Shown here: in pieces, positions 1 to 64,000 of the stretch
Position numbering within the stretch: the first letter of the stretch is position 1
How the letters are laid out: the number at the start of each line of letters is the position of its first letter
Assembly (NCBI RefSeq): GCF_006345805.1
Contig: NC_043006.1
Coordinates: forward strand, 7,750,001 to 7,814,000
From: Octopus sinensis
Lineage: Eukaryota
Length of the DNA stretch: 64,000 nt
Direction of reading: 5' to 3'
Program-made: the position numbers and the translations under genes
The notes under the pieces: generated by a model
Databases searched by the model: none
What the model was told of the DNA's origin: nothing
What the model saw: only the letters and a program-made list of their open reading frames with translations

Positions 1-2227
1 AGGCTACCCTAACGTTCATTTCTTTATAGATTTATCGATACATCTTATTTCTACCCTGTAGTGGCGCATAAATTGTTAATTATTTATTTAATGAGTGTGA
101 CAATTTGTTTCTAATACCATAATGTTGTTTTTGAGCAATTCTTTCTTGGCGGGGAGTAATCGCATTCATTAATCCCACCAGATCTAAAACGTAGGTGTGA
201 TACGAGATGTATTCTCCGTTGTTTCATACTGATTTACTTTATATAGACACGATGTTTCTATGGTAGCGTAAAGTGTTCAGCTACAATGTAGTACAAAACC
301 TGTTTGGATGTTCTTATCATGGTTCTTCGTGCGATTCCAAGTTAATGCCCTGATACCTTAACTTAGAAAAAGATAATCAAATATTTGCAAATTACTCGAA
401 CGCACATAAGTAATTAATTTTTTAAAAACTTTCTCTTAAAATTATATCTATGTATTTTACACATCATAAGATGTTACATAATTCAAATTTTGTAGTGGAA
501 GAATAATGGATGAAATCAACCTTAGAAAATAGCATTACCGAGAACTAAACAATTTTTAACATTTTTTCATATGAATTAAGGCCTGAATAAAACCTATAGA
601 ATGATTTATTGTAGATGATATATAGATTTATTTACCGTTAGATTGGTGATAATGTCAGCAGTAGTAATCTCGGTATTTATCACCGAGTCAGGTATTCTGT
701 TGCAATATGTCAGTACTTGTAATATCGAGAGAATTCAAATGAATTCAATCATAACTATTTCGAAAAAAGATATTCACAATGAAAACGTCTATACAATGAT
801 GACATGAAGACATTAACAGTGATATTCCCTCAAGTAATAATAGATGTTCAACATGAAATATTGTTTTTATTGCAATGATAAAACTCTGTAGCGTAATTTC
901 TAAATTACTGTTGTCAAATATATTAGTTATCGTGGGGTATGCAATGAAAAGCGAGATGATGTTAGGTTTCAGAACTGATGGATAATAAAGATCTTGACAA
1001 TGTAGTTATTTTGGCATAGTCATTCGTTGTACACATACAATCACAATAGCAATTCACCTGCCTGAATCATTTTATTTTCTTTTTGTTGTTTTCTGCTTTC
1101 GAATGATGTGATTTATAACCAGGGGAAATCTCGAAACCGGTCAATTAAATGCTGTCTAATATTACATTCAAGCGTATTTAGTTTTCGCTTTCCGAATGTG
1201 GATCATTTCCATTTATGAAGAAATATCGGTTGTAACAACTCCGAATGTAACACACAAGATGTCCTCATAGTTTTTGTAAACTTTATGAAATTCTTCATAA
1301 TAAATGTAAATGACATTTAAATTTCATATTCTTAAGGAACGCTTTCGATATATCAATATATACCGTAAATCCTCGAAGGGGATATTTAGCGGGGTGTACT
1401 TCTGAAAAATCTAAACCTTGTGTATAATACGCACCCTTTCTCTAACTTGAGTCGTGCATAATTAAGCCAGCATTACCTAGTCGAACAAACAATATGCGCA
1501 ATACAATAATGGTGGTGTTCTTAACTGTTATATGGGAATGTAAATGTTTGCAAATTGTGTTTGTTACATGTTATTCAGTGTTCTGAATACTTTTATTTTA
1601 ATAAATGTTGCTTACTGCAAGTTAAGGATGATTCCTTTATGGCTGCATTGCTTTCAGGCTTAGCTTAAGGTATTTTCACGCCCGACAGCACAAAATGCAT
1701 CTGAATAAACATTGCAGGACAGCAAATAGAGACTCGGACATTGCTTAGAAAATAATTTTCATTTTTAACCTCGTATATAGTACGCACTAGGGATTTTGAC
1801 CTTTAAATTTTGGAGAAAAAATGCGGATTATACTCGAGGATTTACGGTACCTTGTAGAATATTTGTAATAAATTCTAATATTTTTGAGGCATGCTGTTGT
1901 TTTGGGACCAGTTATCAATCGATACAATATTTATTCAACATGATTGTCCGGCATGTTAGAAGTAGCAGTGAAATACACTCGAACCACACGCTATTTTCCG
2001 AATAAATGAAGTACATTGTTTCTAAAACTCTATGCAAATAAAACTCTTCAAAATAATTATTCACTACCTGGATGGTTTTAGGATAAACAAGAAAATAACG
2101 ACTGTATAATGACAACATCATTCATAAACAGCATTAAAATATTTACAATATATTTAACTTCATTACCGGTTTTTGAATATTTTATTCATTGAAATGGTTT
2201 CCTTACTGGGATATGTATTTGGTGACG

Positions 2228-2616
2228 GTGGAGGCGCAATGGCCCAGTGGTTAGGGCAGCGGACTCGCGGTCATAGGATCGCGGTTTCGATTCCCAGACC
2301 GGGCGTTGTGAGTGTTTATTGAGCGAAAACACCTAAAAGTTCGACGATGCTCCGGCAGGGGATGGTGGTGATCCCTGCTGTACTATTTCACCACAACTTT
2401 CTCTCACTCTTACTTCCTGTTTCTGTTGTACCTGTATTTCAAAGGGCCGGCCTTGTCACTCTCTGTGTCACGCTGACTCTACCCGAGAACTACGTAAAGG
2501 GTACACGTGTCTGTGGAGTGCTCAGCCACTTACACGTTAATTTCACGAGCAGGCTGTTCCGTTGATTCGGATCAACCGGAACCCTTCTCGTCTTAACCGG
2601 CGGAGTGCTTCCATCC
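2228..2616 (+). mobile_element. tRNA-derived SINE, family A, tail type 1
   Basis: Head GTGGAGGCGCAATGGCCCAGTGGTTAGGGCAGCGGACTCGCGG...GGTTTCGATTCCC has A/B-box-like motifs. TSD ATTTGGTGACG at 2217-2227 and 2617-2627. Near-identical copy at 52036. Confidence 0.9.
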
Positions 2617-4282
2617 ATTTGGTGACGAAATACTATTTTAAGCAACTTCGTATAATTGATCATATTATCACACAAATCAAGGATTACATCTCAAATGCTA
2701 ATATAATAATTTCAAGAAACCGCGCATTGTCTATATTCTAGAATAAGTATATATTTTCGTAAGCATTGTTGATGCAGTTAAATATATTTTTATACTCAGA
2801 TTTAATACTATTTTAACAGTGATATTCATTTTCTAACACTTTCTATGTTGGGAGAACTATTTTAAAATGTTGATGGTGGATTTAATCGGTCACTTGGTTT
2901 AACGGCGCTGCATATGGGTTACCTTGGCGGATGTATTTTGCTATACACATTCGATATTTTCTAGTCTATCATCGTATCTGATAATAACACATGAATAGTG
3001 GTTTCTTCCTCTCTTTCCCCTGCATATCTATGAGTTTCTACCAAAACCCCGCGTGTGTTTCCGTTCCTTTTCTGTCCCCCCTAAAAACAGTTTTGGACAA
3101 AGATTTACAAACATCTTTGGAATTCTCGAAAGAAGTTTTGTATTCGTTACGGATATTATTGCCAGAAATACACAACGCAACGGAAATAAGTTGCCAAGAC
3201 AATATTATTTAATTGTAGAAGTTTTGATACATAGAAATATTATTATAGCAGTATTGTGAGAGGATGCTGGGTAATCCTACCATGTTTGCATATGAACATT
3301 CCAGGTCTAAATATTGAATTCTCTGTCATTAAGCCATGTTAGATTTAAGAATTAAGACAAAACTGAACAGAAACTGTAGATTAATCTCATATTGCGTTCA
3401 ATGTATATTTTCAATGAAGGAGAAAACCAATATTTCAACCTGCACTTTTACAAATTATGAAAGTAATGACAAGATTGTCATCAATATATTGTTTGTAATG
3501 TAATTAAATGTAACAAAATATGATGATTATATATCAATCGTGACATTAATTATAATGATATTATGACAAAAAAATGACAGCTACATTCTCTTGTATTTAG
3601 TTTCTCTTATTATATTATTGATGAAAACGCAGCAACAGCAGTGAATAGCTATCAACGCATTACCTGTTGTCTAGCATCATATTTCCATAGAAGTAAATAT
3701 CATGAACTTGCCATCATGTATTTTATTAGAAAAAAGAAGGTTTCGTTTTACACGGCTACCATTGGTTACATGTCATTTCTATAGTATTTATTTTAGCCTA
3801 ATCATTCAATTAATTTGCCTCTTTTGTTTACCATGCGTAATTCATATGAAAATTAGCATTGTCAGGAAAGTCAGCCTAATCCAAATAACCGCCTGCTTAT
3901 CCAATTAATTGAATTAGTAACATGTCAAAGCACAAAACTGTCCAATGTTTCTATTCTCAGCCTTAAACATATTTACTGAACTAAAGCTAAAATACAGACA
4001 TGTTGATATTTTCATTTATTCTCTGCTCAGTTGATCCTAAACAAAAAAATATATATAGTCGCTAGAATCAAGTAAATTATTCTGATACAGACTTCAATGT
4101 ATATGCAAACTTAATCCTCTTATCTCATGTCACCGAGCTTCAATATAGATTCAAAAACGTGTACGGAGATGACAATAGATATAGTTAAGACAAAAATGAA
4201 TAGAAAATATCAAATTGAAATTGAAAATCCTGCAATTGAATACACTTATAGATTTATATGATTTCTCTACTGAATATATATA

Positions 4283-4345
<63 letters not shown>

Positions 4346-4920
4346 TATATTTCTAATATGTGTTTGTCATATGATGCAATTTATTTTTTGTTATTCGAAA
4401 TAAATAGCATAAAATGGGGTTATTTGTGGATGCAGAGTTCTCAATGTAATTATTTCGAGTCGTTCAATAGCATACATTTTATTTTTAGGTTCACTGAATG
4501 AAACTCCATCAAAAGGATATTAATAAATATTTAAGAGAAAAGAATATGAAACAAAACAACTCCCAACTGACAGTAATATATAAATATTGATTATGCTTAT
4601 CTCTGAAGGGTTTTCATACAATGAAATTTAATGAAGTTGCAACAATATCACTGTATATTAAAACATGCAGAGACAATAAAACTGCATTTGTATTTACATG
4701 CAGCAATACATGTATCAGTAGAATGGATCAATACGTAGCAAATAATTTTCCAAGTCTTGTGATAAGAAACAAACGTCGAATCAGAAACAACTATTGTTAC
4801 ACACACACAAATACTCATGGACACACACAGGCACACAGACGCACACTCACACACATATATACACACATACACATACATACGCACTCACACATACGAACAC
4901 AAACGCAAACATTATATATG

Positions 4921-5225
4921 TTTATCGTCACCGTCACCGACCAGGCTATCAGATGTTGCTACACATCGCTGGTCACAATGCGCTACGCATTGTTTTAGCC
5001 TTCAAATGACAACATCCCGTTGGCTAAGCGAGCAGGCCAAACAGAAGAAAGAGTGAGAGAAAGTTGTGGCGAATGAGTACGGCAGGGGTCGCCACCACCC
5101 CCTGCCCCGTGGAGCTTTAGGTGTTTTCGCTCAATAAACACTCACAACGCCCGGTCTGGGAATCGAAACCGTGATCCTACGACCGTGAGTCCGCTGCCCT
5201 AACCACTGGGCCATTGCGCCTCCAC
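4921..5225 (-). mobile_element. SINE family A, tail type 2
   Basis: Reverse complement of the family A head at about 5160-5225. The tail differs from the 2228 copy and matches 30552-30665 and 32880-33000. Confidence 0.85.
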
Positions 5226-5760
5226 ATATGTGTTTATATGTGTGTGAATACATACTCGATAATGGTGAGGATTTAGTACAACCAGAAGAAGTTAAATATG
5301 TGAAGATAGGCCCATATATATATGGCTGCTAGTTATTCAATGACCCAAGGAAGACTTAAAGCAAAGTCGGCCAAAGCCTGGTTTGATTCAAGAATGTTGA
5401 CTAGCATAATTTGCCCTAACAGTCATCCACTACCCTCTGTGGATAAAACCTTGATAACAAAAAAAACAACAATACTACAGTGTTTAATCATGCGAGATAT
5501 ATTTCCAGTGTGTCCAAGCATGAAATCAAAAATGCTTTTAGGCAGAGTGAACCGAAAAAAATCAAAATAGTTAAACTGAAATTTATGATACACTGAGGTA
5601 AACACTGCCAATAATCTCCCTCATGCACACAGGAACATATGTGTGTGTGAGTGTGTGAGTGTATGTGTGTGTGTCTGTGTGTGTGTATGTGTGCGTGCGT
5701 GTACGTATGTGTGTTCATATATATATTTTATGTATATTTATGCATATTTATGTATATTTA

Positions 5761-6177
5761 AGGCGCAGGAGTGGCTGTGTGGTAAGTAGCTTGCTAACCA
5801 ACCATATGGTTCCGGGTTCAGTCCCCTGCGTGGCATCTTGGGCAAGTGTCTTCTGCTATAGCCCCGGGCCGACCAATGCCTTGTGAGTGGATTTGGTAGA
5901 CGGAAACTGAAAGAAGCCTGTCGTATATATGTATATATATATGTATGTATGTGTGTGTTTGTGTGTCTGTGTTTGTCCCCCTAGCATTGCTTGACAACCG
6001 ATGCTGGTGTGTTTACGTCCCCGTCACTTAGCGGTTCGGCAAAAGAGACCGATAGAATAAGTACTGGGCTTACAAAGAATAAGTCCCGGGGTCGATTTGC
6101 TCGACTGAAAAAAGGCGGTGCTCCAGCATGGCCGCAGTCAAATGACTGAAACAAGTAAAAGAGTAAAAGAGTAAGAG

Positions 6178-6178
<1 letters not shown>
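5761..6178 (+). mobile_element. tRNA-derived SINE, family B (CORE-like central domain)
   Basis: Head GGCGCAGGAGTGGCTGTGTGGTAAG...GGTTCAGTCCC, then TTGGGCAAGTGTCTT (CORE-like), an internal microsatellite, and tail CAGCATGGCCGCAGTCAAATGACTGAAACAAGTAAAAGAGT. Several copies in window. Confidence 0.9.
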
Positions 6179-6214
<36 letters not shown>

Positions 6215-6229
6215 ACACACACATATATA

Positions 6230-6476
6230 CGTGGTCTGATCAATAAGTATCCGCGCGGTTGCTAAAGTAACAAAGCCATAGCATGCAGAGTAAAGCCGCT
6301 TAGCAGAGATCGACCTTGAGCTCTGCTGCGCATGCGCACTAAGTTTTAACGTTTCAGCTCACTTCCGCAATGCTTCGAAGGAAGTTGTGTAGGGCGTGAC
6401 TGTCGCATTGCTCAGGATAGAGAAAGTTGAGCAGAGAATCTCCATCAAATTTTGCCAAAAGCTTGGCGATACATGG
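6230..6476 (+). mobile_element. mariner-type DNA transposon, 5' end fragment
   Basis: TA followed by TIR-like CGTGGTCTGATCAATAAGT. 6420-6473 translates EKVEQRISIKFCQKLGDT, typical of the mariner transposase N-terminal HTH. Confidence 0.7.
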
Positions 6477-6914
6477 TCTCGTTAATAGATGTAACGTCAA
6501 AGGAAATTTATAGAAAGAGAAGGAGAAAGAAAGAAATGAGCAGAAAACTAACAGTGAAGAAATAGGGAGCGATAAGTAAGTAGAAAAAAAGTTTAAAGGT
6601 GTGGAAATAGATATATATATAATGGATATATCTATTCACAGTTAAAGTTCGAGTTCTGTCTATTAGTAAAAATTACTTATAGGAACTAAAGGTATGTTTT
6701 TGCCAATGCTTGAAACGATAAACGCGTTCTTTAAACGTGTTTAGAAGATGATTCTTTGAGAACAGACCTACTTTTATCATAAAGAAACGACTTAGATAGA
6801 ATATTCCGTTCAAAATTAAATTGTTTATTATGTTCTTTAAGAGACCAAATTTATTTACTAAGCCCAGTATTTCCGTGTTGTTTGTACACATTGAAAAAAT
6901 TCACGTACATTTAT

Positions 6915-6947
<33 letters not shown>

Positions 6948-7405
6948 CACACACAGAGATACCTATACAGACGTACACAAACACACACATACACACATGT
7001 CTGTTTGTATGTATGTGCTTCAAATATGTTAAAGTAATCTTTGCATACAGGATGATAAAAATTGCATGCGGTATTATTTCTATAAGCAAAACAATACTTA
7101 CTAATTAGTTACTGGAAGTTTACACGCACCGGATACCGACAATTTGTAACTTCTTTTTCAAGTTTTCATGAGACCGAATAAAGCAACTAGAAACGTATAC
7201 GACACAAACCAACAAACTGGCTTCAATTATTGTTGTTTGGAGTATTATTTTACACTTGTTTCCGATCTTTTTTTTTTTTCGTTTTTGTTTAATTTTAAAA
7301 GAAAATCACCCTTCATTAGCAAAAGTTTTTTCGTATATTTTTTCGCCAGAACTTGAACCGTCATAGATATTTTTCATTCACTACAAAACACCCAGCAACA
7401 TATTG

Positions 7406-7790
7406 TTTATTACCTCCAACTTAGCGAAAGTAGAGGTATTGTTTTCAGTCATGTTTGGTTGTTTTTTTGTCCGTGGACAAGATATCTCAAGAACCGCTGG
7501 ATGGATTCGGATAAAACTTTTAGAGATGTTTGGCCTCGTGACCGGCACGAACTATTTAGATTTTGGGATCGATCCGGTACCGGACAAGAATTCTGGATTA
7601 TTCTTGCTGGGTTTTTTTCTGTTTTACTTAATTTTTTAGAGCAGTCGAGTTCAATTTTAGGATTCTCATTTGTGAGAGCAGTGGATTTATTTCAGATATT
7701 CTCATTCTAAAAACCATCTCTGGCTAATCGTTGAGAGGACGTTGGTGTTGCCTGTGCGGAGGTTTGCCCTCTCTCAGTGCTCTTGTTTTT
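7406..7790 (+). mobile_element. non-autonomous Helentron-associated (HINE/DINE-like) element
   Basis: Starts TTTATTACCTCC...GAGGTA (hairpin), continues GTTTTTTTGTCCGTGGACAAGATATCTCAAG, and ends GGAGGTTTGCCCTCTCTCAGTGCTCTTGTTTTT. Layout resembles HINE-type elements; family call is from recall. Confidence 0.55.
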
Positions 7791-7877
7791 GTCTATTTTT
7801 GCTTTCATCTGGCAACAATAATAATTTTTTTAAGATACATAAAAATTTTCACTAAATTGATGGTTCTAATTAATCTA

Positions 7878-8108
7878 GGCGGCGAGCTGGCAGAAACGTT
7901 GGCACGCCGGGCGAAATGCTTAGCGGTATTTCGTCTGCGTTACGTAGTGAGTTCGAATTCCGCCGAGGTCGATTTTGCCTTTCATCCTTTCGGGGTTGAT
8001 AAATTAAGTACCAGTTACGCACTGGCGTTGATGTAATCGACTTAATCCGTTTCTCTGTCCTTGTTTGTCCCCTCTGTGTTTAGCCCCTTGTGGGTAATAA
8101 AGAAATAG
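7878..8108 (+). mobile_element. SINE family C (Meta-domain-like centre)
   Basis: GGCGGCGAGCTGGCAGAAACGTTGGCACGCC...GCCTTTCATCCTTTCGGGG...TAATAAAGAAATA. 16-bp TSD GGTTCTAATTAATCTA on both sides. Confidence 0.9.
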
Positions 8109-8559
8109 GTTCTAATTAATCTATGTTATACTTGATATTTCTTAAGCGTTGCATATCCATATGAAAGAAAATATTCTGGGCTGGGTAACGCTTTTCTTAG
8201 TAATTTCAATGTGATTAGTTAAACTTACGAACGGACCAATTTCTACAGTACTAGTCGACCCATTAGAAATTTTTGGAATATAAATATTATAAAAATGGCA
8301 CCTAGTTTTTTAAAATAAAAATTTACATTTTCATATTGTTGTGAAGGGGAAATAAAGTGGTCACAGGCCATACGTTACACACATACACACACACACAAGC
8401 ACACACATACTCACACACATATATTTGTATGCACACACTTACACACACGCACATGCGCGCGCACACACAGACACACGTATGTATATAAATGATGGTTGAC
8501 CACCACAACCGAGGTAGGCCATCAGTAATCACAATTACATTGCCATGCAAACCGCCAGG

Positions 8560-9110
8560 AATGCATGTGTATGAGATCATTGAACCTGCGTTCGGCTTCC
8601 CCCGGGTTTATGCCCTCAGCTACTATGCTTGCCACGACGCCCTCCCACTCGCCCGGGGCATCGGAACACCGCCCTCCTATGATTGTGCATCATGAAATAT
8701 TAGATCTAATAATCTTTAATACCTCTCAGGCCCTCTCCGCCTATAGATATAATCCAGATAAAGTAATCCAGTACCAATATAGACCACAGCCTCAAGAATG
8801 TGGGAGCGCCATTATCCCAAGCGCAAGTGGAAAACCCCCAAAATGTTCAATATCATTGGCTGCATATCTGCTTTTATATCAGAGTGACCTTCTCTTAGAG
8901 ACATGCTTTAACAAAATCTGAGGGGTGCCTCACTCCCACTCGTTACCGAGTGCGCCGGACACCAATTCGGAATTTCTGAGGGCCTTTGCTATTGAGATAG
9001 TTGCGGAGCCTAAACTAGGTTAATCCGTCCTTTTAACAGGTCTTGTTTTTCATATTGCTGGATTCGTGACAACCTTACACTCCAGATAAGCCTAGAGGTG
9101 ATGTCGGTGT
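8560..9110 (-). mobile_element. degraded L1/Tx1-like LINE fragment (post-RT region)
   Basis: GC-richer island. The minus strand gives IMALPHS*GCGL, resembling the LPxxxGGLGL motif after the RT domain. Many stops. Confidence 0.35.
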
Positions 9111-9209
9111 AAGATTGTATGTTACCAGTAGCACTCATAACAGACTTCACAAGTGACCTCACACGCGCGCATACTCATGTATATATACATATACATGTAT
9201 ATATATATA

Positions 9210-9279
<70 letters not shown>

Positions 9280-9990
9280 CAGGGTGTTAGGGCTAACTAC
9301 GACAGCTTGCATAAAGGGAAAAGAAAACACAATATTCCATCCAAGGATAAAAGTATTTTTAAGATCTCAAAAATCTATCAACTTGATTATGGCTGGGAGT
9401 TGCTAACTTACTCAAAGTAGCCGCTCTTAGCTTGCACCACAGTCTCAAGACGGCTCTGGAACCTGCAGTGTGCATGCCTTACTGAACCCCTGGGAATATC
9501 TTGCAATACCTCCTTGATCTTGGCCATCGACTCGGCCTTGGTGTCGCAGGCAGAGCACTGGGTGTCTTTCTCAATCCCGTACCGCACATAGATAACAGTC
9601 GTGGGAACTGGGAGACTACGAATTTTGTCTGAAATCGTTGAAATTCTTCGACAACCATTTCTGACTATTTCCACCGAATCCTGCTGCCACAAATAAGGCC
9701 TTCCAGCAGCAACCCTCTGAATTGCGTCTAACGCCTTGTTCAAAGTTATGGAGCCGAACACCGACAATCGGACTGAGTCTCTTCTTGCTGGTCGCGGCTT
9801 TGTATTTTCCTTTGCAGCTGTCCATGTCACCTTTCACAACCTTAACATTGATCAGAACCTTGAGCATCTTTTGGTATCGCCGTTTTGAAACTCGGAGCGA
9901 AGCAGCATGATACAGGTTACTCTTTTTCAATATTCAGATGGCTTCTAATACTGTATGTAAGCTAACTGGTTCTCAGCCGCACCTTCAATC
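9280..9990 (-). mobile_element. Tc1/mariner-superfamily transposase fragment (maT/DD37D-like) with 3' TIR
   Basis: Frameshifted ORF pieces RVAAGRPYLWQQDS, SQKWLSKNF and AKIKEVLQDIPR...RFQSRLETVVQAKSGYFE*. Terminus TA|CAGGGTG at 9278-9286. Confidence 0.75.
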
Positions 9991-9996
9991 TTTATG

Positions 9997-10722
9997 TAAA
10001 CTTTAGGTTCGCTAAAATATATTTGTGGCATATTTCAAATTGTAAAAACAAATTCACTGCAGTTACTATGGAGAAATTATTCTCTGTTATGTTAAATGGT
10101 ATAAAAACACTATATTGCCATCAATTGGATTCTCAAGCGCTCCGTTTATCGGTCTTTAGCCTTCCTGAATGGGAAATATCGAAGAGAGGTAACTCTAAAC
10201 AGATTTAAAGACATCGATTTAAGCCAATGACACTTATGAACGTAGATTTAAATCAATGACATTTACTGAGCTACGCTATTGGACCACACGGTAGGGAGAA
10301 ATTAAGCACTATCAGCACCAAGCAGTGGTCAGATATACGGACACTTTAGGTTAATTGAAATATTTTTGTGACATATTCCAACTTCTAAAGGCAAATTCAC
10401 TGCAGTTAGCGTGGATAAAACTATTCTCTCTTATAATAAAAGGTGTTACTTCTCTCCATTGGCGAAGTCTAAAGAACCAAAAACCCTCTGTCAGATATTC
10501 AGACGCAGCGTTTCTGCTTAGATTTACCTCTCTTCGATATTTCCTGGAAGCCAGAGCCAGGAACGCTGCGCCTGGTAATCCGACTGAGGGCAATACTGAG
10601 CAGATATTGTATTTTTACATTTTTTACCGTAAGAGAGAGTGTTTCTCCACAGAAATTGCAATGAATTAACATTAAGAAGTTGATATATGTTGCAAACATA
10701 TTTTAACTAACCTAAAGTTCAC
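9997..10722. mobile_element. fold-back/MITE-like element with diverged ~210-bp inverted arms and an internal extra arm copy
   Basis: 9997-10205 is homologous to the reverse complement of 10510-10722 (AACTTTAGGTT..AAAATAT; GAAATATCGAAGAGAGGTAA). 10342-10445 is a direct partial copy of the left arm. Confidence 0.65.
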
Positions 10723-10869
10723 GCATGCGTAATCACTGCTTGGCGCTGATATTATTGAATTTAATCCTTATGCTTTCTAGGGCTGTTGACTGTTCACCAA
10801 TGCATCAAAGTGTCCCTGAGTAAAAGAGACATAAGAATCGTCAAATTTAAACCCGAACACACCGTGTAG

Positions 10870-10950
10870 ATAGATAGATTGACTGATTGATTGATTGATT
10901 AATAGATTGATTGGTTGATTGATTGACTGATTGATTGATTGATTGGTTGA
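10870..10950. repeat. (GATT)n microsatellite
   Basis: Read directly. Confidence 0.9.
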
Positions 10951-12971
10951 TCGATGGACATAATATTATATATCAATGTGTGTATGTATATATAATCTGT
11001 GTTTTGTAACCACCACGTTTTCTTTTCACAGCTATGTTAAAACGAGAAATTTATGTTTTACAAAACCAGGTGTCACTTTATATTTACATTTCAGACTATT
11101 CATAACAAGCCGAGTAATGAAGTATGAATTTGTTCATATGTGAGTTTAACTAATCGATTTGAAATTACCAGCAAATGCATTAGACATATTTTCCTATATA
11201 TGGATATGCAATGATTTAGTAAAATCAAGTATGACAGATACATGAACTAGAATCATCGAGTTAGTGTTAACTTGTATTATTCTTAAAAATCTGTATTATT
11301 GCAACCAGATCAATGCAGAAATATATAACGTGTAGCAGTGTTGCTTGATATTTTGTAGTGAATGCAAAATATTTATGATGGTTCAAATTCTGGTGAAAAA
11401 ATATATGAAACAACTTCCGTTAATGAAGTCAGCTTTTATGAGAAAAAACGTAAACAAGTGTAATATAATGCCCCAAACTACAATAATTGAATTCAGTTTG
11501 TTGTTTTCCAGTGTTGTATTTGTTTTTGGTTGCTTTACTTGGTCTCAAGAAACCTTGAAAAAAATGACACGTTGTCGGTATCCGTTGTGTGTATCGTTGC
11601 AGTAACTAATTAGTAAGTATTGCTTTGCTTATAGAAATAATATTGCATCCAATTTTTAATATCTAGCATGCAAGAAGATTTCTTTAATAAGTTTCAAACC
11701 AATCACAGTTATCCATAATATATCTGTATCGCTGTCTTACTTTCCTCTTATCTCAAATTTCGTGTATTTTCTGCTTTGTTATTCTTGTTTTGTGTCTTTT
11801 CTAAGTAAGATGGTATAAAGCAATTTTGTTAGCAAATTAGGAACTAAAAATATGTGCGAAATAGGAAATAATTCCGTATATGAACGGTAAAATAAAATAA
11901 AATAAAATAAAATAAAATAAACAGACAAAATGTAACTAATATCGTTTCTGCAGGCTTCAATTTTTACAAATAAAAAAATGCAAAATATTCTGATGTTCAG
12001 TTAATTAAATTGTTATTGAGAAACTTGAATTTAATATATTTACAGAACTTGTTGGTAGAAGTGAAACAGAAATCAACTAAAACATAAAGTAAATATTGAA
12101 ATATACTATAGAAACTAGTGTCTCGGTAATAAATGTAATGGAAATAGAAATAATATGAAGAAGATTATAACTTACGAAGTATTAAATGTAGCTAAAAACA
12201 AATAATTGAATAAACATGTAGAAATGTGTGTAATGATAATATAATTATACAAAAGAAAAAGAAAATTCTATAACAAGGCACGTGCACTTGTTTAAAGAAG
12301 TAAACTGAATAAAGATGGCGTCTTTTGAGCATAACAGAGTGTATTTATTGCTTGTATGACCAACTGTCGTATTCGAGGTAATTTTATTTTGTTGATCTTA
12401 TTTTTGTTTCAAATCTGTCAAGCAAATCATCTTTAAAGCAATTTATTACGGTTCAAAATTGTTCTCTAGCTATATCATTCCTATGAAACTCCCTTTGAGA
12501 AACATATATATTAATAAAACAACATTGTACTGATACGTCTATTACAATATATTTTAGTATTTGCCGAAACCCTAAAGCAATTTGATGGTTTCCGGTGCAG
12601 TGCATAGCTTGACATGGTTTTCTTTCTATACATTTCATTCCCAAACACATATAAACGCATACAGTTATCAAAACGGGGAAAGCAATAAAGTTTTCTTATC
12701 TTCATACTTCATATAAACCTTCAATTGCATGTTACCCATATTGTACAAAATTGATCTTTGATTTTTGCTATAAGGTTCGTAATCTTGTTTATCACGTTTT
12801 AGAGTAGATGAAAGCCATTAATTACCGTTGACTAATCTTTCGTCACTTACTATATTTGTCTCATTTTTTATATAGTATAAAATAGGAACGCCTATGCTTG
12901 TAACAATTGAATATGTACGTGTGTGTGTGTCTGTGTGCGCGCGTCTGTGCGTGTGTAAGAATAAATTTTCC

Positions 12972-13330
12972 AAAATGAATAAAGAAACTCGAAGGATTGC
13001 TTTGGTACAACGGTAGTACACGTATCATGTCTACCGGAGATGTGGATTCGAGTCCCGCTAGCAGTCTTCGACTTCTCTATCCAAGAGGTTTATTCAGCTC
13101 AAGATTAACATTATTAATCATCGCTTTGTGAACTTCGAGATTCTGTGCGTGTGCTTTGGAATCTCGAAGTTCACAAAGCGATGAATAATAATGTTAATCT
13201 TGAGCTGAATAAACCTCTCGGATAGAGAAGTCGAAGACTGCTAGCGGGACTCGAATCCACATCTCCGGTAGACATGATACGTGTACTACCGTTGTACCAA
13301 AGCAATCCTTCGAGTTTCTTTATCCATTTT
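12972..13330. repeat. near-perfect palindrome (172-bp arms, 15-nt loop) with tRNA-like sequence in each arm
   Basis: 12972-13143 is the reverse complement of 13159-13330 with 3 mismatches. Loop TGTGCGTGTGCTTTG. Confidence 0.95.
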
Positions 13331-14379
13331 AGACACTTTACTCTTACAGCGGGAATTGTATGTTATTGATGTCATAAAAGTTTCGAGAGAACGTGGAAGA
13401 ATTATTTTGAAATCTCGAAGCTCACATAAAACCATTATATACATGCTATTATTTACAGCTTCATGCCAGCTTCGAAATTGCCAAAAAGAATTACCATATT
13501 TTCCCTCGCAATCCTTGGCACACGCGCACACACGCACACACAGGCACACTCACAGATACACCCACACAGACAAACAGATATATCATACGTACATCCATAG
13601 ATATATATATACATAAATATATGTATTAGAGTAATAGCATATACTATATGCAGACAGCTGTTGCTGACCTATTAAGTTAAGATATGACATTTGTTGCTAG
13701 GCAAGTAACAAGAAATGGCAAACAATTAGTACCTGAGATTTATTGGTAGATATAATGCGTAATCTTATGAAATAAATGACTGGGTAGGTTATTATGATAA
13801 ATCTTTAGTTGTAACCTAGAAATACACAACTGTATATTAAGCAAGTCTGAATTTATTTGAAGCTGATAATTAAGTTGCCAAATATTGGTCAAATTAAGAG
13901 CACATTTGGTTAAGGAAAATTAGTATAAATTATAAGCTTGGCTGGTATAAACCTCGAATTTAGGTTGTATGATTTAATTTTGAAATCGTTTTTTACTTTT
14001 TTTTCATTATCTCTGCCCCCTTCCGCTTGACAGGTTTACCTCCCTTCGTCGGTTCCTTGTCGACACATAATGGGTTCATTTTGTTTTGTTTTTTTCCTCA
14101 TGATGTATTGAAAGAGCTGGGTGGGTAAAATTTAGCTCTCTAACATTAGGCATTTTTTTTGTATTACTACAGTGATGCTTTTCTTAGTAGGGTTCTGATA
14201 TTGTACCTGTAATTATTTATTATGTGCTTATTCATTAGGATTTATTCATAGTTAAGTGATATTTTGGAGCAGTAATGCCGTCTATAGCAGATATGTAACA
14301 TACATATATAAATATATATGTGTGTGTATGAGTGTGTGTGTTTTATGTGTTGCGTAGATGGACAGGCAGACAGACAGAC

Positions 14380-14396
14380 AGACTGATATATATATA

Positions 14397-14431
<35 letters not shown>

Positions 14432-14457
14432 TATATAGATAGATAGATAGATAGATA

Positions 14458-14550
<93 letters not shown>

Positions 14551-14560
14551 ATAGATAGAC
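14380..14560. repeat. compound (GATA)n-(GATT)n-(GATA)n microsatellite
   Basis: Read directly. It accounts for the YLSI/INQS pseudo-ORFs. Confidence 0.95.
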
Positions 14561-14619
14561 ATACATACATAAACATATATATGTATGCGTATATGCGTAT
14601 ATGTGCACATATATATCAT

Positions 14620-15230
14620 CTAATTGGATCGAGTCAATTTCGTTTCCTCCAACAGCACAGTCCACGTTCATTAGACATATCAACAAAACCCCTTCGTACA
14701 TCAGCTTCTGTAAATGCGAGTAATACTCAACTAACACTTTTTCCATCGCTCCAAATGCTAGATCTCCACCATTACTGAGATTCTCCCCTGGCCAACTCAC
14801 ATCTTTACCATTTCAAGGATCCCATCTGAAAGCAACTCCCAGCACGTACGAATTTTCTACAAAGATTAAATACACAGACAGCCGAAACCCCTTTTAAAGA
14901 TAGATCACTTCATTGATTTCCATTGAGTTACTCACATATGCTCCCATTCTTGAATTCAAACATGTTGTCTCTTGTTTCTACTTCCTCTCAGATCTGTTTG
15001 AACTTGTACAACATACTCTCGGGCACTCTCCACTCACTCCTGCTTCCGCCTTTTTCTAAAACCAACGCTAGGCTCCTCACTCTATCCACTATGCCCAGTT
15101 CTTCCCTTCTTGCATGATCGTGTTTTTTTCGGCAGTCACCAGAATGTTTTAAATGGAATGCTAACGGCACCATCCTCAAAGAGCTTGAAGACCCAACGAA
15201 GGTTCTGGAGAGAACGACTTTCTCCAAACA
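14620..15230 (-). mobile_element. old RTE-like LINE fragment (RT C-terminal region)
   Basis: Minus translation LGIVDRVRSLALVLEKGG...KFKQI...LSLKGVSAVCV has the spacing of RTE 'VDxFxYLG..GG..KF..LSLxxKG..CV'. Heavily decayed. Confidence 0.4.
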
Positions 15231-15429
15231 TAACTAACATGTATATATGTTTGCATGTTTGCGTTTATGGATGATTGTGAGTGGACGTATTTTTGCATGT
15301 GAAAGTGTGCGTGTGTGTATTGAAACAGTATAATTAAATAATAATCCATTACACTATACAACTCGTCATATAAATACATGTGTGGAGGGAGGGTGTTGAA
15401 GTGTGTGCGTATGTGAATGGGGGCAGTGA

Positions 15430-15890
15430 GAGAGAGTATGTTGTGAGTGTGAGTATGAATGTGTCTGTGTTGGTTTGTGTATGTGTCTACGTGTGTATGC
15501 GTGTATGCGCGTGTGAGTGTGTATGTGTGTATGTGTGAGTATGAATGTGTCTATATGTATGTGTATGTGTGTGTGTTTGTGTGTATGTATGTGTGATTGT
15601 GTGTGGTGTATGTGTGCTTGTGTGTGTGTGTATGTGTGCTTGTGTGTGTATGTATATGTGCTTGCGTGTGGCGTATGTGTATGTGCGCGTGTGAGTGTGC
15701 ATGTGTGTAAGTGTGAGTATGAATGTGTGTATGTGTGTGTACTTGTGTGTGTGTGTGTATGTGTGCTTGTGTGTGGTGCATGTGTGCTTGTGTGTGTGTG
15801 CTTGTGTGTGTATGTATGTGTGCTTGTGTGTGTGTGTATGTGTACTTGTGTGTGTGTGTGTATGTGTGTGTGTGTGTGTGTGTGTATTCT
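15430..15890. repeat. long imperfect (TG)n-rich tract
   Basis: Read directly. GTGTGAGTATGAATGTGT recurs within it. Confidence 0.9.
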
Positions 15891-18419
15891 GGCATATGAA
15901 CCATATTAATTTCTGCATTTTAAGTCCCTTGCAAGTTAATTCTATATGCTGGGGAAAATATCCCAATAAATGGCACTTAACGTATAGATATCTGTCAATT
16001 TATCGTATAGTTTTCTTCTCTTTCCTACTCTGTAGTTCAACATTTTATAAATGGATATTGCAATAATAGCAGTAAATGGTTTACGATATTGTCATCGACA
16101 AAATGCCTGGAAACTACTTTATATTGGGAATAACAATATTTCATATGCCTGATATTTAAAATGTACATATAATTACGCAGAATATCCTAAAAGAAATAAT
16201 CGCCTTACATATTTAATCTTTAGTTCGGGTTTTCCTTTTCTTTTGCTTGAGAAGGTTGGGTGTTTAGCTGATGAGAGAAACACTGAGTAGTAGCAGCCCG
16301 CTAAATGGGGACAGCTTCATAAGGATAAGAAACCACAGGAAATAAACATCCTTGTTTAATCTTGAAACATTAAGAGGAGAAGAAAATGGAAGAAAGTTTA
16401 CGATGATTGCTTGTATATCTGTTTATGTTTGGAAGGTTAGTAATCATATAACAAACTAATACATTGATTATTTTGAATGTTTTCAAACACAGTAGCACAA
16501 TATATTAAATGTCATACTTGAAACGCAAATTTCAGTAACATGGCTTTGTTCTTCTGTAAAACTTCCATAAGACTAACTCAAATACATTCATATTCATTCG
16601 TTCATAAAATTCTCATCGTTTCTTATAAAATCACACATCCCCGAAACCATGAATGTTATGTCAATTCACAGCGCAAATAAAAGCTACAATTTTAATTGAT
16701 TACACTCTATTTTACTTGTGTACTTTCTTTCTCAATGTCTGTATTCTTTGATTCTCTTCGTCTATAAGTCATGCTGTCTACTATCTCGGATTCACTCAAA
16801 TATTTATCCGACACACAAGTAAAAGTAACATATTTAAATATTTCGTTTATAACAAAAACCTTGTTTAAGAGTGACGAAAGTCAGTTGTCCTTACATATCA
16901 CTGACCTTTCACCACATCCCGGAAAATGTATAATCTATATGATCTAAACCACAGACAGTGCACAACTGTCGTGCTCCTAACTAGAGTTCCGTTAGCTTCA
17001 TAAATCCCACTAGACAATGCCAATCATATACGCCATCTTATTACAGATAGCGTACGTCTGTCAACTGATTAATGCCAGCAAGGCAATTATGTCGCCAACT
17101 GTCATTAAGTGGCATGTGATCCATCTGAATATCTGAAGCGAAATAGCTTCCATAAATTAGCACTAATAAACAAATCATACACCAACAATGCACCAGACAT
17201 TTTTCCAGCTATACGAGAAATTTAATGACAGGAACTTATTCATATCACTTCTGTGTAGGCTGGTCTTTCGAATGGACTGAAGAAAAGAGAAATCACGTTA
17301 CCTTTGGCAACAAATTTCTGTGGTTTCTATTTACAAGCTTTTCCGTAGAATCAGCAAATCCTATGCATTTTCCTTTAGACTCAATATTTTGCTATTATTC
17401 CGCAACGATTGAGCGGTAGAAAATGAGATCTGAATATTCTGTTTGAGATCTTAGTCAATCATTGTTTATTAGCAAAATGCTATATTTGAATTACAAGGCT
17501 TGCCTGAATTGTATTCAATTGCTTGCTTTCAGACCGGATAACAGACCGATTGCGAGAGAAAGCAAACACATGAATATCTTTGAATTACAATTAATAGCCC
17601 AGCGGCCAACAACATTTAGACGCTTGCAAGACAGGAAAAATATTGCAAACTAAAAAAGATATTGAAAAGTCAATAAATCGACGAGAACGAATAAAATCAT
17701 TCGCAACACAATAAACACTCACTAGTTTTGATAACCATCAACAACGATTGCTACTGGCACCAGCGATATTTACTTTGCGTCGTCTTCAAAAGAATTTCTT
17801 GGTCCACTGTTGTATGGAATGTTTGCGTCCCTCAAAGCACGGCTTCGTCGTCTTTTATGGATTTGCTAATTATTCGGATTGCAGAATTTGTGTATTCAGC
17901 AGAATGTAAAGGAATCAGAGATTCTGTATTTAACACAATTTACTTTAACAACGTAGATGATAAAAACAAAACATAAAATTAATGTCTAGTTAATTACAGT
18001 ATTTGTTTCCATAGCGTCAGCGTTGTTTACCTTCACAACTGTGTTTGAAGTTGATATACTCATTACTAAAGTCTTTTCCTTCATGTTTTGTCTCTTTGGT
18101 GCAAACAGCATCCTTTCCTGACAAATGCATTCTTATAATGTATTCAAAATATTCAGCAACTTTATTTACGTATACTCTTGGCTTTCTAAATAAAGATATG
18201 TGGGGTGGAGTGGTTGTGTGTGGTGCTGGGTTGTGTGTGTGTTTGTATGTATGTTTGTGTGTGTATGTTGCGTGGTGGTAGAACGTATGCGTATATATAA
18301 GTATATGTATGCGTATGTATATATGTGCGTATAAATAAACGCATACTTATATGTACATATATATATATATGTGTGTGTGTATACACGAACATATATAGAC
18401 ATATATACATATACGTAAA

Positions 18420-18478
18420 TGTATAGACATAGATAGATAGACAGATATATATACACATATATATATATATATATATAT

Positions 18479-18510
<32 letters not shown>

Positions 18511-18515
18511 TTAGG

Positions 18516-18568
<53 letters not shown>

Positions 18569-18689
18569 GGATAGATAGATAGACAGATAGATAGGTAGAT
18601 AGATAGATAGATAGTTAGGTATATATATAGATAGATAGATAGTTAGATAGATATATATATATAGATAGATAGATAGATAGATAGATAGT

Positions 18690-18754
<65 letters not shown>

Positions 18755-18765
18755 GAGTTCATAGA
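18420..18765. repeat. (AT)n/(GATA)n microsatellite block
   Basis: Read directly. Confidence 0.95.
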
Positions 18766-19379
18766 TAGAAAGGTAGAAAAATATGCTTGTGCATATATAC
18801 ATCAAGGTGTGTTGGCATGAGTATATGTGTGTGTATGCGTGTGTGGCGTGTGTATTTGTGTCACTGTATGTGTGTGTGTGTGTACGTGCGTCTATATACG
18901 CACATATAAACAAAACTCACATACACAACACACACACACGCATGTATATATGTGCATAAATATATCCACAGCCAGACAAATGTCGAACACGTGAAACTAA
19001 TCAACGTGCAATTTTGTGGCTCACTCAGTTTTATCTCTTTTCCTCAGTTCTTTCTATTCCCAGACTCTCCGGCACTTACCTGTTGTATCCGACAAAGGGC
19101 CATGTACGAAACGTTATAACTTTTACTCTCCCTTGAATGCCAAAGATTATAATATTAACTGTGAACCTTCCTCGAACATTTGTTGTTTATTTCTGTTGTT
19201 TCTATTCGCCTTGCACTACATACACACGTGTATGCGTGAGTTTATGTGTGGGTGTCTATGTGTGCATACACGCACAAGCATGTGTGTGTGTGTGTGTGTG
19301 TGTATAAATATTAGAAACATGACTCAGAAACTCAATAGAGAGCAATAAAACATCCGGACAGACAGACGATACATATTAA

Positions 19380-21680
19380 TAGGAGAAGAGGTAAACCTCA
19401 GAGTCTTGGTGGAAGATGTTACAAGTGTGGCGAAAAAGGCCACATACACTCTGAATGTAAAACAGGCAAGGAAAATAACCACCCAAGGAAGACTCTATAG
19501 CTGAGGAAAGTAAACCAGAGGTGGAGGCGCGGCTATCAGTAACGAAGCAACATAAACAGTCCTGAAGATGCAGAGAATCCAGAATGGATTACTCTCGGCT
19601 TACACAAGTAAAGAAGAAGAAAAAGATACCCCCACACTCAACAAAGACAGACACACCAACCACAAGCACACACGAACCCACCATCACAAGCGCACACGCA
19701 CCCACAAAAAGCACACGCACCCACAAACACACACGCACCCACAAACACAGGCGCATCCACCACCACAAACACAAACGAATCCACCACCACAAAAACACAC
19801 ACGTCCCACAAACTCCCCAATCCCCGCCAAGTAAATCATGCATTAATATCACAGCAATAAACATCAAAAGCACACTTTTAAAAAATGAAATTGAAAACAT
19901 CTCCACTGCAAATATATAGACGACCTGAAAATACAGTTGTCGCTCACCATGTCCAGTTTTACATAATAGACGGCATAAACTATATAATACAATCAAAAAA
20001 TCATTCCCGGAGGACGTAGGCCCGTTACAAATACATTTCTCTAATCATTTGTAATAAACCCACAAACTACACCACCTGAAGAAAGGAAAGAGGAGGGACT
20101 ACCCCAAAACACTAAGTTTGTTCCTTTTATGTTCTTGCCCCAATTAGGTTGTATAAATGTACGAAGCCTGGGTTCGGATTGGAAGTAAATATGTCTCCTT
20201 GACGATCTCAGGTTGCATAGAATGCATTTAGTAGTTGCTACTGAAAGCTACCTGTGTGGGCTGCAGGCTTTCTCACCCCTCCTAAACGGCTACAAGAAAT
20301 TTATTTTCTCTAAGCAAATCTGGAACAACATGGTCGTTCAGTAAACGAGCCCGGGGAGATGTGCAAAGTATTTCATGAGCATTTCGCCCAGCGTTTCGGG
20401 AGGGGCGGTGGATCGGAGCGTGGAGAGGACCTCGTGGACTTCCTAGCCAATTCGACACGTCTCTCGGGGCGGGAAGCAGAGTTTTGTGAACGCCCAATCA
20501 CAGATGCAGAGGTGGAGGACGCGTTATCGGACTGCGGCGAGGACAAGTCGTCGCGACTAGATGGTTTCCCCTATGAACTGTATTATAGTGTGCCAGGTTT
20601 GTTTGAGAACCCAATTGTACGCTTCTGTACCAACTTGCAGCAGAACAGGATTCCCTAGTCTCTGAGCCGGGGTGCCGCTGCTAAGCAAGGCCCCAAAGAA
20701 GGGGGACGTAATTAATAATTTCAGACCCATCACTCTGCTTAACGCAGAGTTGAAGATTTTAGCGAAGGCTTCAGCAAAATGGTTGGCGCAAGTCGTGAGT
20801 AAAGTTGTTGTGAGGCGCAAACGTGTGCCATCCCTGGCAGATCAATTCACGACAATCTTCTCCATCTTCTCTGCTATTCTTTAGAGAGGGTAAATAGAAT
20901 TCCTGGCAAGGGTGGAGCTATGGTCCATTTAGACCAATCAAAAGCGTTCGATAGTGTTGACCATCAGTATCTGGCGGCGGTCCTTGCGGCGCCCGTTTTT
21001 GGCCCGACCTTCCGTAGGTGAATCATCGCTTTATATAGCGACATCGAACCGATAGTTCGGGTGAACGGTTTCTTTTCGAAACCGTTCTGCATTGAGCGAT
21101 CGGTGCATCAAATGTGTCCTATCTCTCCACTTTTGTACGTTTTGGCCCTAGAGCCATTGGTGAGGAAGTTGGAGGCTATGAGGGGCACTCCACGAGATCT
21201 AGGGGGCGGAAATCAGTTTCGGCTTATGCAGATGACATTACCGTCATCGTATTCCGGGTCGAACACCTATAGGTGAGGCCATAAGAGATTACGAAGCGGT
21301 GGCAGGAGCAAAAATTGTCAGTCGGCTTGCAACTTTATTCTTTTCATATGAAAAAGAAAAATAAGTCTGGAGAAGAGATGTCTGTCGCACGGAGTGTTTC
21401 GGAAAAAATGGAAGACTGTAGCAAATGTATTGAGAGTGAGTGAATCTGTTTGAGCAAGAACACAAACCCATAAAAAAGGTTTCAGTGCTGGAATGTGGTT
21501 TGTGTGGTCAACCACGTCCCTCATTTTATAATTGTTAATCATTCGCTTTTCATTGTTGTATTGCATTTTTGTAATTTTATCTTTACGTTATCACGTTGTT
21601 ATTCGCATTCGATCCTCTACCTCTTGCCTGTCCTTGTTTTGTCCACTCTTCATTTAGACCGTAATGGTTCATAAAGAAAA
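19380..21680 (+). mobile_element. Tx1-like (L1 clade) LINE remnant, internally deleted
   Basis: Gag knuckle CYKCGEKGHIHSEC (19417-19458); APE start LGCINVRSL (20144); RT motifs NFRPITLLN, DQSKAFDSVDHQYL (20932), QMCPISPLLYVLALEPL, AYADDI (21222); C-terminus FRKKWKTVANVLRV; 3' UTR ending ATAAAGAAAA. Confidence 0.85.
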
Positions 21681-21819
21681 GAGTTTGAAAACGGTTACTT
21701 GAAGTTCGAAACTTATATCAGAGTAACGCACTGTAAACATTACTATTAAGATTAAAATTTAAATTGTCCCCTCAAAAAAGCGATCTCTACTCATTCTTTC
21801 AAATATGTATACGTACACA

Positions 21820-22228
21820 CATCATTCATCATCATTGTTCGACCGTGGTCGAGACAATGGAATTTACTATGTTACGCCAGACTTCACGGTCCATCATAGC
21901 ATTACGGAGGTCCTGTTGCTGGATGCCTGTATCCCTGGAGATTACATCAGGGTAGGAGAGTGTGCGCCCTCTGGTATTGCGAGTAGATGGCTTCCAGAGG
22001 AGAAGAGTAGAAATTACTTCTTTTTCAGCTCTACAACAATGTCCAGAAAACTGGACTCTCCTACCTTTCACAAGAGATGACACAGGTGGTAATTTCCCAT
22101 ATATTTGCATTTTGGTTGGATGGCGCTTCCACGAGAGATTTTGAGCTCTCATAAGGAGGCGAGTGTAGGTTCCATCCAACCGCCTCTCAAGCTTCTTTGA
22201 TAACGTCCAGGTTTCTGAGCCATATACG
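21820..22228 (-). mobile_element. RTE-clade LINE 3' fragment
   Basis: YGSETWTLSKKLERRLDGTYTRLL...RRVQFSGHCCR...AMMDREVWRNIV, followed by a (TGA)n tail. Confidence 0.85.
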
Positions 22229-22780
22229 TACACACACACACATATGTATATAGCCATAAATAATATACACAGAAGTGAGTGCGTACGATAACACATGTAT
22301 TTTTAAACCCGTTATACTTCCGTAGAAAATGTTACTTTTGAGCTGACGCAGGCTTTTCTTTCTTCTTATTTGTCGTAGTAACAGTTCTTTTAGCCTTTCA
22401 TACTTGCCTTACTTAAAGTACAATAGAGATTATTTTATACGAACCAAACGTACGGAGCAAATTTGACCTTTTCTATTCAAATGCCAAGTTAAAATTTAGT
22501 ATTAGTTTGGATTACTAGCACGTGTTGTTAGAATGTTCTGTAGAAAATCTGTTTTATGAAAGTGAAACATTTCCGGTACAGAAATGAAAAAGGATAAATC
22601 ATAAATCCCTCACTTTCAGTCTTAACTTCTTTACTTCAAAGACAACATTTCAATTTGTTTTTAATTCATGGAAAAAGACTGCAGCGCTTAGTATGGACAA
22701 AGACCTGAAATATGGAGGAAGAGGCAATGGTCACCGAACCCGAAAGGACGAAAAGCAAAGCCAGAATCGGACAAAATACC

Positions 22781-23011
22781 TATTTCTTTACTACCCAAAA
22801 GAGGCTAAACACTGAGGGAACAAACAAGGACAGACAAACGGATTAAGTCGATAACATCGACCCCAGTGCGTAACAGGTACTTATTTAATCGACCCCGAGT
22901 GGATGAAAGGCAAAGTCGACCTCGGCGGAATTTGAACTCAGAACGTAGCGGCAGACGAAACACGGCTACGCATTTCGCCCGGCGTGCTAATGTTTCTGCC
23001 AGGTCGCCGCC
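22781..23011 (-). mobile_element. SINE family C
   Basis: Reverse complement of the 7878 element. Confidence 0.9.
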
Positions 23012-23423
23012 TTTATTTGGGCGGAATACCGGTTAGCATTTTGTCCAGCATGCTAACGATTCTGTCCGCTTAATATCATTGAGAGTTTCAAATTTTAGAA
23101 CCAAGTACCACATATTAGAGGAGGATCTTAGTAATAACAGTGTAGCAAAACGGCGGTGCGTCAGCATGGCCACAGCTCTGAGCTGAAACTAGAGAAGGAA
23201 AAAAAAAACAATTTTAGGAGATGGGAATATCCGATGGCATCGATTTTAATAAGGATGGAAGACAAAGATGACCACGATAGTTTTTGGATTCAGGAATAAA
23301 GAAACACCACTGAACAATTTGCTCGCCACCATTACGCTTCAGCTGGGTCAAAGACTTAATGATGTTAATAATCCATTGTACTGTCGGCACATCGCCTGAA
23401 ATTTCGCGACGCTATATGATCCA

Positions 23424-24207
23424 GGCCGGCGAGCTGGCAGAAACGTTAGCACGCCGGGCGAAATGCGCTGCCGCATTTCGTCTGCCGTTACGTTCCGAGT
23501 TCAAATTCCGCCGAGGTCGACTTTGCCTTTCATCCTTCCGGGGTCGATAAATTAAGTACCAGTTACGCACTGGGGTCGATGTAATCGACTTAATCCCTTT
23601 GTCTGTCCTTGTTTGTCTCCTCTGTGTTTAGCCCCTTGTGGGTAATAAAGAAATAGGTATTTGGTCTGCCGCTACGTTCTGAGTTCAAATTCCGCCAAGG
23701 TCGACTTTGCCTTTCATCCTTCCGGGGTCGATAAATTAAGTACCAGTTACGCACTGGGGTCGATGTAATCGACTTAATCCCTTTGTATGTCCTTGTTTGT
23801 CTCCTCTGTGTTTAGCCCCTTGTGGGTAATAAAGAAATAGGTATTTGGTCTGGCGCTACGTTCTGAGTTCAAATTCCGCCGAGGTCGACTTTGCCTTTCA
23901 TCCTTCCGGGGTCGATAAATTAAGTACCAGTTACGCACTGGGGTCGATGTAATCGACTTAATCCCTTTGTCTGTCCTTGTTTGTCTCCTCTGTGTTTAGC
24001 CCCTTGTGGGTAATAAAGAAATAGGTATTTGGTCTGCCGCTACGTTCTGAGTTCAAATTCCGCCGAGGTCGACTTTGCCTTTCATCCTTCCGGGGTCGAT
24101 AAATTAAGTACCAGTTACGCACTGGGGTCGATGTAATCGACTTAATCCCTTTGTCTGTCCTTGTTTGTCTCCTCTGTGTTTAGCCCCTTGTGGGTAGTAA
24201 AGAAATA
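23424..24207 (+). mobile_element. SINE family C with three extra 184-bp tandem units
   Basis: Unit junctions AAATAGGTATTTGG at 23651, 23835 and 24019. TSD TATATGATCCAGGCC at 23413-23427 and 24208-24222. Confidence 0.95.
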
Positions 24208-24488
24208 TATATGATCCAGGCCGATCGCAGTAGGAGTAAACCCCGAAATCGTCCAGAAACAGAGCAAACGATTGCATTTCAGAAATCTGAGTCTCACAAA
24301 TGGCTCCTACATCCAGACATAGTGACTTGAGGTCGTTCAGCTGGTGATCCTGCTTCCATGCGACTCTCAGGTCATGAGCATTTAAACAACCTATTCTTAG
24401 AACTGCCATTCAGGGAAGAAGTAAAGAAACGATAGAAGAGTCAGTCACTTACCCTAACCTGGCGTTGGTCGTTTTTCGAATGTTCTAA
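24208..24488 (-). mobile_element. Tx1-like LINE ORF2 start (APE endonuclease N-terminus), interrupted by the SINE array
   Basis: MAVLRIGCLNAHDLRVAWKQDHQLNDLKSLCLDVGAICETQ is homologous to the APE start at 20144. Confidence 0.75.
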
Positions 24489-24962
24489 TGCACATCTCCC
24501 CGGGCTCGTTTACTGAACGACCATGTTGTTCCAGATTTGCTTAGAGAAAGTAAATTTCTTGTAGCCGTTTAGGAGGGGTGAGAAAGCTTGCAGCCCACAC
24601 AGTTAGCTTTCAGTAGCAACTACTAAATGCATTCTATGCAACCTGAGATCGTCAAGGAGACATATTTACTTCCAATCCGAACCCAGGCTTCGTACATTTA
24701 TACAACCTAATTGGGGCAAGAACATAAAAGGAACAAACTTAGTGTTTTGGGGTAGTCCCTCCTCTTTCCTTTCTTCGGGTGGTGTAGTTTGTGGGTTTAT
24801 TACAAACGATTAGAGAAATGAATTTGTAACGGGCCTACGTCCTCCGGGAATGATTTTGATTGTATTATATAGTTTATGCCGTCTAATATGTAAAACTAAA
24901 CATGGTGAGCGACAACTGTATTTTCAGGTTGTCTATATATTTGCAGTGGTGATGTTTTCAAT
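24489..24962 (-). repeat. inverted duplicate of 19890-20365
   Basis: Reverse complement matches over about 475 bp with only scattered differences. Confidence 0.95.
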
Positions 24963-25210
24963 GGGCCTTTAAATATTCTTTTGACTAAAAACTCCTACAT
25001 CATAAGTGGAATGAGAGTTCAAAATTTGGTTTATATTAGAATCTACAAACGCCATCGATTCCTCGCTCTCTTTCCGGAGAACCGTGTAATTGTGCAGCTC
25101 GTCCGTGAGATGTTGATCTAATTGTTTCGTGTTCTAATTTACTGTGGCTGATGTTGTTATTGTCGTTTTGGCTATTTTTAATTAATTTTCTTCTGTTACT
25201 GATCCTATTT

Positions 25211-25621
25211 ATTTATTACTCACAAGGGGCTAAACATAGAGGGGACAAACAATGACAGACGGACGGAATAACTATTTCTTTACTACCCAAAAGGGGCTAA
25301 ACATAGAGAGAACAAACAAGGAAAGACAAACGGATTAAGTCGATTACATCGGCCCCAGTGCGTAACTGGTACTTATTTAATCGACCCCGAATGGATGAAA
25401 GGCAAAGTCGAGCTCGGCGGAATTTGAACTCAGAACGTAGCGGCAAACGAAATACGGCTACGCATTTCGCTCGGCGTGCGTAACTGGTACTTAATTTATC
25501 AACCTCGAAAGGATGAAAGGCAAAGTCGACCTCGGCGGAATTTGAACTCAGAACGTAGCGGCAGACGAAATACGGCTACGCATTTCGCCCGGCGTGCTAA
25601 CGATTCTGTCAGCTCGCCGCC
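25211..25621 (-). mobile_element. SINE family C with internal duplication and extra tail
   Basis: Central domain present twice, joined at GTGC microhomology near 25476. TSD TCTGTTACTGATCCT at 25192-25206 and 25633-25647. Confidence 0.85.
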
Positions 25622-26125
25622 TTTTACTCGCCTCTGTTACTGATCCTGTTGTGTCTCTCGTTGTTGCTGTGAACGTTGGTTCAGTTCTTGATGTTGCTGT
25701 AGTTGCGTTATCTCGTTCTTGCTGCTGCTGCTGTTGTTGTTGTTGTTGATTTTGTTGTTGTGCTGCTGCTGTCGGTTGTTGAAATTGTTAGCCCGGCCCC
25801 TTGGTTAGTTACGTGATTGGGGGGTACCGTTCTCAAGGTTATTCAGATTCATACCCGCAAACTATTAGTCATTGGGTGTTTGTTTCATCGGTATTTTCAC
25901 CCGCCTCCCCCCTTTCCTTTTTGGAGTTCGCTCGACGATCACCTGTTGGGGTCTTTTGACTCGTCCGAGGCCCCTTCTATATCTGTTCTGCATTCAAATC
26001 CTGCCGAGGTCAAAATCGATGAAATAAAGTAACAGTAGAGTACTGGGGACGATGATCAAGATTTACATCCTCCCCTCAAAATTGCTGGACCTGTACCAAA
26101 ATTAGAAACATTTAGTAGCAGTAGC

Positions 26126-26158
<33 letters not shown>

Positions 26159-26442
26159 GGTAGTAGTAGTAGCAACAACAACATCCCTCGCAGTAAATAT
26201 TAACCAGTGCAGGTTGAAATATTGCCGACAACCGTGATTGGGTTACAGTTTAATACATAAATACATATTAAGGAAAGTATTTTCCTAATCGATAAAGCGA
26301 TCAATATTTATTTATCTCTATGACAATGCCATAAAGAGAGAAAGTTAAATCGCTATGGTCTGTTTTGATTTTTCAAATCAGAAGTTTTAGTCATCATTTG
26401 ATTAACCCAGTTCATTTCCAGTCAGTATGTTTCTAAGTTATA

Positions 26443-26673
26443 TATTTCTTTACTACCCACAAGGGGCTAAACACAGAGGAGACGAACAAGGACATACAAA
26501 CGAATTAAGTCGATTACATCGACCCCAGTGCGTAACTGGTACTTAATTTATAGACTCCGAAAGGATGAAAGGCAAAGTCGACCTCGGCGGAATTTGAACC
26601 CAGAACGTAACGGCAGACGAAATACGGCTACGCATTTCGCCCGGCGTGCTAACGTTTCTGCCAGCTCGCCGCC
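26443..26673 (-). mobile_element. SINE family C
   Basis: Full-length reverse-complement copy. Confidence 0.9.
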
Positions 26674-27998
26674 TTATATGTTTCTACGTTATAACAAACG
26701 TAAGCTGTTTCCTGTAGATGGACGAATCATTTCAACAGTTTCTTATAAGACCCACTTTCAACAGATTCATTCTCAGACCTTCCGGCACGTATTTCATGAA
26801 GGATTCATTTAAAAAAAAGTAAATTAAGTAAGGTTAATTTATAATTCTCCCATTATTTCTCTTTATTAAGACAAGTGTTAACATAATTTACTCAGTTTGT
26901 GGTAGATACGCACTTATTAGTTCGCGATACACTTATAGTTTCCCAAGAATGAAGAATACCACATTTGGAACATTCACTGAGTTTATTGTTACATTGTAGA
27001 TTTGCTCTACCGAATATATTGCATATCACAAGTTAACTTTTTCGTGCGTATGTGTTGTTGCGTATGTACTTATTGCTTATTAATCAGAAACAATTAATCA
27101 GATGCATGTATTTACATAAATAGTTTCAACGTGCAATATATAATTTAATCTCAGAAAAGCATTCAATTAGTGACTGTAATATATATAAAGCTTATCGAAT
27201 CAGTTTTAGAATCATGAATATTTATAATGCAAATATTTCCCAAGTTCTAGACGTTTTGCTGTTAACAAAAATTACGCTATAAAGTTGAAAACAAAAACAT
27301 AAAACATATTAAACTCGAACTTTCTTCAAGAATCTTTATTACACATTTTCTATAAGGAATTTAGAGATTTAACATATTATAAGAATAATTAAGGTTTAGA
27401 ATTCAGATATTTTCTGATTATTTTGTGTAGGAGGTGATAAGAGTGTTTTATATTAACTCGCAACTTTCAGCGGGTTATTAATATTAATTTCTTTACATTG
27501 TCACGATACAATGAAGCAATAGAGTTGATTGAATCTGCCGCAGTATATTTAATCTCTGTGGAGAGAGAAGAAAATACAAAATTGACTGGCAGGGTTGAGG
27601 TATTCAGCTTTGATTCTACTTAACGACTAACTTACAATCTTGTTACAAACACTTTAGAAATGATAAACATATTTAAGGCTTCAGTTTGTCTAATTTTTGC
27701 TTTGATGTTCATTACTTTTATTTTATATTAAATTTTGCTCCACATATTCTTTCTTTCATTTCTGTATGGTGTTCACGTCACTGAATTACATTTGTCAGAT
27801 TCCCTTTTTTCCCTCTCCACCAAACAAGGATTACCCAATATATGGTTTAATATACAATCGAATCGCCCGTAATATGGTTAACTGTAAAATGATATCAGTA
27901 AAAATGATTGAAGAGCATTTCTAATTTCAAGTTAGATTCTAGCTAAGCGATAGGACATACATCTTACCAAAACATGAATCTAGGCTAGTGTAACATTA

Positions 27999-28200
27999 TC
28001 TCTTATATAAAATCCGTTCTGTCTGTCTGTATGTGTGTCTTCTTGTATCTCGGGCATCCTCCATCCGATTGCGCTCAAATTTGATGTATAGATACCGAAG
28101 GTATCAGGGCGTCTATAAGTCTTGAAAATTACAAAAATCGATTCCAGGTGAGAATGCGACCGATAAAGCCGTTTTTGTCCTGCTTTTCTTCCGTCAACCC
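27999..28200 (+). mobile_element. non-autonomous Helitron-like element, 5' part
   Basis: A|TCTCTTATATAAAA..CTGTCTGTCTGT start, then CATCCGATTGCGCTCAAATTTG. Same 5' style as the 41062-41873 elements. 3' end not located. Confidence 0.5.
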
Positions 28201-30491
28201 GTACATAACTGCACCTTCCATTTTTTGTGGATTTTGTACTGCTTAAAAGGCACGTTTCTTTCCTGCCAAGCTTTCTGTTTAAACCATGTTTGTGTTCTCC
28301 CAGTCAACAGCCTTATCATTACTGGTATTTTAAACTCTTCGGTTGCATATTTGTGTGAATAAAATCGTTAATCTTTGGAATAGAAGAAAAGTCTATCTTT
28401 ATTTCTTCTTTTGCTGGTGTCTCAAATTTAGGTTAAATCAGTGTTTCTCAAAGGGGAGGCCTATGGGACGGTCGGACAAGTTGTTCTGAGAAAATTTGGT
28501 TTAAATGTTTGACGACTCAGCACCGTCCATTGGACGGGGGTCGTTTTGCTCGTTACTCTATAAAATAAAAAGGATGTCACTTGTTGATCATTACTCATAC
28601 TTCTACAATTCTACCATAAATTCAACTTCCTTTAGGCTTAAATATTTACAAAGAAAGAGAGTAATGAAATAATTTCCACAATTCCTATTTCATGTTATGT
28701 ATTTACTTTATCCAGAACTACAGCTGATCAAGTTGGTAAGGTAGCAGATTACCGTGTAATACGTCTGTCACTATATTTGATTCTTAGTACACAGCCAAAG
28801 CATTTCATTATCAGTGCTTGACTTAAACACTCCACTATCAACGCGTCGTAGAAACCTCCAAAAGCTACGTTTTAATTGGCTCTAAATACGTTGTATGATA
28901 GATGAATATTTTAGAACGTGATTATAATTCGTAAAGCTCTTTAGAATTGGGTGCCGAGTTAAAATCTTTCAATGAAAACACTTGAAAGCTGCGTTTCCAC
29001 ACAGACAACATAAAAACGAATTATTCAATGGATTATGAGCCACAGAGTCATATTTTGCATAATCCTTTGATTTATTGTTTTCAATTTATGGTTAACTCTT
29101 GAATAAAGGAATACAATGATACAAACTACTAACAGAACCGATTGGTTGAAGTGATAGAAAATTATGAATAGGAGCTAACGGTTATAAATTAAAGGATATT
29201 CATTATGTTGCAACCGCCTACCTTTTATTTCAGAAGACTAATTAATAATTACTGCAATAAAACAAGGAATAAAATAAAATGAAATAAAAACAAATTAATC
29301 AGTGAACCAATATATTTTCCATTCCAACTGTTAGTATCTTCAAAGTCATAATTATAATTAACAAAAATATATGAAAAATAATTTCGCAGCCCACACTTTG
29401 ATGGGTGGTAACATTGTTATAACAACAGTCTTCATATTACTATTTAATTTCAAACAGAAATACATCGTTGACTGCTCACAATAAGACTGATATATTTCGA
29501 TGTAACAGAACAACTTCAATTCGATTTCCATTTGTTTATTTAGTTATTTATTTATTTTTATATTCCAAAACCATTAACTAAATTGCTTATTTTTGTAGAA
29601 TCACTTTAACACAACAATTTTTACGAGCATCAAGTACCACTCTTTAAAATCTATTTCTTTCAGATATATATGGACTTTCATTGCATAGTGTATCTGTAGT
29701 GCACAGTTGTATATATATTATGTACCGGAAACACTTAGTGATATCACAAAGTCATGCAACATGGATATATAGTGAAGTGCATTAGGTGTTAATACTTATT
29801 GTGAAGCAAGTTATCTATAAGATTTTCATCAAAACGCGATTGTATACATACGCTTAATGTGTGTCTGAAAATGTTCACATCCATACAAACTCCGCCTTAC
29901 GTTTGCTTCATGTGTCTTCAAATAACACACTATGGCGACGTTTGTGAAAAGATTCCATAGTCCAAAGCAGAGTAGTTTTCGTTAATCGACACTAATGCGT
30001 TTTCGAATGCTTCATGTCGACCACCTTATCTCAATCTCATCACATAAATAAACAGCTAGGGAATAATATATGCTTCATAAAGGTCTTTCATGCAACATAC
30101 GATGCAGTTAAATCAAAACTATTTATGAACATATGGAATTATATTCGACAATGTTAATAAAGAAATAGAGAAATAATGCATTGGTTCCGGCTTTCATGTG
30201 CTCGTATAAAACTACAAAGTACAGACAAGTACATATATAGAATGTGTGTGTAGGTGTGTGTGTATGTGTATGTACGTAGGTATGTATGTATGTGTGTATG
30301 TGACAGGGTGTGTATTTAGCTATACACACCCAGCCATACATACACACACAAGCATATATATGCGTATATACGTACACATATATTCATATATATATATATA
30401 CATATATATATGCATATATATAGGTGTATATGTATATATATGAATATATACGTATGTATATACTTATATAAGTGTATATATATATATGGGG

Positions 30492-30551
<60 letters not shown>

Positions 30552-30555
<4 letters not shown>

Positions 30556-30665
30556 CCTGCTCGCTTAGCCAGCAGAGTGGCGTCACTATGCTAAAACAAT
30601 GCAAAGCGCATTGTGACCATTGATGTGTAGCAACATCTGATAGCTGGTCCGTCACGGTGATCATG
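30552..30665 (+). mobile_element. SINE family A tail-type-2 fragment
   Basis: TTGGCCTGCTCGCTTAGCCAG...CATCTGATAGC..GTCACGGTGA matches 4921-5040 (minus). Confidence 0.8.
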
Positions 30666-31141
30666 GTGATATTTATATATACATATATATATATATGTGC
30701 GTGTGTTTCTGTGCGTGTGATTGTGGCTTTTCACCTGCGTCAGTTCTCTTTTCCGTAATGTAGAGCTCGAGTAAACACTTACTACACTGTGGTAAGTATT
30801 GACGTTGATAGGGTCGATTACTACCTTACATGATTAAAGGGGTTTAGAAATCCAAGGTATTTTCTCAGTTATAACCCTTACTAAATCTGACAAACACAGA
30901 ATATAGAAGCATAAAAGTGGGCATTTTCCTAACATTTTGTTCGTTACAAAATAAAATTTCAAGGACAATTTTAAAATCCTGGGGTTTTGCATAAAAGCCC
31001 TTCTTCAACAATATGTATGTATCTATACACATATATATACGTGTGTGTATGTGTGTGTGTGTGTGAGTATGTGTGTGTGTATGCGTGTGTGTATGTGTGT
31101 GTGTGTGTGTAGAAGCTTGAAAAGGAACACACGAGTTGCTA

Positions 31142-31390
31142 TATATGGAAAGAATGTCAAGATAGACAATGCTAAAATAATTGAAGAGAGACAGGAAGAA
31201 ACAAGGAAAATGCCAATTGTATCTGAATACTATGCAAATATACTGCTAAAAAAATTTTCTTTTAATTTTCCCAAAATTTAATTGTTTTCCATACTTACAG
31301 TTGAAAAAGTCTCAATGACTGAAACCGGTACTGAAATGTTTTTTTTATAAAATTATTTCAGCATTTTCTGTCTTGACTATTTTTACATAT
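31142..31390 (+). mobile_element. solo Penelope-like terminal repeat (pLTR)
   Basis: 31186-31385 is homologous to 60430-60640. 31142-31182 is an inverted copy of its last ~40 bp. Confidence 0.7.
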
Positions 31391-31405
31391 ATATATATAT
31401 ATACG

Positions 31406-31440
<35 letters not shown>

Positions 31441-31640
31441 TATAATATATATAATATATATATATATATATATAATATATATATATATACATATATATAT
31501 ACATACATATATATATACATACATATATATATATATTATATATACATATATATACATACATATATATATACACATACATATATATATTTATGCATACATA
31601 CATACATACATATATGTACATACCTACATATATATATGTA
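31385..31640. repeat. (AT)n/(ATAC)n microsatellite
   Basis: Read directly. Confidence 0.95.
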
Positions 31641-32067
31641 TATATACATGCATATATGTTACAGGACGTCAAAAAAGCGTGACCAAAAGAGAACATAAAA
31701 AATGTAAAATCATGGAAAACGAACTTTTTTCTCAAACAACGAAAGAAACAGATACAGAAACGAGACAAGCAGCATAAAGAATGATCCCATCATCAGTTGA
31801 CCCCCGTTTTATCTACTCCGCGTTTCGAACGTAGGAACAAGATGCGACTTCGTTAAAGCAGTCGTTGCCACAAAGCAAATTTTAAAACATCTCGGATTTG
31901 CAGAGGGTTAAAGTGGTGACAAAAACAAGGCAGTGATGACAAAGCAGTAAAAACAAATGGTAAGGGCTGTTAAGCCATAACGAGATGAAGTGGAGATCGC
32001 TGGAGAAACGAGCTTTGAGAAGAAGGTTTTGTCTTTAGGAAGGAAGTGGAAGAAAGAAATATAGATA

Positions 32068-32132
<65 letters not shown>

Positions 32133-32319
32133 CTGCATGTGTATACGTGTGTGCACAGATAGATTTATGTGCATGGATAAGTATGCATATATGTATATCT
32201 ATGTATATATAATATATATGTATATACTTGTATGCATGTGTGTGTTTATATATACATAAACACACACATATATGCGTGTGAATGTCTGGATACACATATA
32301 TATAGAAAATACTAGACCA

Positions 32320-32690
32320 CATTGCCACTAATGTCACCCATGACTAACCATTAAAGCACTCCATCACATTGAACCCTTTTCATTCAGAAACTATTCTGAC
32401 TATCACATCTATTCTTTACATTTACTTTTCGTATTCTTTAAGAATCACTTCCTAAGTCCACCTCGGAAACCCTGTCTCGTTAATCTATTTCTGAACCACT
32501 AACGGCGGTGTGATACCAACATCATCTTGCCACACATATCAGTACATCTCATAACACCGATCCGTTTTATATAGCCTGAGGAGGTTTCATCTGCAGTATG
32601 GGGTTCATTTGATTCCATTACATCGCAGCCCACCAACTAGAGAGCAGTGCAGATTTAAGCCGAAATCATAGTGGTCCTATCTAAAGCTCC
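32320..32690 (-). mobile_element. degraded RTE-like endonuclease fragment
   Basis: Minus translation ends WLVMGDISGNVV, an APE 'GDFNGHV'-like motif. Many stops. Confidence 0.4.
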
Positions 32691-32712
32691 CAGTACACTC
32701 TTATATATATAA

Positions 32713-33000
32713 GTGGAGGCGCAATGGCCCAGTGGTTAGGGCAGCGGACTCGCGGTTTCGATTCCCAGACCAAGCGTTGTGTGTGTTTATTGAGCGAAAA
32801 CACCTAAAGGCTCCAAGCGGCTCCGACAGGGTGTGGTGATCTCTGCTGTATTCTTTCACTACTCTTTCTCCTAATCTTTCTTCTGTTGGCCTGCTCGCTT
32901 AGCCAGCGGGGTGACGTCGTTCGAAGGCTAAAACAATGCGAACGCATTGTGACTAGCAATGTGTAGCAAATCTGATGGTCTGCTTGGTCACGTGGTCATG
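32713..33000 (+). mobile_element. SINE family A, tail type 2
   Basis: GTGGAGGCGCAATGG head plus type-2 tail. Confidence 0.85.
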
Positions 33001-33019
33001 TGATGTATGTATACATGTA

Positions 33020-33080
<61 letters not shown>

Positions 33081-33502
33081 GCCTTTGTATATCTATAAAC
33101 ATGTATATTGATAGATACATACTTACATACATACATACATACATTCATACATACATCAGTTTGATAGTTCAAACCTGGTGATAAGAACTCAAAATATAAA
33201 CATGGTATATACTAATCTTCCTTTTTTCCTCAGGTAAAGTGACCTAAGTTCTAGGCCTGTCGTGTATGACACTCATCATATATCTTACGGTCTTCTATAT
33301 ATTTGGACACGAACCAGAACCCAGTTCTACCCACAACGTATCGCAATGCACTGAGAACACATCCACAGTCGAATGTCATCAAATTTAGTGAGCTCGGTCG
33401 TAAAAGTTGGTTTTGGCAAAACTTGCTTGTATACCCGCAAGTATCACGCGGAAAACATGACAGTTAGCCCCACCAGTTCTAAGATTTTGTCGATATCGCT
33501 CT

Positions 33503-33740
33503 CTCTTACTCATTTACTCTTTTACTCGTTTCAGTCATTTGACTGCGGCCATGCTGGAGCACCGCCTTTAGTCGAGCAAATCGACCCCGGGACTTATTCG
33601 TTGTAGGCCAAGTACATATTCTATCGGTCTCTTTTGCCGAACCGCTAAGTGACGGGGACGTAAACACACCAGCATCGGTTGTCAAGCAATGCTAGGGGGA
33701 CAAACACGGACACACAAACACACACACACACACACACACG

Positions 33741-33783
<43 letters not shown>

Positions 33784-33925
33784 GACAGGTTTCTTTCAGT
33801 TTCCGTCTACCAAATCCACTCACAAGGCATTGGTGGGCCCGGGGCTATAGCAGAAGACACTTGCCCAAGATGGCACGCATGTGGTTAGTTAGCAAGCTAC
33901 TTACCACACAGCCACTCCTGCGCCT
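33503..33925 (-). mobile_element. SINE family B
   Basis: Reverse complement of the 5761 element with a partial head deletion. Confidence 0.9.
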
Positions 33926-34681
33926 AGAAATAAAGTGCACGTTTGCTGTGTTATATTGTTTAATATCTTAGTAGTAACATTGTTAATAAATTCTAACGGT
34001 ACTTATTAATTTACTTAATTTAACTTGATTATAGTGTTCAGATTAGAAGCATTTCAGAACTAATAAACTATTAGCTTTAATTAATAGCGATCCAGCTAAT
34101 TATGATTTTGGGGAAAATAAGTGAGGGAAAACCGCAGATTAACGAAATTCTCTGCGAGAGGGAAACAGTAGAACGAAAAAGAAAAGTGATGAGTAATATA
34201 AAGAAGTATCCATAATCATAATGCTAGCGATAAAACCAATAAATATTGAAATAGAAGCAGAAGAGCATAAATCGAATAGGGAAAGTGGTCAACACATTAC
34301 TAGGAAGACGGTATTTGCATTAACAAATATATGTGTATACTAGACTAATGAAAATAGTTGCGGCAATAACAATTATCAGCATAAAAGTATAAATTAATAT
34401 GTTTATGTTAGTTAAATATCGAAATTGATAATGTTATTTAGTTGTAATAAAGATACGTGTTAAAAGTTTTGAAATAAGAATGAAAGACAACAGATAATTC
34501 AACTAAAAAAAAAACGAAATAAACATGAATTCTAAAAGTTCTGTTAACCAATTTTATCACTATGTTATTGAGATCAAAGTAAATCAATTAAAGTCATATA
34601 GGTTCATAACTACGCTAATAATTTCTAAATGAGAAAGTGTCAAACAATTTATAAACCTTCTAAAGAACTTTCAAGGTGATA

Positions 34682-34732
<51 letters not shown>

Positions 34733-34920
34733 CATACATCACATATAAATGCATACATGCGTTGGAAATACTTTCCGTGGACATAATTTCCGATTGAGTA
34801 ATGGAGAATTTAGTTAGAAATTGTTAATATATGTGTGCATGTGTGCGTGCGAGTGTTTGCGTGTGTGTATACATATGTGTGCATATATATGAAAATATAT
34901 ATATATATATACATACACAT

Positions 34921-35250
34921 ATACGTGCTTTTCAACCACATGGTTCCGGTTTCAGTCCCACAGCATGTCCTTTGGCAAGTGTCTTCTACTACAGCCTCAG
35001 GCCGACCAAAGACTTGTGACTGGATTTGGTAGGCGGAAACTGAAAGAAGCCCGTCGCATATATATACATGTGGATAGAGGTGTATGCATGTATGTATATA
35101 TGTATGTATGCATGTATGTATGTATGTATGTATTTGTGTGTGTGTCTGTGCTTGACTCCGTAACGTAGCGCTTCGAAAAAAGAGACCCATAGAACAAAGG
35201 CTTGGCTTACAAAGAATAAGTCCTGGGGTAGATTTGTTCGACTAAAAGTG
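34921..35250 (+). mobile_element. SINE family B, partial
   Basis: CAACCACATGGTTCCGG...GGAAACTGAAAGAAGCC...CTTACAAAGAATAAGTCCTGGGG. Confidence 0.8.
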
Positions 35251-35268
35251 GTGCTACATACATACATA

Positions 35269-35347
<79 letters not shown>

Positions 35348-35367
35348 TACATATATATATATATAAT

Positions 35368-35404
<37 letters not shown>

Positions 35405-35490
35405 CATATACATATATATACATATATATATATATATGTATATACATATACATATATAAATACCCACACACACACGCACAAATATATATA

Positions 35491-36340
35491 TTCTTTTATG
35501 CATTTCCGGCCAAAGGCTGCGGCCATGCTAGGGTACCACCAGGATTATCCCGTTTTCAATAGCAATTCTCGTGTGATTGGCTTTTGTTGAAGGAGGGGGG
35601 TGGATATTGCTGCCCTCTTTTAAGTTCCTCGCCGAGACCTAGGCTCATCTGCAACTTTGGACAGCAGGAGGTCAAGTTCTCTCCTCCCACTCCATGCAGT
35701 TCTCTCATGTTTTCATATGGTACTGAATAACCGTGGGCCAATGAATCCTAAGTTATTGCAGTACATATTCCTCATGCCAGATGGGAAGGCTGGCACTTTT
35801 GTAACCGTGTAGTGATATCCATTCTGGGAGCTGGTATGTCTCTCGATGCCAAAGTTTGTTGCCATCCTCTCCTTGCCGTGTGGATCTCAGCATATCATAT
35901 GACATCGCTCAGGTGTGTTTCTATTTGTGTCATACATATTGCTTGATTATATGTAATTATTCTATCAGGTAGGGAATTATGTGTTGGTGGAATGTTACAA
36001 GAACCTGACAATCAGCAAGAATACTGGTGTGACATATAGGGTGTCGGCAATGACCACCCTGGGACGTTTGTTGTTTGCGGCGGTCTACATATTGTTTCTT
36101 CTTAGGAGCATAGCGTGTAACATCCACATATTTCCAATGTGGATACTTCATGTTTTGTGACCTGGGCTAATGTCCTCATTAATCATGGAGCAGTTGTTTG
36201 TCTCCTCGGATAGAGTTCTCCCTGACCTTGGGGTGAGTTTAATTTGTACCGCTCACATGGAAATTAGGATGAGCAAATAAACAGCCAGTCTGAATGGCTT
36301 CATGCCAGCAGGTACCCTTCGTATAGAACTTACAGACTAT
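35491..36340 (-). mobile_element. CR1/L2-group LINE remnant, internally deleted, 3' end intact
   Basis: Minus frames give IETHLSDVI*YAEIH (APE-like), YCNNLGFIGPRLF and LDLLLSKVADEP (C-terminus), then the 3' end GGTGGTACCCTAGCATGGCCGCAGCC..ATAAAAGAA. Confidence 0.6.
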
Positions 36341-36624
36341 TTGTGCTTTTTATCATTCGGCAACAATGCCGAAATGAGAGGGTCAATCCACATCCCACAT
36401 CTTGATAATTTTTCTTCGAACCAAATTTTAAATATTTAATTCACTATAACAAAACGATTTTTATGGTGATGTGAACGAAATATGCAGCATAAATACGTTC
36501 TGAAACAGCTGCAGTGAACCCATTTATGTTCTTATTTGCTGTCAACAACATTTCTGGAACCTCCTCTATATTGGATCTTGGAACTGACATTGGATCGTGA
36601 AACTGCATGCAAGTGTGCATGAGT

Positions 36625-36641
36625 ATATAATTTCATGTACA

Positions 36642-36686
<45 letters not shown>

Positions 36687-36994
36687 TATTATATAATATA
36701 TATATAATATTTATATTATATATATATATATATATATATTATTCTATATATATATTATATATATTATATATATTAATATATATATATATATATAATTTGA
36801 AACTGACTTGTAAATTGGAAGTCCACCTGAAGATTGTCGATCAAGACAGAAACAATTGTAGTGGCGGTTTTTTTGACAATTTATTAAAGTTTTATGTATT
36901 GATTAAGTCTTTCCTTGTTTGTTTTGCAAAATAGTGGTTTTGTCTCTAATAATATTTTATATATATATATTAATATATATATATTATATATATC

Positions 36995-37054
<60 letters not shown>

Positions 37055-37056
37055 TA

Positions 37057-37102
<46 letters not shown>

Positions 37103-37110
37103 ATATATAA
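36625..37110. repeat. two long (AT)n-rich tracts
   Basis: Read directly. Confidence 0.9.
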
Positions 37111-37560
37111 GTATGTGTACATTTGTGAGTGCATGTACATGTATGTGTAAGTGTATGAATATATCTGTTTTGGCACGGTACTACGGGTGGTGTTTTGTAT
37201 ATGGTATATAAACAGATGTACAGATGTCAACCCTCGTCCTGGTTCCTTACAATTAAAATGCCTCAATTCAAATGAATTCAACAAATAATTGTGTGTATGT
37301 GTGTGTGTGTGTGTAGTAATATGTAAAGGTAAGATCCAATGATCAAGGTGTAGGAAGCTAGTAAGCTTCGAACAATCCATAGAAGGTATAATAAACAACT
37401 TCGAAGAACAATAGCGGCTTATTGACGTAGAAGATTGTAAATGTTTCCCATATCGAAGTTCGATAAGCTCGAAAAAGTGATTTTATAGTTCACAGTTAGC
37501 ATCTGGGGATCTATATGAGAAAAAACGATCCAAATATAGGGAAGGAGTTGATAAAATCCA

Positions 37561-37741
37561 GGTTACATATGTTTCATAGCTAACAGAACCTCGGAAGTAG
37601 TAATTACCTAAGCGAGGGTTAAACCGCTAGCTACTTGATCTGACGAAGATATCTTCGGCCTAACGAGTAGCTAGCGGTTTACCCCTCGTTTAGGTAGTTA
37701 CTACTTTTGAGTTTTTTAAAAGCTATGAAACATGCGTAGCC
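37561..37741. repeat. imperfect palindrome (~90-bp arms)
   Basis: ATGTTTCATAGCT/AGCTATGAAACAT and AAACCGCTAGCTACT/AGTAGCTAGCGGTTT; centre CGAAGAT|ATCTTCG. Confidence 0.9.
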
Positions 37742-37790
37742 AATTTAGATATACATATATATTATTTTGTCTGAAGAGAGTCATACTCTT

Positions 37791-37930
37791 TCAGTGATTT
37801 ATTATTTAACACACTCACCGGTTCGATTTCCACCCATTTACTTATTTATTTTTTAAAAAATTTTAGAAAAATAAATAAGTATATGAGTGGAAGTCTAACC
37901 GGTGAGTGTGTTCAGTAATAAGGCACTAAA
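37791..37930. repeat. imperfect palindrome (~65-bp arms)
   Basis: AACACACTCACCGGTT/AACCGGTGAGTGTGTT and ACTTATTTATTTTT/AAAAATAAATAAGT. Confidence 0.9.
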
Positions 37931-38017
37931 ACAGAATGACTATCCCCAGACACAATAAAATATGCTTCAACACACGAATTCACATAAAGAATATTGCAAA
38001 CTCAATACGAAAACGAA

Positions 38018-38048
<31 letters not shown>

Positions 38049-38128
38049 TATACATATATATATCCACATATATATATATACATACACACACACACATATA
38101 TCTATATCTATCTATCTATGTATCTATC

Positions 38129-38171
<43 letters not shown>

Positions 38172-39014
38172 GTGCGTATATATGTATATATTTATTTATG
38201 TTTATATATATATATATGACAAAAAAGTGTTTAGTACATTAGCACTTCTTTAATGGCCAGTTACAATTTCGTCGGTACCACCTTGATTTAACGCCATGTT
38301 CGCAAAAGCTTCCTGTGAAATAAGTTACGTAATATTTGCGATTTTAAACATTACAGTGGCACTTTATCAAACCTGCACTAAAAGGTGCGTTCAGTGGTTA
38401 AACATTTTCAGTACTCAAGGATTTTATTCGAAAACAACCCAGTTCCTTCCCAGTGAAACACTTCTTTCTAGTCATGTTCTGAGTAGTAAGTGTGTTTCAT
38501 TTGCAGTGACCGCCTTCAATTTTCTTTTTAAAAAATGGTCTTCGCTTGCTCTTCCTTCAGCCTTTGAACTTTATCATGTTTTGATTCTTTTGAAATGAAC
38601 AAATCATTCAGGATTTGAGATAAAAATATCTTGAGTATGTCTTTCACTTCATTTTCTATCTATTCTCTTCAGAAACCAATCCCATCTCTTGTGTTGCCAA
38701 CACGTGATCTCAAATTTCTTTTCACCATAATAGTAGTTTGTTACAAGTACGAATACCGGGCGGACGATGTTTATGAGAAAACAGTGAAAGGTGTCCTCAT
38801 TGCAAAAATCTACAAATTTGCTTCACATGTTTCTAGTGAAACCGGAATCCGCTCAAAACTTTTAAGAGTCTGCGTTGACAAGAAAACATGTCAATGGTTG
38901 TTTGTGAAAATCGATAAATACAGCTGTTATGCGGAGTAAATTGTACTTCCACTGTGGGTAAAGTAAAACGCCTAGAAACACTAATTACAGTGACAAATGA
39001 GTAATGTCTAGTGA

Positions 39015-39458
39015 ATAACCCGCATGGTTCATGGTCTCAAAAATTTGTCCTACGAAGAAAGGCTGGGGACGCTCGACCTTTATTCTCTTGAAAAACCCCG
39101 CCGCCGTGGTGATCTCATTCTCCCCCACAATATCATAAGCGGAAAGTGTAACCTCTCGAAAGAGCTGTTCTTCACTCCTGCTCCAGAGCGTCGGCTGCGG
39201 GGTCATTCCGAAAAGCTCTACCTGCGACGATTTCATCTCAATCGAAGGAGAGGAGCTTTCTCCGTCCGGGTTGCGGATCCGTGGAACAAGCTGCCAGACG
39301 AGATGGTGAAGATGCCGACGACCGCTTTGTTCAAAGCCTCCCTGGACCTCAAGTGGCCTGAACACTTTACATGAACACCACCCTGTACTTAACTCCATGT
39401 CCCGCTACATGGCCTTGCTATTTGCTTTTGAGCCAAATTAACTAACTAACTAACTAAC
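39015..39458 (+). mobile_element. CR1-clade LINE 3' fragment
   Basis: GLKNLSYEERLGTLDLYSLEKPRRRGDLI...LRGHSEKL...FSVRVADPWNKLP, followed by a (TAAC)n tail. Confidence 0.9.
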
Positions 39459-39531
39459 AATTGTGGCGTCTGACAGTAGATAGTGAGAAAACATGGTCAT
39501 GCTGTAGGGTACGATGATAGAAAAGAAACAT

Positions 39532-39757
39532 GGCGAGCTGGCAGAAACGTTAGCACGCCGGGCGAAATGCGTAGCCGTATTTCGTCTGCCGTTACGTTCT
39601 GAGTATAATTCCGCCGAGGTCGACTTTGCCTTTCATCCTTTCGGGGTCGATAAATTAAGTACCAGTTACGCGCTGGGGTCTATATAATCGACTTAATCCG
39701 TTTGTCTGTCCTTGTTTGTCCTCTCTGTGTTTAGCCCCTTGTGGGTAGTAAAGAAAT
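39532..39757 (+). mobile_element. SINE family C
   Basis: Full-length copy. Confidence 0.9.
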
Positions 39758-40263
39758 GGATATAAAAAAAACGTATAGAAGAAAAGAAAGAGAATTGGCA
39801 CAGGAAAAACAGAGTCTAATAGAGTGGTAGAGTATGGTAGAAAGGTCAAAATCTGTGAAAGTATTGAACAAATAAGCAAGAACTTGCTGCAGATAGCGTA
39901 ACACTTGGTTCGCAATGAATGCACAAATATGCTATTAAACTATAAACGCAGCGACGATTAAAGCATGCAGGCAGTATGGTGCCGCTGCTGGGTTAACGAT
40001 ATGAGGCAATGAATTGTACAGAAACATTAAAAGTGTCAGATAACGAACACTGAGTATGGGAATATGGCAGTATGTAGTAGTGAACAAAGAAGCTAAGATA
40101 ATCCTGCAGGACATGTGGAGCATTCCGTGAGTTGAATGGAATTAAGGCGAGCGTATATGTGAAATTATTTCTGGGTATACTGGAATGTGATAGCAAAGCA
40201 TAAACCGCATAAATCGAAGTCCGTGTTAACGAAAATCGCGATAAATGGGATCTCCCTTTTATA

Positions 40264-40663
40264 TACTCTCTCTTTTACTCTTTTACTTGTTTCAGTCATT
40301 TGACTGCGGCCATGCTGGAGCACCGCCTTTAGTCGAGCAAATCGACCCCTGGACTTATTCTTTGTTAGCCCAGTACTTATTCTATCGGTCTCTTTTTCCG
40401 AACCGCTAAGTGACAGGGACGTAAACACACCAACATCGGTTGTTCAGCAATGCTAGTGGGAGAAACACAGACACACATACACATATATATATATATAACA
40501 TATATACGACAGGCTTCTTTCAGTTTCCGTCTACCAAACCCACTCACAAGGCATTGGTCGGCCCTGGGCTATTGTAGAAGACAGTTGCCCAAGATGCCAC
40601 GCAGTGTGACTGAACCATGTGGTTGTTTAGCAAGCTACTTACCACACAGCCACTCCTGCGCCT
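40264..40663 (-). mobile_element. SINE family B
   Basis: Reverse-complement copy. Confidence 0.9.
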
Positions 40664-41061
40664 ATGTTTATATATACGTATGATTTTGATTGTGCGTTTA
40701 TTGTGTATATTTATTTGACTGGGAATAAGTGTATCAATCATGTTTGTATTTGTGAAGGCTGGTTGAAATGAACGGCACGCTTATTATGATAGCCCTACAA
40801 CGGGGGAAAGGTATTGTTCCTTAGCAGAAATGAGCTGATCGTTCGCTATCTAACAATACCCGTGGAACATTTACATTAATATTCTTACAGTTAGCAAGAT
40901 ACCGAGATGACATTAATTAAGCCTGTGTAAATTTAAGGGTTGGTAGAAACGACTGCAAAGAATCCCTTTAATATCTTGTTGCCTGAAAAATCCGTTCATA
41001 CAACGACAATGCCATCACTAAATATTCTTTTCCATTTAGACAAACATTCTTTACGAATGAA

Positions 41062-41873
41062 CGAGCAGTATCACCCGGCGTTGCTCGGATTTGCAAGGGA
41101 AATAACTATATAAGCATTTTAGAGAGTTACTTCCCTTATATAATAGCAAAGAAAATGCATTAAAATGGAAAAAAATGATGGTAAATTATTTTTAAAATCG
41201 TTGACTCATCGTAGACGCGCGCTAATACCCAGAAGGGCTCGATATGAATCACGACTATAAGATACCCGGTTTTGGTTAAACTGCACCGCAAAATGTGGGA
41301 GTAGTTAGGAATCTAAATCGTAGGAGACAGACAGTACGCAACTTCACTTTTATATATAAAGACTAGCAGTATCGCCGGCGTTGCTCGGGTTTGTAGGGAA
41401 ATAACTATATAAGCATTTTAGAGAGTTACTTCCCTATAGATGCCAATTCGGGCTTTCTTCGCCATTTCTGTTTTGGTGTCTTCAAGCCATGAAGTGTTGT
41501 TCTAAAAGAACGCTGGTCTCCTTGACAACGCTTTACGACGTTGATTCCTTACACTCCCTTCCCCACAGCTTCACGAGGGAGGGAAGAAGGGGGAGAAGCA
41601 AACACAGGTGCAGTGTTTGAGCGTGGACGCCAACTCCGGCCGCCATCGACACACGAAAAATTATGCATTAAAATGGAATAAAAAATGATGTTAAATTATT
41701 TTAAAAATCGTAGACTTATCGTAGACGCGCGCTAATAGCCAGACGGGCTCGATATTAATCACGACTATAAGATACCCGAATTTGGTTAAACTGCACCGTA
41801 AAATGTGGGAGTAGTTAGGAATCTAAATCGAAGGGGACAGACACTCACACAACTACAGTTTTATATATACAGA
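41062..41873 (-). mobile_element. two head-to-tail non-autonomous Helitron-like elements (41363-41873 and 41062-41362)
   Basis: Minus strand 5' A|TCTGTATATATAAAA, 3' GC-rich CCCGAGCAACGCCGGCG then CTAG. The junction reads CTAG|TC. Bodies are homologous. Confidence 0.8.
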
Positions 41874-42984
41874 TATCATGTTAGCAGTAAAATGTGTATT
41901 GTGTCACATCGCGATTAAACTGCTTTTTGTCAGATTATAAATACCATTCAGTCTTTAGATTCATTCAGTGTAAATTTAAATTCTTTCTTCGTTTGTATTT
42001 GAATTATTTTAGGTTTATTTTCATACTTTGTCGAATCGAAAGATTTACATCATTTAACATCAATAAAATTGTGAAAAGGCATTCAGCTTAGAAGAGCAGC
42101 CTCTACTACTGTATATCTGGATCATAACATTAGGCTTTAACTTTCATACTTGAAAATTCAATAAATATATTCTCCACCTCGCCCTTCCAAGTCAGTTGTC
42201 TTTTCCCATAGTAACATTCAAAATCGAAGAAGCTGCATTGAGCTTTCGTTACCATTTTCTGGTCAACACCACTTAGTATTATCCTGTCTGTTTTGTTTCA
42301 TGTATTTTAGTTTAGAAGAAAAAAAAAAACATTCTGTTTCATGAAGTCGCCATTGCATCAATCTGGACTTTTTCAAATCAGATAGCAATAACACTTGGTT
42401 ATTTCATGTGGATATTCAGTGAAAAAAGATAAATTGCCGGTCATAAATACGTAATTGAACTTTTAGCTGTAATCTTTCTGAGAATATCGACTTTTGTTTT
42501 AACATGCAGCATATCCTTTGAAAGCAGACATGTTGTCACTGTTTCGATAAACCGGGAAACAATTTATGGCCAGGTAATTTGTTGACTTTATCAAAAAATT
42601 GCAAATTTGCTTTGAAAAAAGCTTTATATGTACACATCTTTTACTATGCAACTGAAAATTAATATAACGTAGTTATTTATGACTGACTTTTTAGCATATC
42701 TTAAGGTTCTGTCGCCTACTATAGGTAATAAATTAATTATATTGCAGATATAAAATATTTAACATGCAGAGACGATAACGTTTATATCTGGTTTCTTGCT
42801 TCGGTTCAATTTGCATGCTATAAACGAATAGTCGATGAAAATAATCCTCTGGGTTAGTCTTGTTTTATCTACGCCTGAGCGTAAAAGATAATATTGCAAT
42901 TTAGTCTGACATTCTACAGTCTATATAGATGCATATATCAATATAGATAAACGTAAGAAATACATTGTTTGAGTGTGTGTGTGT

Positions 42985-43028
<44 letters not shown>

Positions 43029-43409
43029 GTAGAACAAAGAAGAGAAATACAGCTGCCAACATTTTTTCATATATATTCGGCTGTAAAATTACGCAAGTGA
43101 CTCAAAGACCGTGAGTCTCGTGCATTGCACTGACCAAACTAAATTAGCAATAGTAAATCCACACTTTAAATTGGAAAGATTTATACTTTATTTTAGGAAG
43201 GTTAGATCAAAATATTACATGAGAGTCACGTGATAAATAGTAATTTTCAAAATTTGTCCGTAAAGCGAAAGGAAAATATAAATAGGCTAAATTCTTTCTA
43301 TCTCTCTCGCCTTCTCTCTTTCTCTTAATATGCCATGTCTACAGGCATCGAAGAACATCATCCTCCATACCACCTTACCATATCCTCCTCCTCCTCATTA
43401 TTATTATTT

Positions 43410-43625
43410 AGGCGGTGAGCTGTCAGAATCGTTAGCACGCCGGACAAAATACTTAGTGATATTTCGTCCGTCTTTACGTTCTGAGTTCAAATCCCGCCGA
43501 GGTCGACTTTGCCTTTCATTCTTTCGAGGTCGCTAAATTAAGTACCGGCCGAGCACTGGAGTCACTGTAATCGACTTGTCTCCTCCACCAAAATGTCAGG
43601 CCTTGTACCTCTAGGAGAAAAAATT
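43410..43625 (+). mobile_element. SINE family C variant (alternative tail)
   Basis: Same head and centre; tail CAGGCCTTGTACC... instead of the TCCTTGTTTGTCC tail. Confidence 0.75.
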
Positions 43626-43629
43626 ATCA

Positions 43630-43890
43630 TTAATATTTATTGTCTTTGCACAGCTTCTAACGCTGGAGCTCTACTACGGTGCCAGTTGTTCACTACCCGT
43701 GATCTAAGCTAACACCCCTTATTTTTCGAGTACCATTCCGACAATTCGAACGGTTCCAAGTAGTGCTGTTTTCTTGAAGTACTCCTCCCTTGTTGCAGCC
43801 CTTATTTGTTACATGTTCTCCTCGAGATTTTTACTCACTGTTGCCAGTTGGGCATGCTATGTCTATGATCCAGCATCGCTTGCTTTCTTT
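43630..43890 (-). mobile_element. R4/Dong-like LINE C-terminal fragment
   Basis: KKTALLGTVRIVGMVLEK* parallels QKIALLGTAHILRRTLSIQ* at the end of the 45814 ORF. Confidence 0.65.
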
Positions 43891-43905
43891 CTCAATTAGC
43901 ACTAT

Positions 43906-44351
43906 TCTCTTTTACTCTTTTACTCTTTTACTTGTTCCAGTCATTTGACTGCGGCCATGCTGGAGCACCGCCTTTAATCGAGCAACTCGACCCCGGGACT
44001 TATTCTTTTGTAAGCCCAGTACTTATTCTATCGGTCTCTTTTTCCGAACCGCTAAGTAACGGGGACATAAACACACCAGCATCGGGGACAAACACAGACA
44101 CAATGCTAGGGGACAAACACAGACACAATGCTAAGGGGACAAACACAGACACACAAACACACACGCACATACATATATATATGTATACGACAGGCTTCTT
44201 TCAGTTTCCGTCTACCAAATCCACTCACAAGGCTTTGGTCGGCCCGAAGCTATAGTAGAAGACACTTGCCCAAGGTGCCAAGCAGTGGGACTGAACCCGG
44301 AACCATGTGCTTGGTAGACAAGCTACTTACCGCACAGCCACTCCTGCGCCT
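43906..44351 (-). mobile_element. SINE family B with an internal ~25-bp triplication
   Basis: GGGACAAACACAGACAC occurs three times at about 44084-44155, the first two followed by AATGCTA. Flanking direct repeat TGCTTTCTTTCTCAATTA at 43881 and 44359. Confidence 0.9.
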
Positions 44352-44616
44352 ATTCGTTTGCTTTCTTTCTCAATTAACTCTATATTAATTCATTACTATT
44401 ATTATTATTGTTGTTGTTCTTGTTACTGTTGTTGTTGTTGTTGCTGTTTTACTTCTCAGAACGCTCGGCCTTGTTGGCTCCGGTAGTTTCCGTGAGAGCG
44501 AACAGCAGCCTACTTTTAGAGGTCTCAGAGCGCCTCTTTACGCACATTACTTAGTTGTTAATTATTGTGGGAGACATTCCACATCCAAGCGCCTATCTCA
44601 AATTATTATTATTATT

Positions 44617-45132
44617 AAGTGTGAGAGCAATGTATGCCATCAAAGTAACAATTGAGTAAAATATATGAAGCCCAGCATACTCATCACGACTACCCGTCTG
44701 ATAAAGGTACATCAAGCATATACATCACAACTATGCATTCATGAAATGATGATTTCATATCAAGATAAACAGCGCATGACCTTGCTAGTGGGACCCAGTT
44801 AGAACTTTTTTCAGGTCGAGTAGCACATCCCGCTCGAAAGGTTCACGAATAAGGGTTGTTTAAAGGTGTTCAACGAAATATTAATGCTTTCAGAGCCGAA
44901 TTAGTCAAACCCCAAAGAATACCCCTCAACACATGGCTATGATGCTTTTCCACTACATCTGCTCGTGATCAGATATCGTGAGTCGCCAGTGGACATACTG
45001 AAGTGATTAAGATCAAACAACTGACAGGTAAATCTGTGGTATTGAGCAGAACATTTGAGTAGCCCGTCTTTTATATCAAGACAAAACATGTACGTGATAA
45101 CATTTCCAATATCCTATGCCTGGTAGTGCATC
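44617..45132 (-). mobile_element. unclassified ~550-bp (TAA)n-flanked interspersed repeat, older copy
   Basis: Homologous to 45149-45697 and 50611-51118. Bounded by (TTA)n on both sides. Strand inferred from the (TAA)n end. Confidence 0.75.
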
Positions 45133-45148
45133 TATAATTATTATTATT

Positions 45149-45697
45149 GAGTGAGAGAGCAGTTCATGCCATCAAAGTGACACTGGGGTAAAATATACGA
45201 AGCCCAATATACCCATCATGACTACCCGTTTGATAAGGGTGCACCAGGCACATGCATCACAACCATATGTGCGCGACATGCTGATTTCATATCAAGATAA
45301 ACAGCACATGACCTTGCAGGTGGGGCCCAGTTAGAATTTTCTTCAGGTTGAGTGACCCATCCCGCTCAAAAGGTCCCTGAACAAGGGTTGTTTAAGGATG
45401 TTGAGAGAACCACCCATGTTTCCAGAGGTGAATTATTCAAACCCCAAACAATCCCTCTCAACACATGATGCTCCCCCACTACTTCTGCTCGTGATCAGAG
45501 ATGCACATATCGTCAGCCACTAAGGGACATGCTCAACTGGTTAAGGTCAAACAACTGACAAGCAAATCTGTGGTATTGAGCAGAATATTTGCTGTAGCCC
45601 ATCTTTTATACCAAGACAAAACAATGTACATGATAACACTTCCAATCAGTTAAGATCAGAAGCCATGAGAGCCACTGCCTGGTACTGCATCAGGGCA
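45149..45697 (-). mobile_element. unclassified ~550-bp (TAA)n-flanked interspersed repeat
   Basis: As above; directly abuts the 3' end of the Dong-like LINE through a short TTA linker. Confidence 0.8.
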
Positions 45698-45714
45698 TTT
45701 ATTTATTATTATCA

Positions 45715-48310
45715 TTCAGTAGTTTTATTTTTATAGCGTGCTTTCACTTCACTACCGAGCGCAGCTCTGTGTGCCTTGGGTATGTGCTGTGATTTGTTGT
45801 GATGCTCTGATGGTTATTGTATGGAAAGTGTTCTGCGTAGGATGTGTGCAGTGCCTAGTAGTGCAATTTTCTGTATGTTATATGTGTTTGTAAGTCCTGG
45901 TGTTTTTGTTATGTATTTGTCTGAATATTTTTTTATCATGCCTAATGCACCTACTATGATAGGAATTGTTTCTGTTTTCAGATTCCACATTCTAGTTACC
46001 TCTATGTCCAGGTCTTTGTATTTTGAGAGTTTCTCCATTTCTTTTAGAGACACGTTGTCATCTGCCGGTATTGATACATCAATTAGAAAGCATTTTTTTG
46101 TTCATGATCTCTGACAACTATATCTGGCCTGTTGGCCTTAATTTCTCTATCTGTGTGTATTGGCATATCCCAGAGTATGGTTGCTTTCTCGTTTTCTGTA
46201 ACCTTTTCTGGTGTGTGCCTATACCATCTTTTTTCTGTTGTTATTCCATAATGTTGGCATAGCTTCCAATGTATGTAGGTTCCAACTCTGTCATGTCTGT
46301 GAATATATTCCTTCTTAGCCAGGACTGGGCAGCTAGAGATAATATGATTTATTGTTTCTTGTCCATCTCCACATATTCTGCAGTTACTTGTAATATTTCT
46401 TTTCATTACATGTTTTTGGTAATTTCTGGTGGGGAGGCTTTGGTCTTGTGCTGCAATTAAAAATTCCTCTGTCTCTGCTTTGAGTCCTGAGCTTCTCAAC
46501 CATTGCTGGGATTTTTCTTTGTCTATTTCTTTTGCGTTTAGTTTAGTGCAGTATTTACCATGAAGGGGCTTTTCTTGCCATCGTTTTATCATGGTTCGTT
46601 GCTGTTCTATTTTTAGTTTGGATTTCATTTGTTTTATAGCTTTTGTTGTTTCTTCATCATCTTCTTCTTCTTCTTCTTCTTCTTCTTCTTCTTCTTCATG
46701 TTTATTATGTGGTATGATTTCTTGTTTGTATTTGTCAGCTTCCTTAAATACTGAGAACAGTTTTTTGTTTTGCTCGTGTTTTGCTGCTATCTGGATCAGT
46801 TTTCCTTCCTTCTGAAGTAGGTATTTTTGCAGTCCTATGGTGGTTATTTTATAGTAGTTTTCCAGCTGTATAAGGCCTCTACCACCTTCTATACGTTGTA
46901 TATATAGTCTTTCTATGTCAGATTTTGGGTGATGCATCCTAGATCCTGTCAGTATTTTCTTGTTTTCCTATCTATTTGGACAGTTCATTTCGTGTCCAGT
47001 TAAGGATATTGTAGCTGTAACTTATAACTGGGACAGCTAAAGTGTTGATACCTATTATCTTGTTTTTAGCATTGAGCTCTGTTTTTAGTATTGATCTAAC
47101 TCGTCTATAATATTCTTTTTTTATTTTCTCTTTCATTTGTGTGTGTTGTGTCTTATCTAGTTCATGGATTCCTAAGTATTTGTAAGTTTGGCTTTGGTCT
47201 AATTCTTTTATTTCATTGGTTTTATCTAGTGTGATGTTGTTACTCTTAACTAGTTTTCCTCTTTTCATGGTTACTTTGGCGCATTTTTCTAATCCAAATT
47301 TCATTTGGTAAATCCATGAACTGTCTTTAATAGTGTTTCCAGCTGTTTGTCATTTGCAGCGTATAGTTTTAGGTCATCCATATATAAAAGGTGGCTGATC
47401 GTTTTGCCGTAACATTTATATCCGCATCCAGTTCTATTTAGCATATCAGATAGAGGTGACAGTGCCAAGCAGAAAAGGAGTGGAGAGAGCATGTCTCCCT
47501 GGAATATTCCTCTTCTAATGGGGATGTCTTTGGTTTTCATGAGTCCCTCTTTTGTTTGGAGGTGTAGGACTGTTTGCCATTTATTCATAGAGTGCTCTAT
47601 GAATTTTATGATTGTTGGTGCTACTTTGTTAATGGCTAGTGTTTCGAGGATCCATGTGTGGGGGATGCTATCAAACGCCTTTTTGTAGTCAATCCAGGCC
47701 ATACTGAGGCCTTTCTTCTTTCTGTGGCTGTCTTCAGTTACGGCTTTATTAATCATTAGTTGATCTTTTTTAGCCATATGAGCCTTTGCGGCATCCTTTC
47801 TGCTCTTCTGGGAACAGTTTGTTTTCGTCCAGGTGCTTGTTCAGCCTTTGCGATATCACTGCAGTAAATGCCTTGAACATAGTAGGGAGGCAGATTATTG
47901 GTCTGTAGTATTCTGGTTTTGCTGTTTCATTTGATTTGGGAATTAAGATGGTTTTCTCCTTGGTGAGCCATTCAGGCATTGTCTCTGGCTCTGCTAGTAT
48001 GCTGTTAAAGTTTTCAGCCAGCTTTTTGTGCATTCCTGTTTGATATTTCAACCAGAAGTTGGGGATCTTGTCATGCCCAGGTGCCTTCCAGTTGCTTAGA
48101 TTTTGCAGTGCCTGGGTGACCTCTTCAGTTGTTATGGGGGTCCAAAGTTGTTCAGATGCCGAGTTTGTTATTTTGATACTCCTTTTTTTTGGCTGTTCGT
48201 TCGCCGACCATATTTCTCTCCAGAATTCTTCCAATTCTTCTGCCGTTGGTGCTGCAGTTACTTCTATTTTATTTTTTACCAGTTCTTGGTAGAACTTTTT
48301 GGGGTTGGAG
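45715..48310 (-). mobile_element. R4/Dong-clade non-LTR retrotransposon, 5'-truncated and frameshifted (RT plus restriction-like endonuclease)
   Basis: WKAPGHDKI; AWIDYKKAFDSIPH; RGIFQGDMLSPLLF; HLLYMDDLKLYA; RLYIQRIEGGRGL; CRICGDGQETINHIISSC; RHDRVG; NRPDIVV; EKLSKYKDLDIE. Both ends lie in (TAA)n. Confidence 0.93.
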
Positions 48311-48319
48311 TTATTATTA

Positions 48320-48380
<61 letters not shown>

Positions 48381-48410
48381 TATCATTATTATTATTATTA
48401 TTATTATTAC
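48311..48410. repeat. (TTA)n/(TCA)n microsatellite at the LINE 5' junction
   Basis: Read directly. Confidence 0.95.
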
Positions 48411-48922
48411 AGACGTTGCACTGTATACAATATCGTGAGAATGTTGATTGAAAATTTTGTGTCTACCGTGGCTTTGCACTGTTTGTCAAGTCACAGCAAG
48501 GACCTCAGGCAGACAGCACTTTTCGCAATATGCGTGCAGTTCCAAGTAATGCCGACTTTTGCAATACATTTAAATTGTAGGGTATTTCTAAGTTAAAACC
48601 CCACCGAGGTCCACTTTGCCTTTCATCCTTTAAGGGTCGATAAAATAAGTACCAGTCATGTATTAGGGTCAGTTTAATCGACTAGCGCCGCCCACATCTA
48701 AAAATTTCAAGCCTTGTACCTATAACATTAATATTTCAATTGGGTTTTGTTTAAAAAAATTTTTCTAGGGCTACATTGTGATATTTTAGCTGTTTCTTCG
48801 TACAGATAGCTTTTATATTTATGATTCCAGCATGTTTTCATCGTCTTTTTCTTTTCAGCTAAGAGTTTTAGCTCAGAGCTGTGGCCATGCTGATGCACCA
48901 CCGTTTAGAAACAATGTGTGAC

Positions 48923-49040
48923 ACTTACAACACCTAGGTTTCCCAAGCGGTCACCCATCTAAGTACCAACTAGGCTCGACGTTGCTTAACTTCGGTGATC
49001 GGACGAGAACCGGTGCTTTCAACGTGACATTGCCGCAAGC
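48923..49040 (-). rRNA. 5S rRNA gene copy, solitary, probably a pseudogene
   Basis: Minus strand reads GCTTGCGGCAATGTCACGTTGAAAGCACCGGTTCTCGTCCGATCACCGAAGTTAAGCAACGTCGAGCCTAGTTGGTACTTAGATGGGTGACCGCTTGGGAAACCTAGGTGTTGTAAGT (118 nt). Terminal helix can pair. No oligo-T terminator directly downstream. Confidence 0.9.
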
Positions 49041-49147
49041 AATATCACGTCTGTTCATGTCTAAATTTTCGCTTTGTTATTTTCGCCGTTAGGAATTCTG
49101 TATCCTTCTTTTCGAGTATATATTTATTTGACTTTTATATTGTATTT

Positions 49148-49532
49148 TATAGAATGTCACACACACACACACACTCACTCACACACTCACACACACAAAC
49201 AAACACACACACACATAAACACACACACACACAAGCACACACATACATATATATGTATAGAATGTAACACACACACAAACACTCACACACACACATACAA
49301 ACACACACATACGCACACAAACACACACATACACAAGCACACACACATACATATATATGTATAGAATGTAACACACACACAAACACTCACACACACACAT
49401 ACAAACACACACATACGCACACAAACACACACACATACACAAGCACACACACATACATATATATGTATAGCATGTCACACACACACACAAACACTCACAC
49501 ACACACAAACACACACAGACACGCACAAACAA

Positions 49533-49563
<31 letters not shown>

Positions 49564-49680
49564 AACAAACACACACACATACACACACACACAAGCACGC
49601 ACACATACATATATATGTATAGAATGTCCCACAAACACACAAACACTCACACACACACAAACACACACACAAACAAACAA

Positions 49681-49711
<31 letters not shown>

Positions 49712-49740
49712 CACAAGCACACACACATACATATATATGT
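49148..49740. repeat. higher-order minisatellite, five (AC)-rich units
   Basis: Units begin TATAGAATGT or a variant at about 49148, 49256, 49360, 49466 and 49617, and end AAGCAC...CACATACATATATATG. Confidence 0.9.
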
Positions 49741-50284
49741 GTGTGTGTGTGTGTGTATGTGCGTGTGTATGTGCGTGTGTATGTGTATGGGGAATTGTAT
49801 GTGCCTCTAATCTCTACGTACAGAAGTCAATGTTTATATGTTTACATGTTTCTAATTTCGTTTATTACTAAGTAGTTATGTTCTGTTGGGTTTTCAACAT
49901 ATCCTCTCAAATCGAATTCCAATATTGCACTATTGAAAGAAAGCTTTGTTATAGTTGTTTTACCATTATAAAACTATTTTCAGTATTAACCTTTTCGTGA
50001 CTATTTCCACTGAAATATATTTCTTTCGCTTGAATTAATTTGAAAATAATGAAGAATTTCCTACAATTTCAAAGTTATGAAGAATTTAGTCCTAATTAAG
50101 GTGATATTTGAAACGTAAATTGACATGGAATTTTAAAGGATATTTAAAAATCAGATCACTTTAAGAACAAGCAGTTTGCATTATAGAACCGGAGGATATG
50201 TTAGGGGTTGGTACCAAAATGGACACTATAATTTTTTTAGAATTTATATTAAGTTAGTTCTATTAATAGAGTATTCTGCGATAT

Positions 50285-50485
50285 TGCAGAATTGTTAGCA
50301 CGCTGAACAAATGTTTAGCAGTATTTCGTTTGTCTTTATGATCTGGAATCAAATTCCGCCGAGGTAGACTTGGTCTTTCATCCTTTCGAGGTCGTGTAAA
50401 TAAGTTCCAGTCTAGTTCTGGGGTCGATGTAATCGACTTACAAGCCCCACCAAAGTGCAGGCCTTGTGCCAATATTTGAACCCAT
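50285..50485 (+). mobile_element. SINE family C variant (alternative tail), diverged
   Basis: GCAGAATTGTTAGCACGC...TTTCATCCTTTCGAGGTCG...GGCCTTGTGCCAATATTTGAA. Confidence 0.75.
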
Positions 50486-50610
50486 TATTAAGGGTAAAGA
50501 TCCGTGGGAATATAGCATTGTATATTTTTTTGTTTGTTCCTATTTGGGTTCATATATTGATGCTTCTTCATTATTATAACTTTATAATAATAATTATTAT
50601 TATTATTTAA

Positions 50611-51118
50611 CCAGAGAGCAGTCCATGCCATGAAAGAGACATTGGGGTAAAATATACGAAGCCCAGTATACCCATCATGACTACACGTCTGATAAAGGTA
50701 CACCAGGCACATGCATCAAAACCATATGTGCGAGACATGGTAATCTTATATCAAGATAAACAGAGCCTAACCTTGCAGTTGGGACCCAGCGAGAATTTTC
50801 TTCAGGTTAGGTAGCCCATTCTGCTCAAAAGGTTCCTGAATAAGGTTTCTTTAAGGATGATGAACGAAACAACCCACGTTTACAGAGGAGAATTCTTCAA
50901 ACACTAAAGACTTCCTTTCAACATATGGCTATTATACTCTCTCACTACTTCTGCTCGTGATCAGAGATGCACATATCGTCAGCCACTAAGGGACATGCTC
51001 AACTGGGGAATGTCAAACAACTGACAAGCAGATCTGTAGTATTGAGCAGAATATTTGCTATAGCCCATCTTTATATCAAGACAAAATAATGTACATGATA
51101 ACATTTCCATTCAGTTAA
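50611..51118 (-). mobile_element. third copy of the (TAA)n-flanked ~550-bp repeat
   Basis: Homologous to 45149-45697; preceded by (TTA)n. Confidence 0.8.
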
Positions 51119-51330
51119 GGCGGCGAGCTAGAATCGCTAGCACCCCGGACTATATGCTTAACGGTAATTCGTCCGTCTTCACGTTTGGAGTTCAAGTGTC
51201 GCCGGATCGACTTTTTCTTTCATCCTTTCGAGTTCGATAAAATAAGCACCAGCTGAGCACTGTGGTTGTTGTAATCGACTTACCCTCCCTACCAAAGTGC
51301 AGGCCTTGTGCCAATATTTGAAATCATTAT
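51119..51330 (+). mobile_element. SINE family C variant (alternative tail)
   Basis: GGCGGCGAGCTAGAATCGCTAGCAC...GGCCTTGTGCCAATATTTGAAA. Confidence 0.75.
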
Positions 51331-51689
51331 TACGGGAAAAGATCTGTAGAAATTTCACGTTTTATTTATTTATTATTATTATTTTGCTTCTATTTGGATT
51401 CATATATTTATGCTTTTTCATAACAATGTTCCATTATGTGAAGGATAATGATTTCTTTCCATAGTTTGGGTTATTGGACGCGTAACATTTGAACGTGTTT
51501 CCTTGGGATAAATTATTTATTTCTTTGACTTCGTTCCATAGTTAAGGTTGATTAAAGTATAACGCTCCATCGTCTCCTTTCATTCGCTAAAGAATTTCGA
51601 TCTCGTTCGTTGATTAAAATCGTATCACTGGAGCACAAAACAAGCGTCAATGTATTATAGTTAATGCAAACTAGAAGGAAGCGGAGGAG

Positions 51690-51733
51690 GAGGCGGCGGC
51701 AGCAACAGCAGCAGAAGTAGTAGCAGCAGCAGC

Positions 51734-51785
<52 letters not shown>

Positions 51786-51890
51786 TTAACAATAGTAGTA
51801 GTAGTAATATTAGTAGTGGTATTATTATTATTATTATTAGTAGTAGTAGTAGTACTAGTAGTAGTAGTAGTTATAGTAGTAGTAATTCCT
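51690..51890. repeat. (AGC)n/(AGT)n microsatellite
   Basis: Read directly. Confidence 0.9.
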
Positions 51891-52035
51891 GAATATCTCC
51901 CATGCCCGCTATATTAGTGTAATATTTGCAAGCTGTCCCTACATATCGTCGTTTATGTTAATCTAAGTTGTGATATCTGTAGGAATCGCAGATTTTCCTG
52001 AGAATATAAACCAACTATTCAATACTTCGAATTTA

Positions 52036-52411
52036 GTGGAGGCGCAATGGCCCAGTGGTTAGGGCAGCGGAATCGCGGTTTCGCTTCCCAGACCGGGCGT
52101 TGTGAGTGTTTATTGAGCGAAAACACCTAAAAAGCTCCACGAGGCTCCGGCAGGGGATGGTGGTGATCCCTGCTGTACTCTTTCACCACAACTTTCTCTC
52201 ACTCTTACTTCCTGTTTCTGTTGTACCTGTATTTCAAAGGGGCCGGCCTTGTCACTCTCTGTGTCACGCTGAATATCCTCGAGAACTACGTTATGAGTAC
52301 ACGTGTCTGTGGAGTGCTCAGCCACTTACACGTTAATTTCACGAGCAGGCTGTTCCGTTGATTCGGATCAAACAGAACCCTCGTGGTCGTAACCGACGGA
52401 GTGCTTCCGCC
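52036..52411 (+). mobile_element. SINE family A, tail type 1
   Basis: Matches 2228-2616; flanking direct repeat ACTTCGAAT. Confidence 0.9.
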
Positions 52412-52849
52412 ACTTCGAATCTATTCATGCGAACTTTCTTGTATTCTTTCATTATTTCTGAAATCTCAAAATGTGAATATTTTTTCTCTAATATATCATG
52501 ATAGAAGTGAATTTTCACTTGGTAACAAAATTTTTCTCAGTCTGAAAGCAATGATCTAACTACATTGCTGATGCAATACCTGTCCGTATTGAATACACCA
52601 AGAAATACGCATTTTACTGAGGGAATCCTTACAGATTTTCACGTAGACGTCAATTTATGTCTATAGATAGAATCAGAATATCGTGTTAAGCAAGTACGAC
52701 TAGAAAATTCTTCATATGTTTTCCATAATCATCACTAAATAAATATAACGAAACACAAGCCAAAAGAGGTTCCTGCATTTGACCACTACAACTACTGGAA
52801 ATAGCCGCTGAATCTCCTTCAAGTGATACACTACTACCGTCTCCAAGCA

Positions 52850-52993
52850 GGTACTACTCACTGCCAGCTTAGTGGACTGGAGTAACTTGAAATAAAGTGT
52901 CTTGTTAAAGGACACAACGCGATGCCGGGATTTGAACTCACGACCTTGTAATCGTGAGCCGAATACCATAACCACTAAGTCACGCGCCTTCAC
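52850..52993 (-). mobile_element. tRNA-headed CORE-like SINE fragment
   Basis: Minus strand GTGAAGGCGCGTGACTTAGTGGTTATGG...GTGAGTTCAAATCCCGG..GTGTCCTTTAACAAGACACTTTA. Confidence 0.65.
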
Positions 52994-55900
52994 TAGTCCT
53001 ATATATACCAACATGGAAACCACAGCATAATTAACATGATGAAAGATTTTGATCATTGGTTTCGTCATTAAAGTTTGGTCTGGAAGTAAACATTAACAAC
53101 AAATCACATTCCTCATCTACTACAGAGATATATTCACGGGTATCTAGGGGTTATTTTAATAAGTTTTCATTTTCCAATTAAAAAAAAAATGTTATATGCC
53201 TTAATTTCTTGTGAAAAATAATCATTCAGAAACCTAAATATTTATGATATAATTATTACTTTCTCCTGATTCAATGTTAAACCCAACTAGACTACATGCA
53301 TCACAGATCCCATTGTGAACCTCTCTCGATTCCCAATTTAAATCTTGTCATCGTTCGCCATTCTGTAGTTGATAATAAAAAAAAATCTAGTAATATTCTA
53401 AAATCGATTCAGTTCGACTTCGTCGTTGCCCTTGCATAACTGAACGTATGCCATGTCAAAATAAATTATTATTGATCGATGATTAATGAAGTCTTTAACG
53501 GTGTCCATCGATTCAACTGACTACGTGACATTTTTTATACTTTTATCTTTTATACTCGATTTTTCGCAGACTGCATAGCATAAAATATTAAAAATGGGAA
53601 ATGAAGGCGTAGTTTTCTATTAAAGCTAACTATTATACCTTCATAGATTAATTTAAATTTATATTGCATATAATGAATAGATTTAACGAGTAGTCAATGT
53701 TAACGAATGTTAAGAAAATTCCCTTTTCACGTGATTTTCTGAAATACTAAGCCAGGTAAATCTTTAATAGTCTGAAAGTATTTCTTTGAAAAGAAAATAG
53801 TTATTAGAATTGAAGGTGATGTTGTTGGTTTGGGAAACGATTTGCAAAATTACCTCATTTCGTCATAGAAACTAAAAGGTATTACAGGAATAGGTGTTCA
53901 TTTTATAATATCGATTTATTTTATAGGACTGCCAATCATGTTTCGCGCTTCAAATTTTAATAAGGAAAATAATGTGGCTTAATTTTATAGATTATCTGAA
54001 GAAACGCTATAAAAGAGTCACTGTCAAGAAGTATAATGCCACATGAACTGTCAGGGAAATGCAGTGTAGAAAAATCGAAGCAATTTTGTTTGTCAATTGG
54101 CGATTTCACGACAATCGGAGAGATTAATAGAATGAAAAACTATTATAGTAAAGAAGCGCTGTCATTCCCCCATCATTTTTATCAGCTTTCGGTGATTCGA
54201 TTGCAAATTAACTACTTTATTGTATATTTAAAACTTCCCATTATTTTCCAGAGTTCTCTCTGAAGAGAAGCCACACAAACGTCCAATATATCTGTATAGC
54301 ATTATTTACTGAAATGCTTTTTCATATCTAAAATCTATGGATTACTTCCAGTTGAAATATATAATTACTAACCAATGTTCTTTTAATATATATATATATA
54401 TATTGTCATCACTATAACGACTGGGAGAGTGTTAGGCACAGGAGATAAAAGCGTGCCAAACTACTGTCTGGATAGTCAAAGACGCGTTTTTAAAAGACAC
54501 ATCAAAGACACGTCTTTAAGAAAGTATTCATTTGAGTGACCTGGCCGTAATACATAAGACAGAGAGGTAAATTTTATCGATTAGGGTAATAGGGGTTATC
54601 AACAAATGGTGTTTCATTAACTCAAGATTTAAGGAATTAGTGTAAATCGAGAAAAGTTTCCAATGTCTTTTAGAGTGAAGAGTACAGTGCAGTGCGAAAT
54701 GTTGTCATGTAGAAGGCATGGGTAAGCAACCTATCCATAAAGAACCTATAGTTTATAATGCTTCAGATATCAACGAGTCAGTATTTATTACATTTTTCAT
54801 AGTTTCTTTCCTATTTTCTTCGTAATTTTAGGACTCTCTACACGTGATATGTTTATCGCAGGTGGAAACGTTTTTGAAAGTTTAAACCATTTACACATTC
54901 TCACAGGCCTTCAGTTGATTTTTATTCATGTGTCAGGGCGTTATGAATATAATAAAGTGTTCAGGAGTTCAGTAATACCTGCCTCACAGGTATTATACTA
55001 AATTTCATTTATCAACGCGAGAAAAATCTGAATAGTAAATAAAGAGAGCTGAATTTTCTGCTGAAGCATTGTTTGATATTTTATAATCTATTTAAATTAT
55101 ACTTTACGGTTCCGATTTGCCGAGTCAATATCACCATTATCGCAAAGTAATAGCTTTGTATCAACAAATCAAAAATATTATAAAAAACATATTCTTGCAA
55201 ACAAAGTACAATTAATGGATACTGTTGATATCATTAAAGGAAGACTACTTCAACAAGAAAAGAATTAAAAATAAATTGGTCGGTGACTGCAAAATGTTAA
55301 TGAAAGCAAGCTAACGTAACTGAATCAGTGATTCAGGGTTTCATTATTTTTTCCCGTGGATTTATTCTCGATGATCAAACAACAAAATTTGATTAAGTGT
55401 ATTCAAAGCCGGCATGCTTTGCTTAGTTTAGCTCACAGTATTTTAATTTCCCATCCGTGGGGATAACCTAATTTGGTTTTTGTCAAATCCTTTATATTAA
55501 TAAATTAACTTTAATTAACTTGAAAGACTTGCTCGAATTATTTGGTGAATATTTGTAAAGTACTCTGCAGACTAAAAGAGTAACTTAAAACGAGATTAGT
55601 AAATGATTCCCGCAAGAAAAATAAACAACGTCCGTTATTCAAATTTTACCTGCTTGGAAATATATTTTTTATCAAAAAAACTTTATTTTGATGAGCCTAT
55701 CAACATGTGATAGAGGGATGATAAAAAGAGTTCACCTTGATGATACTTGATGTGAAGTATGAAACAGCAAGAGAAGAGTTGTATAACATTACAGCTGATA
55801 TCTCATGACATCATCATTTGAAGTAGAAACATTTGGTTGATAATCTATGTTTTTTTTTAACGTTAATCCAGAACAGAACGTATATCGGGGCGAATGCGGA

Positions 55901-56043
55901 TTAGAATAATACAAAATACACAGTCAAAAGGAAATGACTTGTGTTAGAGAGAACCGTTGTTCATTATAACACACATTTAAAAATTGATTATGAATAAATA
56001 TCAGACGTCACGTGATGTACGAAGATACAATATCTGCAGATCA

Positions 56044-56277
56044 AGGCGGTAAGCTGGCAGAAACGTTAGCACGCCGGGTGAAATGCTTAGCAGTATTTCG
56101 TCTGCCGTTACGTTCTGAGTTCAAATTCCGCCGAGGTCGACTTTGCCTTTCATCCTTTCGGAGTCGATAAATTAAGTACCAATTACGCACTGGGGTCGAT
56201 GTAATCGACTTAATCCGTTTGTCTGTCCTTGTTTGTCCCCTCTATGTTTAGCCTCTTGTGGGCAATAAAGAAATAAA
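56044..56277 (+). mobile_element. SINE family C
   Basis: Full length, with 17-bp TSD ATACAATATCTGCAGAT. Confidence 0.92.
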
Positions 56278-58427
56278 ATACAATATCTGCAGATTTAATG
56301 GTATATATTGTAGGTCTCAAGTAATATGTTGTAGTCATATTTCAAATACTGTCTCGGTAGTATTCAAAAGAAAGTTAAATATTCATAATTGTTTTTAAAG
56401 ATAATAATCAATGTCTATTAATTTTCAACATAATTAGTGTAATTAACCCTTTTAAAATATATTTCTATGTGCGTTATACCTTCAATATAGGTATTGTACA
56501 CTTTAGCCAATAATAAACACATCGATATGCGATAACCAAAAACACAATAATAAATTCTTATCTTGAGAATATTCTATAATTTTATCTAGAAAAAAAAATC
56601 TCTTATATTCTCTATGGATTATATGGAGCTAGCTGAAACATATTTGTGCGAGTTTTGTCCCAGCATTCATTGTTAAACAGATTGCATACTGTTTTTTTTC
56701 TTTATTGTGATTCAGTTTTGCTGTAAGAGATATGAGAGACAATTGATGTGAAAAATAAGTTGCAGCACAGTAACACGCTTCAGTGTGCTTTCCAATTCGG
56801 AATAAAAACTTTCAGAAAAAATGAAGCAATTTGCAACAGAATGTAAGCAATTGATAGAGAAAAGATACAGACAAAAGATATATACATCAGGAACACACAT
56901 TTGTTTTCGAAATCTGTTCCTCAGAACGTTGCACTCAGACTTTATAAAGTAATATCGCTTATTAAATGTATACAATTCCAGCTGACGGTTACATCTATGG
57001 TTTAGATAATTATGTAAATACCAATAGAAAAAAAAAAAACTTAGCATAATTTTGCAATCTTATTTTTAACTCGTATACATTGTCTTAAAAGATCGTTTGA
57101 TTGAGATTAGAAGAAAGTATCTAACCTGATCGATGTGCTTAACTGAAGCGAGAAACTGCTATGTACTACTTTGTCTCCTAATGGAGCAAAAGTATTGATA
57201 ATGCAGTTATAGTGATAATCTGGTTACATATGACACAAATGCTAGCTACTTTTTTAAATGGTTTTAATCATTCAGCAAGTTTCAAAGTCCATGCTGTTGT
57301 TGTTGCTATTACCGCTACTATTGCTGCCGTTGTGGTTGTTCAAACCTGTCATCCAACTGACCATTCCAGCCGTGACTATCCCATCTTCTCGCTAGTATAT
57401 CTCGAATTATATTGTCTAACAGTTTTATCTGTAACACTAAGGGGAAGGACATTTGATAGCTATTTCACACAGATTATTTGAAATAACTTCCCTTCAAATA
57501 AGATCTTAAAATTTCAGTTTGTTTTCTTTAGAAGAAAAACATAAGTTGGAAGAGAAACTAGCTTAGTGACAATTGGAAAATTTACTTTGCCATTAGCTGG
57601 AAGTCCTTCCCGTTAAACTTATCTCCTTTTATTTTTTAACATCAGCAACTCCAGAAACTAAATACAAATAACTATAGGACAATTCTGAAATCTATCACTT
57701 CCGATTGTTGAGTTCAACGTTATTTAATCTTCCACTGACAAAATTTCCCAATTTAGATAACTTACGTAGGTTTCACTATAATAAAACAAGACAGGCCTCC
57801 TTTAGCTTCACACTAAGATGTATGTAGGTTAATTAATATTTCTCTAGTAATTACAACATATCTACTTTCAGTAAGAATCAAAATGAAAATCATGTCGTCA
57901 TTCAACAAGACCTTATATCTCACTCTATGTTCACTCAATTATGATAAATGGTTGTGGTGGATCACCATCATTCGATAATGAGAATGATTCCATTTCTTCG
58001 ATCAACAGGGTAACGTGTTCCTGAACTGGATTAAAATGTAAATGCATGTGTACCTTTAACGTAATTCTCAGGCTCAGTCAGAGTGACACTATGTGGCACG
58101 ATATGGCACGATGTGTAACGAGACTGTAGTCGTTTGAATTACAGGTGCAATTCATCTGATAGCATGCATTGAAGTTTCTGTCTGTCGATCCAAAGCTATG
58201 GAAAATTATATTTGCCGAAACAGGCATTCGATGGAATCGAACTCGGAAACTAGTTGCTGCAAAGCGAACTTCGTAACCATTTGCCCGTTCTGCGCTTACA
58301 AAAACATATTTCAATAGTAAAGCAACATTTCCTCGGTAACACATATTTCCCACATTGATAAATTATCGATATATATATATATATATATGTGTGTGTTTGT
58401 ATATATATATATATATATGTGTGTGTG

Positions 58428-60640
58428 TGGAAAAAAGTCAAGGTAGAAAATGCTAAAATAATTTTAGAAAAAGCATTTCAGTACCGGTTTCAGTCATTGA
58501 GACTTTTTTAACTGTAAGTATGGAAAATAATTAAATTTTGGAAAAATTAAAAGAAATGTTTTTTAAAAGAATATTTGCATAGTATTCAAATGCAAGTGAC
58601 ATTTTCCGTGTTTCTGCCTGTCTCTGTTTCTCTTGTTTACACTTGTGGGTTCGAGGACGTTGTGAATTCTTGGTATGGAAGAAGAAGAAGAAGAAGAAGA
58701 AGAAGAAGAAGAAGAAGAAGAAGAAGAAGAGGGTGAATGCGGGAGTGCCATGATTGTAGTATGTTAAATGGCCAGGTGCCCTGAGAGTGTTCCGTTGTGG
58801 TTTGTAGTGGTGATCGAATTCTTGAGACAACTCTTTCGAGTATTTTCTTTATAAAAGGCGATTAGGTGTTATTCTAAACAGCAATAGGGTTAATATATAT
58901 TTTCATGAAAATATAGAGAGACTTAAAGAATTCCAAGCACATATAAATGGACTTGACATAAACATTCAATTCACGATGGAATATAGCCATCAACAATTTC
59001 CCTCCCTCGACATCCTCATTAAGAAATCTAACAACGTAATAGAAACAGATATATATTATAAGCCCACGGACTCCAAGCAATATCTACCGTTTAACTCATG
59101 CCACCACCCCAGACACACCAGAGTGAATATCCTCTTCAACCTGGTATATGTACTATAATTTCTAATGCAAGCACCAGAGACAGACGACTACATGAATTAA
59201 AAGATACCCTCATCACCAGGAACTACCCACCATCACTAATTGACATATGCTTTCAACGTGCCCTTCATCTCAACATCCAGGAACTCAGACATCCCAAATT
59301 AAAGAAGGATTTACAACCAAAAGCCCTACCATACATCTCCACGCACAACCCTCTTAAAAATGAAGTCTTCGACAACATTCTTCACAACATTCCCCTGCTA
59401 AAAAAAAAGGACCACAGAATGAACTTAATCCTCCAAACACTCACCATCATAAAAAGCAAGAGTCAACCCAAATCTATGAAACGTCCCCTATCACGAGCCT
59501 GAATACACTCAGCAACATCAAAGAAGCCGTCAGTTAAAAGAATGCAGAAGACCCAACTGTGGGATATGCATCAATTTAATTGACGGATCAGAATTCTCCC
59601 TCAAACAGGGATAACCTTTCACAGTGAAAAGCAACTTCACATGTGCTTCAGAGAACCTGATATAAGTACTAACCTGCTCTACGGGTCAAGAGCAATACAT
59701 AGGTCAAACAAAAATAATCTGCGTAAAAGAATGGCTCTGCACAGATCCAAGATCAAAATTCCCCAAACAGAAAAATAGCATTCAGCCAACACATCGATAT
59801 TTGTACCAATAACAAAAATTCAAGCTTCGGAATTTTTCCCCTCTACCAATTTAGGGACGATACAACCAGTAGCCAACGAATTAGTAAAGAGACTATCTTT
59901 ATTACAAAATACAAACCCTTTTGAACGCGTTTACAACAAACGACATATCCATACACGCAAATATCAAAAATGATACACTCAAGAGATTCCCAAGAATTCA
60001 TTAAAAAACAATTCCAAGCACTGCAATAATCCATAACGTGTTACTTTGAGGGCACTTGACCATTTAATATCCTACTACTATCAAACTACCTACATTCATT
60101 CTTATTTTCCCTTCTATAGCTCCTTTTGCTTCTTCGTCTTCTTCCTCTGCGTCACCTCCTTCCCAACTTTACCACTATTGCTGTTTAGAATAAAACCTAA
60201 GCAAATTTTATAAACAAAATATTCAAAAGAGATATCCCAAGAATTTAATCACTACTACCATCCACAACGTGTCAATTTTGGGGCACTTGACCATTTAACA
60301 GTCCTGCATTCTTCTCCTTCATCTTCTTCTACTTCTTCTCCTTCTTCTTCTTCTTCTTCTTCTTCTTCTTCTTCTTTTCTTCTTCTTATTCCCTACTAAG
60401 AATTCACAACGACCTCGAACCCACAAGAGTAAAAAAGAGAGACAGAGACAGGCAGAAACAAGGAAAATGTCCCTTGTACTTGAATACTATGCAAATATTT
60501 TTTTAAGAAACATTTTAAAATTTTTTCCAAAATTTAATTGTTTTCCATATTTACAGTTGAAAAAGTCTGAATGTCTGAAACCGGTACTGAAATGTTTTTT
60601 ATAAAATTATTTTAGCCTTTTCTTCCTTGACTTTTTTCCA
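58428..60640 (+). mobile_element. Penelope-like element (RT C-terminus plus GIY-YIG endonuclease), decayed, with an inverted 3'-end copy at its 5' side
   Basis: LDILI...TDIYYKPTDSKQYLPFNSCH, RLHELKDTLITRNYP and CASENLI*VLTCSTGQEQYIGQT. 58428-58890 is the reverse complement of about 60170-60640. Confidence 0.88.
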
Positions 60641-60671
60641 TATATATCAACTCGTGTGTTCTTTTTCATCC

Positions 60672-60770
<99 letters not shown>

Positions 60771-61230
60771 ACACTGTAATTATAATAAATATCTGAGAAT
60801 TGACTTCGTTTTCACAGAAATATCTCCTTTAAGAGTCAGTTGAAGTTCACTAGCCGATCTGATAACAGTTCACTGAATTACTATTTCATTTCCTTCAGCT
60901 CAGTTTCGTTTAATTAGATTCACAATTGAAACTAATTACTTTTAAATTGCATCGAAATTAAAGTATTTCAAATTCCACCTAGGGTCATGTTGCGTATTTA
61001 GTAAAACAGTTCTCTCATCCAAGCAGCCAGTTAAATATAAAAATATCACACCGTTAATAGTTTTTTCTCACTAACTTTTTTCCTTAGAAAATTTTCATTC
61101 TAAGAGTTATTCAAAATTTTATTGGAATGTCTTTCTATTTATCCTTGTGTGCGAGTGTATGTACTTCTATATGTATATAAATAAATACATATATATCCAC
61201 GAATATCTATTGGCATATATATATATACAC

Positions 61231-61807
61231 ACGGAACAAATATTTGTGAAGATATGATTGACTATACTCATCTAGTGTAAACTTTTAAAAAGTGATAATA
61301 ATACTATTAATAGTAATAGGCGATTGCAGGCCTACATCTCATAAATTATTTGCGCCATATTGAAATCATTTTCACACTGATGGCTGCCAGGAATCGGAGG
61401 AAAACGAATCAATTGCAGCGCAGACGTCAATGCGATGGATTAGGGCTCTCCCACTTGGTAACGCGTGCTGAGGAAGTTGAGGCTATTATGCCGGTACAGA
61501 AACCGGTCCACGCGAATCCAAATACCTGAATGTATGCTGAGAGATTGTCTCAGCCCGTTTGCCTTCGGACAGTTGAATTCTGTAGTTATTATCAATGTAT
61601 TTTTGCGATTAAAATACGAGTTTTGACTGTTACTTCCAGCACTTAAACATAATTAGTATGTCCTTTGATTAATTTTAATCTTTCAGCTATTTAATACTTT
61701 CTTTTGGGCCTGCAATCGCCTATACTATTGATTCTGTTATTATCATTTTTAAACTGTTAAACTTGATAATAATAGAGTCAATCATATTTTCACAAATATT
61801 TTCCCGT
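61231..61807. mobile_element. MITE-like element with ~100-bp imperfect TIRs
   Basis: 61231-61332 (AAATATTTGTGAAGATATGATTGACT...AGGCGATTGCAGGCC) is the reverse complement of 61707-61807. Confidence 0.75.
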
Positions 61808-61834
61808 TAATCCTTTGCACCGTATTGGAATTAC

Positions 61835-62140
61835 GTTCACACTAGTGGCTGCCAGGATTCGGCGCCAAACGAATCAGTTGCTGCGCATAATTCAACGCGA
61901 CGGGTTGGGAGTTTCTATCATGGTAACGCGTGCTGAGGAAGTAGGAGTTATTTTGCCAGGGCAGAAACCGGTGCACATGAGTCCAAATACTTGAATGTAC
62001 GTTAGGAGATTGTTTTAGCCCGTTTATTTCTGTAGTTAATATCAGTGTGCTTAGGCGACTGAAAAAAGAGTTTTGACTGTTATTTCCAGCAGGTAGACAT
62101 ACTTAGTATGGCCTTTGATTAATTTTAATCTTTCAGCTAC
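61835..62140 (+). repeat. diverged direct copy of the interior (61370-61690) of the adjacent MITE-like element
   Basis: Shared blocks GGCTGCCAGGA, GGTAACGCGTGCTGAGGAAGT, CAGAAACCGGT, GAGTTTTGACTGTTA and TTTGATTAATTTTAATCTTTCAGCTA. Confidence 0.85.
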
Positions 62141-62206
62141 CAGTCGCCATGATAGATCGTTAGCCACTACACACATGTTTTTTTCTCTCCGTGTTTTTTC
62201 TGTGTC

Positions 62207-62244
62207 CCTTTCTGTAGAAGAGCGTAGGCTCGAAACGTAAAAGG
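62207..62244 (+). ncRNA. minimal type I hammerhead-ribozyme-like motif (variant core)
   Basis: CCTTT-CTGTAGA-A-GAGC(GTAG)GCTC-GAAAC-GTA-AAAGG. Stem I, stem II and palindromic ACGT stem III are present; the core has A6>T. Confidence 0.5.
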
Positions 62245-64000
62245 CTTTTTCTATTCCTGAGCGTTATACTAATACATCTAATCGAAATAATACATTTATG
62301 TGCTGCTGAGCACAAAGACGAAGTTTTGTTCAAACACATTCAGAGTTTCCAAACTATTTTTTGAGCATTTAGAGTTTTCCAGATTTAAATTACAAAAATA
62401 TACAATCGACGGTTAATTATAGGTTTTATGTCATGTACGACTGAGTGAAAAAAAATCACTTCAACTATATTTTAAATGCACAGTTAAGAACCTTTAGAAA
62501 ATGTTCAAGTTCCAAATATAAATTTTCTTATGATTTCGAGCATTACTATATACGACATTACTATATCTATCCAATCTTCCAGTGTTGCTATTTAATATCT
62601 AAGTATCAAACTGGCGCTACATTTATCTTTTCTTTTTGCACCGAAATTTCTTAATTATAGCGCATTCTCATAAATGATACGTGCATTTAAATTTTAGAAT
62701 ATATCAGTTTCAATTTTCATAAGGAGCATATTTTGTGAACTTAAAATGATTGCTGCCGTTAGTTTGATACTTAGATATTAAGCAAGAACACTGGGAGATT
62801 GGATAGATGTAGTAATGTCGGATAAGATATAAGGGACAGGATAGTTGTCAAGTAAAAGATTATGCACATGTCTAATATCTCTGCATACACGTCCATAGAC
62901 CGCAGCATTTAAATTCTCGTAATTGGGATATAACTAATGGGTTATTTTTCTTCCACAACATTTGTTATTCTGAACAGTAACTGACATTATCCAGCGAGAT
63001 TCAACACCATTAATGCAGCACAGTACCACCTAGAAGATTGGAATGCAGTTCTGCATAATCTATAACCAGATGGAACTTGACATTCTATAATTACAATTCA
63101 CACCATTATGTTTTCTAACTATAGAATCTTTTTGGAGTATTGCGCCTTCAGATTGTTTTTAGAAGATTCCATCATATTATTCGCGATGTATGTTGTTCAT
63201 AACCTATTTACAGTTAGCTTGATATTTTCATCGATAAATATAAATCAACATATGAACCCGCTGATGCTGCTTATTTTATTACTCTGTGTCATTTGACAAA
63301 AATGTTCTCTTGCTGTGTAATACAGCATTAACTGCTTTTTCTTTGAACATACATGCAATGCAACACTATACTGGCATGAGAATGATTGCTTCAATAATAT
63401 TGTTCAGTAATAGTTTTGGTTTATGATTCGTTTCTTAATGCATTCAACCAAAGATGAAGCAAAAAGAAACTTTTACAGAATGATTTGTATCAAATGATAT
63501 CATAGAACATATCCATACGACTCTACAAAGTTGTCCGAAAAATCATTTCTCCCCGTAAAATATTGTATGTATCCATTGCTGAAAATGTAAACATCGTGAT
63601 TTATATGTGAATGATATGCAAGTAAAATGAATGAGTGGCTAAAATAATGGATTAATGCATGCTATGAGTTGGAATTTAATGCTTGTATTTCCTCATGCTT
63701 TTGCCTACAACATCTACTTAGCTGTGTTTAGTGTTTCAGTTACCCAAGTTTTCTAGACTAAGTACCTGAACATGTGTTAACTTTGCCTGCATTAGACAAG
63801 CGTTGTCGTCAAACCGGTTTCTCGTGTGCCTTCCCCTGGCCTTTCCGAATGTATTAGATTTGATATAATATTACGAATAGTTTCTCTTTAGATTCATCTG
63901 AAATTGGAGCTGCTTGAGTACACCATAATATTCCACGTAATATTCATAATTTTCTACATAGGTTTCATGCATTGAATAGCCATAAGGAATATCGATGTCT

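What the first reader, a model, noticed from the sequence alone, without database searches (positions are those of the whole stretch)
12972..13330. Palindrome with two inward-facing tRNA-like units, each ending at a T4 run: candidate Pol III long-hairpin RNA element
Seen: 172-bp arms, 15-nt loop, only 3 mismatches. Each arm contains a tRNA-like block (12995-13066 on +, mirrored on -): pairable acceptor-like ends GATTGCT/AGCAGTC, D-arm GTAC-AACGGTA-GTAC with an A-box-like TGGTACAACGG, and a B-box-like GGATTCGAGTCCC. The anticodon arm does not fold. Reading from either head, the first run of four T is at the far end of the palindrome (13327-13330 on +, 12972-12975 on -). Established: internal A/B boxes drive Pol III, and T4 or longer can terminate it. 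Inference: either strand could make a ~335-nt RNA folding into a ~150-bp duplex, a substrate for ADAR or Dicer. Alternatively this is a tRNA-derived fold-back mobile element. I cannot tell whether it matches an already catalogued octopus repeat.
Basis: partly seen in the sequence, partly recalled or inferred. Interest (0 to 1): 0.78.

Follow-up and report, generated by a model that had tools for sequence, protein, structure and literature searches.

The report
Mirror-image pair of decayed tRNA-like repeats
A 395-base stretch of non-coding DNA is a real, nearly perfect palindrome made of two mirror-image copies of a 190-base unit carrying a worn-out tRNA-like sequence. It is most likely a recent local inverted duplication of a retroposon-like insertion, an ordinary kind of structure in repeat-rich animal genomes, and nothing here shows it is a dedicated hairpin-RNA gene.

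Summary
The arms are 12954-13143 and 13159-13348 (190 nt, 96%), with a 15-nt spacer. All 7 differences are substitutions, and 5 lie in the outer 25 nt.

Each arm holds a 71-nt tRNA-like module (12996-13066 on +, 13236-13306 on -). Rfam tRNA scores it 26.2 bits, below the gathering score of 29, and ARAGORN finds nothing. The anticodon stem is lost and the T stem is imperfect. The B box is near consensus and the A box is partial.

The T4 positions are as stated, but 11-15% of equal-length windows in this sequence also lack T4/A4.

The unit has no other copy in the 64 kb window and none in any collection I could search. No eukaryotic genome collection was available.

There is no target-site duplication (TSD) around the whole palindrome. 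A perfect 12-nt direct repeat (TCTGTGCGTGTG) brackets the left arm only.

Best reading: a single tRNA-derived, SINE-like insertion was later mirrored by a local fold-back or template-switch event. Pol III hairpin-RNA production is possible but untested. Palindromic SINE pairs are already described in molluscs. Interest is low to moderate.

The parts
12911..12956 (.). Imperfect (TG)n microsatellite directly left of the palindrome; the target context of the left arm
   Evidence: D2, I3-I5
12944..12955 (+). Left copy of the perfect 12-nt direct repeat TCTGTGCGTGTG (TSD-like)
   Evidence: The exact 12-mer occurs 3 times in 64 kb, and two of the three bracket the left arm.
12954..13143 (+). Left arm of the palindrome. 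The unit bracketed by the direct repeat is 12956-13141 (186 nt): a 40-nt AT-rich leader, the tRNA-like module, then a 75-nt body.
12996..13066 (+). tRNA-like module. A-box-like TGGTACAACGG at 13003-13013; B-box-like GATTCGAGTCC at 13046-13056. Anticodon stem lost.
   Evidence: 26.2 bits, gathering score 29; ARAGORN negative
13142..13153 (+). Right copy of the 12-nt direct repeat. It overlaps the inner end of the left arm and the spacer.
13144..13158 (.). 15-nt spacer or loop, TGTGCGTGTGCTTTG
13159..13348 (-). Right arm, the inverted copy. No direct repeat of its own flanks it.
13236..13306 (-). Mirror tRNA-like module, identical to the left one
13327..13330 (+). First TTTT downstream of the + head; possible Pol III stop
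   Evidence: Its position is statistically unremarkable.
12972..12975 (-). First TTTT downstream of the - head (AAAA on +)

Best explanation
This is a genuine, evolutionarily young palindrome with a two-step history.

Step 1 (inferred from the 12-nt direct repeat): a 186-bp unit inserted into a TG-rich microsatellite and duplicated 12 bp of target. The unit consists of a 40-nt AT-rich leader, a 71-nt decayed tRNA-derived module and a 75-nt body. The variable-length TSD fits a SINE-like or retropseudogene-like retroposition.

Step 2 (inferred): a break or stalled fork just beyond the unit's inner end was repaired by fold-back (snap-back) or template-switch synthesis. That synthesis copied the whole unit backwards and stopped on entering the TG tract. 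The result is an inverted copy 15 nt away.

The tRNA defects are shared by both arms, so the module was already degenerate when it was mirrored.

The locus most likely has no dedicated function. If it is transcribed, from its own weak A/B boxes or by read-through, the RNA would form a roughly 165-bp near-perfect duplex. That is the kind of substrate that ADAR and Dicer act on.
For: Shown:
- The palindrome has 190-nt arms at 96% identity and a 15-nt spacer.
- All 7 differences are substitutions, the flanks are unique and the window contains no N. This argues for real divergence and against an artefact.
- The tRNA-like module has zero arm-to-arm differences, so the missing anticodon stem and the T-stem mismatches are shared.
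- The tRNA match covers the whole model with all arm lengths kept, at 26.2 bits. The window's abundant SINE-like family gives no tRNA hit even at E<=10.
- A perfect 12-nt direct repeat brackets 12956-13141 only. The right arm has none, and the whole palindrome has none of 6 nt or more.
- No other copy of the unit exists in the 64 kb by blastn word 7 or nhmmer.
- The right arm ends 2 nt into the TG tract.

From the literature:
- Fold-back inverted duplications leave a short single-copy spacer and use 2-8 bp of inverted microhomology (PMC3907307).
- tRNA-derived SINEs in molluscs do occur in palindromic arrangements (PMC11481361).
Against: - The unit starts 40 nt upstream of the tRNA-like module and has no A-rich or simple-repeat tail at its inner end. 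Both are atypical for a Pol III-transcribed SINE.
- The 12-nt repeat lies in TG-rich DNA, so a chance origin is not excluded. My rough estimate from the 12-mer's frequency in this window is about 5e-4.
- Five of the 7 mismatches fall in the outer 25 nt. My binomial estimate for this under uniform divergence is about 6e-4. A single clean duplication does not predict it. It needs an extra assumption: error-prone synthesis near the end of the copied tract, or centre-biased gene conversion.
- Genome-wide copy number is unknown, because no eukaryotic genome collection was available.
- The fold-back microhomology cannot be checked, because it is now part of the arms.
Confidence: 0.5

Rival explanations
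1. The palindrome is one copy of a multi-copy fold-back or MITE-like mobile element whose long terminal inverted repeats derive from a tRNA or SINE. The whole 395 bp moves as a unit.
For: - The structure is a long, near-perfect inverted repeat with a tiny loop.
- TA dinucleotides at 12956-57 and 13345-46 could be a Tc1/mariner-type TSD. TA is self-complementary, so this cannot be told apart from the palindrome itself.
- A second, unrelated complex palindrome lies in the same window at 37757-37963. Such structures may therefore be common in this genome.
Against: - No TSD of 6 nt or more flanks the whole palindrome.
- The arm termini are the most diverged part, with 5 of 25 nt differing against 2 of 165 inside. 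Functional TIR ends are normally the best conserved part.
- No second copy was found in 64 kb, in the translated searches or in the DNA scans.
- The 12-nt direct repeat brackets one arm, not the pair.
Confidence: 0.2
2. One reading: the locus is a working gene in which either tRNA-like head recruits TFIIIC and Pol III, transcription runs through the palindrome to the far T4, and the roughly 335-nt hairpin RNA feeds ADAR or Dicer.
For: - The B box GATTCGAGTCC has one deviation (G53A). U8, A14, G18 and G19 are kept in the A-box region, and the A-B spacing is tRNA-like.
- No T4 occurs before 13327-13330 on + or 12972-12975 on -.
- The predicted hairpin has an MFE of -279.9 kcal/mol, z = -39.7.
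- The tRNA-like module has no arm-to-arm differences.
Against: - The tRNA score is below Rfam's gathering threshold and ARAGORN is negative.
- The A box matches only 6 of 9 specified consensus positions.
- A T4-free interior occurs in 11-15% of equal-length windows.
- The hairpin energy follows from any palindrome.
- The identity of the modules is explained just as well by the youth of the duplication.
- No conservation, expression or occupancy data are available.
Confidence: 0.1
3. Two independent insertions of the same low-copy retroposon family landed in one TG microsatellite in opposite orientations. This could happen if the family is mobilised by a microsatellite-targeting non-LTR element.
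For: - The left arm has a TSD-like 12-nt repeat inside TG-rich DNA.
- The outer (5') ends of the two arms differ more than the rest, as could be the case for two different source copies.
- Non-LTR families that target (AC)n-type repeats are known (my own knowledge, not tested here).
Against: - The right arm has no TSD, and its outer flank is not TG-rich.
- Both arms begin and end at the same nucleotides to within 2 nt.
- A family young enough to give 98.8% identity over 165 nt should have left other copies, and none is seen in 64 kb.
Confidence: 0.12
4. Assembly artefact: a fold-back chimeric read or a mis-join created the second arm.
For: Perfect-looking palindromes are a known artefact class for amplified or long-read libraries (my own knowledge). 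No reads are available to check.
Against: - The arms differ at 7 positions, all substitutions, with no indels.
- The palindrome is short and sits in the middle of the sequence.
- Different unique sequence lies on each side, and there are no gaps (N) in the window.
- Artefactual fold-backs give identical arms running to a read or contig end.
Confidence: 0.06

Closest known systems
Palindromic (inverted) arrangements of tRNA-derived SINEs in mollusc genomes (bivalve HCD-SINEs; PMC11481361)
   Same: Both have a tRNA-related head plus a body, two copies in opposite orientation close together, and lie in a mollusc-type repeat-rich genome. The authors likewise suggest that hairpin transcripts from such pairs could be Dicer substrates.
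   Different: Those pairs are built from members of abundant, defined families that have LINE-derived tails. This unit has no other detectable copy, carries a 40-nt leader before the head, has no recognisable tail, and shows the same end points in both arms. That pattern fits local duplication better than two insertions.
Fold-back inverted duplications (PMC3907307)
   Same: An inverted copy lies directly next to the original, separated by a short single-copy spacer, with the junction compatible with a few nt of inverted microhomology.
   Different: The human cases are kilobases to megabases long, with spacers of 0.8-70 kb and terminal deletions. Here the copy is 190 bp with a 15-nt spacer and both flanks are retained. 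That needs a second template switch or an end-joining step.
Inverted-repeat Alu pairs as ADAR substrates (my own knowledge)
   Same: Two inverted copies of a Pol III-derived retroposon would form long dsRNA when co-transcribed.
   Different: IRAlus are independent insertions about 10-15% diverged, usually hundreds of bp apart and transcribed by Pol II as part of host genes. Here the copies are 96-99% identical and 15 nt apart.
Drosophila hairpin-RNA (hpRNA) loci producing endo-siRNAs (PMC10317233), and the inverted-duplication model of new plant miRNA genes (PMC3237417)
   Same: A long inverted repeat makes a perfect or near-perfect hairpin that could feed Dicer. It arises by inverted duplication of pre-existing sequence.
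   Different: hpRNA loci are Pol II transcripts whose arms are homologous to target genes. No target, transcript or small RNA is known here, and the proposed promoter is an internal Pol III type.
tRNA-like Pol III promoters driving downstream hairpins (murine gammaherpesvirus 68 tRNA-miRNA units; my own knowledge)
   Same: A tRNA-like A/B-box module sits upstream of a hairpin, followed by a T-run terminator.
   Different: In those units the tRNA-like part folds by itself and is cut off by tRNase Z. Here it would be buried inside the long duplex, and function is untested.

Membership tests
Functional tRNA gene | Covariance-model score above threshold, with a cloverleaf that includes the anticodon stem | tested here: not met
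   Rfam RF00005 gives 26.2 bits, below the gathering score of 29. ARAGORN finds 0 genes. The anticodon arm is 17 nt long but only about 2 of 5 pairs form.
Functional tRNA gene | T-run terminator shortly after the 3' end | tested here: not met
   The next TTTT on + is 261 nt downstream of 13066.
tRNA-derived SINE | tRNA-related head with A and B boxes | tested here: inconclusive
   The match to the tRNA model is end to end. The B box matches 10 of 11 positions and the A box 6 of 9. The score is below threshold, though well above the abundant SINE-like family of the same window, which gives no tRNA hit.
tRNA-derived SINE | Element begins at or near the tRNA-like 5' end and ends in an A-rich, simple-repeat or LINE-derived tail | tested here: not met
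   The unit bracketed by the direct repeat starts 40 nt upstream of the head (12956 against 12996). It ends in ...GAACTTCGAGAT with no tail.
tRNA-derived SINE | Flanking target-site duplication of variable length | tested here: met
   A perfect 12-nt repeat TCTGTGCGTGTG brackets 12956-13141, the left arm only. Caveat: the context is TG-rich.
tRNA-derived SINE | Many dispersed copies in the genome | not testable with these tools
   No other copy in 64 kb. No eukaryotic genome collection was available. Proxy searches were empty.
MITE or fold-back DNA transposon | TSD of family-specific length flanking the whole inverted-repeat element | tested here: not met
   A systematic scan finds nothing of 6 nt or more. 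Only an ambiguous self-complementary TA remains.
MITE or fold-back DNA transposon | Conserved terminal inverted-repeat ends | tested here: not met
   The outer 25 nt are 80% matched against 98.8% for the inner 165 nt.
MITE or fold-back DNA transposon | Multiple copies | not testable with these tools
   As for the SINE copy-number row: no second copy in the window, and no host genome to search.
Pol III type 2 transcription unit or hpRNA locus | Transcription, Pol III/TFIIIC occupancy, small RNAs or editing | not testable with these tools
   Only sequence is available. The T4 placement is as claimed but is statistically uninformative.

The most novel reading that the evidence does not exclude
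The palindrome is a self-contained Pol III hairpin-RNA gene. Two convergent tRNA-derived internal promoters each drive transcription through the palindrome to a T4 on the far side. The result is a roughly 335-nt RNA with a roughly 165-bp perfect stem, used as an endogenous Dicer or ADAR substrate in a cephalopod-type genome. A Pol III-driven hpRNA of this design has not, to my knowledge, been described in animals.
Probability: 0.07. Interest if true: 0.75.

Novelty: new member of a known kind. Interest (0 to 1): 0.3.

Why it matters
Under the best explanation this is a small, datable example of how a repeat-rich invertebrate genome makes perfect hairpin-forming DNA out of a retroposed tRNA relic. 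Such structures are the raw material from which ADAR substrates, endo-siRNA loci and new miRNA genes are thought to arise, and they are also fragile sites. Its practical value is as a test locus. One look at long reads and at small or total RNA would show whether young palindromes of this kind are transcribed and edited in cephalopods. Only the minority reading, an autonomous Pol III hairpin gene, would be surprising to specialists.

Tried and rejected
1. Other copies in the window. blastn (word 7, E<=10) and nhmmer of the arm against the window found only the two arms.

2. A possible third, degenerate copy at 13349-13530. It was suggested by a 19/21 match at 13406-13426 and a shared AAGGATTGC. 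Alignment scores are not above shuffles or neighbouring control segments, so I rejected it.

3. A larger old palindrome implied by the (TG)n on the left and the (CA)n at 13520-13576. Alignment of the flanks shows nothing beyond the 190-nt arms. This is most likely a microsatellite coincidence.

4. Family members through translated searches. A 50-aa open frame of the arm had no word-sharing candidate in 5.8 billion proteins. phmmer against 1.84 billion representatives returned only repetitive proteins with summed weak matches.

5. Independent assemblies of the locus. Exact look-ups of three window ORFs found none on record.

6. Sampling same-species DNA through a retrotransposon ORF. The closest hits sit on contigs of about 1 kb (SRR7158634, GCA_024449705.1), so they were of no use. 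A paper search on those accessions found nothing.

7. DNA pattern scans.
   - A metagenome scan with a 23-mer gave 0 hits.
   - A metagenome scan with a 19-mer gave 6 hits of 19-31 nt, with no further similarity and no tRNA at the sites, so they are chance matches.
   - Two viral-contig scans gave 0 hits.

8. The miRNA-family hits across the palindrome (MIR837 and others) are all below their gathering scores. They are generic responses to any long hairpin and I rejected them.

9. CpG-decay explanation for the D-arm differences from a tRNA-Trp-like sequence that I recalled from memory. The arm's CpG observed/expected ratio is 1.28 against 0.87 for the window, so this is not supported.

10. Relation to the second palindrome at 37757-37963: none.

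11. The organism was not verified. The window looks like a repeat- and microsatellite-rich metazoan genome at 36% GC, and its retrotransposon relatives come from marine invertebrates.

Full report
**What is there**

The region 12954-13348 is a true palindrome. The arms are 12954-13143 and 13159-13348, 190 nt at 96% complementarity, around a 15-nt spacer TGTGCGTGTGCTTTG. A base-by-base comparison gives 7 differences (12961, 12966, 12968, 12971, 12978, 13083, 13117). All are substitutions and there are no indels. A local alignment of 850 nt on either side shows that homology stops at 12954/13348.

Five of the seven differences lie in the outer 25 nt, which are 80% identical, against 98.8% for the inner 165 nt. 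By my binomial estimate this is unlikely under uniform divergence, at about 6e-4. The outer 25 nt still match far better than chance (20 of 25), so they belong to the duplicated unit.

**The tRNA-like module**

Rfam's tRNA model matches 12996-13066 (+) and its mirror 13236-13306 (-) end to end, model positions 1-71. The score is 26.2 bits, just under the gathering score of 29. The E-value is 5e-4 for the 96-nt stretch, 7e-3 for 1.3 kb and 0.35 for the whole window. ARAGORN finds no tRNA in the window.

In the alignment:
- The acceptor stem pairs.
- The D arm is perfect (GUAC / AACGGUA / GUAC).
- The anticodon arm keeps its 17-nt length but has lost its stem.
- The T arm has non-canonical pairs.
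- The B-box region GATTCGAGTCC differs from GGTTCGANNCC only at G53.
- The A-box region TGGTACAACGG matches 6 of 9 specified positions of TRGCNNAGTGG. Both consensus sequences are from my own knowledge.

These two hits are the only tRNA-like hits in the 64 kb at E<=1. As a yardstick, the abundant ~235-bp SINE-like family of the same window gives no tRNA hit even at E<=10 in a 300-nt search.

I conclude that the module is very probably tRNA-derived but is not a tRNA gene. The two modules are identical, so all the defects are shared and predate the duplication, or were homogenised after it.

**T runs and the hairpin**

The T4 positions are as stated. They carry little weight, because 11-15% of equal-length windows in this sequence lack both T4 and A4, and 14% of 335-nt windows lack T4 on +. 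The RNA from 12996 to 13330 folds into one long stem (-279.9 kcal/mol, z = -39.7). That is a property of any palindrome. The many sub-threshold miRNA-family hits have the same trivial cause.

**Is it a repeat family?**

Within the window the unit has no other copy by blastn (word 7, E<=10) or nhmmer. The window is nonetheless full of other interspersed families. A suspected third, degenerate copy at 13349-13530 does not beat shuffles or neighbouring controls.

No eukaryotic genome collection was available, so I tried proxies:
- The longest open frame of the arm against 5.8 billion proteins gave no candidate.
- The same frame by phmmer against 1.84 billion representatives gave only repetitive proteins with summed weak matches.
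- Exact look-ups of neighbouring ORFs were not on record.
- Metagenome and viral-contig pattern scans gave nothing, or chance matches of 19-31 nt.
- Sampling same-species DNA through a retrotransposon ORF failed, because the closest relatives sit on contigs of about 1 kb.

Genome-wide copy number therefore remains unknown, and it is the decisive missing fact.

**Boundaries**

A systematic scan finds no direct repeat of 6 nt or more flanking the whole palindrome. Only a self-complementary TA remains, and it is uninformative. By contrast, a perfect 12-nt direct repeat, TCTGTGCGTGTG, sits at 12944-12955 and 13142-13153. It brackets exactly the left arm (12956-13141, 186 nt). The right arm has none.

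The exact 12-mer occurs only three times in the window. From that frequency I estimate roughly 5e-4 for finding it by chance within a few nt of the palindrome centre. The TG-rich context makes this a soft number.

The left flank is an imperfect (TG)n tract (12911-12956). The right arm's outer end stops 2 nt into the corresponding sequence.

**Most likely history (inference)**

A 186-bp unit inserted into TG-rich DNA with a 12-bp target-site duplication. The unit comprises a leader, the tRNA-derived module and a body. A variable-length TSD of this kind is typical of target-primed reverse transcription, so the unit was probably a SINE-like or retropseudogene-like retroposon.

Later, a break or stalled fork a few nt beyond the right TSD copy was repaired by fold-back or template-switch synthesis. 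That synthesis copied the unit backwards and terminated on reaching the TG tract. It left the 15-nt spacer as the fold-back loop. Fold-back inverted duplications with short single-copy spacers and 2-8 bp of inverted microhomology are documented, at much larger scale, in PMC3907307.

Two points do not fit a classical SINE: the 40-nt leader before the head and the lack of a tail. The mismatch cluster at the outer ends needs an additional assumption, either error-prone synthesis near the end of the copied tract or centre-biased conversion within the palindrome.

**Rivals**

- A multi-copy fold-back or MITE element is disfavoured by the missing TSD, by the arm ends being the least conserved part, and by the one-arm direct repeat. 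Only a genome-wide search can exclude it.
- Two independent insertions of one family into the same TG tract would explain the more divergent 5' ends. It does not explain the missing TSD of the right arm or the coincident end points.
- An assembly artefact is unlikely, given 7 substitution differences, no indels, unique flanks on both sides and no gaps.
All its other supports (the T4 position, the hairpin energy, identical modules) are expected anyway.

**Comparison with what is known**

Palindromic arrangements of tRNA-derived SINEs are reported in molluscs. In one bivalve about 3% of HCD-SINE copies lie in tandem-like or palindromic structures, and the authors make the same suggestion that hairpin transcripts could feed Dicer (PMC11481361). 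From my own knowledge, inverted Alu pairs are the classic ADAR substrates. Drosophila hpRNA loci (PMC10317233) and the plant inverted-duplication model for new miRNA genes (PMC3237417) show what such structures can become.

The present locus works like these, as a potential dsRNA source. It fails or cannot be tested on the defining features of a tRNA gene, a canonical SINE, a MITE and an hpRNA locus; see the membership table. I file it as a new member of a known kind: a young inverted duplication of a tRNA-derived retroposed unit.

**Verdict**

Interest is 0.3. The most novel reading not excluded is an autonomous, convergent Pol III hairpin-RNA gene, at a probability of about 0.07.

Noticed in passing
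window 48922-49040 (-), with 46083-48234 (-): A full-length 5S rRNA match (102 bits, gathering score 38) has no T4 terminator right after it. It lies about 690 bp upstream, on the same strand, of a frameshifted non-LTR reverse transcriptase (RVT_1 in 47301-48234, zf-RVT in 46083-46937). It could be a 5S pseudogene, a 5S-derived SINE, or a 5S gene hit by a retrotransposon.
   Followed up: partly
window 7873-8110, 22770-23013, 23427-23660, 25268-25484, 26443-26675, 39532-39765, 43410-43577, 56040-56275: An abundant ~235-bp interspersed, SINE-like family at 88-94% identity between copies. It contains GAGTTCAAATTCCGCC and GGGGTCGATTAAATAAGTACC motifs. Rfam tRNA does not detect its head even at E<=10. 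It is unrelated to the palindrome unit.
   Followed up: partly
window 23475-24207: A tandem array of four units of about 184 bp, derived from the same SINE-like family, at about 98% identity between units.
   Followed up: no
window 37757-37963: A second complex (not simple-repeat) palindrome: 103-nt arms, 83% complementary, 1-nt spacer. It is unique in the window and unrelated to the first. It has a GGTTCGATTTCC motif near its centre but no tRNA hit. Two unrelated single-copy palindromes in 64 kb suggest that local inverted duplication is frequent in this genome.
   Followed up: partly
window 19890-20365 and 24489-24962: A 476-bp inverted repeat pair at 97% identity, about 4.1 kb apart, enclosing the SINE cluster and a retrotransposon-like ORF (21832-22296). 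It may mark the ends of a larger element or a larger inverted duplication.
   Followed up: no
window 5761-6183, 33503-33925, 40260-40665, 43909-44352: A ~420-bp interspersed repeat family at 80-90% identity.
   Followed up: no
window 13406-13426: A 19/21-nt match to the palindrome's inner end (TTTGAAATCTCGAAGCTCACA against 13155-13175), 251 nt downstream (D3). Extended alignment is not significant.
   Followed up: yes
L003 465-495: A metagenome contig (Ga0307510_10188551) shares 29 of 31 nt with the acceptor and D-arm part of the module (GATTGGCTTGGTACAACGGTAGTACACGTAT), with no similarity beyond that and no tRNA there. It is probably chance after selecting on the 19-mer.
   Followed up: yes
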